NCBI GenBank assembly: GCA_038087875.1
Contig: CM075988.1
Location: forward strand, 6,946,001-7,010,000
Reading direction: 5' to 3'
DNA from: Malacoraja senta
Taxonomy: Eukaryota
DNA length: 64,000 nucleotides
In this document: positions 1 to 64,000 of the stretch, piece by piece
Numbering within the stretch: position 1 is the first letter of the stretch
Layout of the letters: every line of letters begins with the position of its first letter
Notes under the pieces: model-generated
The model's input: the letters and a program-made list of their open reading frames with translations, nothing else
Told to the model about the DNA's origin: nothing
The model's database searches: none
Made by a program: the position numbers and the translations under genes

Positions 1-1097
1 AAGGAACTGCAGATGCTGGTTTACACTGAAGATAGACACAAAATGCTGAAATAACTCAGCTGGCTAGGCAGCATCTCTGGAGAAAATGAATAGGTGACGT
101 TTCGGATTGAGACCCTTCTTCAGACTGAGAGTCAAGGGAAATGGAATAGAGAGATATAAAAAGGCTCATTAAAAAAATGAATGAATGAAAGGTAATGAAT
201 GATATTTTTTCTATGTGTCTTTATTTCTCTCGTTTCTCTCTCACCTGACTCAGACTGAGGAAGGTTCCCGACCCGAAATGTCACATTCCATTTCTCCAGA
301 GATGCTGCCTTATCCGCTGAGTAACTCCAGCAATTTAGCAACTGTCTGTGGTCAGTAAAAGCAGTTTCATTGATAACCAATAATTCACAAATCAGGTAAA
401 GGAGAAGTCTATTCACCTTCTGATTGGTGTAGGAAAACAGTGTATTACAATGGGTATATATGGATCTGCAGATGCTGAATTCTGAGCAAGACACAAAGTA
501 CTGGAGTAACTCAGCGACTCGGAAAGCATCTGTGGAGGGAATGGATATATGATGTTTCGGATCAGGACCCTTCTTCAGATGAACTGCGTAGGAAGGACCT
601 GCAGATGCTGGTTTACACTGAAGATAGACACAAAATGCTGGAGTAACTCAGCGGGACAGACAGCCTTTCTGGAGACAAAGGTGACGTTTCGGGTCGAGAC
701 CCTTCTTCAGACAGAGTCAGGGGAGAGGAAAACGAGAGATATGGAAAGGGAAGGTGTGAAAACGAGAGATCAAAGACTGCAACTTTGATCCTGGTTGGCC
801 CGAACTGGGAGACCTGGAAACGGAGCTGGACATCACGTGGGACAAGATGGCAGTGAAGGCTAATGTTGAGGACATATATGTGTCTGCGTTAACTAGCGAG
901 TGTGGGTCAGACCAGTGCCAAAGTGCAAGAGAGCCGCAGGAATCACGGAAGGGGAGCAGTGAGGGATTGTCTCTCAGAACTCCTATTGGAGAGAGGAGAA
1001 CTTCTTCCGAGGAAGGGTCCTGAACCAAACCATCACATGGGTATTCCCTCCACAGATGCTGCCTGACCTACTGAGTTATCTCAGTACTTTGTGTTTT
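1..1097. repeat. Cluster of Penelope-derived terminal repeats in inverted and tandem arrangement
   Basis: Repeated AAGGAACTGCAGATGCTGG...AACTCAGCGGG..CAGCATCT...GACGTTTCGGGTCGAGACCCTTCTTCAGAC and its reverse complement; same sequence as the 41100-41230 end of the Penelope element. Confidence 0.85.
681..712 (-). ncRNA. Intact minimal hammerhead-like motif in a solo Penelope terminal repeat
   Basis: Minus strand GT-CTGAAGA-A-GGGTC-TC-GACCC-GAAAC-GTC-AC: both conserved core boxes and a GUC triplet. Confidence 0.65.
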
Positions 1098-1464
1098 ATT
1101 CATAGTGGGGGGTATGTCTGGCAAGCAATATTAGGAGAGTGGGGCAATGGATATCAGGTAGCCCGTTGGGGACTGATGCATGAATGTGCGTAGAATTCAC
1201 AATTCTTGTGCCCAGTTGGGTTGTGCTCTTTATGTTTTGGATATATTGCATATTTCAGACTGGAGAACATATATTCTGGAACTGGGTGTAAAACTGACAC
1301 AGGTGCTCTTGTTGAAAAATTCGAAGCAAAATGTGGAAAGATGTTGTCAAAGACCAGTGGACAACGAGGCCGAAAATGAGGGTTTCGTAGGAAGAATAAT
1401 GTGGGAGAAAGGAATAGTCTGAGGTGTGAACATGGAGAGGGGGGTTGGGGCAAAGCTGGGGGGT

Positions 1465-1945
1465 CATAGAGTCATATAATGATACAGTGTGGAAACAAGC
1501 CCTTTGGACCAACTTGCCCACACCGGCTAACATGTCCCAGCTACACTAGTCCCACCTGCCAGCATTTGGTCCATATCCCTCCAAACCTGTCCTATCCATG
1601 TGCTTGTCTAACTGTTTCTTAAACTTTGGGATAGTCCCTGCCTCAACTACCTCCTCTGGCAGCTTGTTCCATACACCCACCGCCCTTTGTGTGAAATGGT
1701 TACCCCTCATATTCCTATTAAATCTTTTCCCCTTCACCTTGAACCTATGTCCTCTGGTCCTCGATTCACCTACCCGATCTATTCCTCTCATGATCTTATA
1801 CACCTCTCTAAGGTCATCCCTCATCCTCCTGCGCTCCAAGGCATATACTGCAGTCCCAGCCTACTCAATCTCTGCCGATAGCTCAGACCTTCTAGTCCTG
1901 GCAACATCCTCGTAGATCTTCTCTGTACCCAGCTTGACAACATCT
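1465..1945 (-). mobile_element. CR1-clade LINE 3' fragment (second subfamily)
   Basis: RRMRDDLREVYKIMRGIDR...TRGHRFKV...VWNKLP. Confidence 0.88.
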
Positions 1946-4057
1946 TTCAAGTATTTCAAGAGATGACAACAAAGACATACTCAAAGAACATGAAGAGATG
2001 GGATTCAACAGATGATATGATGGAGGGAGATGCGTCACATTTATGGATAATTTAGCAAGGAGGGCATTCCAAGTAACAATGCAATGATCAGAGAGTGTTT
2101 TACAGTTGTACAGTGATAGTTATACAACTGACGCAAGTAGGTAAATGGAAGTACCTTAGATGGAGCATCTTGATTGGCATCGGCAACTCATCATCGCCAA
2201 TCAAGATGCCCCATCTAAGTCACTCCCATTTACCTGCATTTGGTCCATATCCCTCAGAAACCGTCCCATCCACATTACTGTCCAAACGTCTTTTAATGGA
2301 GTTGATAGGCAGGGGACAATATGGTGGGATTAGGCTGGAGAGCTCTTTTTTGACCACCATTGACACTGTGGGCTAAATAACTGTCCTGCATAAATTCTCT
2401 CTGAATCTGAGAGTTGCAACACAAAGGGAAATGTACATGTGGAAACCAATGAGCAAACTGCTATTGAATTTATGAGCAATTTTCTGATGTAAAGTTTCAA
2501 AACACGTCCCATGTGCCATTGAAGACCCCAAACCCTGGCAAGTACTGCAGAGATGCTGTTAATTGATGGTGGTTTCTGCTATTTGGCTAGCTGGCTACAA
2601 AAAAAGAGGAAAATTCACAACATTTGTTAATTCATTATTATTTATGCAAAGGTAGATATCCTCGTGTAATTCCAGATTAAGATTACAGCCACCTTTGTTG
2701 TCAAGAAGTGCCAACCTTCCCCCTTTAGGTTTATAATAGGATTGCTTTATATGAGGTGTGTTGCCATGGGTACGAGAACAAAGAGGCTGCAAGTCTTAAA
2801 ATTCCTTTAGTCTGTGGGCGGAACTGGTCAAAGCGGAGCGTAGCGTTTCTCCATGGAGCTATTTAAGTTTGCTGCATTACTGTTTAACCCTTTCAAGCCT
2901 TGGCATTATAGAACTAAATGTGATTTTTTTTAAGGTGCTGCTGGTGCTAGTTTACACCAAAGATAGATGCAAAACGCTGAATTAACTCAGAGGGTCAGGC
3001 AGCATCTCTGGAGAAAAATGAGTGATATGAACATTGAATTCAATAACTAGCTTCTACATGCACTCCTCTCCCCCCTCCCCTTGCTCCCCCCCCCCCACCC
3101 CCTCACGCCATCACTGGCCTCCCCCTTCTCCATTAAAAGTCGGCTAACCAACTTCACAGTTCACAACGATGCATCGCTTTTGGGGATCACACCGTACCTG
3201 GCCAACAATTGGTCTATCAGGGAACCTCCCTGCCTGAGGCCCTGATATGTCCTGGTCTTTCCTTGCTTTCAGATCCCCCCACCCCCCACAATCAGTCTGA
3301 AGAAGGGTCCCGACCCAAAACGTCACCCATCCATTTTCGCCAGAGATGCTGCCTGACCCGCTGAGTTACTCCAGCATTCTGTGTCTATCTTTGGCATTGC
3401 AGCAATGGGCTGTATAGTCCTGGTTTAGGGTAAATTCAAACGCTGTGCTCCATTCGATTCTGAGTCCCGAGACAGGAAGGAAAAATCACCCAGATTTCCA
3501 GCAGTTGTATGTGTATGTCAGTTTACGTCTCAGCTATGCAATTCACATTCCACAATCCATACGTCTGAATACCTGTACTGGCCTTTGTAAGGTTTTGACC
3601 AGAATGCCAGCCATTTAAAAAGCACATCTTCCTTCTGCGAAAAAAATAAATGAAGGAAATAACCGCAAAGTGCCGCAAAAGTTCCAATTTTGCATCCCAA
3701 GGTTGTTCCACAATTGTCAATGGAGAAGTTATTTTATTACAGATTAAACGTGATAGGAAATACCCCTTAAAGGGGCAAGCACAAATTGCATGCACTCGCT
3801 CATTCCAAATGGAGGTCGAGATCCTCTTTAGCCTGAACAAAGGTCATTCTCGGATGCTCTCTCCAATGTTTTATTGACCAATGTCAAACGTTAGCAATAC
3901 GAATCATTTCTAAGTGGTAGTATTTTAACTTTATGTAAAATAAATGAATAAAGTTGAAAGTGGTTATATTTTACGGCAGCTGTGAGTGGTTCATTTGTTT
4001 ATCGATCACCGTGTTCACGGAGGGTTTCAAGGCTGCGGGGAATTCAATGGCTGCCAA

Positions 4058-4472
4058 CTGGTATTCACTGGCATTTAGAAGGATGAGAGGTGATCTTGTA
4101 GAAACATATAAAAAATTTAAGGGATTGGACCTGCTAAATGCAGGAAAGATGTTCCAGATGTTGGGGGAGTCCAGAACCAGGGGTCACAGTTTAAGAATAA
4201 GGGGTAGGCCATTTAGGACTGAGATGAGGAAAATCTTTTTCAACCAGAAAGTTGTGAATCTCTGGAATTCTCTGCCACAGAAGGCAGTGGAGACCAATTC
4301 ACTGGATGTATTCAAGAGAGTTAGATATAGCTCTTAGGGCTACTGGAATAAAGGGATATGGGGAGAAAGGAAAAACGGGGTACTGATTTTGGATGATCAG
4401 TCATGATCATTATTGATTGACAGTGCTGGCTCGGTGCCGAATGGCCTACTCCTCCACCTATTACTATGTATC
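4058..4472 (+). mobile_element. CR1-clade LINE 3' fragment
   Basis: YSLAFRRMRGDLVETYK...RTRGHSL...NLWNSLP. Confidence 0.88.
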
Positions 4473-5684
4473 TAACTGGTATAATTGCCAGCATTGCCAC
4501 AGGCTCTAGTGCTTGCCCACCTCCACCAACCTGCTACATTGCGAACGAGTTTCTAATCCACATCGCAGACTGAGCAAGGTCTCGCGGTCACCCAGTGGTC
4601 ACGCGACCTGCCTTGCAACTGTGCTGCAGTCCTGCCCTTCAAAGATGGCGCTGGAGAGTGGCGACTAATTCGTTACTTTCCTTTCATTGTTCCATTCAGT
4701 TCATTTCATAAGATCATAAGTAATAGGAGCAGAATTAGGCCATTCAGCCCATCAAGTCTACTCTGCCATTCAATCATCGCTGATCTATCTCTCCCTCCTA
4801 ACCCCATTCTCCTGCCTTCTCCCCAAAACCCCTGGCACTTGTCTTTCTTCCTCTCCTGTTCTTTCATTTATAGCTTTCGTTAAGGAAAATGTTCTTGGAA
4901 TATCTTTGAAGGGCAAGGCTAGTATTAGTTATCCTCTGGTGTTGCAGAACAGCCCTCCTGAACCATTGCAGTTAGTTGATGGTAGGTGTCCCCACAGTGG
5001 TCCCAGGCAGGGAGTTAAAACAAGACGTTCAGTCAGCGATCTGTGACAATATGTTTTGAGGTCTGAACTAAAGATGAAATTGGAGGTGCAAATGTTCCAG
5101 TGTTTCTGCTGTCTGTATCCTTCCAGGTGTAGACACAGCTAGCATGCAGATATGCTATGGTGTGTCTTTCCACCACTCTATCCTACCATCCAGCTCAATT
5201 GATTTAGTAATAGATCCTTAAAAATAAAAGATAAAGAAATAAGGCCACTGCCTATAAGAGTTTTGTATGCAATGTGTATGGGGAATTTCAGCACCGTTGC
5301 ATTGGGCATTTCAGAACTTGAAGTTACCTCTATTCAATACGAATTTGACATATTCATACTTCAGTTACTGTGACAAATAAAATTTCACAATGCTCTTACA
5401 AAATATACTCTTCTGAATCTTGAATAAGGCACATTGATGGGCTGCAATACCAAAACTAACTTGACATTGGGCCAAATGATTCCAGATTGTATTCTCAACC
5501 CATGGTTTGACTGCCCTGGGAAGTGTAATGTCGAGAGAGTTGAATATGTCCTCCAGATGAGATGTTGGGGTAAACCAAGACACCTTTTGCTCTTCTGACA
5601 GGTGGATGTCAAAGGTCCAATGGAACCATTAAAAGGAAAGCAGAGAGCGTGACTTTCTGTCTTAGTGTTGAATAGCATAAGCGT

Positions 5685-6710
5685 TTGATGGCACTGGGCC
5701 TGTACTCGCTGGAGTTTAGAAGAATGAGGGGGGACCTCATTGAAACGCACAGAATAGTGAAAGGCTTGGATAGAGATGATGTTTGCACTAGTGGAAGAGT
5801 CTAGGACTAGAGGTCATAGCCTCAGAATTAAAGGGAGTTCCTTTTGGAAGATGAGGGGGAATTTCTTTAGAGGATGATGAATCTGTGTTCTTTGCCACGG
5901 AAGGCTGTGGAGGCCAAGTCAATTGATATTTTTGAGGCAGAGATAGATAGATTCTTGATTAGTACTGGTGTCAGGGGTTATGGGGAGAAGGCAAGAGAAT
6001 GGGGTTAGGAGGGAGAGTTCGATCAGCTATGATTGAATGACGGAGTAGACTTAATGGGTCAAATAGCTTAATTCTGCTCCTATCACATGACTTTATGACC
6101 TCATAAGATGCTCATTTTCTATCTCCCAATATTAATGTTTAGTGAAATTAAGGACTGAGATAAATATTGCAAGGGATTTAATACTAATTGTCAACTTGTT
6201 ATCTATGTTATACTATCAAAGCAGGTCAAAATATATTCCCTTACATTCAACAAAATGCCAAGAGATTTTACCTAACTGTCTCAATAGATATCTACTTTCA
6301 GTTATGACAAAGTAATAAATCAAACACAATAAAACGTTACCAATCCAAACGGATCTCATTTGTAATATCCACTCATCTGTGGGGTTGGGAATAGGTTTAT
6401 GTAAATAAATTGTTGAAGCAGAATTAGGCCATTCGGCTCAAGTCTACTCCATCATGGCTGATCTATCTTTCCTTCTCAATCCCATTCTCCTGCCTCTCCT
6501 GACACCCATACTAATCAATCTATATCAATCTTCACTTTAAAAGTATCCATTGACTTGTCCTCCACATCCTTCTGTGGCAATGAATTCCGCAGATTCACCA
6601 CCGTCTGACTAAAGAAAATTTTCCTCATCTCCTTTCGAAAGATACGTCCTTTCATTTTGAGGTTATGACCTCTGGTCCTAGACTCTCCCACCAGTTGAAG
6701 CATCCTCTCT
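5685..6710. mobile_element. Two CR1 3' fragments, tail-to-tail (5685-6100 +; 6415-6710 -)
   Basis: Both match the CR1 C-terminus/3' UTR consensus seen elsewhere in the window. Confidence 0.82.
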
Positions 6711-6833
6711 GCAATGCCATTTAGATACGCCAGCCAGGAATCAAGGCTTGAATGTGACATTTTCTTTATGCAATCCAAAATAAAGATTTTAAATAAATAT
6801 TAGAGGCTGCGGAATGTGAATCTGCAATAAACC

Positions 6834-6839
6834 TTTATT
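6834..6839 (-). terminator. Candidate poly(A) signal for HEPACAM (AATAAA on minus strand)
   Basis: TTTATT on + strand, about 3.9 kb past the stop, at the end of a largely non-repetitive block. Other candidates exist near 9190 and 9217. Confidence 0.25.
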
Positions 6840-9800
6840 GATATTTGTCACAGTTTCTTGTCAATTAGGAGAATAATTAAATCTAAATTACTGGCACCTG
6901 CATGTCCCAAAATGATGGCTAAACCATTGAAATATTAACCTGAAACAAAATGTTCTATCCAGGTACCAAATCAAGAACAGGTTGTGTTTGATTAGTGGTC
7001 AGTCCGTACTACAGGAATCTAAGCTATATAAGGGCTTCTCATTTTCTAAAGCAAGCATTAAACTTGGATTACATCAAATCTACTCACACAGTTCCATTGC
7101 GTGACAATGGGGATTGGGATCATATGAGGGAGGGAATGAAATTCATACCAACATTCATATGAACATTTCTGACAGACCACACCTCTATGATGCAGTCAGC
7201 ATGTAAATAGATTTAAAATAAATGACACTGATAAATCTGAGATAATCATTCACTGGCTGGGACAGAGAACATAAGAGTATAGGAACAGGTATGGTTCATT
7301 CAGCTTCTCAAGCCTGTTTTGTCATTTATTTACATTATGTCTAAACTCTATCTGAACTCCATTTATCCACAGTGGTAAAGACCGCCTTTAGTCTGAACAA
7401 ATATCTAAAATGTTCAAGCTTTCTAATGACCTAACCTTAAAACTGACTTCTGCTTCCATTTAAAAGTTGCAGCCATAGGAAAGGTCAGGTGAAAATAACA
7501 TGTCATCTGGTCCATATACATTCACGATCTGCTGTCCAAGAATAAAGATTTAAACCAACATATTGATTTGTTACTCCGAGCTAACAGCATCCAGATGAGG
7601 CACACTAGAGGTGCCTCTGAAAAATGAAAGAATAATGGAGATGTGAAATAAAAAGATAAAATACTAGTAACACCCAGCAGGTCAGACAGCATCTGTGGAA
7701 AGAGGGCCCGAAGAAGGATCCTGACCCAAAATGTCACCAATTTATGTTCTCCAGAGATGTTGCCTGACCCATTGAGTTACTTCAGCACTTTGTGTCCTTT
7801 TTTGGTAAGCCCGCATGAGCGTTTGGTAAGCCAACGCAGTTCCTTGTGTCCACAAGAGAGAAACAAGTTTGTTTCGGTAACAGAGAAGATGGGGCAATGG
7901 CCAGAACAAAAGGAACTTCCATGTTAGGGTGGGACTGGATGACTTAATCTGATTTTAAGTGCCCTTTAACTGTAACAACAGCTCATCCAGTCTCACCCTC
8001 TCGGTGAAACTCCTTTGGTCCACCCATCTCCTACCTCCACCCTCTCAGCCACCTGAACTAACGTGTTTCTCCTTGTGTAGGAAGAAACTGCAGATGCTGG
8101 TTTAAACCGAAGATAGACACAAAAAGCTCGAGTAACTCAGCGGGTCAGACAGCATTTCTGGCGAAAAGGAATAGGTGAAGTTTCAGGTTGAGAGTCAGGG
8201 GAAAGGGAAAAGAGAGATAGAGAACAAAAGAATGAAAGATATGCAGAAAAGTAGCGATGATAAAGGAAACAGGCTATTATTAGCTGTGTGCTAGGTGAGA
8301 ATGAGTACAGATAATGAGACTCAATTCTCCTTCCCAATTCTAGTGAAGGGTCTTGACCTGAAAAAGATAAGTAGAAACAAAGAACTGCAGAACATGGTTT
8401 ATACCAAAGATGGAGATTGTAAGGAAATGAGAGGGGAAGATTAAGGAGTAAAATATCAAGTCCTGAGTTCTACTCTGGTCTCAGGACAAGGATTCTGGAT
8501 GTCCAGGTCTGGGAATTACAGAGGACAGTTTGGAATGGAAGAGAACTGGGACAGGTTGGAATCTGTGGAAGGTTGGCATTCATAGATGACATAGGACTTG
8601 CCTCAACACCAGTGAAATATTTTTTTCTGTATAATGGAAACACCAGTGAGACTGTGACAGTAGGAGGGGAACGCATGATGGTGTAAATCATTGTTAAAGT
8701 TACAGTTCTAAGCTGATTTTGGAGAATTCATCATTGGAAACTGTTAAGAGGAGAAGCATCTTCTTGTTCACGGTGACTGCTGTTCAATAAAGAAGGATCG
8801 GAGGAAGAATATGTTTAGTTTGAGTTCGGTACAGAGTTTACCTGGAGTTGTGGGACTGCATTATAGTCTTCCATCTCAGTGACCATATTATCTGTGGAAA
8901 CTGTGTTTTTAGAAATTAGTAGATCCCAGATAATTTTTAACAACAGCTAGTGCTGAAATTAAAAACTATTTGGCTAAAGTTGTATCCAATGAATTCCATT
9001 TCCTGATTGTCTCTTCCCTCTCCCTGAGGTGCTGAGATACAGATCATTTACTAGCAGCGACCCAGCACCTCACCAAAATGGACGTTTTCCATGTGGGAGT
9101 CTAGACCATGGTAGAAGACTATTATGACTGCAGGAAGCATCTCAGGCAAACTGAATTCCCACATGAACATGATGTGAAGATGCATGCACTTTATTTGATC
9201 AGGGAGTTGGTGGATATTTATTAGGTGTAACCAATAACAGTCCACCAGAAATCATTTTTAACACATACTCTTGGTTTTCATATAGAATAGAATAATCAAT
9301 GGGATATGTCACTAAAGCATGAAGTGTAAAAGTGATCAATTGGATGCCTTGTTTGTGACTGGGTTGAGTCCAACTCTGGAGTAACCAAACACAACCATCA
9401 CATCATTGCCCGAGCCGTCGCTTGCTTTCTGATCATGTATTGATTTTCTTTAGATTAACCTTTCTCTTTGAAATCTCTCGTAACAACTTGCCTTAAAGAA
9501 CCATCCCCAGCTGAATTGTCTGACCTCAGAGGTCACCTCAGGGGTGGGAATTAATTATATTAGCTTCCGGAGAACAGAAGATATGCAATTGCCACTAATG
9601 ACTGAAGTGATGGCTCAGGTCCTTGAAAGTGTCGCTATCCAAGTTAGGCTATAATCAATTACTTTGCCGACTGGAAAATAGATAAATACTTGCACATTGA
9701 CCATTCTTCAAGCATGTATATATGTGCTGAAGATGGCATCAAAACAGATGGTATCAAAGCAAATCAATACATGTCCATATGCACCTTTTAATGGGGTAAA

Positions 9801-10230
9801 CCTCACTCCCCATTCCCACATACAACCTAAGGACACAGTGGCTAATTATTGTGTCATCAGCTAACATCTGTCAGGTCAGAACAGAACATCAGTACTGGCA
9901 TCATTTTCATATAGGTGGATCAGGGTCACATCTGGTGGAATATGTCCTTATATAAGAGGAGATGCCACTTTAGAGCAGGGTTTATGAAAGCTGTCTGCAG
10001 AGAAACAGCAATCATTTCCTACCCGTGTGCTTATTCACCTTTAGTTCCTGCTACCTTATTACCCAGTGGGTTGTTAAGGAATTCACATGGGAAATAATTC
10101 AATTTAGATTTAAAACATGTAATATTGTATAATTATGCCTTTAAATGTAACTTGCATCTCAAGCACACAATGTCCCAAACTGAGTAATTCCACTGCCTAC
10201 CCAAAACAAAACAGCCACTGTTTGAGATGA

Positions 10231-10451
10231 AGGTAGACAAAAATGCTGGAGAAACTCAGCGGGTGAGGCAGCATCTATGGAGCAAAGGAAATAGGCGACG
10301 TTTCGGGACGAGACGTCAGGTCGAGACATAGAAGGGTCTCGACCCGAAACGTCGCCTATTTCCTTTGCTCCATAGATGCTGCCTCACCCGCTGAGTTTCT
10401 CCAGCATTTTTGTCAACCTTCGATTTTCCAGCATCTGCAATTCCTTCTTAA
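10231..10451. mobile_element. Palindromic Penelope-terminus insertion with 14-bp TSD in the probable HEPACAM 3' UTR
   Basis: Inverted arms about 10229-10307 and 10342-10421; TSD ACTGTTTGAGATGA at 10217-10230 and 10452-10465. Confidence 0.88.
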
Positions 10452-10707
10452 ACTGTTTGAGATGAGGTTCATTGGTGGGTATTTTTTTAATACATTTGAT
10501 ACCAGGAGATCACACTGGTGGGAGCAAAGGCTTAAATATTGTACATTAGTTAAGACAGAGTTACCAGCATTGCATATACAGTCAGATAAAGCAGTTATTA
10601 GGGGTGAGGGGGCAGAATCTTGGATGTGTTCCAGGCTTTGATATTGATATATCTGCACCTACAATATATTTTATGTCTGTGAAGGAAGATACAAAATCTT
10701 TTAAGCA

Positions 10708-10998
10708 TTAATTTTCTTCCATATTAGCCTCATTTTGCTCTATGATCATATGGACTCCTGTTGGCCGAACAACACAGTTGCCACTTCTCTGGTGTGCTGG
10801 CGAGCTGGGGGATCTGCTTGGTGACTTCTGCAGTCTGGTAGAGCCAGGGGATCGGACAGGAGATCTGCTATATCGCCTGGGTGACTGCCCACCTGCTCTT
10901 GGGGATCTTGTTGGAGATATGGAGGGAACGATGAATTCCGCTTGATCCGATGCATTCTTGGCATCGATGCGGGAGTCTTCCTCAGCTTCTGGAGAATC
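10708..10998 (-). CDS. HEPACAM: HEPACAM exon 7, coding part (Ser/Pro/Arg-rich C-terminus, TAA stop)
   Basis: Acceptor gtcttttccag|GAT; DSPEAEEDSRID...SPRRYSRSPVRSPGSTR...SPSSP...TGVHMIIEQNEANMEEN*. Confidence 0.95.
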   Translation of the reverse strand, partial: DSPEAEEDSRIDAKNASDQAEFIVPSISPTRSPRAGGQSPRRYSRSPVRSPGSTRLQKSPSRSPSSPAHQRSGNCVVRPTGVHMIIEQNEANMEEN

Positions 10999-11471
10999 CT
11001 GGAAAAGACAACGGCTGAATTAGATAATTTTATCAGGGTGCATTATAGTTTGGTTCGGCAACAGCTCTGCCCAAGACTGCAAGAAATTGCAGACCAGTTC
11101 ATCACACAAACTAGTTTCCCCACATCAACTCCATCTACACTTCACGATGCATCGAGGAAGGAACCAACCCAATCAAGGATAATTCATTACATATTCATTC
11201 TCTCTTCTCCACTCTCCCATTGAGCAGAAGATACAACAGCTTGAAAGCAAGTGCCACCAGATTCAAGAACAACTTATTTGCGGCTGATATCAAACTCTTA
11301 TATACAATAATTTTCCAGACGACTGAACAGCCTTTGTAATCTAAGGGTGCAATTCCGATCTCCCAACCTAACTCACTGTGGCCTTTGTATTTTTTTTAGC
11401 AACACTTTATCTGTAACAGTAATGCCCTAATGCTGTTACACTAGATTTTGCACTCTGGAGTTTTTCTCTAA

Positions 11472-11958
11472 AGGGCCTGTCCCATTTTCACGAGGTAATT
11501 CACAAATTCTCCCGAGTTTTCCCCTGATTCAAACTCGCAGAATGTTCGTAACGAGTACCGTAGGTACTCGGGACATCAGGTAATTCGGGACATTTTTTCC
11601 AGCCAGATGAAAAATGTCCACGAGTAAAAAAATAGTCGGGATGAAAAAAATTGCAACTTTTTACTCGTAGTTAGTTCATGGGCAGACCGTAGTAGGCCGT
11701 GAGGGTAGTCGTAGATATTCGTGGGTACTCGTAGATATTCGTGGGCACTCGTAGCTCGGCAGCTGGACAGAGAAAAAAAGGTGAGTGAAAAAAAAAGCTT
11801 AAGTCAACATCAGCACGTGACCTCTGTCACTCCAGTTCGTGAGCGTATTCGTGGAAGGTCGTAGAAGTTCGTAGATTACCAACATCTTGATTATTTTTTT
11901 TAGGTCCTTTAAACTCGGCAGAGGTTTTGGATTAAGTCGTGAAAGTGGGACAGGCCCT
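11472..11958. mobile_element. Non-autonomous DNA transposon (MITE), Harbinger-like
   Basis: TIR AGGGCCTGTCCCA(C/T)TTTCACGA, TAA/TAA flanks, internal CGTAG/CTCGT motif repeats. Confidence 0.82.
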
Positions 11959-12197
11959 TAAGCATTACCTGTGGTACTTGCTTAGAGGTAAACTGTGCAC
12001 AGGTATAGTCAAGTTTGACTGGTTTGAATGCACTGGAGTTTTTCACTGTATCTTGATAGACTTGACAATAATTATCACTACCTATACCTATAATCATGAA
12101 TATAATCATTACTCCAGATCTTCTGTAAATTAGTTAGCTGACCCTTTCATGGCATATTGAATGTGTCCTGCCTCAAAGGCGAAAGGTATTTAGTTTA

Positions 12198-12435
12198 AGG
12201 GCCTGTCCCACTTTCACGATCTAATTCACGACCTCTGCCGAGTTTGCCCTTGATTCATACTTGCAGCATGGTCATCACGAGGTCGTAGGAGGTAGTAGGT
12301 AGGTCGTAGGTAGGTCGTGATGCTAGTCGTAGGTACTCGTGGCATCAAGTAGGTCGGGGCGTTTTTCTAGCATGATGAAAAATGTCCACGAGTAAAAAAG
12401 GCCGTGAATTAGGACGTGAAAGTGGGACAGGCCCT
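12198..12435. mobile_element. MITE, same TIR family
   Basis: AGGGCCTGTCCCACTTTCACG...CGTGAAAGTGGGACAGGCCCT, TTA/TAA flanks. Confidence 0.85.
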
Positions 12436-12439
12436 TAAG

Positions 12440-12990
12440 TATAGGCACGTGTATCAAGGTATAATGCAAAGCTTTTCATTGAGTGTTATCCAATAAAATC
12501 AGATAATTCTCTACATGAATATAATCAAGCCAAACTCAAGTACAAAAGTTAGAGCAAAGTGAAAGATATCAAAGTGAAGAATGTAGTTTCTCAGCATTGT
12601 AGTGTAACAGTTCCTGAGAAAAAGGCCAATGCACGCAATAAGGTAGAATGGAAAATCAGGATGATACCCCTGCTAATGGAAGAATCGTTCAGATGTCTGA
12701 TAACAGAGAGGAAGAAGCTGTTCCAGAATCTGGAGATTCAAGCTCTGTATGTTCTGCCTGATGGGAGTGGGGAGAAGGAGGAATGAGAAAGAACCTTGAT
12801 TATGTTGGCCGCATTCCCGAGGCAGCGTGAAGTGTAGATAGTGTCAGTGGTGGGGAGTCTGGTATGTGTGATGGACTGGGTTACATCCACAAATCCTTGC
12901 AACTTATTTCGGTCTTGGGCAGAGCTGTTGCCAAACCAAGCGGCGATACAACCCGGGGTAATGCTTTCTGTACTACATTTGTAGAAATTT
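12440..12990 (-). mobile_element. Old Rex/Babar-type LINE 3' remnant
   Basis: Minus strand encodes decayed PLPSGRTYR and RFWNSF motifs. Related remnants at ~11090-11460/11960-12075 (+), 21960-22220 (+) and 41570-41860 (-); 3' UTR tails ending GTGACAATAAA(CTAAA)n at 17690-17900, 26420-26605 and 35325-35482. Confidence 0.6.
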
Positions 12991-13241
12991 CTGACCGGAC
13001 AGATGGAATTTAACCCTTGTGAAACATGTGAAGAAATGTACTGGGGAAGTCAAGAGTCAACAGTCATGAGTGTTTAATTGGCATATGTACAGACAATAGA
13101 ACAACAAATCCAACTTGCTGCAATTTAACAGGCTCATAAACACAATACACACAGGTAAATAAATAATAACCAAAAACACATTCTAAAAGGGCAAGGGAAT
13201 ATATATATAGTAATTCAAAGGATATTGAGAGTTGTAAACAG

Positions 13242-13712
13242 AAACATAGAAACATAGAAAATAGGTGCAGGAGTAGGCCATTCGGCCCTTCGAGCCTGCA
13301 CCGCCATTCAATATGATCATGGCTGATCATCCAACTCAGTATCCCGTACCTGCCTTCTCTCCATACCCCCTGATCCCTTTAGCCACAAGGGCCACATCTA
13401 ACTCCCTCTTAAATATAGCCAATGAACTGGCGTCAACTACCCTCTGTGGCAGAGAGTTCCAGAGATTCACCACTCTCTGTGTGAAAAAGTTTTTCCTCAT
13501 CTCGGTCTTAAAGGATTTCCCCCTTAACCTTAAGCTGTGACCCCTTGTCCTGGACTTCCCCAACATCGGGAACAATCTTCCTGCATCTAGCCTGTCCAAC
13601 CCCATAAGAATTTTGTACGTTTCTATAAGATCCCCTCTCAATCTCCTAAATTCTAGCGAGTATAAGCCAAGTCTATCCAGTCTTTCTTCATATGAAAGTC
13701 CTGACATCCCAG
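13242..13712 (-). mobile_element. CR1-clade (HER1-like) LINE 3' fragment, young
   Basis: LSYEERLDRLGLYSLEFRRLRGDLIETYKI...TRGHSL...FFTQRVVNLWNSLP; tail (TTTCTATG)n. Confidence 0.92.
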
Positions 13713-14412
13713 GAACAAAGGGACCTTGGAGTCCATAGAGGCTTAAAGGCAGCAAGTCTAGACAATAAGATGATTACAAAGAATAATGGGATGTATTTAT
13801 TAGCAAAGGCTTAGAATAAGTGAGAAAACAGATGATAGTAACATTGTATACAATATTAGTTAGATCATGGTTGGGTGTTGAGTTCTGGTCATCACATTGC
13901 AGGAAAGAGGTGATTGCACTGGAGAAGATGCAGAGAAGATTAAAAAGAAACATAGTTAGCCGAGAGGAGACAAAGGGGAAAGTTAATGTAGGTGGATATG
14001 ATTATGAAGTGCTAAGACAGAGAAAACAGGAAGGACCTATGGACCACAACCTAGAGGGTTCAAAGTATTGGAGGGAAGATGAGCAAAATATAAAGGTAGA
14101 TAAGGCAGAAAACTTTTCTCATCTTTAACCATGGACATGGATGTGTATATTATGAGCTGTGACCTTCAGCGTTATGAACCTGGTGTGAAAGATGGAATAA
14201 TGCTGGTGGCTCTTTTATTTTAAACTAGCTGTGTATAAGTTTTCGATAATTCAATGAAACCATCAATTATATTTTTAATGCATCTTCTTTTTTTCTAAAG
14301 CTGTGTTATATGCAGGTGTTTCTAAATACAGCAAGTTTATTACAGTTCTGCAGTCCCTGGTGTTGCAGTTGAAATACTTGTAGCGCTAGAGGCAAGGTAC
14401 TGCCTCTCTTAC

Positions 14413-14489
14413 CTTTTCTTTGATGACATATAATCCCTTGGGGTTCCTTCGCTCACGTTTGTGTTCTGCTCCTTTTGGTAGCAGCGCTA
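14413..14489 (-). CDS. HEPACAM: HEPACAM exon 6
   Basis: Acceptor tcttctctcag|TA, donor AAG|GTAAGA, 77 nt; VALLPKGAEHKRERRNPKGLYVIKEK (compare recalled human ERKNPMALYILKDK). Confidence 0.93.
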
Positions 14490-15521
14490 CTGAGAGAAGA
14501 ATAGGATAAAATCATTAACCAGGTGCTGCTAACTAACAATCATTAGCAAGGTGCTGCTATCAAGTTCGAGATCCAACATTCGCTCTCTATGAATTCCATA
14601 ACTCTTGGCATCCCCTGAAAGAAGTCTCATTTGTTTTCTTAAGGTTCATGTGGACCTCATTCATGCAGTTGCCCAGCCACCATACTGTGATCAAACACGT
14701 TCCTCATTTTTGCAGTCAACATTTCTGTTTCCAGTAATTTTCTCTTCATTTACGTTTTTGGTATTTCCATCACTAATCACATTTTTTTTTAAATGTTCAG
14801 ACAATAAAGATTAAACTAATTTGCCCACGGTTACTCAGGTGAGCCCTTTAGGAAGTTACCATCATACTGGCCATTATCTTTCTCAACAGTCCCGAAAGTA
14901 TATAATGTTATGTACCAGAAAAATCCACTAATGGATCACTATCTGTTAAAGATCTCCTTTATTTCCCTTTCAATTCATATACTTTCACAGAAGAACTAAG
15001 TTGTTTTCAATGTTCTAACTTTACTTTGTTTTGTAATACTCTATTCCTAACACTAGATGACAGCTGTGCCTTTTTAAACTGGAATCAAGCACATCAAGAT
15101 GAGAGGGAATTTGGAAAGAAATTGAAGACTAAATTCGATAGGCCTCAAAATTGCACATTAGGTAAAAGGTAAGAGTGGATAGGCCACATAAATACTTGCT
15201 GATATGCACACCAATATAATGTGGTGTTTACTGGCTACAGGTCTCCCGATATGTGAGTGACCAGCCTCAAACCTGGCCTGCAATTTACAATGGGCAGATA
15301 CTCTACTGCTGTAGTAGATGTAGGCAAAAGTTCATCGGAAACACCCCCTCAGTTTTCAGGAAGCATAGCTTTGGGGATGACACAGTGACCCAGCTGGTAG
15401 AGTTGCTGCCTCACAGCACCAGAGACCCGGGTTCGATCCAGACCTCGGGTGCTGTCTAGGCAGAGTTTGTGCATTCTCCCTGTTACCGGATGGGTTTTCA
15501 CCAGGTATAACAGTTCTTGGG

Positions 15522-15792
15522 TAGGAAAGAACTGCAGATGCTGGTTTACACCAAAGACTGACACAAAATGCTAGAGTAACTCAGCGGGAAAGGCAGCATC
15601 TCTGGATAGAAGGAATGGGTGACCTTTCAGGTCGAGACCCTTCTTCAGACTGAGAGTCAGGGAAGAGGGAGACACAGAGATAAGGAAGGGTAAGGTGCGA
15701 AAATGATACATCACTTAAGGTGTTTCACACCTTACCCTTCCTTATCTCTGTGTCTCTCTCTCCCCTGACTCAGTCTGAAGAAGGGCCTCGAC
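15522..15792. repeat. Inverted pair of Penelope terminal repeats
   Basis: CTTCTTCAGACTGAG...AGATAAGGAAGGGTAAGGTG mirrored by CACCTTACCCTTCCTTATCT...CAGTCTGAAGAAG. Confidence 0.8.
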
Positions 15793-16724
15793 TGGTAATG
15801 TATTTGGATGAGTTTGTCACTGGCAGTCTGGACTGAAGGGAGATCTCTACGTTGCCTACTCCTCCCCCTCCTACTCTGCATCTGCTTGTCAAACAGCTTG
15901 GGCCTCTGATAACACGGGTTACATGGGGATCATGACACCTGTTCTGCTTGTTATTACACACTCCTCCAAAGGAGTCTTGGCAGTCATATACAGTCAGACA
16001 GCACGGAATCAGTCCCTTAGGCCCAACCTGTCCATGCCGAACAAGATGCCCCATCTACACTAGTCCCACCTGCCCGCATTTGGCCCATATCCCTCTACAC
16101 CTTTCATGTACACTTACCTGGCCAAATGTCTTTTAAATGTTGTTATCGTGAAATGATTGTAAAAATAAAAGAGATAATACTGGGGTTAATCAGCAGGTCA
16201 ACCAGCCTCAGTTTGACATTTGACATTTCAGGTTGATTCAGGTTCAGCAGAACAGCAGCAGAATTGTTATAATAAGGAATGATCTGATCTTTCACAATTC
16301 ATGTTACCGTATGGCTTTCACCACATGCATGCTTTCCACATGTGTGAGTTGTGTACCAGATCAAGAGTCATCATCAGGTGGCCATTATCACCCAATAGAC
16401 AACCTTTGGTTGGGTCATAGATACAAAGTGCTGGAGTAACTCTGTGGGTCAGGTAGCATCTCTGGTGAAGAAGGATGGGTGATGTTTCTGGTAGGAACCC
16501 TTCTTCAGACTCTTCTTTGGTTGGTCATGATAGTTTGAAAGCAGGTGGCACAGCGGACTAACAGACACTGTTCAGCGTGATAGACTGTGCATTGTCACAA
16601 ACCAGTTGGGCATTACGAGTGAAATCCTTCTCTGTTGTAGTGTATCTCAGAGGCAAGTATAACGTGTGCATATAAAGGTACCCTGTTAAGTGGAGAAGCC
16701 TGCAATCCTTCTGAAGTCTTACAA

Positions 16725-17178
16725 TCATAGAATAATAGTGTGGAAACAGGCCCTTCAAACCAACTCGCCCACACCAGCCAACAATGTCCCAGCTACCTTA
16801 GACCCACTTGCCTGCGCTTGGTCCATAACCCTCCAAACCTGTCCTATCCATGTATCTGTCCAACTGTTTCTTAAACGGTGGGATAGTCCCAGCCTCATCT
16901 ACCTCCTCTGGCAGCTTGTTCCATACACCCACACCCTCTGTGTGGAAAAAGTTACCCCTCAAATTCCTATTAAATCTTTTCCCCTTCACCTTGAACCTGG
17001 TCCTCGATTCCCCTACTTTGGGTAAAAGACTCTGCATCTAAGCGATCTATTCCTCTCATGATTTTGTGTATAAGATCTCCCCTCATCCTCCTACACTCCA
17101 TGGAATAGAGACCCAGCCTACTCAACCTCTCCCTATAGCTCACACCCTCTAACATCGGCATTGGCAACATCCTCGTAA
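16725..17178 (-). mobile_element. CR1-clade LINE 3' fragment (same subfamily as 1465-1945)
   Basis: SYRERLSRLGLYSMECRRMRGDL; VWNKLPEEVDEAG. Confidence 0.88.
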
Positions 17179-17377
17179 AACTATCTTGTGCCTACTCTGC
17201 TTGTTGCTCCCTGACAAGAGTGGATGAAGTGTATTAGGTCTCTTTAAAAGGGCAGCTTCAGTGCTCTCCCTCACACAAATGTAGATGGAAAGCCATGAGG
17301 TGTTGCCAATATTTCTCACTCCATCAGGCAACTAGAGAACGATCCTGAGATACCATCTACTTCACTGGAGATCCTCA

Positions 17378-17685
17378 GGGCAGCATGGTGGCACAGCGGT
17401 AGAGTTGCTGCCTTACAGCACCAGTAGACCCGGGTTCAATCCCTACAACGGATGCTGTCTGAACAGAGTTTGTACGTTCTCCCCGTGACCGCATGGGTTT
17501 TCTCCGAGATCTTCAGTTTCCTCCCACATTCCAAAGATGTACAGGTTTGTAGGTTAATTGGCTTGGTATAAGTGCCAATTGTCCCAAGTGTGTGTAAGAT
17601 AATATTGATATGCGGGGATCGCTGGTCGACGCGGACTCGGTAGGCCGAAGGGCCTGTTTTCGTGCTGTATCTCTAAACTAAAAAA
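17378..17685 (+). mobile_element. V-SINE copy
   Basis: Same head, body and tail. Further copies or fragments at 15375-15510, 17975-18285, 22232-22520, 27370-27722, 30360-30570, 45385-46087 and 51018-51190. Confidence 0.88.
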
Positions 17686-18595
17686 CAAACTATCTTTAAT
17701 CGGACTTTACTGGACTTTACCTTGCACTAAAAGTTATTCCCTTTATCCTGCATCTGTACTCTGAGGACAGCTTGATTGTAATCAATTGTATAGTCTTTCC
17801 GTTGACTGGATAGCGTGCAACAAAATAGCTTTTTATTATACTTCGGTAGACGTGACAATAAACTAAACTGAACTAAACTAAATTAAAATAAACTAAACTA
17901 CACTGAATGAACTCCAACTGAATAGTAATGGTTAAGACATACTTCAGTATGCAAGGATATAGTTAGCACGAAGGCACAACTAGTAGAACTGCTGCCTCAC
18001 AGCTCACAGCTCTCAGCTCCAGCGACATGGGTTCAATACTGACCTTTGCTACTGTCTATGTGGAGTTTGCACGTTCTCTCTGCGACTGCATGGATTTCCT
18101 CTGAATGTTCCAGTTTCCATGGGCTGTAAATTGTCCCTGGTGTGTTGATGAGTGGCAGAATCCGAGGGGAATTCATGGGAATGTGGGAAGAGTAAAATGG
18201 ACTAGGACAGCATTAATGTACGAATGAGTATTTTATGGTGGGTTGGTGGGTCTAAGGGCCTGTTTCCATGCTGTATCACACTATGACGTTATGAAGTTTC
18301 CATTCTGTATCACACTACCTCTCATGGGCCATAATTTGCATGTGCCTTTGCTCCGACACCCTTTGTCATGCGATCCTCCGAGGGGGCTGGACCAGATGGC
18401 AGATTTTACAGAAGTACAGACAACTCACACAGCCTTTACCTAAGTGCAGACAAGTCACACATTGGTTCTTACAGAGCTTCAGGTGCTATTGCTTCTTAAA
18501 GCAGACATAATCCAAGATTCAGGGCGATACAGTGGTCCAGCGGTAGAGTTGCTGCCTTACAATGCCAGAGATCCTGATTCGATCCTGACTGGAGG

Positions 18596-18830
18596 TTCAA
18601 GACCAGAACTGGAATGGGAATAGGAATTCAGTATGGAAATGGATGGCAAGTTAAAATGGTTAGCAATTGGGAAATCCAGCAGGCCCCGGTGGACTCAGTG
18701 CAAGTTGTTCGATGAAACAGTCACCTGGTTTAGGCTTGGTCTCACTGATATTTGGAGCACCAAACATAGTAGATGAATTAGCAACCAAAAGATCCAGCAG
18801 GGCTTGGCGGACTGAGTGCAAGTGCTTAAG
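18596..18830 (-). mobile_element. Old Penelope GIY-YIG remnant
   Basis: Minus strand reads ATATCAGTGAGACCAAGCCTAAACCAGGTGACTGTTTC, similar to ACATCGGTGAGACCAAGCGGAGGCTTGGCGATCGTTTC near 40735. Confidence 0.6.
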
Positions 18831-19047
18831 ATGTACATATTATACCGACAAAGAATGTTCATGTCCATCTAATCTCCCGTCCACCATGCTTTACCTTTTA
18901 ATCTTCCTATTTTCCTACATATACACCCGTTGCAAGTGGGAAGAAAAAATAATCTGCTCAGTAGGAGACTGCATCAATGTTTCTCATCCATCCCACCACC
19001 CTTGCCATGTCAAAAAACAGAGGCATACGTTGCATGAGACACTGTAC

Positions 19048-19121
19048 CTTCACGTTTGGCTTGATCTTCAGTCTGCTCTGCAAGACTTTGTGATCCCTCC
19101 TTTCCTCCTTTTCCTTTATTT
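19048..19121 (-). CDS. HEPACAM: HEPACAM exon 5 (juxtamembrane cytoplasmic)
   Basis: Pyrimidine tract tttttcttgttttttaag|A, donor G|GTACAG, 74 nt, phases 2/1 fit both neighbours; KNKGKGGKEGSQSLAEQTEDQAKRE. Confidence 0.85.
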
Positions 19122-19789
19122 CTTAAAAAACAAGAAAAATAGTGAGGCTTGAACTAGACAGTCTTTCATGTTGATTTTATGGACTTTTTGGTGAGTAGCT
19201 TGTGTGGTTTTCACAATCTTAATAAACAGCAAACCGTTGGAGGAATTAAACGGGCTTGGCAGCATCCGTGGAAGGAAATGGATGGATGACATTTTGACCC
19301 AGGACCCTTCTGCAGACCCGACCTGAAATGTCATCTGTCTATTTCCTTCCACATATGATCCGCTGAATTTCTCCAGCATGTTGTTATCTTGAGTAAAAAC
19401 CAAATTGTTGGAGAAATGCCTCTCATATTTCCATTTCACAATTTCAGGTTGTCCCATAAAATATTTCATAACTAATGAGGTGGTTTAAGAATAGACATCG
19501 TTGTGATGTTGGAAGTATCAGCCAATATGCCTTAAACAAACCTCTTCAAACAGTGAAGATTAATAAACAGATTATCTAGTTATTATATCAATACTGTTTG
19601 AGGTGAGAAGCACACACTGTAATCTGGGACTGGCTCCATACAACAGGTGAGAAAAGGAATTTGGATATGAAAGGCTTTGAGGATTACAAGCTAATGCGGG
19701 CAAATGAGATTTGCATAGGCAAGCATTGTGGTTGGCATGGATGAGGTAGTTGAAGAGCCCATTTCTGTGTTGTATGTTTCCTTGATTCT

Positions 19790-20330
19790 TGCAAGTGTGA
19801 GGTGTTTAATTTTGGATGGTCAAATGTAAGGGGAAAGTATACAGTTAATGGCAAGACCCTTAATAGCATTGATATTCAGAGGGAATTTGGGGTCCAAGTC
19901 CACAGATTCCTGAAAGTAGCAACAGACGTAATGTTGATGGAGTGGTGAAGAAGGCGTATGGTATGCTTGCCTTCATTGTTCAGGGCATTGAATATACGAG
20001 TCAGGAAGTCGTGTTGCAGATTTATGAAGCTTCAGTTTGGCTGCATTTGGAGGATTGTGCGTGGTTCTGGTCGACCCATTACGGGAAGGATGTGGAGGCT
20101 TTGGAGATGCTGCAGAAGAGGTTTACCAGAATGCTGGCTGGATTAGAAAGTTTTAGATATAAACAAAGTGCCAGACAAACTTGGATTGTTTTCCCTGAAG
20201 GGTTGGAGGTTGAATGGAGACCTGATAGAAGTATAAAATTAAGAAAGGCATAATAAAGTCAGAGGGAGAAAGTTGAAAGGAAATGGGTGGAGCAAGTTTT
20301 TTTCACACAGAGAGTGGTGGGTGTCAGTGA
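19790..20330 (+). mobile_element. Older CR1 ORF2 fragment
   Basis: VKKAYGMLAFI...HLEDCAWFWS...LEMLQKRFTRML. Confidence 0.85.
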
Positions 20331-20538
20331 ACAAGTTGAAGTAATGCAATAAATATGGCTTTTTGTTTCAAGATTCTGAAATGAATTAAAATTCCTCTTC
20401 CATCAGTGTAAAATTTGAATTCAAGCTACCAATTCAGTAACTTAATCAGTACCCAGTTGCACTTCCAGTAATGAATCATTCTGTAAACATAGAAGCAGGC
20501 ATAGAAAACATAGAAGTATGAATCACAAATAGATCTTA

Positions 20539-20667
<129 letters not shown>

Positions 20668-21173
20668 TCACGCTTCTGAATTATAATTGAAACCATTTTA
20701 ACCACTAATAGAAAAACATTTACTCACAGAAGAGAACATTTCGCCCATTCTGCCTGATCTGTTTTGCGAAAATACTATTTATTTTGTATCACTTATTTTG
20801 TATCACGGGGACATGGATAGGAAAGGTTTAGAAGGATTTGGGCCAAATGTGGGCAGGTGGGACTAGTGTAGATAGAGCAAATTAGTCCTGTTTTCGCGCT
20901 GTATGACTATGACTATTTAAAATTTTCAGATTTATATCTATTTCCCTTTGAAATGCTTTTAAGTTTCAGAATATGGCACTATTACTTGCTGCCACTCCAA
21001 GTTCTAACAATTCATTGCGTTACAATAACATTCTTCCCTTTGTCATGCTAATAACCTAGATTTCCAAGGAGTGTGGGTTTGATCTGAAGAGGGTCTTTCT
21101 AATTACTCCTAAGCATAATTCAGCACGTGGTCTCAACTTGTGAAGTAGGGCACATCCAGCAGGGGAAATGTAA

Positions 21174-21395
21174 AGGGCCTGTCCCACTTGGGCGTCATTT
21201 GCGCGTCATTTACGCGACATAATTTACGTGTCACGACGCACGATGCGCGCGTCATGACACGCACGTGATGCACGCATGGCGTGTGGTGAGGCGTGGTGGC
21301 GTAGGCAGTGACCCGTGGTCGCGAGCGGCGCCCCAGGATTTTGGGATTCACAAAATCTTTGCGCGCCACCTGTGTGCCCAAGTAGGACAGGCCCT
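21174..21395. mobile_element. MITE, same TIR family, different interior
   Basis: AGGGCCTGTCCCACTTGGGC...GCCCAAGTAGGACAGGCCCT, TAA/TAA flanks, GCGCGTCA-type internal motifs. Confidence 0.85.
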
Positions 21396-21714
21396 TAAGA
21401 TGCCAAAGAACAATAGTCAAAAATAAATCTTTGGAAGGGAATTGAATTATCTTCTTTTGTAATTTAGACCCTTTATTATTTATGGGTGCAGCTAAGAGAA
21501 TTTGGGACCCTTGCTCCAATCAACCATTCAGCGCCTGTCTTCTGGATCTTCTGTGCGGCTATAATGCGAGCACAGCTCGAAGCTTCCAAAGACCTATCTG
21601 GGGAGGCCCATGTCACCTTTTCCACAAATTGGCAATGCTAAATGCTGCATGCTCCGTTTTAAGATAGGATCTTGAGGAATAGTCTTACAAAGTGTCCCTG
21701 TGCCCCATGGATAA

Positions 21715-21809
21715 ATCAATCATGACTTACAACTACCTGTGGTAGCTTACTGTCAGATTAAGAGGATCAGAAAGTAAGCTACCACAGGTAGTTGTAAGCC
21801 ATGATTGAT
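21715..21809. repeat. Isolated inverted repeat, 44-bp arms, 7-nt loop
   Basis: 21715-21758 versus 21766-21809, 41/44 complementary. Confidence 0.92.
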
Positions 21810-22825
21810 GGCTTGAATGTTAGAATCACACTGAGTAGTTCAGTAACCTTATGGTGACAGCATTTAAGAAGACTCTAGACAAACACTTGAATTGCCTAGG
21901 CAGAGGAGGATATGGCCAAATGCTGGAAGAAAGGATTAATACAGATGTGTGCCCAGAAGCTACAAAAGCTTGAAAGCACATACGGCCTTCCCCTCCATTG
22001 TCAAACCAATAAATGGCCCTCCCATAAGTTCAGGGGTAGTCCCGATCTTCCAACCTACTTTTATTACAGACACTGATCTTTCTCTCTATAACTGTAACGC
22101 TACAATGCTATAAAACTATATTCTGCACTCTGGTATTTTTCTCTTATTGTACCCGTTGTACTTGTGTATATTTGATTGTCCTCATGTATAGTATGATCTG
22201 ATTTAATTGGATAACAACACACAGCAAAAGGGTGTCACAGTGGCACAGTGGTAGAGTTGTTGCCTTACAGCACCAGAGCTGGGTTTGATCCTGACTACGA
22301 GTGCTGTCTGTATGGACTTTGTATGTTCTCCCTGTGACCGCCTGGGTTTTCTCCTGGAGCTCCAGTTTCTTCACCCATTCCAAAGATGTGCAGGTTTGTA
22401 GGTTAATTGGCTTCTCTAAATTGTCCCTTGTGTGTAGGATAGAACTAGTGTATGGGTGATTGCTGGTCGGCGCAGACTCGGTGGGCCAAAGGGCACGTTT
22501 ACACGCTGTATCTCTAAACCAAACAAAACGAAACAAAAGTTTTTCACTGCGCCTTTGTACACCAAACCAAACCACTGGTGGGCATGATAATTGTGGGCTG
22601 AACGACCTGATTCCATGCGGTACGATTCTATGACTCTTATCTACAATCAAATGCATTTGATATATTTTTGCAATGGCGACAAGCTGTGATATTTGACATG
22701 CTGTTATAAAACGTTACCATGTTTTCATATTGTTATCCGCAAAATCTTTTCTATGATTCTTCCCACTTTCCACATTATTCACCATCGATCCTCAGTGTCC
22801 CTCTAAATACTGCTTTTGTACTTAC

Positions 22826-23107
22826 TGTACACGGTCAGTTTGACCGGCGTGCTTCGAGAGTTGCTGATGGGGTTCTCCACTGTACAGCTGTAAATGTCAT
22901 CATCAGTTACGCGGACCTGTGAGATGGTCAGTGTTTTCTGATCACTGGACAAAGAGAACCTCTCGTCGCTTTCTAGGGGGTTCCCTCCTTTCAGCCATGT
23001 ATATATTGGTTTTGTTCCATTTTCATGCGAACAGTTTAATGTTACGTATTCACTCAGTTCCAATACTGTGGAGGATGATAAGACCACCACGGGCTTCGAC
23101 ACAGGGA
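22826..23107 (-). CDS. HEPACAM: HEPACAM exon 3 (IgC2 domain)
   Basis: Acceptor ttatccag|TC, donor TACA|GTAAGT, 282 nt; PVSKPVV...[17 protein letters not shown]...[10 protein letters not shown]...VKLTVY. Confidence 0.97.
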
Positions 23108-24842
23108 CTGGATAATCCAAGGCAGAAAACAGACAATGGGCACAAGGCTGTAAAACATAGAGTGTCCCATACAACAATAACAACTTGCAATTATATAACT
23201 TGTATGGAGTCAAATATCGACTCAGAGCCAGAAATTGAGACAAATTGGTACTTGGGGGTGTGGGGGAATGACGGGTGGTGTCAATGAAAGGCCACTTGCA
23301 CAAGAGTGATGGGTGAATGGGACTTAGTGGATACTGGCAGCAGAATTTTGGACAGCTCAGAGGGTGGAAGCAGAGATGCTTGCCAAGTAAATAGTCTGCA
23401 CCATTCAAATAGGTTATGCTCTGTCAATAGAGTGAATGCCATTCAAACAAAAGGTTTAGCTTTTATCCAAACTAATCTGGAGTCGGACATGAATTTGATT
23501 ATATTTAACTAGACATCTTTTACTTCGCTTCACCAATTCATTTCAGGGAGTTAAAAAGAGGAGAGAGTAAGAGGTGGGTCCAGTTGGCAAACTTAATAAT
23601 TCAGGTCCCAGTGTCCCTCGGCTCCCAGCATCGACCTCTTATCCCATCTCCAACATTCCCCCTCCTCTTGGACTCCTCCTGCCGGCCTTCTACCCTCTCT
23701 GGACCTTTTTATTTCCAACTGCCGGCATAACATCAACTGTCTTGACTTCTCCACACCCCTCACCTACCGACTCTGAAAAAAGTTCCCGACCCAAATCATT
23801 ACTTATCCATGTTCTCCAGAGATGCTGCCTGACCCGCTGAGTTACTCCAGCACTTTGTGTCCTTCTAATATTTCAGGAGCACAATTGGTTTCTTTGTTGA
23901 GGTACTACTGCTGGTAAATATGAAGTATGGACACAATTTGGTCTTTTTGCTGTCACATTATATGAAAATCTTTCTAGCATATTTGGACTCCAATTCTCTC
24001 AGAAACCATTCCATTCTTACCCGGTCGATGTCTGTATATCAACATTTTATAGCAGAGAGAAGGGCGATAACATCAGGAGCAAGAACCAGAATTGATTCTT
24101 CTTCCCTTCAGGATAGAGTATAACTGGAGCACCCGGTTCATTGTGACTAGGTGACACTGCACTGTCTGGTGCTGGACTGGGTCAGTCTGACCAGGACCAT
24201 ATGAAGTCTTGCTCTGGTCTTGTAGACTTCAATCAAAGAAATGCTAGGATGCATTACAATTAGCTAGAGTGTTGCTGGATTTAAACTGGGCCACATCAGA
24301 CCCAATCTTCATCTACGTGTAAATGAAAATTGTTCTACCTTCCTATCTCATGTGATCAATCCTGCCAAATCTGGAACAGGACAGAATTGGCAGTAATTCT
24401 CCTCTGAAGCTTTACATTTGTTGAAGCTCAGGAATCTGGGGTATAGAGTCTGAAGGAGGGTCCTGACCCGAAACATCACTCATCATCTTCCTCCAGAGAT
24501 GCTGCCTGACCCGCTGAGTTACTCCAGCACATTTGTGTCTACATTTGTGGAAGCTCATTGCCCTCTAAGCTCATACATTAAGAATGGGTATTGGGTCGTG
24601 GTGACTGGTGCCCGTAAAACTGTAATCAGTACAAAGTCAGTGCCTTTGTGAGAACAGAGGGATAATACTGGAGGGGAAATGCAAAACAATGTTCTAAGGT
24701 GGGAGGCAAAGAATAAAACTTTTGATATAATTGTTTGGTCATTTAGAGGCAAAGAATAATACTTTGTACTATTGTTCGGGTAGTTGGAGGCAAAGAATAA
24801 TACTAGTATTAGAACTGTTCAGGTAGTCTGCCATCAACTTAC

Positions 24843-25184
24843 TATCAACAGTTAAATTGAGTGTTTGTGCTGCAGTGGAGGCATCGTCCGTGATTGCAAT
24901 CTCAACTTCATACATTCCCTCGTCGGTTAGCTGCAGGTTGTGGATCAGCAGAGACCCATTGCGGAAGATGATAATACGATCCTTGTACTCAGGTCGCAGC
25001 TTGCCCAGGATGCGAGTACCATAGGACTGGACCAAAGGGATGGGCTTGTCCCTCTTCAGCTGCCACTGGATGACGGGAATCTCCGAGCTGCTGGTTGTGT
25101 ACTGTATAGAAAGCAAGACCGAACTTCCCACCACACCATGGGTAATGTAAGCTTGCGTCGTTATGTTCACTCCCTCTGCTGCTG
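24843..25184 (-). CDS. HEPACAM: HEPACAM exon 2 (IgV domain)
   Basis: Acceptor ttttcag|CA, donor GATA|GTAAGT, 342 nt; EGVNITTQAYITHGVVGSSVLLSIQY...DEGMYEVEIAITDD...LNLTVD. Confidence 0.97.
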
Positions 25185-27742
25185 CTGAAAACAATCAGAA
25201 AATGCAAAATTCAGTCTGAAGAAGGATCCTGACATTGTCTGTCCATGTCCTCCACAGATGTTGCCTGATCTGTTGAGTTCCTACAGCACTTTGTGTTTTT
25301 AATAAAATGCGAACGATAAGAAAGTGAAATTAGAAGTTGGATTGGATAATTCCGCTTGTCCATGCACTGCTGCCCTCTAGTTTTGACACAGTTATAAAAA
25401 AACTTGCATTGGTACCATGACTTTTATTTCTTGGGAAATCTTACAAGCTAAGAAAGCACCTGAGATGGAGTACCTGTTTTAAAATGCCAAAAGGACAGTA
25501 AGATAGTTACTGAATGTTAGTTGGGGGACAAATATTAGAGCAGAACACCAAGTAGAACTCGTGACTGATGAAGGGTCCCGACCTAGAATGTCACCTATCC
25601 TTTTTTCCAAAGATGCTACCTGACCTGCTGAGTTACGCTAGCTCTTTGTATCTAACCAAGGAAAACTCCACTATTCTACTTCAACAGTGTGTTGGTTCTT
25701 CATCTGAGAAAAAAGGTATAGCTATCATTTAACAAGTACAGCACTTTGAGCAGTGGATCATTCTATCTTTAGTGTAGGAGTGGTCAAACTGGATTTTGAG
25801 CACATTCATGAGTTGTAATTATTTTTCTCTCAAATTTTCACCATTTTGATACGTCCACCATGAGATGCCGAGAACTCCATGGTACGGGCAACCCCTACAT
25901 CACCACTGCTTGGGTGACTCGCTCTTAAGGAAATAGCAAAGCACTACCCAAAATTTGAGATGTGGTATAAAATGAGCACTTACAGAATTCACGTGAGGAA
26001 AATATTAAAAAACACAAAAGGAAATAAAACATTTGTTGTTGATTTTTATTGTTAGTCCCTCAGTGCCGAAATCTAAATTCCAGAAGAAGGCTATTTGAGG
26101 CCACCCTATCGTTTAGTAAGGTTGTGGCTAACTCCCTTTGTAAATATGAATATACACTATCTCATGAATATACACTACTTTTGAGCAACTCCTTTGGGAT
26201 TGAGAATTCCAAACATTCACAACCATTGAAGTGAAAGAATTTCTCTGCCAAATGGTCAACCTTTATTTCTCTGCATTTCAACCACTGGAAACATACTTTT
26301 ACAAAGAAACTATTCATTTTTTCATAGTAAGGACTAAAGGCCTATTCTATTCAATCTCTCCTCAACTAACACATATTCAAGGTCCAGACCTTCACTACAC
26401 TCCTTCTAAGGTAAGTTTTAACTATCTTTAATTGGATTTTATAGAACTTTATCTTACGTTATATGTTATACCTTTTTATCCTTTATCTGTGCACTGTGGA
26501 CAGCTTAATTGTAATCATGTATAGCCTTTTCTTTGACTGTATAGCATGCAAACAAAAGCTTTTCGCTGTACCTAGGGACAGGTGACAATAATAAACTAAA
26601 CTAATTTCCTTAACGAATGAAACCAAAAGTGTGTGCAATACCCTGTTTTGTCTTATCAATCTCCACATATTTTCAACAAGATATACTTATTTTTATTATG
26701 TAACCTCCTACCATTGAATGTTAACTTATCATTTACTTTTCTAATAGTTTGCTGTCCATCCATACGAATCTTATAGGTTTTTATACCTCCTGGATATAAT
26801 TACAGGGATCAACAGAGGATCTTCAGTGTAGCTTTATCTAAGGTCAGCCCACACTAAGAAGTGGTCGTAGATCCTTCCTGGTCAATATGTATAAATGTCA
26901 TGTTGTTTGAATAAAAATAGGTCATTCAACCCTTGGCATGATTTCTGCCATTTAGTCCGATCATAGCTGATATGGGCCACAATGCCATTTGAAGAAGGGT
27001 CTCGACCCGAAACATCACCCATTCCTTCCCTCCAGCGATGCTGCCGATCCCAATTAGTTACTCCAGCTTTTTGTGTCTATCTATGCCATCTATCTACCCA
27101 GTTCTGTATATTTTGGTATTGTTATCAAACAAAAATCCATTCATTTCAAACTTGAATATTTCAGTTAAATCCCAACATACAAAGAAAATTCTGGCGTTCC
27201 ATTGCCCTTATGGTAAAAAGTGTTTCCTGATTTTATTTGTAAATGACCTGCTTCTGATATCAAGATGTGTCACCTTGTTTTGGATACCTCCACAAATGGA
27301 AACAACATTTTTACTTTCATTCACATTTTAAAAACTTTCCGCCATTTTAAACACTTCTATCAAACTGTATGGTGGCTCAGTGGTAGAATTTCAGCCTCAC
27401 AGTGCTAGAATCCCGGGTTAGATCCTGACCATGGGTGCTATCTGTACGTTCATGTCCTCCCTATGAATGTGTGAGTTTTCTCTGGGTGCTTCGGTTTCCT
27501 CCCACACTCCAAAGACATACAGGTTTGTAAGTTAGTTGAGTTGAGTTGAGTTACTCCAGCACTTTGTGTCTATCTCAGGTTTGTAGGTTAATTGGCTTCG
27601 ATAAAATTGTAAATTGGCCCCAGTGTGCGCAGGATAATGTTAATGTGCAAAGATCACTGGTCAGGGCGGACTTGGTGGGTCAAAGGGCCTGTTTCCACGA
27701 TGTATCTCTAAACTAAATTACACTAAACTAAAAATAACTTAA

Positions 27743-28070
27743 ATGTTCCCAATGTTGCGGGAGTCCAGAACCAGGGGCCACAGTTTAAGAATAAGGAGTA
27801 TGCCGTTTAGGACTGAGATGAGGAAAAACCTCTTCACCCAGAGAGTTGTGATTCTGTGGAATTATCTGCCACAGAAGGCAGTGGTGGCCAATTCACTGGA
27901 TGTTTTCAAGAGAGAGTTAGATTTAGCTCTTAGGGCTAAAAGAATCAAGGGATATGGGGCAAAAGCAGGAATGGGGTACTGATTTTAGATGATCAGCCAT
28001 GATCATATTGAATGGTGGTGTTGGCTCGAATGGCCTACTTCTGCACCTATTTTTTTCTATGTTTTTGTTT
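27743..28070 (+). mobile_element. CR1 3' fragment
   Basis: MFPMLRESRTRGHSL...FTQRVVILWNYLP. Confidence 0.88.
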
Positions 28071-31000
28071 CTAAGGTCAATATTTATCTGTAGTTGCAGA
28101 ACATGCAATGACACAATACTTCAGAAGGGGTGCTTGTAATAATGAAAGCTCCAATATCAGTTTGTTTCTCGCACTGTCTAGTTGTTGATAACTTTTCTCT
28201 CGTCTCTCTAAACTTAACTATTGAATTCTATGATTCATATCAACTGCTTTCATCTATATCAACCAAAACATATTAAATATAGGTACACAAACATGCCTTT
28301 TGTCTTTCACAGCCTTCCCAATGATTTGGAATATGTTCAATTTGATATTTTACACTTTGAATATTAAAAGTTAATATAAATAGAAGGCAAAAGATGATTT
28401 TAGCTAATCATCTCCAAAATGCTGTACATAGATTAAATATTCCTTTGATTGAAAGGAATGCTAAAGGTCAGGATTCTTCTTATGGTGCTGTTGATTTCCA
28501 TATATTATTTTTTACTTGAGGTCCACGTTTAATAATATTCACTGCCCTAATCTTGACCTACATTTCAAAGTAATTTTGTGCTATATCCCCAAGCAAACTA
28601 GAACATATGATAACATTTGCCTCTGTCAGACTAAATTGCTTAGCAGAATGACCTCTAATGATTCATAGCATCAAAGACACAGGACATTGTACACAGGACT
28701 ATCATCAATATAGCACCAGGAAATCAGTCCACAAAGGGATTAATGTGCATCTTTTGAAACATGCAGCTGGCTGGAAGCAAACAAGCCAATGAACTCAGTA
28801 TCAGTCTTTTAGTACTTTTTTGTTTCCCTTTGTGATAATGTATGCAACATACAGTTTGTTACTGAGACTTTCTTCCGTCAGAATCAGACAGAGAAAATCG
28901 CTGCTAAACTGAAAGCACAATATTAAGATTATGTTTTTCCTTTGAAGACGGGACCAGCCATGCAGATTGGGCTGCCCTGAACCACAATTTACAGCAGCAT
29001 TTTCATGCTCAGCTCAAGCGAGAACAAATGACCACATCCATTAGCCATGAATTCCTTCATGTTCAAACACCCTTTTCATACACCATAATCATTCTGAAGA
29101 ACGGTCCCGATCTGAGTCATCTATCTATTCTCTCCACACCTGACCTGATCCACTGAGTTAGTCCAGCATTATGTGTTTTACTCACGATTCTAATATCTGC
29201 AGATCCTAGTGTCACCATAATCATTTTGCCTGTTAGCCAAAGTGTGTGTGATATATACCTTTTCTAAAGGATTTAGATGCTTACAAACTTTACTCCTGCA
29301 GTTCAGCTAATATTATATCTGTGGTAAAAACAACAGAAACATAACAACATAAATTTATGTATTTACAACAGATATAATAACAACTGCAAGAGTGAAGTTT
29401 GTAAGAATACTCTTTACCTGTGGGTACAAAGCAATGCAGAATGTGAGAGCTGAAACAAAGATTGTTGCTTTATTTGCTCAAACAGATGTGTCAAAGTGGC
29501 ACAGTTAAATGTCCCATAGTAGCAGTGAGGCATTTACTTTTTGATTTAAAATGTCACATTTATTGATCCTTAATTGTATTAAAACTAAACTCACTCTTAT
29601 GATTTTAAAGTTTGCAATCCCTCTTCCAAACCATCTTTCATTAATCTGGTATACAATTCATTTGAATAGTGATCTGGTTCAGCAGAAAACCTCCCATTAT
29701 AAAGTCAAAGAATATAAAATTCAGCACGATCGGACAGTCACAGACATCATTAGCTCAGGCGATCTTCCGTCCACAGGGGTGATCGCTAGTTGGTGTGGGC
29801 TCGGTGGGCCGAAGGATGTGTTTACGCGCTGTATCTCTAAAGTCTATCTCTAAAGTTGCAGCTATCAACCATATAACCTTCCGCCACCACACTGCCTGTT
29901 TCTGCCAACTGCCCAAAATCCACAAGCAGCGCTGTATTGACAGATCAATTTTTTCAGCCTGTTCTCTTCTCACTGATCAACATTTTTAACATGATTCCAC
30001 CTTTGCCCCCTTGGTCCAATCTCTGCACACTTACATCCATAATATCCCTGATGGTTTATATTGGCTACTGAGGCACGAGAGACGAGGAGAGGGCTGGATA
30101 ATGTTTTTAAAAGTAGGAAAATATTGAAGAAGTGAGTTTTAATGGGGAGTTTGCAGAGTGTGATCTGTGCAATATGGTCCAAGAGTGAGTGCACTCTTAT
30201 CCAAATATATACACTCATGTCATATGTGGTGTCCACAAGTCCACAAGTTGTCAGAGGTTATGTGGAGAAGGCAGGAGAATGGGGTTGGGAGGGAGAGATA
30301 GATCAGCCATGATTGAATGGCAGAGTAGACTTGATGGGCCGAATGGCCTAATTCTAGTCACGGTGGCACAGCGATAGAGTTGCTGCCTTACAGCAAAATG
30401 CAGCGCAAGAGACCCGGGTTCGATCCCGACTACGGGTGCTGTCTGTATGGAGTTTGTACGTTCTCCCCGTGAGTTTTTGTACGTTCTCCCTGTGTGGGTT
30501 TTCTCCGAGAACATCGGTTTCCTCCCACATTCCAAAGACGTACAGGCTTGATAAAAAATGTAAAATTGTCCAAGTTGGCGATATGCAGAGTACTGCCCTG
30601 CCGACTACAAAATTCAGAAGGTTCATTCCTTATTACCGTATGACCTTATCACTTGGTGTTTTTATTTATTACAATAATTTGGCTTGGACTGATTAGGTCA
30701 ATACAGCAGATTCCATTGAATGTATCACGTAAGACATAGAAAGTGAAAATATATATTCCATCCCAGTAAAAGCAGGAGTTTGTGAGCTTCTGATTGCTAA
30801 GTAACTGTGGACAAAGGTATCATTTCCGTGTTTCCTTTCCTTGGGCTCATTTCCTATCCTTGGCTGCAATTAAAGAGTAGCTTTGTGAAAAGCGGTGTTT
30901 TTGTATAGTGTTGGAAGCAGTTCAGTGAGCATGGAAATTGTCAGGACAACATCTCCCAGGGTCGAAATGTTCCACAAGCTAACTGTGGGTCTTTTACAAT

Positions 31001-31769
31001 TCTGTGTCATTAATTGTCTGAAAATTGCAAGGTGGGTCAAGAGCTTAACAGTTATATTGTGCAGTCAAAACCTATTAGCAGTTCACTCTGGTAAAATTTC
31101 AATAATTCACAGTCCAGCTTTTCAGAAATCCTAATGGTTTGGTCAGGTAACATTTGCTGCACATCCTTTCAACTTGCTTAAGTGGAAGGAAGTGCAGGAA
31201 CTGGGGCCCCTGTCACGGCATTCCCTTTACAACTCACTGGGTCTCCAGTTCCAATGCTCCCTTTCCACTCTCTGAAACCTTGTTTCTTGCATTCCCTTTC
31301 CACACACTGAGGCCCCAAATCCTGCACTCCCTTTAAATTTACTAGTTTACTGGAAAATTAATCATAATCCCATATAACATCTAGAAAAAGATAATCTAAA
31401 ACTGCTGATATAAAATAAAAATAGCGTCTTGAAAATCTGTGAGTCCAGATACCACCAAAATCCCAAGAGTGCCGGAAATTGGAGCTTTAACATACAAAGC
31501 AGTCTCTTTATCCTGTGTCATATCCCCAACATATTCACAGCTTAAATAGTAATAATGGAACAAATAATGAAACCATACCACTTTGAACATAAATACAACC
31601 AATAAAACTCATTAACTGCTTTACTGAAGCTTTGCAATGATACTACACCGTTCCAATATGTTAATTTTATTTTATTTTCTTGAATTTATTTGAATGGTAA
31701 CATTATTTTTGACTACATCAATTGTTTTCAGTCAACAGACAAATATACCCAAACAATATGATGCATGCC

Positions 31770-32295
31770 CTATAGGACTTTGGTTAGGCCTAATTTGTGC
31801 AGTTCTGATTGCCCCATTACAAGAAAGATGTGGTGGCTTTGGAGAGGGTGCAGAGGAGGTTTACCAGAATGCTGCCTGCATTGGAGGGTTTCATCTACAG
31901 GGGGGGATTGGATGGACTTGGATCATTTTCTCTGGAACATAGGAGGTTGAGGGGAGACTAGATAGAAGTATGTAACATTATGAGAGGCATAGATAGGGTA
32001 GACAGTCAGAACATTTTTCCCAGGGTGGAAATGTCTAACAGAAGAAGGCATAGCTATGGTGAGCTGAGGGAAGTTTAATGGAGATGCGCAGGGCAAGATT
32101 TTTTATGCAGAGAACTCATTGCCAGGTGTGGTGGTGGAAATAGATATGATAGTGGCATTTAAGAAGCTTTTAGATAGACACAGAAATACAGGAAACAGAG
32201 GGATATGGATCATGTACAGGCACATGGGGTCAGTTTAACTTGGCAACATGTTCAGCACAAACATTCCGGGCCGAAGGGCCCATTCCTATATGTTC
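31770..32295 (+). mobile_element. Degenerate CR1 3' fragment
   Basis: GGAGAGGGTGCAGAGGAGGTTTACCAGAATGCTGCC and tail GGGCCGAAGGGCC. Similar fragments at 38445-38758 (+), 48680-49050 (-) and 51210-51655 (-). Confidence 0.8.
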
Positions 32296-32444
32296 TATAA
32301 TAGTAAGTTCATCAAATATATCCTTGGAAATATCTTGGATTGCTGTACAAAATGGGCTTGATGTTGCTAAAGAAGCAGTGCCACACTGCTGAGCTAATCT
32401 GAATAGAAGGCCCATCTATTTGAACAGGTGGGTAGTATTTTTTA

Positions 32445-34576
32445 GTTTAGTTTAGTTTAGGGATATGGTGCGGAAACAGGTCCTTTGGCCCACACGAGCG
32501 ATCCCCGCACATTAACACAAGCCTACACACTCTAAGGCCAATTTACACTTATGCCAAGTATACAAACCCAAGCCAATTAACCTACAAACCTGTACGTCTT
32601 TGGAGTATGGGAGGAAACTGAAGATTTCGGAGATAATTCACGCGATCACGAGGAGCATGTACAAATTCCAAACAGACAGCACCCGTAGGATGCTCATTAT
32701 CACCACAGTTGTTTGCTCTTATTATTGAACCGTTAGCAGAAAAAATTAGAATACATCCTGATATCCATGGGTATAATACTAAAGATTCAAATAATAAAAT
32801 ATCTTTATACGCGGATGATATATTACTGTACATTACAAAACCTCAAATCACTATACCAAATATATTAAATTTAATTGAAGACTTTGGATCTTTTTCTGGA
32901 TACAGAATAAATTGGAATAAAAGTGAAATTATGTCAATAAAACTGAAAGACTCAACACATCTTTTAAAATTCCCTTTTAAAATAGCTACAGAAAAATTTA
33001 AATACTTGGGAATCGAAATTACTAGAACATATCAAGGTATGTTTAAAGCAAATTTTGATCCTCTACTTAATAAATTAAACACACTAATTAAATTTTGGAA
33101 AACGCTCCCGATGTCTTTAATAGGCCGAATAAATGCAATAAAAATGATCTTTCTACCACAAATTTTATACCTATTTCAATCGATTCCTATATACCTACCA
33201 AAGAAGTTTAAAAAAAAATTGGACTCAGATATCACTAATTTTATATGGGACTATAAATCACATAGAATACAAAAAACTCACTTGAACAAACCTAAAGTAT
33301 TAGGGGGCTTAGCACTACCTAATTTCATGTATTATTATTGGTCAGTAAATATTAAAAATATGATTCAACTGATGGATAACTCTGCCCAGCAAGCGGACTG
33401 GATTGTAATGGAGAGAGAGGATTGCTCCTCTGGAAACATTGGAGCGATCCTTCTCTCACCAATGAAACTGAATAACATAAATTATAATAAGAACCCAATT
33501 ATACATAGCACAATCAGAATTTGGAAACAAATAAAACAAAATTTAAAATTAAGAAATGTATCACTTTTATCTCCCATAGTAAATAATCCTTCTTTTAATC
33601 CCTCTATTATAGATAAATCTTTCACACATTGGGATAGACTAGGAATTAAAACGTTCGGTGACCTGTATGAAACTGGAAAATTACTTTCATTTCAACAATT
33701 ACAAATAAAATATAAACTCGGAAATAATCAATATTTTAAATATTTTCAAATATGCGACTATTTGAAAAAATATACAAAATATCATTATAATAGCCCAGCA
33801 GATGTATTGGATGATGCAATGCAGATAAAAGCTGAATCAGCAAACTTAATATCATATTTGTATAATATTATCTTAAATGTAGAAATACCATCTACGGAGG
33901 GTATCAGAAGAGACTGGGAACAAGAATTACCTATTAAAATTTCAAAGGAAAGGTGGAATGAACACTTATTAAACGTGCATAAATGTTCGATTAAGGTAAG
34001 ACACACTTTAATACAATTTAAAAATTTACATAGATTATATTATTCCAAAACTAAAATCCATAAAATTTTCCCAAATGTATCATCCATTTGTGATAAATGT
34101 CAATCTCAAGAAGCTCATTTGTTTTCTGAACAAAAATTCAAAAATGTTGGATTGAAATTTTTGAACTCTTTACAAAATTATTTAAAATAAAACTGATACC
34201 CAAAGCAGAATGGATTATCTTCGGAATAACGGAAGATGGTCCAGAACTAAATGTGTTCCAAAAGAAACTAATAGACTATGGGTTAATAACTGGAAAAAAG
34301 CTAATCCTAAAATTTTGGAAAAAGGCTCCAATACCAACTATAAACGTGTGGATTTCAAATATGTTCGAAACATTACACCTAGAAGAGATAAGACTCCTCC
34401 TGGCAGATAAACCAGATCACTTCCACCTGACGTGGTCTGCATTTATAGATTTATTACAAATATAGGGTGCAAAAGTACCTTAAAAAAAAAAGACAGTACC
34501 CGTAGTCAGGATTTAACCCGGGTCTCCGGCACTACAAGTGTTATAAGGCAGCAACTCTACCGCTGCGCCACCATGC
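32445..34576 (-). mobile_element. V-SINE split by the L1 insertion (32445-32688 and 34491-34576)
   Basis: SINE tail/body lies left of the L1 and the SINE head (GGCAGCAACTCTACCGCTGCGCCACC) lies right of it. Confidence 0.88.
32689..34490 (+). mobile_element. 5'-truncated L1/Tx1-clade LINE ORF2 fragment with poly(A) and 15-bp TSD
   Basis: LFALIIEPLA, ISLYADD, SGYRINWNKS, FKYLGI, GGLALPN, CDKC; frameshift near 34110; TSD AGACAG(C/T)ACCCGTAG at 32674-32688 and 34491-34505. Confidence 0.92.
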
Positions 34577-35993
34577 CTCTACCACACCGTTATTTCCTTT
34601 AACCTGTAACTGTACACTGTGGGCGGCTTGATTGTAATCATGTATAGTCTTTCTGCGGACTGGATAGCATGCAACACAAAAGCTTTTCATTGTCGTATGA
34701 AAACAAAATGGGTACACTAATAGAGCTCAGTGATTGTGGAACAATAAGAAATTAGGCTGATGTTTAATTGGACAAAAGTCAAACTGCTGGAGGAAACAGG
34801 ACATACGGCAGCTGTGGAGGCAGAGGGGTGGTCGATGTTTTGGGTTGGGCCCTTGCATCAACATTGATAACCAATGCCTCCACAGATGCTGCTCGACCTG
34901 CTGAGTTCCTCCAGCAGTTTGCTTTTATTTTTCTGCTCCTGCTGACAATATCTGCAGTCTCATGAAAGGAATCATCTGAAATAAAACAAATCCACTATGC
35001 TTCAAAACGTACATTTCATCAAATGTACCAATGTTATCAAAAAACGTAGGAAAAAAGTGGGTATTTTCTATGGTGCTTTTCTAATTTAGGGATTGCCAAC
35101 CTGATGAGAGATTTTGAAATAATTTCTCTACAAATTCAATTTAGGGCATGTCTGTTAATGGCTTTAAATGGGTTCCATATGTTATCTATAACTCCTCCCT
35201 AGTTAATAGAGAAGCATGATTAGGTTTACATGTTACAATATAATCATTATCCCAATGGTAACTGTATTTGTACGAACAAGATAAACTATCTCTTTCAATA
35301 TCTTAGTCATCACAAAGAAATTTACAGGACTTTATCCTGCGCTAAACGTTATTCCCTTTAACCTGTATCTGTACGGCTTGATTGTAATCATGTATAGTCA
35401 TTCTGCGGACTAGATAGCACGCAACAAAAAAGCTATTCATTGTACCCCGATACACATGACAATAAACCTAACTAAACTAAACTTACCCTGAGAAGAACAC
35501 AATGTCAATTGGTTATTTAATCACAATGGGGCTATCAGATATAAAATAAATTGGCAAAATTGAAATCATGAAAAAAGAGAATATAAATTTATGCGTTGCC
35601 TTCCAGGAGTTGAACACACCAATTAAATCTTTTTTAAGAAGTTTCACTATCATAAAAGACACCCAGCACTCAATGCATACACAATAATGTACTACATGCA
35701 GCAATAAGAACATGACCAGATTTCTTTTCAGTGATGCTAAAGTATGAATAATGGGCATGAGACCATTCTGGGGCTCTTCCTCACCAAGTGCTCTGAAATA
35801 TTTTTTGTTCATCTGAGAGAGCAGAACAAAACTTGGTTAATCTTCGTATCTAAAAGGCAGCAAAATGCTGTCGTGCACTGAAGAGATGTCTAAAAGGTAC
35901 ATGTCAAGACCCAGGATAGAACTTTCATCCACAAAATCTGGCTCAGAAATAAAGATGCTTCCAAAGGAGCCAAGGTTAACATAATCTCATTAA

Positions 35994-37321
35994 TCTATAT
36001 TACTAAAAGTCTGATCTTGACCACTTCCTGTTGTTCTGTATATTGATTTTAGAAAAAACGCTGCCAATTACGGCTGTGATTTTTGGCCATCTTACGCAAA
36101 GTCCCCCTCCACTGCGCAGGACAAGAGGATTTTTCCCATCAATAAAAAATAAAAGAGTTATTAGTCTTTTAAAAATGTTCAGATTCTCTCTCCTGAAGGC
36201 CACGCCCCTTCCGGAGGGACTATAAAACCTGGAAGTGTTGAGTGCCTCAGTTAGTCTCTGCAAGATGGGGGAGCGAGAGGGTCACATCTCTCAGTCTGAG
36301 CTGTGAATAACACTGAACACATGTCTACTAAACTGTGAGTGGTTTTACTGACCTGTCAGTGCCCTTAATGTGGTTTGAAAATATAGTTTGGAAATGCTAA
36401 AGCTGTGTTGCCTTTGGTTTGGAAATGCTAAAGCTGTGTTGCCTTTGGTTTGGAAATGCTAAAGCTGTGTTGCCTTTGGTTTGGAAATGCTAAAGCTGTG
36501 TTGCCTTTGGTTTGGAAATGCTAAACCTGTGTTGCCTTTGGTTTGGAAATGCTAAAGCTGTGTTGCCTAATTAAAGTTGCGCTGCCTAATTAAAGTTGCC
36601 TTGCCTAATTAAAGTTGCCTTGCCTTCTATATAATTAAAGTCTAATCTTGACCACTTCCTGTTTGTGCTTGATATTGATTTTAGAAAAAACGCTACCACG
36701 TACGGCTGTGATTTTTGGCCATCTTACTCGGAGTCCCCCTCCACTCGTCAGATGCCGAGGATTTTTCCCATCGATGAAAAATAAAAGAGTTATTAGTGTT
36801 TATAAAATGTTGAGATTCTCTCTCCTGTCAATCACTCCATGAAGGCCACGCCCCTTCTGGTAGGAGGGGGGAGAGGGACTATAAAACCCAGAAGTGTGGG
36901 CATGGCTCAATCTCTGCAAGATGGAGGAGGGAGAGGTCACGACTCACTGCCTTTAGTGGCCTTGCACCCTGCTTGAAGTGGTAAGAAACTGCACGTGAAT
37001 TTGGTGGCCTTGCACCCTGCTTGAAATGGAATTTCAAGGAATAGCCGTGAGTCAACTGCCAGCGCACCAGCCATGAGTGAGTGAGCTGCCAGCACAACAG
37101 GCAAGGGTGACTGAGCCGCCAGCCCAAGAATGCATTCGGCCCACAATGTCCATACTAGCCCTCTGGAAACCAGTCCCTTCAGCCCACAACACCCATACTA
37201 GCGCTCCAGAAAGCCCCCCCACTGGCCACCAATATTGGAATTGGTGGAAAGGTGGAATATTGCGTTGGGAGACCAGCCCTCCCGTGTGAACATGGGACCC
37301 AACGGGTCCCACTTAGTCTAG
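35994..37321 (+). mobile_element. Compound non-autonomous Helitron
   Basis: A|TCTATATTACTAAAAG 5' end; 3' hairpin TGGGACCCAACGGGTCCCA (37293-37311) then CTAG|T; inserted at A|T with no TSD; second internal 5' end at 36626. Confidence 0.87.
36386..36624. repeat. Minisatellites inside the Helitron: 31-bp unit x~6, then 19-bp unit x3
   Basis: (TTTGGAAATGCTAAAGCTGTGTTGCCTTTGG)n; (CCTAATTAAAGTTGCCTTG)n. Confidence 0.95.
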
Positions 37322-37365
37322 TTTTTCAATATGAAAATCTAAATGCGAGTCAATTTTCTGATTGG

Positions 37366-38430
37366 ATTTTTTTTTTGAAAATATTTTTTATTGGAGATAA
37401 GTACACAACCTATTAACATCATTACAGTCTTACATTTTTGAATTGATAATATTGTCAATTATTATTACATTGTCTCCAATACCTTTTGCCTTTTTTTTTT
37501 TTTTTAAACTAGATATAACTAAAAAGATAGATAAAGTAAAGAAAGAAAAGAGAGAGAAGAAAAGAGAGAAAAAGAAAAAAAAAGAAAGAAAAAAAACAAA
37601 AAACAAAAAACAAAAAACAAAACAAAAAAGAAAAAGATAGTTAAAGAAGAATGGAAAAATTTATTAAAATAAAAAACTTCATTCGAGATATATTCGTACA
37701 TTTCAGAGTATAGCATTTCATCCATTCTTTAGCCCGAGTGTTAGTCAGGTCCCTGTGCTGAACCATTCTGACCCTTTAAATAATCAATAAAGGGAGACCA
37801 TGTTCCAACGAATAATTCCTGTTTGTCCAACAGGGAAAATCTAATTCTTTCCACGTTTAAGGTCTCCGTCATTTCTATGATCCACATTTTGATTGTAGGG
37901 GTTATAGGGCCTTTCCAAAATTTTAGAATTAATTTTTTTCCCGTTATTATGCTATAATCAATAAAGTTTCTTTGTGTTGTTGTAAATGTTTGATTTAATT
38001 CTAATGTTCCGAGTATTATTAATTTTGGATCCGGGTCCAATTGTGTGCTGGTCACTTTAGATATTATACTAAAAATATTTACCCAGAATTTTTTTATTTT
38101 TATACAGTTTGCAAACATATGAGATAAGGTAGCTTCTAAATGTTGACATTTATCACATATAGGTGAGATATGTTGAAAGATTTTATGTAATTTTGTTTTT
38201 GAATAATGTAACCTATGTATTACTTTAAATTGTATTAAAGAATGTCTGGCATTTAATGAACATTGATGTATGTGTTGTAAACTTTCTTCCCAAGTATCTT
38301 TCGTTATTATTTGATTTAATTCTTTTTCCCATGTTTGTCTGTGTAAGTCCGTCGATGGAATGTCACTGTCTAATAACATATTATATATATAAGATATTAA
38401 TTTTTCTGTATTAGGATGTTTATTGGATGT
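37366..38430 (-). mobile_element. L1/Tx1-clade LINE 3' fragment with T-rich 3' UTR
   Basis: ORF 38379-37741 (WEKEL, LIQFKVIHRLHYS, CDKC..ATLSHMFANC) homologous to the end of the 32.7-34.5 kb element; A-tail on minus strand near 37366-37390. Confidence 0.9.
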
Positions 38431-39252
38431 TTATTGGATTATATGCTGGGTGAATGCACCCAAGTCTTTTACCAAGGATAGTGGAATCAAACACCAGAGG
38501 ATATAGGTTTAAGGTGAGAAGGACAAGATTTAATATGAACCTGAGTGGCAACTTTTTCACTCAGAGGTTGGTAGGTAATTGGAACAAGCTGCCAGAGGAG
38601 GTAGTAGAGGCAGGTATTAAAACAGCATTTAAAAGGATTGCATGGATAGGAAATGTTATAGGCCAAATTCAGACAGTAGCTTAGATGAGGCATTTTGTTT
38701 GGCATCGACGAGTTGGGCCCAAGGGCTGTTTCTGTGCTATATATCTCCATGACACTATGCTGGAAGTTGCATTTGACCTTTTATTAACTTCTTTGGATGG
38801 AAAATAAAGACGTTGTATTTACTTCTATCTTTAATTGAAACTTTCAGTCCCCCAGAGACGGCATGCATTGTAATCAATGGTACGAAGCTCTTCAACATCA
38901 AAGCCACTCAAAAGGCTTGTGATAATGTTCTCAACAGCTCGACTGTTGTTTGACGAATAATAATTCAGATGCAGTCATGTTTAGCAGAAAGACCAATCAA
39001 ATTCCTCATTAAATCTCTTGTTCGCCATAGATAAAGACTTTAAAGATGAACAATGAATGTTCTAGGCTCCAATGTGGCAAAATCATTTTATTTTCAGAAA
39101 TAAAATTGCCCGCTTCTTCTATAATCTATTTGCTCCAACGTGCTTACATAACACAGGAAAATTGGTCACCTGGTCCCTCAAGCCTGCTCTGCAATGAAAA
39201 ATGACCAAGCCTGATCCTCTCTGTGCCAGTTGCCTCAACCCCTCTCTGTGCC

Positions 39253-41234
39253 GCGTCGATCTCTACAAAGCTGAGGCCACGCGCCAACTCTCGGACACCT
39301 CCTCCTACTTACCCCTGGACCATGACCCCACTGACGAGCACCAGGCCACCATCTCCAGCACCATCACCGACTTCATCCACTCCCACGCCCTGCCCGACCG
39401 AGCCTCCAACCTCATCGTTTCCCAGCCCCGCACAGCCCGCTTTTACCTTCTCCCCAAAATCCACAAACCTGACTGTCCCGATAGACCCATTGTCTCTGCC
39501 TGTTCGTGCCCCACCGAACTCATCTCCACCTACCTCGACTCCATCCTATCCCCCTTGGTTAAATCCCTCCCTACCTATGTTCAAAACACCTCAGACACTC
39601 TCCGTCATCTCCGCGCATTCCACTCTCTAGGCCCTCACCCCCTCATCTTCACCATGGACGTCCAGTCATTGTACACCTCCATCCCCCACCAGGATGGTCT
39701 CGAAGCCCTCTGTTTTTTCCTCGACCGTAGAAGCAATCTATACCCGGCCACTGACACCCTCCTCCGCCTAGCGGAGCTGGTCCTTACACTTAATAACTTT
39801 TCATTTGACTCCTCCCATTTCCTCCAAATACAAGGCGTAGCTATGGGCACACGCATGGGCCCCAGCTACGCCTGCCTCTTTGTCGGGTACGTAGAACAAT
39901 CCTTGTTCAATGCGTACCAGGGCCCCATCCCCGACCTCTACCTCCGCTACATCGATGATTGTTTTGGTGCCACATCCTGCACCCACACACAACTGACTGA
40001 CTTCATCCGCTTCACCACCAACTTCCATCCGGCACTCAAATACACCTGGACCATTTCTGACACTTCCCTACCATTCCTTGACCTCACTATCTCCATCGCA
40101 GGTGATAGACTCCTTACCGACATCCACTACAAACCTACCGACTCCCATGGCTATCTGGACTACACTTCTTCCCACCCTGCTTCCTGTAAGGACTCCATCC
40201 CCCACTCCCAATTCCTCCGTCTACGCCGCATCTGCTCCCAGGATGAGGCGTTCCACACCAGGGCATCTGAAATGTCCTCATTCTTCAGGGAACGGGGGTT
40301 CCCCTCCTCCACCATAGATGAGGCTCGCGCCAGGCTCTCTCTCCCCATCCCCCCACTCACAACAAGGGCAGAGTCCCCCTAGTCCTCACCTTTCACCCCA
40401 CCAGCCGTCACATACAACAAGTGATCCTCCGTCAGTTTCGCCACCTCCAACGTGACCCCACCACTCGCCACATCTTCCCATCTCCCCCCATGTCTGCCTT
40501 CCGCAAAGACCGCTCCCTCCGTAACTCCCTTGTCAATTCTTCCCTTCCCTCCCATACCACCCCCTCCCCTGGTACTTTCCCTTGCAACCGCAAGAGATGC
40601 AACACTTGTCCCTTCACCTCCCCCCTCTACTCCATTCAAGGACCCAAGCAGTCGTTCCAGGTGCGACAGAGGTTCACCTGCATCTCCTCCAACCTCATCT
40701 ATTGCATTCGCTGCTCTAGATGCCAGCTGATCTACATCGGTGAGACCAAGCGGAGGCTTGGCGATCGTTTCGCCGAATACCTCCGGTCGGTCCGCAATAA
40801 CCAACCTGAACTCCCGGTGGCTCAGCACTTCAACTCCCCCTCCCATTCCGTATCTGACCTCTCTGTCCTGGGTCTCCTCCATGGCCACAGCGAGCAACAC
40901 CGTAAATTGGAGGAAATGCACCTCATATTCCGCTTGGGCAGTCTACATCCTGGGGGCTTGAACATTGAATTCTCCCAATTCTGCTAGCCCTTGCTGTCCC
41001 CTCCCCTTCATCAGCCATCTGGTTGTCTCCTCCCCTCCCCCAGCCCTCGGGCTCCTCCTCCGCCTTTTTCCTTTTTTCCTTTCTTCTCCCCACCCCCTAT
41101 CAGTCTGAAGAAGGGTTTCGGCCCGAAACGTTACCTATTTCCTTCGCTCCATAGATGCTGCTGCACCCGCTGAGTTTCTCCAGCATTTTTGTGTACCTTC
41201 GATTTTCCAGCATCTGCAGTTCCTTCTTTAACAC
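39253..41234 (+). mobile_element. 5'-truncated Penelope-like retroelement (RT + Cys-rich linker + GIY-YIG endonuclease, Neptune-like), frameshifted
   Basis: RT motifs FTMDVQSLYTSIP, QGVAMGTRMGPSYA, YLRYIDD; linker CNRKRCNTC; endonuclease NLIYCIRC..IYIGETKRRLGDRF; 19-bp TSD CCTCTCTGTGCCAGTTGCC at 39216-39234 and 41235-41253. Confidence 0.93.
41102..41135 (+). ncRNA. Minimal hammerhead-ribozyme-like motif in the Penelope 3' terminal repeat
   Basis: CTGAAGA (41105-11), extra A, stem II GGG..CCC, GAAAC, palindromic ACGT, NUH site. Confidence 0.65.
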
Positions 41235-42118
41235 CCTCTCTGTGCCAGTTGCCCATAACCCTCAATTTTTCGATCTTTCAAATAGTTCTCTGTCTCCACT
41301 TTAAATATTTCTAAAGATTCTGCCTCCACAATCGTCCAGGACAGAAAATTCCAAAGATTTACTACCTTGTGAGAGAAAACTTTTTTTGCAACTTAATTTT
41401 AAATGACTGGCCCATTATCTTATAAGTATCTCCCTCTATTGAGAACATCTCAATGTCTACCTGTCAAGCCTCCTTGGATTCTTCTAAGGTCACCGCTCAT
41501 TCTTCGAAATTCTTGAGGAATACAGGTGCAAACTGTCTATCCTCTATGTAGTTTTGTTACAGGTTTGGGTTATTGTCACGTGTAAAGGAAAGTAATGTAC
41601 AACATTTAGTTCAAGATAAAGTCCAATTAAGTTTGATTAAAAATAGTTGAAAGGTCTCCAATGAGGTAGACGGGAGGGCAGGAATGCACTCTAGCTGGCA
41701 AGAGGACCGTTCAGTTGACTGATCACAGCTGGGTCGAAATTATCCCTGAATCTGGAGGTATGCATTTCCAAACTGAGCCTCTTGCTTTTAAGGGAAGAGG
41801 GGAGAAGAGGGAGTACCTGGGGTGAGACGTCTTTGATTATGCCGGTGGCCTAACCGAGGCACTGTGTATTGAAAATGTCACACCTCCAATGTAAAATCAA
41901 TCCCTAATTCTCTACACATTACACCTAAAACCTTAGCATCAACAACCCCGAAAGGCTGATTCCAATACACGTCCAAAAGAGGTAAAATCTCTGTACAACT
42001 GAGATTTGGATCATCAACTTCACATAAAAGTAACACAGGCCAAATCTTGCTGTTTCCCAAAGACTGCCAAAAAACTCAGGCTAGCCCTTTAATAGATGAT
42101 TTTGAAGTTGCTCTGATA

Positions 42119-42706
42119 AAGTCAAGTCAAGTCACATTTATTTATATAGCACATTTAAAAAACAACTCTCGTTGGCCAAAGTGCTTTACATTTGTTATAA
42201 GAATAGCACAACAAAACAAACTACATACATATATACATGTAGCCCTCACTCAGAGGACGTCAGGAAAGGCTTGGGAGTATAGATAAGTCTTTAGTCTTGA
42301 CTTAAAAGAGTCGATGGAGGGAGCAGTTCTGATGGGAAAGGGGATGCTGTTCCACAGTCTAGGGGCTGCAACCGCAAAGGCGCGGTCGCCCCTGAGCTTA
42401 TGCCTAGACCGTGGGATATTCAGCAACCCCAAGTCGGCCGATCAGAGGGGCCTGGAGGTGGAGTGGTGGGTGAGAAGACTTTTTATGTAGGTGGGGGCAA
42501 GCCCATTGAGGGCTTTGTAGACATGGAGGAGGATCTTGAAGTTTATATGGAACTGCACAGGGAGCCAGTGGAGAGAGGCCAGGATCGGGGTGATGTGGTC
42601 CCTTTTTCGGGTGCCCGTCAGGAGTCTCGCTGCGGCGTTTTGGACCAGTTGCAGGTGGGACAGGGAAGATTGGCTGATGCCAGTGTAAAGGGAGTTACAG
42701 TAATTT
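42119..42706 (-). mobile_element. L2-clade LINE 3' fragment
   Basis: YCNSLY, LQLVQNAAARLL, HITPILASLHWLPV, RAFAVAAPRLWNS; tail GTAAAGCACTTTG...ATAAATAAA(TGACT)n. Confidence 0.92.
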
Positions 42707-45428
42707 GACAATCAAACTGCACACAGCAAGAAAGCACTGAAACATGATCAAATAAATTGTTGTTAGTGGAGCTAGCTGAAAAATAAATAACAGCCAAGAC
42801 AGCAAGGAAAACTGTGCATTTCTCCAAATTCAGGGCTTTCAACATCTGTGAAATCTGTGAGGTCCTGTCATGACCACTGAGCAGAACTTTGTATTGTAAT
42901 GTTAAATCTCTCTAGCTTGGCTGCCTTAATGTTTTGTCAGTAGCATAACTCCTTGGCAAAGCTCTCAACCCAACACTGAGCAGTCCACTGAGCTGCCTTT
43001 ATGTTCCTTGTTCTGGTCATCTGTCTCATTCTAATTCTAATTAGTTTGGCTGCAACAATTTAAATCCTGCTGGTAGACGATTTAAGTAGCTCCCCAACTT
43101 TGCCTCTCATTAAAAAATACATATTAACATTTTGGCCTTGCTTATTGAATATTAAATATAATCAGTTTTGTTATAAATGTAAAATTATCTATTGATTGAC
43201 AAACCTTTATATATTCAGACAAGATTGGTATGAACGTGAATAGCTTAGTTCACGTTCTGCGAGACAAGGCAAGGCAAAAGATGGCCATAGCTGGAAAACA
43301 GTAGGCGTTTGGGGATTCTCACTTCATCTGACTTTTGTAACTTACATTCTTTTTATTTTTACACCTCCTCATAATCTTCTAGACCACCGTGTGGTCTTTA
43401 CTCTTCCCAGCTGAAAATAGCCAATCCTTCCCGGCTGACCATGGTATTGCCACTGTAGAAACAAGGAACTGTAGATGCTGGCTTAGATAAAAGGACACAA
43501 AGTGCTGGAGTAACTCAGCAGGTCAGGCAGCATCACTGGAGAACATGGATAGGTGATGTTTCGGGTCAGGGCCCTTCTTCATACTGATTGTGGGGGGTAT
43601 CAATCTTAAGAAGGGTCCGATTTGAAACGTCACCTAAACATGTTCTCCAGAGATGCTGCTTGAAATGCTGAGTTACTCCTGCATGTGTCCTAATGGCATT
43701 AGCAAAGTTTGGCCCTTCCTCATACCTCTTGATGCCTTGTCTTCCGTATAAGTATCCTTGTGATATTCTCATCAAGAAATAAGATCAATTTTCTGATTTC
43801 TTACATTTGTGTATATTGCTCTATGACAATCACAATGAGGTCAGTGTTCAAAATAATTAACCCAACTTTCTTTGAGGTCCCTGCACCAAACATCTTGAGG
43901 GGTTTATCTGCCCTATGTGTCTTGATTGCATCCTGCTTTGTAGCTGATGTGCCATAAATGGAGCAAAAGAGCATCCAGAGTAAGATGCAATATTATATCT
44001 CTTTCATTCTAATAATTTCTTCACACCTCAGATTCAGGATAGTCGAAGAGTGAATGATTAACGGTACAAGAGTATTATAGTCCATCGAACATTTCTGGAG
44101 CAGGTTTGTTTGAAACTAGCAACCTTACATCAACATACCAAGAGCCTTAGATCACACAAAATAATAAATGAAAGAGTTGAATTTAAACAGTGCCTTTCAT
44201 TATCTTGCAAAGTTGTAAAGTAGTTTAAAATCATCGCATTATGTTTGAACAGAAGCCACTGTTAGAACCATAGCCCAGCCCACAAACAGAAATGTGATCA
44301 TTAGCATACAATTATTAATTTTAGTCATTTTAATTGGAGATAAACATTGGCCAGAAAACCAGTAGAATCCACTGCACTTCATCAAAAAAGTGCCAAATGG
44401 ATTTTCATTCTACTCTTGAACAGGCAGAAGAGTTTTGTTTAATATCAATTCCAAATGGCAGCACTTATTTGGTAGTGCAGCATTTCTTTAACACTAAAGT
44501 GTTGCATCAGCTAAAATGTTGTACATTTATTTTTGACAGAAGGCAATGGATAATATTGTGCAGTGTGTTTGGGGGTGGTTAGTGTGAGTTTGGGGGGTGG
44601 TTAGTGTGAGTGTGATGCCGCAGCCCCCCCCCCCCCCCGCAAACACGCGTTGGGAAAACAGCCCGCCAACAGTCCCTCTGTCTTTAAGACGGAACTGCAG
44701 ATGCTGGAAAATCAAAGGTACACAAGAAAACTGAGGTATTAATCTCCATTTATTTTATCTCACCAATTGTACAGGGATCAACAACATCATTTAAGAGGAC
44801 TGTATGGCTCCTTTTAAATCAGCTCCAAGAATGGACTGATTTACTATGTTTCGTTTCTGTGAAGAAATTCTCATTGTCTTTGTTTCTCAGATTATATGTA
44901 ATGATAAAGATTAAAAATATTGTCACTTTTCTCAGTTTGAAAACAGCAAAGTTTATCCAAGTTGCCTTACAAAAATGGGAATTGTCACCAAGTTTGGAAA
45001 TTCTTAAATCTGTCTAAATGTTTTTAGATTATACATATTTTGCAAGCATAATCGGTGCTAATGGAAGTCCTTCAAATCAGCTTTCACTCTTGACAACAGC
45101 AGAAAATGAATTTTCAATAGATGTTGTTATATTTTGCAGATCAAAGACACAAATTGATTTATGAGTAGCAAAATGTGTAATTTCATAAGTGATTTAGTGC
45201 TACAATGTGGTAAGAGATACTGATCATGCTATTCTCTAATGCAATATTAATGCTTATTTTATCTATGTGTTCCACAGATAATTTTACATATATTTGCCAT
45301 ATATTGCCTTACAACATAGAAGGCCACTGAGCAGGCCATGCCAGCTCTCAGCAATCCTGTTCCCTACTTATTATCCTGCAACTGGGCCGCACAGTGGTAC
45401 AACTGCTGGAGCTGCTGCTGCTGCTAGG

Positions 45429-45574
45429 CTTCTCCGTGGATTGTCACCTTGTCGTGGTGGAGAAGCTTGTGTGGTCCTGAGATCCTGAGAGCAATGCCGT
45501 CTGGAGCTATGCTCCTGGTAGGGTCACCCATGGCGGTAAGGTCGAGAGGGAGGTCTCTGACAAAGAGCAATCCA
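45429..45574 (+). ncRNA. HDV-like self-cleaving ribozyme fold
   Basis: P1 CTTCTCC/GGAGAAG, P3 ACC/GGT around L3 TTGTCGT, P2 TGGATTG/CAATCCA, J4/2 C-AAA (C45561), large P4 insertion. Confidence 0.72.
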
Positions 45575-45827
45575 ACCAAGACCTCAACGGTGGAACAGGC
45601 GGAGGATGATGGCTGACTTTAGTGGAGCGTCACAACGGCTGGGAAGGCGAATGAAGGCTGCAGCAGAAAAGGGTCCCCGGTCGTCTTGGATTCCATGCCA
45701 CTGGATTCTGACCCAGATCTGTCAAGGACCGTGTGGTGTCCCCACGTTAAACAAAGTCACGCACAGGCGTCCTCCATGAGAGGACAGTCATACTCGTTTC
45801 GAGTGACCGCCGATGATGATGATGATG
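45429..45827 (+). mobile_element. Non-coding RTE-derived short element (RTE 5' UTR + RTE 3' tail, (GAT)n end) nested in a V-SINE
   Basis: RTE-type 5' motifs CACCTTGTCGTGGTGG and GGTAGGGTCACCCATGGC; 3' CTCG..CGAG stem followed by (GAT)n. The host SINE A box lies upstream (~45390) and its B box downstream (~45833). Confidence 0.78.
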
Positions 45828-46088
45828 ACCTGGGTTCAATCCTGACCTCGGGTGTTGTTTGTGTGGAGTTTGTATGTTCTCGCTGGGACTGCAGATTTCC
45901 TCCGGGGTGCTCCAGTTTCCTCCCATATCCCAAAGATGTGCAAATTTGTAGGTTAATTAGCCTGTGTGAATTGCCTCCTTTGTATGCAGGGAGTGGATGC
46001 AAAAGTGGGATAACATTGAACTAGATTGAAAGTGGTCAGCATGGACTAGGTGAGGCGAAAGACCTGTTTCTATGCTGCATCTCTAAAA

Positions 46089-46090
<2 letters not shown>

Positions 46091-46129
<39 letters not shown>

Positions 46130-46199
46130 CATCTCCCCCTCTCCCCCTCTTCCCCTCTCCCCTCTCTCTCTCTCTCACTCTCACTCTCACTCTCACTCC

Positions 46200-46254
<55 letters not shown>

Positions 46255-46272
46255 TCTCACTCTCTCTCTCTC
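46091..46272. repeat. Compound (CT)n/(CTCTCA)n microsatellite
   Basis: Directly visible; sits at the tail of the V-SINE. Confidence 0.97.
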
Positions 46273-49200
46273 ATATGTTAGGCATAATTTACATAGCAGA
46301 TATGTGAACTGGCCTGTCTTTGGGATATGGGAGAAAACAGAGCACCTTGGGGAAACCCATGCAGCTCCTTTCATTGTGAAGTTAAGCTCACCCAGAAAAT
46401 TGATATGAAAGGAATTCTCTTTAAACTTAATTAAATGATTACATTATTTTGCTCCCCCACAAATAAACTTGCTTCTGGATAACCCAGTGAAAAAAGCTAA
46501 ATGTTAATGTTAATTCGCTAGAAAATGATCTCATGGGGAAATAATAACCATGGATCCTTCCTGTTCACAATATCTATGAACAATATATATTCATAATTGC
46601 ACCGTCTTCCTGATACCAACTGAAAAGAGACTGATCACTTTCAAATTGATATGAACTTTTTGTAAGGATGTAATATTTTTATATGTTGCATTATAAATAC
46701 TAAAAGAAGTAACATTAAATATTTACATTCCATTAAAAGAAACCCAGTTGAAAAATAGAAGAGGATTTGGAAGTGAACTTAGGTGATACTCAGAAAATAT
46801 TTAATCTGAGTGCAGGTTATCAACATGGTAAGCAAAATATGCATATGGACATCATTAGATCATAAATTGAAATAGATTGCACTGATTGTGCAGATTAAAA
46901 ATGAGTATGGTGAAGTTTTGATCCTCATATCTCAAAAATACTATTTGATTTCAAATAAGATTGGTCAAAGCAAAATTAAGGGTCCCGACCCGAAACATCT
47001 TCCATCCTTTTTCTCCAGAGATGCTGCCTGACCCGCTGAGTTTTAAGGGATAGATTCTTGATTAATATGAGTTTCAGGGGTGATGGGGAGAAGGCAGGAA
47101 AATGGGGTTAGGAGGGAGAGATAGATCAGTCATGATCGAATGGTGGAGCAGACTTGATAGGCCGAATGACCTAATTCTGCTCCTATCACTTATGACCTTA
47201 TGAGTTACTCCAGCACTTTTTGTTAATATTAGGTTTTATAGGTTCAGCGAAAAATATAAGATTAAAGCACCACATCTTTAAAATACCACAGGTATGGATG
47301 AAGCTGAATTGAGCAAATACTTATTTCAGATGGGGAATAAAAGGCCCAGTTTGGAAGTCCATAGATTCTAAGCAAGGTGAGAGCTTTAAAAGATCTTGCT
47401 TTCCCCAGAAAATTGTATTAATTTAGAGCCAATTGACAGGGGATGTAGGTTGACTTTATTTCAACAGAGGCTAAAGGTTAAATATTAGCAGAAATGTTTG
47501 TTTTTTTAACCCAAAAGAGACAACAAAAAGAATCAAAGCTCTCATTTTAATTTGGAATAAAACTTTGGTGCAGGATTATCAGACTGTCTCTGATTCACTT
47601 TCATGAGAACCAGATCATTTTATTTGATGACCTATGTTGCAACAACAGTAAAACATATGTGATTGACAATTCCAACAAAGCAAAACATTCTGAGGACCTT
47701 CACAGGAGCATTATAAAACGCAACTCGACACAGAGGCATGTAAAGAGATATTGGGATGTTGACCAGGTAGGTCCATTTTAAGGAACATGTTAAAGGACAA
47801 AAGCGAGATGGGGTAGCAGAATGGGAAAATGTCGGCGAGGTTTTGAGAGGCAAATTCCAGACACTGATGAACAACTTAATTAAGAGGTGATCAAGAAATC
47901 AGAACAGGAGAAGTGTTTGCATCTCAGAGAGATGGTGGAGCTAGTGATTACTGAGATAGAGGAGAACAAATTAATTAAAGGAACTGAAAACTAATGAAAT
48001 TTTTAAAATATAGGCATTGCTTAATCATGGTTCAGTGTAGGTTAATAAACATTGTGATGAATGATTGGAATTTGATGGAAGGCGGCCACAGGCATGAGAA
48101 TATTGTATGACCAGTTTTTAGACTGAAGTAGTGAGGTGAGACTTGCGATAAACAAGTTTAGAGGGTTTCAGCAGGAGAAGAGCTGGGATGAGGTAGTCTG
48201 AATACAGAAGTGTAAATAACATGGTCAAAGAGTGAACTATAGCGGGGGTGGAGATCAACATATAGCAAACTAAGCTGAATGAACTGAGACCACCACCACA
48301 CACTATGTAACCTTGGCAGCATAGGCAGTATATTGAAATTGGATGGGGTAAAGCAAACATTATTGGAGAGTTACAATGGGAGTTGGGAGGGGAGGGCTCT
48401 ACTTTCTTTGCAAATCTTGGCCTACCCATCATAAAGTTGATAGTGCATGGATTACAAATTATGTTTGTCAAGCACTCCATTATAAAGATGCAGTAATGGT
48501 GAAGAATAGGTGACGTTTCGGGTCTGAAAAAAAGTTCCCACCCAAAACGTCATCTTTTTTTCCCCTCCAAAGATGCTGCCTAATTCGCTGAGTTACACCA
48601 GCATTTTGTGTCTGTCTGCAGTAATGGAGATCCCAGATGACATGGCTGGATGTAGTGGTAATGGCAATTTCATCTTTGCATTAAAATGTTGCCCCGCACG
48701 ACTCTTTTAAACTTTGCCTCTCTCACATTAAAGCTATGCCATTTGGTCGTTAATATTTCTACCCTGGGAAAAAGGTTCTGACTGTCTACCCTATCTATTT
48801 CTCTCATGATGGTATATGCTTCCATCAGCCTCCAACGATTCAGAGAAAAGAATTTGTGTATTTTACCTCTCCTTATAGCTAATATCCTCTAATCCAGGAA
48901 GCATTCTGGTAAACCTCTTCTGCACCCTCTCCAAAGCCTCCACATCCTTTCTGCAATGGGGCAACCAGAACTGGATGCAATATTTCAAATGTCCGATGAA
49001 ACTGCATCATAACTACCTGACTCTAAAGCTCAATTTTTTGACCGATGACGGTAAGTATACCATGGACAGCAAGTAAAAAGGACAGAATGAACCGACATGG
49101 CCTTCTCATAGTAAGATGGGTTATGAGATTTCACTCTCCTGTGACAGCTAATTAAAAACAGGGGATCCTACACTCAAATCTCACGTGTTCAATTATCATC

Positions 49201-49604
49201 CTCTGTTCTCATTTAAGTCTCCTGTGTAAGTATTTTTCCCTTTTAAGCTTGTGTAAAGAACTAATATACTAAATTTAACAGCATTGCCCTATAACCATCT
49301 CCTTAAAAACATTTGTCATCATGTTGTCTGACCATTGAGTTCAACGATATCAGTTAGTCAATAAAATACACTATTGTCTTCATAATTATCCTTGTGCCCT
49401 CGCTGAATAAAATTACAAGTTTCTGATAATCTACACTTAATTGGAAGATCTTTAAATTCTAAACGTGCTCTTAGAAAGTTGATTCAGACAGATCTAAATT
49501 TATTTCACCTTGTACCATCGAGGCAGCTTTCACCGAGGCTCAAGTTTGTGCACACCTACTTCTCATTGTAATGAGAATGTGCAAACCAATGCCAATGTTA
49601 ATTT

Positions 49605-49792
49605 AGACAAAAATGCTGGAGAAACTCAGCGGGTGAGGCAGCATCTATGGAGTGAAGGAAATGGGCAACGTTTCGGGCCGAAACGTTGCCTATTTCCTTC
49701 GCTCCATAGATGCTGCCTCACCCGCTGAGTTTCTCCAGCATTTTTGTCTACCTTCGATTTTCCAGCATCTGCAGTTCCTTCTTAAACATTAA
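49605..49792. mobile_element. Palindromic Penelope-terminus insertion with 14-bp TSD
   Basis: Near-perfect ~145-bp palindrome centred on TTTCGGGCCGAAA; TSD GCCAATGTTAATTT at 49591-49604 and 49793-49806. Confidence 0.88.
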
Positions 49793-51839
49793 GCCAATGT
49801 TAATTTGTAGTTTTAAAACCCTGAAGATATTGGCTGCAAAATTGTCAACTCAATTCTATTTGCATTTATATTTCCTATGATTTGGCTTATTTTGATTTAG
49901 CCATGCCTAAAGCTTGCTGTCTCAATGGTATCTATGCACTAAATTAGAATATGAAAATCTGCTCTTTTCTGTAAATTAAGGTCTAAGCAAATTAATTGGT
50001 ATATGGACATGATTTTGCATGTTGCTTCTGGATTACACCTTCTATATACCTAAGTTGTAGACAAATATAAAATAATTAATAATTCTAGTGTACAACAATT
50101 GTAAAATGAAGACGAGAGAAAAGCTACAAATATCAAATATGAACCTGGTAGACCCTTGGGGACACAGCGTTTTTTTTTCAATTTAAGGCAAATTCCATCT
50201 ACTTGCTTGAATAATCCTAAGAATTTCAGGCACTTTGAAAATTGGCAAGGTCATTTGACACTGTGAGAATGGAATTAAAATTGCTCCATCCCTTTTTGGG
50301 AGTAACTTGTCTTGGTGCTAGCATTATTCAGGTGCTGGAATATTTCTTGCAGTTGGACTCACCACCAGTCTTTCACTGAAGTCTTGTGTCAGGAAGAGAA
50401 TACAACAGGTAGTCTTGCACTCTTTCTAGGATTAGTGATAGAGAGTTAATTTTACCTTCCTTATTATTAAATCTCGCTGACAAACAGCCAAGATATTTAT
50501 CATCATTCAATATTAGAGTTGAATGCAGCTCATGGTGAAAAAATAATCAGTCAAAATAGGGTTGGCAGAAGCTTGTGTGGAACTTAAGTATTGGCATTAA
50601 CCAGTTGAGTTAAATGGACCGTTTTGTGCTTTAAATGTATGTATTTAACAAATGTATCTGAAGTTCATCAAAACATTGAGCAGAGAAAGATCAGCTTATC
50701 CATCAAGCCCATGGTTCATATTTTCCGAAAGAGAGGTTGCACAACGAACACCTTGAGCCCACAGAGGATTGCAGTTAATGAAGTACTTTCCAAATGCAGT
50801 TTTTGAGGTAAGATAGGAAACACAGATGCCAATTTGCACATAGCAGCCTTCCATTAACTGTGAAAATGATTCATTAACCATGTTCTGGTGTTGATTGAGG
50901 AATAACTAATGATTAGAACACTCGGAACAACCTTGTTCTTCAGATAAATAGTGTCATCTTACATCCTTGTGAGAAAGCAGGCAAATACTTGGTTTATTTA
51001 AATTCCTACCCATAACATGGTAGCACAGTGGTTAGTGCTACTGTCACAGAGGGAATTGGGTTCAGTCCTGACCTGAGATGCTGTATATGTGGAGTTTGCA
51101 CATTTCTTGTGACCACATAGGTTTCCATTGGCTGCTTTGGTTTCCTCTCACATCCCAAATATGCACTGGTTGGTTAAGTGGCTACCTAAATGTTTTCTGC
51201 TGTAGGTAAACATAGAACATAGAACAGTACAGCACATGAACAGGCCCTTCGGCCCATAATATTTGTGCTGAACATGATGCCAAGTTAAACTGATCTCATC
51301 AGGCTTTACATGATCCACATCCCTCTATTCCCTTCACTTCCATGTCCTTATTAAATGCCTCTTAAATGTCACTATGAAATCTGCCTCCACCACCATGCTT
51401 GGCAGTGCATTCCAGGCCCTCATCAATCACACTTTTGTGTAAAAAATAACTTGCCCCACATATCGCCATTAAACTTTTTCCCTCTCACCTTATAGCTATG
51501 CTCTCTAATGTTGGATATTTCCACCCGGGAAAAAGGTTCTGACTATCTACCCTATATATATATGCCTCTCATAATTTTATACACTTCTATCAACTCTCCA
51601 CTCAGTCTCGAACGTTCCATAAAAAATAATCCATGTATATCCAACCTCTCACTGTAAATAGCAAAATAATTAAAGAGTTGATGGGCTTGTCAGATAATAA
51701 GTTCTAGGGTACAGAGAAGTAAGGACCCGGAATGGAACTGGAGACCTAAATGGGCATAATAAGTCAGTGGATTTTTTTTTCTTCTCATCAATATTCAGAA
51801 TTTTAATTACAAGGGAAGGTGCAGATTCCAGTCATCCTA

Positions 51840-52268
51840 GAAACATAGAAACATAGAAAATAGGTGCAGGAGTAGGCCATTCGGCCCTTCGAGCCTGCAC
51901 CGCCATTCAATATGATCATGGCTGATCATCCAACTCAGTATCCTGTACCTGCCTTCTCTCCATACCCCCTGATCCCTTTAGCCACAAGGGCCACATCTAA
52001 CTCCCTCTTAAATATAGCCAATGAACTGGCCTCAACTACCTTCTGTGGCAGAGAATTCCACAGATTCACCACTCTCTGAGTGAAAAATGTTTTTCTCATC
52101 TCGGTCCTAAAAGACTTCCCCCTTATCCTTAAACTGTGACCCTTTGTTCTGGACTTCCCCAACATCGGGAACAATCTTCCTGCATCTAGCCTGTCCAACC
52201 CCTTAAGAATTTTGTAAGTTTCTATAAGATCCCCCCTCAATCTTCTAAATTCTAGCGAGTACAAGCCG
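51840..52268 (-). mobile_element. CR1-clade LINE 3' fragment, near-identical to 13242-13712
   Basis: Same peptide and 3' UTR with few substitutions. Confidence 0.92.
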
Positions 52269-52269
52269 A

Positions 52270-53330
52270 TGTAGATGTAGGTACCAACAACATAGGCAAG
52301 GCAAAGAACGAGGTAATGAATTGTCAGTATGAGGAGTTGGGCACTAAATTAAGAAGCAGAAGCCACTTGCAAACTGTCAATGTACAAATAACATTAGAGA
52401 AATTAATGTGGTTCATGGACTGATGGGGTACTGCATTAGTACTGGAGAAAGTAGGATCTGTTCTGTTAGAACAGTCTGCACCTGAAACATGCTGGAACCA
52501 ATTTTCAGGTGAAGTGCTTAACTAGGAAAGGGCGAGCAGTTGGAAAAGAACTCGAGTGGCTCGGTATTTAATGAATCCAAGTGCAACGAGAAGAATTACC
52601 TGAATTCACGAAACCGGAATATAGAAATAATTTTGGTGGAGAGGACCAGAAATCACCTAAAGGAGTTGTGTAGCCCCACCAAACACAAAATACAGGGTAA
52701 GACAAAGTAATGGCAGAAGTAATAGAAGCTTGTTAGAGAGTATGGCAACGATCATGGGGGATTTCGATTTACATTTACAATGAAATATCAAAATGGGCAA
52801 AGAAAGCCAAGATGAGGAGTTCATGGTTTTTACCGGATAATTTCTTAGAACAGCACATTCTGGAGCCATCATTCGAGCAGGCTATACTAGACCTGGTATT
52901 ATGCTATGAAAAATAAGATTAATTAATGATCTCATCTAGGACCTCATTATTTATTATGTCTTATAGTGAAGGAATGACAGCAATTACAATATAAATTAAT
53001 TTGACATTCAAATTAAGGGAGAGTACAATGGGTCTAAAACTGGCAAATTAGGTTAAGGAATCGATTAATAGAGAAGGAGTGCAGACATTTGAGGTGACTT
53101 TTTGGAATAAACCAAACATATGCAGTCCAATGAGAAAGATAAATTCCAAGCAGAGGGCTCACTGTCTGTGGTTAATTGGAAAAGTTAAAGTATATAATTG
53201 TGCAAAGATAGTGGTGACCAGAATATAAAAAGAAGCAAAGCATGTCTAAAAGATTAATAAGGAAGATAAAATGGAGTTCCAGACAAAGCTTGCCAGAAAT
53301 ATGAAAACAATGGTTCTGGAACCTTGCAAT
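52270..53330 (+). mobile_element. Highly decayed CR1 ORF1(esterase)-ORF2(endonuclease) remnant
   Basis: VDVGTNNIG (~52271, resembles SGNH block III HVGTND), IMGDF (~52751), AILDLVLC (~52881), in the expected order. Confidence 0.6.
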
Positions 53331-53439
53331 GCCAAATAAGGAGATAGCAACTAGAAAACTGCAGATGCTAGAAATCTGAACTGAAAACAGAAAATACTGG
53401 AAAATACTCTTGAGATCAATCAGAGAAATAACTGTTTTA

Positions 53440-53647
53440 ACCGAAGATGGACACAAAAAGCTGGAGTAACTCAGCGGAACAGGCAGCATCTCTGGAGAGA
53501 AGGAATGGGTGACGTTTCAGGTCGAGACCATTCTTCAGACCTGAAGACTGAGTCTGAAGGGTCTTGACCCGAAACGCCACCCATTCCTTCTCTCCAGAGA
53601 TGCTGCCTGTCCCAATGCATCAGTCCAGCATTTTGTGTCTATCTTTG
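53440..53647. repeat. Inverted pair of Penelope terminal repeats
   Basis: CAGCATCTCTGGAGAGAAGGAATGGGTG mirrored by CACCCATTCCTTCTCTCCAGAGATGCTG. Similar pairs near 7660-7850, 19240-19385, 43455-43680, 48505-48615 and 62678-62887. Confidence 0.8.
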
Positions 53648-54205
53648 GTGTGACAGTTGTCTCATTTCATCGGCTTCATGTATTGCGCGCATGGAAGAGA
53701 CGCTTTACATGCCGCTTGCATCTATTCATCCAAGTGTGCTCTTAATGAAATCTCACATCTTTGCGAGGGAGGGATGAAATGGATGTAACCACTGGCTAAA
53801 GCAAGGCCTTGTTAGGACAGGGAAATAATTCCACCACTTAATTAACCAGGTTCCCGAGTGTAAGAACTATTTATACATGTAACATTTTTGTTTATAAATC
53901 AATGTAACTCTTTTTTGATTTTTAATGCCGAGTTAAAACCCCGTCCTGTGGGAAGGGCTTGTGGCAGCTGGTTTTATAGTGCCTTCATTGTTGGTAGGCG
54001 CTGTCCTTTCACATGGACCGCTTACAACTTGGTGCTCGGGTTCAGAGCGCCCAGTCACCTATGGCGTGTGTGGGAAAATGACCCCCACCCTCCCATCTCC
54101 ACCGGCCAGTGATGTGATGGACGCTGGGGTCTGGACCAATCGCTGACAAGAAGCCCCCCCCCCTCGGCGACGTCATGTCCATTATTTGACTTTTCGGTTG
54201 AGCGG

Positions 54206-54480
54206 CCATTCGGTTAGTTGGCTTGTAGGCGACGCAGCCTTTCGGTTAGTTGGTGTTTCGGCAGAGCGACCTTTCGGTGAGTTTGCTTTTAGGTGACGCA
54301 GCCTTTCGGTTAGTGGGCTTTTAGGCGTCCCGCCCTTTCGGTTAGTTTGCATTTAGGTGTCCCACCCTTTCGGTTAGTTGGCATTTCGGCTTCGTACGCT
54401 TTAGGTTATTTGGCGTTTCGGCTTCGTTTCCGTTCGGTTATTTGGCTTCCACTTCTTTGCTTCGGCTTCTCATCCTTCGG
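54206..54480. repeat. Degenerate CpG-rich tandem array, ~15-16 bp subunits forming ~31-bp dimers
   Basis: Alternating TTTCGGTTAGTTGGC and TTTAGGCGACGCAGC-like units. Confidence 0.85.
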
Positions 54481-54853
54481 CGCCACGTCCGCACACGCTT
54501 GTACCCAATATAAAATTCTGGCACATAAGTCAAGTTAACGAACACAGTTAAGGTAAAACTCTGTTGTATGTCCAATACACTGCACCTTGATTTTGTAATA
54601 AACCATGTACAAACTATAATCAATAATCCAGCTATCGTCAAAGCAAGTTTTTGTAAATGAAAAACTCAATGTCAATTTTTAAAATATTCTTTTCTTCTTG
54701 GCACAGAAGCAAAGATTCTGCATGGCTTTTGAAGGCCTTACCTCTGTTTGCAGATACCTTGAATGATGTGCGTATAATCTGGTTGAATATTCTTCTATTC
54801 CATGAAAATACTAAGTAGATTTACATCCTTGAATTTTTTTTAATGTGACTGGT

Positions 54854-55160
54854 GGCGCACGGTGGCGCAGCGGTAGAGTTGCTGCCTTACAGCACTTGCA
54901 GCGCCGGAGACCCGGGTTCGATCCTGACTACGGGTGCTGTTTGTACAGAGTTTTACTTTCTCCCCGTGACCACGTGGGTTTTCTCCGAGATCTTCGGTTT
55001 CCTCCCACACTCCAAAGACATACAAGTTTGTAGGTTAATTGGCTTGGTGTATGTGTAAATTGTCCCTAGTAGTAGGATAGTGTTAATATGCAGGGATCAC
55101 TAGTCGGTGCGGACTCGATCGGCCTAAGGGCCTGTTTCCGTGCTGTATCTCTAAACTAAA
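54854..55160 (+). mobile_element. Full-length tRNA-derived V-SINE (HE1-like)
   Basis: A box TGGCGCAGCGG (54863), B box GGTTCGATCC (54915), V-domain GGTTTCCTCCCACACTCCAAAGAC, CR1-like tail AAGGGCCTGTTTCCGTGCTGTATCTCTAAA. Confidence 0.9.
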
Positions 55161-58100
55161 AAACTAAAGATTGCACTGCAGATGGTATTATGAGTCATCT
55201 GCTGTCCGTTTAGCACAACTATATCACAGATTCCTAAAGAGATTTGGCATATAAACATATCCTTTGGCCTACCGAGTGTTGTGAGTGGATGCGGAAGTGG
55301 AACATAGAACTAGTGTGAATGGGTGATCGAAGGTTTGCATAGACTCGATCTGCCAAAGGGTCTGTTTTAATGCTGTATCTTTAAACTAAAGAAGTAGGAG
55401 ACCCAGAAATAGTAAATTTGGAAGTAGATATGTAATGTTCTGCTAATTCATTGTTCAGTTATATACGGCAATAAAGGAGGATTGCTTCAACAATCATGAA
55501 TTAACTTCTGGATACAATTAGATGCGTATTCAATGATTGCTAATTAAATAGATTTCAGTTAGGGAAGTCTGATTTGGAATTTGCAGCCTTATCACAAGGA
55601 ATGCCGCACAATCTAAACTGAATGTTCTTTTATCTCAGGATGTGTACTTTTGCCTCAGGGCAAGTTCAACCATATGTTTCATAAATCTTCTTCAGCCCTT
55701 TATTTATAACATTTTGTTATATGCGCATCAGGAGTTTTGTCATTAAGGATGTGAATACTGTTTCTTCAAAAGGATACATTAAGTTTGTATCAACTAACTT
55801 CCTTTCTGTGTACAAGTACAAATGGCTTTGCTCCTCCACCCAGATATACAAATGCAGAGAAATGAACAATCATTGACATGAAACATTAACTCTTGTTTTT
55901 CTTTTCAGAGAGGAGGTCAGAGTATTTACAGCATGTTCTGTTTTTATTTTCATTAAGTTCTTAGTGGCTTTACCCATAGCTTGATCTTCCATTATTGTAT
56001 TGCAGGAAGCCTTTGTATTCCTTGTTTTAAAGTACTCCAAACACCCAACTTTGCTTTCTATAATCTGTGCACTTTTATTTATCAGTTTAGATTTCCTTGG
56101 GTTGGGAAATTTTCCTTTTCTTCACATTCCCGGAAACATATTTATTTTTAACAACCTTGCTTGAATTAGATCATGTTAACATTCCTATTCCCTCTACACC
56201 TGAACCTTAATTTCTACAATAATCTCACATTAGAGAAACCAGGCCTAGCGCAGTCAAGCATAGGCAACCGGTTTCTACAGCTCAATCTTCCCCCAAAATC
56301 TGAATCTTCTAGCTGGAAATTTTGGCTTGCAAGTACTAAACACATGATACAGTGACATTGGCTAGTTCTAGTCAGCTTCTTTGAAGTTAATGGAATTGTC
56401 GAAAGACTAAAGGTGCTATACGTGTTTGATGCAATGCAACAGAGATAAAAATTTCATGTGAGCCATAATATCCTGTCTCAACCAAAAGGTTCTGAAATAC
56501 ACTAAAAGAGTAACATGATTTTGGAACTCTTCTTAACTATTATATCATAATTGTTTACTTACTCAACCATGATTAAGTTACAAAAAAATCTGTTCAACGT
56601 TGTTCCTAAAGTCATTGACCTTGTTGCAATAATTAAATTTCAAAATTGAAATGGTAGTGGAATTCTGACTGCTATCCCTCATACTTTATTCTGACCCCAC
56701 CCCCCTCTTTCTAACCCAATATATAAATGATCTTTATTCTATTCGTAAAGGTCCAACAATGGAATGGTACCTTTGGAATGTGCATTCCAGAAATGCCTCC
56801 AACACCCAATCATCTAATGTCTACGGCTTTCAATAGGTGCTTTGTAATGAAGTGAATGCAAGTGTGTTGATTTTGAAGGACACACAAAGATAAAAACAGG
56901 ATTTTAAAAACATATACACCAATTACAGGTATCTTGCTATAGTCATAAAGCCACATTTTGCATAAATGTAACCATAAAAATTATAATTGATTATACTTTA
57001 TATAAAAATCCAAATGTTGAATGTAGCGGAAGCTGAATCTTGAATTAAAAACATAATAATCCAGTGTGATTATTTAGATTGTGTCTGTGAGCCCTTATCA
57101 TAATTTCAGTTGAAGGTGCAATTGGAAATTAGATTTTTTTTCACTGATTGTAAAATGAACTTCCAGGTGATCTACTTTCCCATCAGATTATATCAGTACA
57201 GAACAAGAGGACTCTATGTTTGATACTTTAACAATGTTCTCAGCAGCTGCTGTGCTATAATCGATTCACTTCGCTGGATAAAGGGCGGGGACATTTATTT
57301 GCAGTTTTTGATCCTACCCTCCTGTTCACTTCTCCCAATTAAAGATTGCATTAGTATGGATGCTACTATGATAAAATTATTTGGCTGCACCCCTCTACCA
57401 AATCATTGTAGAAAGTTTCTTACTGTCTAGACCCAAACATTAACAATTTTTTTTTACAGGGAGCCAAAAATGGACATCACCCATTTAAAGACCAGACATA
57501 TCAGAAATTGTATTATAAGGCATAAGGAGAAAACAGAAGATAAAATTAAAAGGTAAATGGTAAGAAAATATGATTCCAATTAGCCATCAGTATAAATTGA
57601 TTTGTTGGTCTCTGCCAGGTCATGAACTTCGTGAACGTTTCATAATCAGACAATTCTCAGAATGCACTGAAAGTTCAAACTTAGGTGGTCTGAAATACAA
57701 TCAATCCCCAGCAAAATGTACGCCAAAAGTATATTTCAAAATGATAGGGGGTCCAGCTGAAGTGCGATGAGATGGTGTTTTCTAATCACAAACACATAAT
57801 TATCCCAGTGTGAATGTCAATGCTGAAAGAGTTAAAGACCAAACAAGTGCGCAGTAAGTGCCCACACAGATCTGTGAGACCTCCAGTCTCTGCAAACTGA
57901 TTACACTATCTGAATATGACAGACTGGATCAACATGAACCCTGGTCAAGCGCGAGAATTTACGCCATCAATGCACAATACAGACTTTCTATAAGTCTCAC
58001 TTTGGAAATAATACAAGAAGTATGTCATTGTGAAAGGCGGACTGTTTAGAGTGGGCTATTGAAATGGTTTCTGTCTACGAGATGCAAAAACAAAGGAAGT

Positions 58101-58350
58101 TGTTTCATGGGGTGCCTTAGAAACTATTATATTTAACAAACAGAAACACAAATAAACACATTTAAAAAAAATGTCCCATGGCTTATTCAAAGTTTTCTTA
58201 CGCTAGATCTGCTCCAATGCTGAGATAACGACCTTAACAAGAGATCAGCAAGCGAAGCGAATAAATTTTGCAGCAGAAGAGATGCATGAAAATTGAACAA
58301 TACGTTACATTGTCATATTTATAAAAGATAGATTAAAATATCCATCCTAC

Positions 58351-58435
58351 CTGACAGTGCAAGAAGAAAAAATAAAATGTTGAGCAAGTGTGGAGTGGCG
58401 AAACCTCTTGAGAATACTTCCTTTTCTGCCTTCAT
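58351..58435 (-). CDS. HEPACAM: HEPACAM coding exon 1 (signal peptide MKAEKEVFSRGFATPHLLNILFFLLALS)
   Basis: ATG at 58435 in AAAATGA context, 85 nt, donor G|GTAGGA, phase 1. Joins exon 2 as G+CA=Ala. Basic N-terminus followed by a hydrophobic core. Confidence 0.9.
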
Positions 58436-58476
58436 TTTCGGACTAACTCTGGATCCTTCCTGATGATGATTTGCAT
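58432..58476 (-). promoter_or_regulatory. 14-codon upstream ORF whose stop overlaps the HEPACAM start (ATGA); begins with octamer ATGCAAAT
   Basis: Minus strand ATG CAA ATC ATC ATC AGG AAG GAT CCA GAG TTA GTC CGA AAA TGA. The TSS is unknown. Confidence 0.5.
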
Positions 58477-59071
58477 GATTTGTGCAAACAGGGCACGTCC
58501 TTAGTACCACTAGGAGTTTTCGACAGACCTCAGCTCTGCCAAGCTCCTGAATAGGATAGTGTTCTCTAATTTATTACCAAGCTTTCAGCACACAGAATCC
58601 ATGCCAACTTCAGCAGGGATGGGGAAACATAAAGATGGAGATCTTGTCCTTACCCTTTACAGAAGAATGGAACCTCTTGGGAAAACATGGAAACTGATAT
58701 TTGAACTCAAAGCCTTCTCCGGCCAATGCTTGATGTCCATTATCCATGAATGTTTTGACATGAATATTAACCATTCATTCCTGGGTTCTCAAGGAACACA
58801 TTAAATTTCCTGAAAAAGGGTCTCGACCCGAAACATCACCTATTCCTTTCTCGAGAGATGCTTCCTGACCCACTGAGTTACTCCAGCATTGTGTGTCAAC
58901 CTTTGTTGTAAACCAACACCTACAGTTCCTTCTTACACATTCAATTTTCTCCCTAATTTATCCAACCTTTTCTCAGAGAAATAGTTTCCCCCTTTGGAAC
59001 CATACATCATACTGACCCATACCTTCATAGAATCATAGAAAATTTGCAATACTGGATGCTTAGCACCCACC

Positions 59072-59470
59072 ATGTCAGTCGTCGTGGCTATCCCTCGAGA
59101 CCGAGGATGATGGTCTACGTTCTGTTGTTTTTATGGACTCTCAGGTGGCTTATGAGTCCAATCCTGGCTTTGAAAGTTCTTCGACATTCAGGACAGGTTA
59201 TTCCAGATGGCAGATCGGGCTTCGGTTGTTGCTGCCTCTCTTTCCGTTTTCTTATTTTTTCTTCTAATTCTGTGCATCTCTTGGCTCCAAAGGTCGCTGT
59301 TCCTTCTTGGATAATGGTTCGCCAGAGTTTCCCCCTTAGATCCAGCACACTTAAGACGATGTTGGATCTCGTCAGCAAGGTCGATATTGGAGGAGAGGTG
59401 ACTTCCAAGGTACGGAAAGTGATCCACATTTTCCAGGGTTGTTTCACCAAGTTGAATTGACGATTCTTTC
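59072..59470 (-). mobile_element. RTE (BovB-like) LINE 3' fragment with internal deletion
   Basis: LENVDHFPYLGSHLS...EIQHRL joined directly to the C-terminal CPECRRTFKARIGLISHLRVH zinc motif; short tail with CTCG/CGAG stem. Confidence 0.85.
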
Positions 59471-59571
59471 CGATTTCCCACCATGTGCATATTGGTTAAT
59501 ATAGTGATTCGAGCAATAGGATCCTTCCACAATAGGTCACTGCAGATTATTTTATTACAGATTATTACCCT

Positions 59572-62328
59572 AGGTCACTCCAAGATGGCGTCGCGTGCAC
59601 AACGCGAGGCTCTGCGTCTCTGTAGTTTTTGTAATTTAGTTATTTTTCTGTTAATAATTACCTTAGTTTTCGCCCGGAGCACCCGAGCGAAGACTCTATA
59701 CGGCCGTCAGGAGCTATTAGAGCTCGGCCGTCTCTGCGTTACGAGTCCCAGAAGCGACTTTCAACTGCCGCCGGAGATCGCCAGGACACCGTGGTCTAGC
59801 GGGCCAGCTCCCCCGACAGGAAGTGCCCTGAGGCGGCGCAGGGACCGCAAACAAAGACGTGGGAAGCGGGGAGGACATCTAGCTAGGCTGAAATTAAATC
59901 CTCACCAGCCAGCTCTGCCCAGCATTTTCCTCGCGAATGTCCGGTCCCTGGTGAGTAAAATCGATGAACTAAGGCTGCGGATCACCACACACAGACGGAT
60001 CGCCGACTGCAACGCCATGGTCTTTACTGAAACATGGCTCAACGGCAACATCCCGGACAACGCCATCGAGCTGGAGGGGCGCACTGTCTTCAGGGCCGAC
60101 AGAACAGCGGAGGGCTCCGGTAAGACCAAGGGCGGCGGACTGTGCATCTATGTGAATAACACATGGTGCACGGACGTTGTTAGGATTGGTAGTCACTGCT
60201 CTGCTGACCTGGAATACCTGATGTTAAAGTGCAGGCCCTTCTATTTGCCCAGAGAATTCACATCGACTGTTATCACGGCAGTCTATGTACCCCCGAACGC
60301 TAATGCCAGGCTAGCAATGGAAGAGCTGCAAGCTGCTATCAGCAAACATCTATCTGCTCACCCTGAGGGGGCATTTATTGTTGCGGGTGATTTCAACCAC
60401 TCCGACCTTAAAACTGTACTCCCCAGGTTCCATCAGCATGTTTCCTGCCCAACCAGAGGAAACAATATTCTGGACTTAGTTTACACTAATATTACTGAAG
60501 CCTACAAAGCCCTCCCCCTCCCCCACCTTGGTCAGTCTGACCACCTCTCTCTGTTCCTGCTCCCCAAATACACACCTCTGATCAGACGTGTGAAACCTAC
60601 CACGAGGACAGTGAAGGTCTGGCCTGAGGGGGCTGTCTCTGTTTTACAGCAGCAGTTTCAGCAGACAGACTGGAGTCTGTTTGCTACTCAGTCCACCTTC
60701 AATTCACAAGTGGACATCAACTCATACACCTCAACAGTTATGGACTATATAAAATTCTGCACCGATAATGTCACTACCCACAAAGAAATAAAGACCTTCC
60801 CTAACCAGAAGCCGTGGATGAGCAGGGAGGTCAGACTTCTACTGAAGGCTCGCGATGCCGCTTTCAGATCTGGCGACGCTGAGGGATACAGCTCATCCAG
60901 GGCCAATCTGAAAATGGGAATTAGGAATGCCAAACTCAATCACAAACGGCGGATTGAGGAGCACTTCCAAAACAACTCTGACCCCAGGCGCATGTGGCAA
61001 GGAATCAAATCCCTTGCCGATTACCAGAAAGTTAACACCCCTCCCCCAGACAACGCCACCCTTCCTGACGAACTAAACCATTTCTATGCTCGCTTTGACC
61101 GGGATAACAAAACCCCAGCCATCAAAGTTGCTCCACCCCCAAATGAACAACCCCTCAGTCTCTCCACCTCTGCTGTACAAGATGCACTGAGCAAGGTGAA
61201 TGAGCGCAAAGCTGCCGGCCCCGATGGCATCCCTGGCCGGGTGCTTAGGGCATGTGCTGGACAACTATCCCCAGTCTTTACCGACATTTTCAATCTCTCA
61301 CTGGCCCAGGGTGTTGTCCCCACTTGCCTCAAGACATCAACCATCGTGCCAGTGCCCAAACAGTCAGCCACAGGGAGCCTCAACGATTTCCGCCCAGTGG
61401 CACTCACCCCTGTCATTGCTAAGTGCTTTGAGCGGCTGATCTTGGCTCACCTCAAAGCCAGCTACTCCCTCTTCACCCACGACTGCATCCCTAAGTACGG
61501 ATCCAACGCCATCATTAAGTTTGCTGACGACACCACGGTGATAGGACTGATCAGTGACAACGATGAGTCAGCCTACAGAGAGGAGGTCCAGCACCTGACA
61601 ACCTGGTGTGCCAACAATAACCTCGTCCTCAACTCCAAGAAGACGAAGGAAATTATTGTCGACTTCAGGAAGGTCAGAGGGGGCAGACATACCCCCATCC
61701 ATATAAACGGGACTGAGGTGGAGCGCGTCTCCAGCTACAAATTCCTCGGGGTACACATCTCGGAGGATTTGTCCTGGTCCCTCAACACCTCCAAGCTGAT
61801 CAAAAAGGCACAGCAGCGCCTTTACTTCCTGAGGAGGCTCAAGAAAGCCCACCTGTCCCCCCAGATCCTGACCAACTTCTACAGGTGTACCATCGAGAGC
61901 ATCCTGACCACCTGCTTCACGGTATGGTACAGCAGCTGCACTGTTGCGGACAGGAAGGCACTACAACGGGTGGTGAAAACCGCGCAGCACATCATCGGTG
62001 CCCCACTCCCTGCCATGGATGCCCTCCACCGAAAACGGTGTCTGAAACGGGCTGGGAAGATCATTAAAGACCCCTCCCACCCCAACCATGGACTGTTTGC
62101 CCTCCTCCCATGCTGAACTCGGAGTCCCGCCGATAGATTCCTCCGGTCCCTCCGTCCCCATTGTTAATTATTCTGTATTTTTGATTATTCTGTATCCTCT
62201 TTTTTTTTAAATTTCTATATTGCACTACTACTACGGACTGACGCAAAACTGCATTTCGTTGTACCCATACTCAGTATTTGTGCAATGACATTAAAGTTGA
62301 ATTGAATTGAATTGAATTGAATTGAATT
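59572..62328 (+). mobile_element. Near-full-length Rex1/Babar-type LINE (APE + RT) with internal deletions, (AATTG)n tail
   Basis: ORF from ATG 59585: ANVRSL, FTETWL, GGGLCIYVN, AGDFN, SDH (APE); KAAGPDGIP, DFRPVALT, KFADD, KAQQRLYFLRRLKK (RT/C-terminus); tail ATGACATTAAAG(TTGAA)n. Confidence 0.9.
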
Positions 62329-63214
62329 AAGTTTACTTCCAACTACTATATAAATGTATGTGTTTCTCTCTATACCATTCTTTTATTGGATGAAATAAAT
62401 ATTTTCTCATCTCCCCTCAAATCCTTCTACCAATTACTTTAAATCTTTGCCTTTGATATTTGTCCCCTCAACAACAGAAAATTCTATTTTAGACCCTCTT
62501 TACAGTACCTCTCAGTTAAATCCCCACTCAGCATTATCTGTTCCAAAGAAGACATGCTTAGCGTATCTATCCTTTCCCATAACCTTTGCAGGGTTTTGAT
62601 TCGAAATGTTGACTATCCCTCTAACTTCCGAGACGCTGCCTGACCCGCTGAGTTCCCCCAGCTGTTTGTTTGTTGCGAAGGTAGACACAAAATGTTGGAG
62701 TAACTCAATGGGACAGGCAACATCTCTGGAGAGAAGGAATGGATAACGTTTCGGGTCGAGACCCTTCTTCAGAATAGGAAACATCACCCATTCCTTCTCT
62801 CCAGAGATGCTGCCTGTCCCGCTGAGTTACTCCAGCATTTTGAGTCTAGCTTTGATTTAAACCAGCATCTGCAGTTCTTTCCTACACTGTTTGCTGCTCA
62901 TGTTTCCAACATCTGCTGCCTCTTGTGCCACCTCTCCCTTAACTAGTTTGCTATGCTAGCAACATCCTCATAAATCTCCTCTGTGTCGTCGAGTGTTTCA
63001 AATAATATGGTGATCAGAACAGTACACTGTACTCAATTGCGATCAATCTATCATGGTATGGAGTTCTGGTATCACTTCCCAGTTCTTTTTATCCTCCATA
63101 AGACTTTTTAACCACTTTGTTGACCCTTCATACAACAGGACTTACGTCAAAGATCCCTTTGCTTTATGCTCAACAACCCCCATTTTACTATCATACCAGT
63201 AAATCTCTTCAGAA

Positions 63215-63492
63215 CCTGATTCTATCAACTGACATCTATCATAAACCTACTGAATCCCACAGCTATCTAGACTACACTTCCTCCCACCCTGCCTCCTGCA
63301 AAGACTCTACCCCCCTACTCCCAATTCCTCCGTCTACGCTGCATCTGCGCCCAAGATGGGGTGTTCCATAACAGGACATCTGAGATGTCCTCATTCCTTC
63401 GGGATCAGGGCTTCCCCTCGTCCATCATAGATGAGGCCCTCACAAGGGTCTCCTCGATATCTCGCTGCTCCGCTCTTGCTTCTCCTCCCCCA
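63215..63492 (+). mobile_element. Degenerate Penelope-like RT-thumb fragment
   Basis: TDIYHKPTESHSYLDYTSSHPASCKDS, closely similar to 40115-40350. Confidence 0.88.
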
Positions 63493-64000
63493 GTCAACAA
63501 ACTATTAGCACATCTGAAACAAATGTGAGCATACCACAGGATACGCATGTCAAAGTTATGGTCTTGTCTGTATTCATTTCACAAACATTATGAAAGAATA
63601 AGTAAGCACAATTTACTTTTCAATTCATATTCCTAGAAGCAAGCACAGATAATGTAGCATTGTGATGCAGACAGTTTTAATGGACATAATCTCCATTAAC
63701 ACACTTTTTTCTTTTAATATATTTAAGAAACTTTAGCTATAAACTTTAATTAGCCAAAAGAAAACTTTTGACATTTTTACACATCTGACTTTTTTATAGC
63801 TCTCCTGGCCTGCTGCTTTTCTACTTATTCTTGCGATTCATCCAACATTTTCAGCATTATGTCCTCTTCATTGGCAATAGTTGCATAACTCTGCACATTA
63901 TTTCTTATCCTTTTTGGAGTCGGTCTATAGGAAAGATGCCTTTAAGCTGGGAAAAATGCAGAGAAAATTTTCGATATTGCCAAACTCAAGGGCCTGAGCT

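What the first reader, a model, noticed from the sequence alone, without database searches (positions are those of the whole stretch)
45429..45827. Ribozyme-headed non-coding retroelement: HDV-like double pseudoknot fused to an RTE 3' tail
Seen: every HDV-like pairing is in order. P1 CTTCTCC (45429-35) pairs with GGAGAAG (45459-65); P2 TGGATTG (45437-43) with CAATCCA (45568-74); P3 ACC/GGT closes the 7-nt L3 TTGTCGT. A possible one-pair P1.1 (G45451-C45466) sits next to a U-U, a ~90-nt P4 domain contains a GGAGC-TAT-GCTCC hairpin, and J4/2 C-AAA places C45561 at the catalytic position. The predicted cleavage site lies at the apparent 5' boundary of a ~400-bp element that has no ORF or Pol III boxes of its own and ends in a CTCG/CGAG stem and (GAT)n. 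Established: HDV-like ribozymes process the 5' ends of R2, RTE and L1Tc retrotransposons; as recalled, L1Tc also starts with a C-G pair and ACC/GGU P3, and CPEB3 has a single-pair P1.1. Inference: this is a promoter-less SINE-like family that cuts itself out of read-through transcripts and borrows RTE machinery. Here it is nested between the A and B boxes of a V-SINE, antisense within HEPACAM intron 1.
Basis: partly seen in the sequence, partly recalled or inferred. Interest (0 to 1): 0.8.

Follow-up and report, generated by a model that had tools for sequence, protein, structure and literature searches.

The report
Ribozyme-headed non-coding LINE deletion derivative
This 398-base non-coding mobile-element copy begins exactly at a conserved RNA fold that looks like the self-cutting hepatitis-delta-type ribozyme, and it is a shortened offspring of a full-length RTE-like jumping gene, which is a known kind of arrangement.

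Summary
All the stated pairings are at 45429-45574. The element belongs to a family with at least 3444 first-look candidates, target-site duplications and (GAT)n tails. Homology stops at C45429.

The "head" was not fused on from elsewhere. Bases 1-349 are the 5' UTR, and the last ~48 bases the 3' end, of a single-ORF endonuclease + reverse-transcriptase LINE. The element is therefore a bipartite non-autonomous LINE, a kind already described for RTE, Ingi, Vingi and R2 (PMC5786205).

Two further RTE-like LINE lineages in this genome carry homologous heads at their own 5' ends. Across the three lineages, four of the seven P1 pairs and one P2 pair change on both sides and stay paired. L3, the single P1.1 pair and the J4/2 C-R-A-A motif stay fixed.

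This supports a real HDV-like fold. Cleavage itself is untested. No Rfam model matches, the fold is no more stable than shuffles, and one RNA-seq run shows no 5'-end pile-up.

Verdict: a new member of a known kind, of moderate interest.

The parts
45384..45428 (+). 5' part of the interrupted host repeat (V-SINE-like, tRNA-related head)
   Evidence: Sequence. In one search, joints in DNA contigs skip 45422/45427 to 45827 (uninterrupted copies of this repeat), and the loose-end consensus before 45827 continues the repeat.
45429..45826 (+). Whole element: a bipartite non-autonomous LINE copy of 398 nt, with an 18-nt deletion at 45738/45739 relative to the family
   Evidence: 40 of 40 scored matches at 88-100% identity, with at least 3444 first-look candidates. 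Boundaries and target-site duplications in other copies.
45429..45435 (+). P1 5' strand; the predicted cleavage site is immediately 5' of C45429
   Evidence: P1 cells 91.7% paired; pairs 2, 3, 5 and 7 change on both sides between lineages.
45437..45444 (+). P2 5' strand (TGGATTGT; the last base forms U.G with G45567)
   Evidence: P2 was not part of the covariance model. Pair 21/183: UA 60, CG 14. Pair 25/178: UG 45, CG 31.
45446..45458 (+). P3 (ACC/GGT) closing L3 TTGTCGT. L3 G45451 pairs with C45466 (single-pair P1.1).
   Evidence: P1.1 GC in 79 of 80 rows; P3 pairs 28/39 and 29/38 CG in 78 and 77 of 80 rows.
45459..45465 (+). P1 3' strand (GGAGAAG)
45466..45560 (+). J1/4 and a branched P4 domain of about 95 nt, including hairpins GGAGC-TAT-GCTCC and GGG-TCA-CCC
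   Evidence: Constrained folds. P4 helices 10, 11 and 12 have pairs that change on both sides (for example 83/138: GC 55, AU 14; 84/137: UG 47, GC 31).
45561..45566 (+). J4/2 CAAAGA, with C45561 at the position of the catalytic cytosine
   Evidence: The other lineages read CGAAGA and CGAA. C45561 could alternatively pair with G45469.
45567..45574 (+). P2 3' strand (GCAATCCA)
45575..45777 (+). Non-coding body, corresponding to the rest of the LINE 5' UTR (element positions 147-349)
   Evidence: 11 of 11 LINE 5' regions carry positions 1-349 contiguous with the LINE's own downstream 5' UTR.
45778..45811 (+). LINE 3'-end module with stem ACTCG (45792-96) / CGAGT (45800-04)
   Evidence: 91% identity over 45 nt to the 3' end (L105) of the LINE at G000:C627:289860-292844.
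45812..45826 (+). (GAT)5 tail
   Evidence: The number of GAT units varies among copies.
45827..46088 (+). 3' part of the interrupted host repeat

Best explanation
The element is an internally deleted, non-coding derivative of a full-length single-ORF (endonuclease + reverse transcriptase) RTE-like LINE. It consists of the LINE's 349-nt 5' UTR joined to the last ~48 nt of its 3' end plus (GAT)n.

Its first 146 nt fold as an HDV-like double pseudoknot. The likely life cycle is as follows. A copy is transcribed as part of a longer host or read-through transcript (inferred). The fold cuts the RNA immediately 5' of C1, giving a precise 5' end (inferred from fold, motifs and the genomic 5' ends; not assayed). 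The LINE's proteins, supplied in trans, recognise the 3' stem plus (GAT)n module and copy the RNA into a new site by target-primed reverse transcription, leaving target-site duplications (shown by copy anatomy).

A sister subfamily kept the same head and body but exchanged the tail for that of another LINE.
For: (1) A real, mobile family. There are at least 3444 first-look candidates, and 40 of 40 scored matches are 88-100% identical. Target-site duplications and variable (GAT)n are seen.

(2) A fixed 5' end at the P1 start. This holds in 30 of 48 distinct copies, with the rest mostly truncated by 2-12 nt. In DNA contigs of two runs, 122 and 97 contigs diverge just before 45429.

(3) Origin from a LINE. 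The tail matches the 3' end of the LINE at C627 (91% over 45 nt). In 11 of 11 copies of that LINE's 5' region, element positions 1-349 are contiguous with the LINE's own UTR. Six of the eleven have unrelated upstream flanks and five share one flank. The ORF aligns to a 1000-aa endonuclease + RT protein over residues 30-992 in one frame (29%, E 4e-112), with Pfam Exo_endo_phos and RVT_1.

(4) Homologous heads in other lineages. Heads sit at the 5' ends of two other RTE-like LINE lineages. RTE-A has at least 770 candidates, and 14 of 15 fetched copies start at its P1. Four of four copies that retain the ORF N-terminus carry the head about 285 nt upstream of it. RTE-C has at least 488 candidates, and 16 of 16 copies start at its P1. 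The copies were picked from best-scoring hits, so these fractions lean towards full length.

(5) Covariation. A covariance model built from two lineages found all 17 heads of the third lineage full length, at 54-97 bits. On that 80-row alignment, 93.1% of cells pair against 86.4% when shuffled (0 of 500 shuffles reach it). Both-side-changed cells number 195 against 59 (0 of 500). Slid controls pair at most 55.8%. P1 pairs 2, 3, 5 and 7 switch U-A/C-G or C-G/G-C. P2, which was not modelled, has one double change and two wobble transitions. RNAalifold recovers P1 without constraints.

(6) Conserved core. L3 reads UUG(U/A)CGU, the P1.1 G-C pair is kept, and J4/2 reads C-R-A-A in all lineages.

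(7) The competing MFE helix shows no covariation and breaks in the other lineages.

(8) Literature. HDV-like ribozymes at LINE 5' ends, and bipartite non-autonomous LINEs, are established for RTE, R2 and Ingi/L1Tc (passages read in PMC5786205, PMC6765202, PMC3185411, PMC3774820).
Against: No cleavage was measured.

No Rfam HDV-like model matches any of the heads, even at E up to 10.

The 146-nt RNA is no more stable than shuffles (z +0.22; 118 of 200 shuffles fold at least as well). Its MFE uses P2 plus an alternative helix instead of P1/P3.

Several features are non-canonical:
- C-G instead of a G.U wobble at the cleavage site.
- One-pair P1.1.
- 6-nt J4/2.
- Either a long J1/4, or a 4-pair helix (39-42 with 132-135) that would sequester the putative catalytic C. 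That helix is possible in 95.9% of cells and is neither supported nor excluded by variation.
- In lineage RTE-C, one P3 pair is an A-A mismatch.

The covariation comes from only three lineages of one genome (about five independent double changes in P1/P2). The alignment was also fitted to P1/P3/P4.

In one poly(A) RNA-seq run, no place where many molecules begin was reported. In that run, 98 reads cross 45429 into one shared flank. These reads come from one variant copy with two changes in the P1 3' strand, and the RNA strand is unknown.

The RTE clade name rests on architecture and on an automatic cluster name, not on phylogeny.
Confidence: 0.72

Rival explanations
1. The conserved 5' fold is a structured 5'-UTR element (an internal RNA polymerase II promoter as DNA, or a protein-binding or translation element as RNA) and does not cut itself. 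The sharp 5' end is a transcription start site.
For: The 5' ends would look the same in genomic copies. C45561 can be drawn paired with G45469 in nearly all rows. No Rfam HDV-like hit was found. No 5'-end pile-up was seen in RNA reads. The L1Tc Pr77 region is both promoter and ribozyme (PMC3383444 abstract in the listing; PMC3185411 discussion), so a promoter role is plausible on its own or in addition.
Against: The covarying helices are arranged exactly as P1/P2/P3 of the HDV fold. The invariant unpaired bases sit where the catalytic core lies: L3, the P1.1 pair and J4/2 C-R-A-A. The P1 start coincides with the element's first base in three lineages. A promoter alone does not explain compensatory changes in RNA helices.
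Confidence: 0.2
2. The HDV-like pairings are a chance pattern in an ordinary repeat.
For: A loose descriptor matches at chance level (3 hits against a mean of 2.1). Even the strict descriptor hit 4 times in 340 simulated windows. The MFE z-score is +0.22.
Against: The strict hit lies exactly on the family's 5' boundary. Homologous heads in two diverged lineages keep the pairs through compensatory changes, whereas the rival MFE helix does not.
Confidence: 0.03
3. It is a classical SINE transcribed by RNA polymerase III from an internal promoter derived from a small RNA.
For: Size of about 400 nt, high copy number and a LINE-type tail.
Against: ARAGORN finds no tRNA-like gene. No match to any Rfam small-RNA family was found. 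The whole head and body is the 5' UTR of a LINE.
Confidence: 0.03

Closest known systems
HDV-like self-cleaving ribozymes at the 5' ends of non-LTR retrotransposons (R2, RTE, L1Tc, Baggins)
   Same: Double-pseudoknot order P1-P2-P3-L3-P3'-P1'-P4-P2'. Predicted cleavage is at the element's first base. The host is a promoter-poor LINE. L1TcRz likewise has a single-pair P1.1 (PMC3185411 discussion) and starts with C (primer sequences in its Methods). A variable P4 and few invariant positions are described for R2 (PMC3774820 section 16).
   Different: The hosts here are vertebrate LINE lineages. There is no match to any Rfam HDV-like model. The cleavage-site pair is C-G, P4 is branched and about 95 nt, and J4/2 is 6 nt in two lineages. 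Activity is untested. The RTE ribozyme paper (Ruminski et al. 2011) was not held and is known here only through citations in PMC6765202 and PMC5786205.
Bipartite (ORF-absent) non-autonomous LINEs, e.g. RTESINE2/WALLSI3/MAR4 (RTE), NARTc (L1Tc), R2 internal-deletion elements
   Same: It keeps only the 5' and 3' parts of the parent LINE, retains the parent's true 5' end, and is far more numerous than the parent. Tail exchange also occurs. PMC5786205 (abstract and discussion passages) links this class to 5' ribozymes in RTE, Ingi and R2.
   Different: A new family in another host. Here the ribozyme-like head has comparative support from three LINE lineages in the same genome.
Ribozyme-bearing SINE-like elements and retrozymes (Schistosoma Sm-alpha hammerhead SINEs, hammerhead retrozymes)
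   Same: Non-coding retroelements that carry a small self-cleaving motif (PMC6765202 section 11).
   Different: Those use hammerhead ribozymes, Pol III or circular-RNA intermediates, and tandem arrangements. This element has an HDV-type fold and dispersed single copies with target-site duplications.

Membership tests
HDV-like self-cleaving ribozyme | Nested double pseudoknot: P1 (~7 bp) whose 3' strand directly follows P3/L3, and P2 pairing the J1/2-side strand with the 3' end | tested here: met
   (sequence); 93.1% of cells paired, with both-side changes in 4 of 7 P1 pairs and 1 P2 pair.
HDV-like self-cleaving ribozyme | Unpaired catalytic C at the start of J4/2, followed by purines or A | tested here: inconclusive
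   C-R-A-A is conserved in three lineages. However, the C can also be drawn paired with G41.
HDV-like self-cleaving ribozyme | P1.1 between L3 and J1/4, and a conserved G in L3 | tested here: met
   One G-C pair in 79 of 80 rows. A single-pair P1.1 is documented for L1TcRz. The importance of the L3 G is noted in PMC3774820.
HDV-like self-cleaving ribozyme | G.U wobble at the base of P1 (cleavage site) in the HDV and CPEB3 ribozymes (recalled) | tested here: not met
   C-G in 63 of 77 cells. L1Tc also starts with C, so this is not universal among retrotransposon ribozymes.
HDV-like self-cleaving ribozyme | Site-specific Mg2+-dependent self-cleavage giving a 5'-OH product | not testable with these tools
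   Only indirect evidence: genomic 5' ends at C1. One RNA-seq run gave no 5'-end signal.
HDV-like self-cleaving ribozyme | Match to a curated Rfam HDV-like model | tested here: not met
   0 relevant hits at E up to 10. These models are narrow and cannot encode the pseudoknot.
Bipartite non-autonomous LINE | Consists only of the 5' and 3' regions of an autonomous LINE, without an ORF | tested here: met
   Positions 1-349 match the LINE 5' UTR in 11 of 11 copies. The tail matches the LINE 3' end.
Bipartite non-autonomous LINE | Retroposed copies with target-site duplications and the parent's 3' tail | tested here: met
RTE clade (parent LINE) | Single ORF of about 1000 aa with APE-type endonuclease + RT, an element of about 3.3-3.8 kb, and a very short 3' UTR ending in a short tandem repeat | tested here: met
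RTE clade (parent LINE) | RT phylogeny placing it with named RTE references | not tested
   No named references were at hand. The only leads are 29% identity over the full length to the RTE-A type and an automatic cluster name, 'Craniofacial development protein 2'. The link of that name to RTE is recalled.
Classical SINE | Head derived from tRNA, 7SL, 5S or snRNA with a Pol III promoter | tested here: not met

The most novel reading that the evidence does not exclude
These heads define a distinct, uncatalogued branch of HDV-like ribozymes in vertebrate RTE-like LINEs. Its marks are a C-G cleavage-site pair, a one-pair P1.1 and a large branched P4. The branch is shared by at least three LINE lineages and sets the 5' ends of thousands of insertions. 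Its non-coding derivative has become a promoter-less, tail-swapping parasite of more than one LINE. It would thus be a 'SINE' whose only head is a ribozyme.
Probability: 0.55. Interest if true: 0.55.

Novelty: new member of a known kind. Interest (0 to 1): 0.42.

Why it matters
If the head cleaves, it explains how promoter-less LINEs and their thousands of non-coding derivatives in this vertebrate genome obtain exact 5' ends from read-through transcripts. It would add a ribozyme lineage that current Rfam models miss. It would also give a clean natural example of the proposed link between 5' ribozymes and bipartite non-autonomous LINEs, including exchange of the 3' tail between partner LINEs. 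Every intact copy inside an intron or UTR would also be a potential RNA-cutting site in a host transcript.

Tried and rejected
- Rfam scans of the region, of the 176-nt core alone, and of heads from the other lineages found no HDV-like match.
- The search of earlier findings by sequence, place and words returned nothing relevant.
- Looking for the partner LINE with the 81-nt tail as query failed: all 30 fetched loci were copies of the same non-coding family, full length or 5'-truncated.
- A PF00078 scan of the genome gave 159,856 candidates, and the loci could not be cut. It led nowhere.
- The LINE in the window (59456-62113) ends in (TTGAA)n and is not the partner.
- Covariation within the family: none, because all 48 copies belong to one lineage. 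L049 and L050 turned out to be copies with internal deletions, not separate subfamilies.
- L084 was first read as a chance insertion upstream of a LINE. One search overturned this.
- Thermodynamic stability as evidence was rejected (z +0.22).
- The alternative MFE helix 18-32/100-114 has no comparative support.
- The look-up of sequencing runs: no RNA holder listed.
- The RNA raw reads (X24) were dominated by one variant copy of unknown strand, so they neither show nor exclude cleavage.
- Ruminski et al. 2011 and Webb et al. 2009 were not held. Their descriptors and RTE ribozyme sequences, and any supplements, could not be compared.
- HEPACAM identity of the host gene: the PDB search gave only generic Ig-domain matches.
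- Complex prediction and the structure tools were not used, as they are not relevant here.

Full report
**Observation**

- P1 CTTCTCC/GGAGAAG
- P2 TGGATTG/CAATCCA
- P3 ACC/GGT around the 7-nt loop TTGTCGT
- G45451-C45466 next to a U-U
- the GGAGC-TAT-GCTCC hairpin
- C45561 followed by AAA

P2 can be extended by T45444.G45567. That leaves one unpaired base between P2 and P3, and a 6-nt J4/2 (CAAAGA).

I wrote a strict descriptor: P1 of 7 Watson-Crick pairs, P3 of 3, P2 of at least 7, and C-N-R-A within 3 nt of the P2 3' strand. It hits the window once, at 45429, and hit 4 times in 340 simulated windows. A looser version is at chance level. The motif alone is therefore only suggestive.

No Rfam family matches, even at E up to 10 and with the core given alone. 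ARAGORN finds no tRNA-like gene.

**The element is a real retroposon with a fixed 5' end**

The 398 bases match at least 3444 first-look candidates in the 1.94-Gb genome, and 40 of 40 scored matches are 88-100% identical.

In 30 fetched loci, the flanks become unrelated at both ends. Target-site duplications of 8-13 bp are visible, and the number of GAT units varies (further examples).

After dropping six duplicate loci, 30 of 48 distinct copies begin within one mismatch of CTTCTCC. Two more are full length with extra changes. The rest are 5'-truncated by about 2-12 nt.

These copies were the best-scoring hits, so the fraction leans towards full length. What matters is that homology never continues upstream of C1.

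In DNA contigs of two public runs, 122 and 97 contigs diverge just before 45429, with low agreement among their flanks. The same call shows uninterrupted copies of the surrounding V-SINE-like repeat, so the nesting is real.

**What the element is**

A search with the tail alone returned only copies of the same family.

A stray 42-nt match in L020 led to a sister subfamily with at least 2022 candidates. It has the same first 349 bases but a different tail ending in TAAG(AAG)n.

In one of those loci, a 74%-identical relative of the head appeared. It starts a family with at least 770 candidates. Its members are mostly internal-deletion derivatives of a LINE with a (TAAG)n tail.

I call this lineage RTE-A. 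Its features are:
- The ORF has RVT_1 and DUF6451.
- Its homologues are proteins of about 1000 aa with Exo_endo_phos + RVT_1 + DUF6451, on contigs of 3.2-3.7 kb from fishes and molluscs.
- The stop codon lies within about 5 nt of the tail repeat.
- The nearest named atlas clusters include 'Craniofacial development protein 2'. I recall this as an RTE-derived annotation.
- Four of four copies that keep the ORF N-terminus carry the head about 285 nt upstream of it.

A second lineage, RTE-C, has an ORF 36-38% identical to that protein and at least 488 candidates. It has a further diverged head, again at its 5' end.

Finally, the 3' end of a third LINE (C627:289860-292844) matches the element's own tail, 91% over 45 nt. 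The 3' end of a fourth LINE matches the sister subfamily's tail.

The 5' region of the C627 LINE family has at least 137 candidates. In 11 of 11 copies it carries element positions 1-349 contiguous with the LINE's own UTR. Six of these have unrelated upstream flanks, and five share one flank and are probably duplications.

That LINE has endonuclease and RT domains. It aligns to the RTE-A-type protein over residues 30-992 in a single frame (29%, E 4e-112). The CR1/L2-like LINE of the window aligns only over 127 residues.

The element is thus the LINE's 5' UTR joined to its last ~48 bases: a bipartite non-autonomous LINE.

**Is the head an HDV-like ribozyme?**

Within the family there is no covariation, because all copies descend from one lineage. 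Between lineages there is.

A covariance model built only from this family and RTE-A (P1, P3 and P4; P2 cannot be encoded) found all 17 RTE-C heads. They matched full length, at 54-97 bits, each beginning at its own first base.

On the resulting alignment of 80 distinct rows:

| Measure | Observed | Shuffled | Shuffles reaching observed |
|---|---|---|---|
| Cells forming a standard pair | 93.1% | 86.4% | 0 of 500 |
| Cells changed on both sides | 195 | 59 | 0 of 500 |
| Covariation score | 0.233 | 0.134 | 0 of 500 |

Sliding the 3' partners by 1-3 columns gives at most 55.8% paired.

- In P1, pairs 2, 3 and 5 alternate between U-A and C-G, and pair 7 between C-G and G-C.
- In P2, which the model did not see, one pair changes U-A to C-G and two pass through U.G.
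- P4 sub-helices also covary.
- L3 (UUGUCGU or UUGACGU), the G-C P1.1 pair and J4/2 C-R-A-A are conserved. In RTE-C, J4/2 is exactly four bases.
- RNAalifold recovers P1 unconstrained once the single gap of RTE-C is placed in J1/2.
- The helix that dominates the single-sequence MFE (18-32 with 100-114) has no covariation and breaks in both other lineages.

Caveats:
- These are three lineages of one genome, so the double changes are few events.
- The alignment is fitted to P1/P3/P4.

**Evidence against activity**

- The RNA is no more stable than shuffles (z +0.22).
- The cleavage-site pair is C-G, not a wobble.
- P1.1 is one pair.
- RTE-C has an A-A mismatch in P3.
- C45561 could pair with G45469 in a short helix that variation neither supports nor excludes.
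- In one stranded poly(A) RNA-seq run of a related or the same organism, 562 reads lay on the stretch. No position was reported where many molecules begin. Also, 98 reads cross 45429 into one shared flank.
- Those reads come almost entirely from one variant copy with two changes in the P1 3' strand, and the RNA strand is not known. This is weak evidence against abundant cleaved RNA and says little about intact copies.

**Comparison with what is known**

- HDV-like ribozymes process the 5' ends of R2, RTE, Baggins and L1Tc (PMC6765202 section 11).
- L1TcRz has a one-pair P1.1, starts with C, and is shared with the non-autonomous NARTc (PMC3185411 passages).
- R2 ribozymes have a variable P4 and few invariant bases (PMC3774820 section 16).
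- Kojima 2018 (PMC5786205, passages) defines bipartite non-autonomous LINEs. It notes that they are reported only from RTE, Ingi, Vingi and R2, that they keep the parent's true 5' end, and that tails can be exchanged. It links this class to 5' ribozymes.

The present element fits that description in every tested respect. My searches listed no paper describing such a head in a fish or other vertebrate RTE-like LINE. However, the key RTE paper was not held, so I do not claim that it is absent from print.

**Verdict**

| Claim | Probability |
|---|---|
| The fold is a real, selected HDV-like structure | about 0.9 |
| It self-cleaves | about 0.75 |

It is a new member of a known kind, of moderate interest.

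Noticed in passing
window 39198-40984 (+): Two adjacent open frames with RVT_1 and a weak GIY-YIG match, which suggests a Penelope-like element.
   Followed up: no
window 59456-62113 (+), tail near 62330-62370: An 886-aa open frame with endonuclease, RVT_1 and ALKBH8_N matches, followed by a (TTGAA)n tail. It is a different LINE clade and unrelated to the element studied.
   Followed up: partly
window 22806-23423 (-): An Ig-domain exon (Ig_3/I-set). Its best PDB relatives are CEACAM, contactin and other generic Ig proteins. The HEPACAM name was not confirmed.
   Followed up: partly
L061 (reverse strand, 3307-3741 of the reversed locus) and L062 3347-3750: A sister subfamily with the same head and body but another LINE's tail, ending TAAG(AAG)n, with at least 2022 candidates. 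This is a tail exchange between partner LINEs.
   Followed up: partly
L063-L075, base before the first base of the RTE-A head: The base just upstream of the element is T in 10 of 14 full-length RTE-A copies. This may be an insertion-site preference or an extra templated base. No such bias was seen in the studied family.
   Followed up: no
L091, L094, L095, L092, L104 (J4/2 of RTE-C heads): The putative catalytic C lies in a CpG. It reads T or G, or its neighbouring G reads A, in several dead copies, as expected from CpG decay after insertion.
   Followed up: no
L086 530-580, L089 545-600, L063 about 190-240, L087 530-575: A second conserved block just downstream of the head (GGTCCTCCAGGTTGG... 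then GGGGTTAAC.ACCCC-like) is shared by RTE-A and RTE-C and, partly, by another LINE family. Its function is unknown.
   Followed up: no
window 45429-45826, run X24: One variant copy of the family (G45436C, G45460C, A45463G, T45475A, C45476T and others) dominates the RNA reads. It is read through from a single upstream flank, so it is probably embedded in an expressed transcript of that organism.
   Followed up: no
L084, L117, L118, L119, L126: Five copies of the full-length LINE 5' end, on small contigs, share the same upstream flank. This suggests tandem or segmental duplication of a LINE-containing unit.
   Followed up: no
window 45428/45466: In this copy, the base before the cleavage site is G and could pair with C45466. 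That would extend P1 at the expense of the single P1.1 pair, an effect reported to lower L1TcRz activity.
   Followed up: no
window 46088-46270: A long (CT)n / (CTCTCA)n microsatellite lies directly after the host repeat.
   Followed up: no
window 34610 (+) and 37527 (-): Two further matches to the loose HDV-like descriptor, at the rate expected by chance.
   Followed up: no
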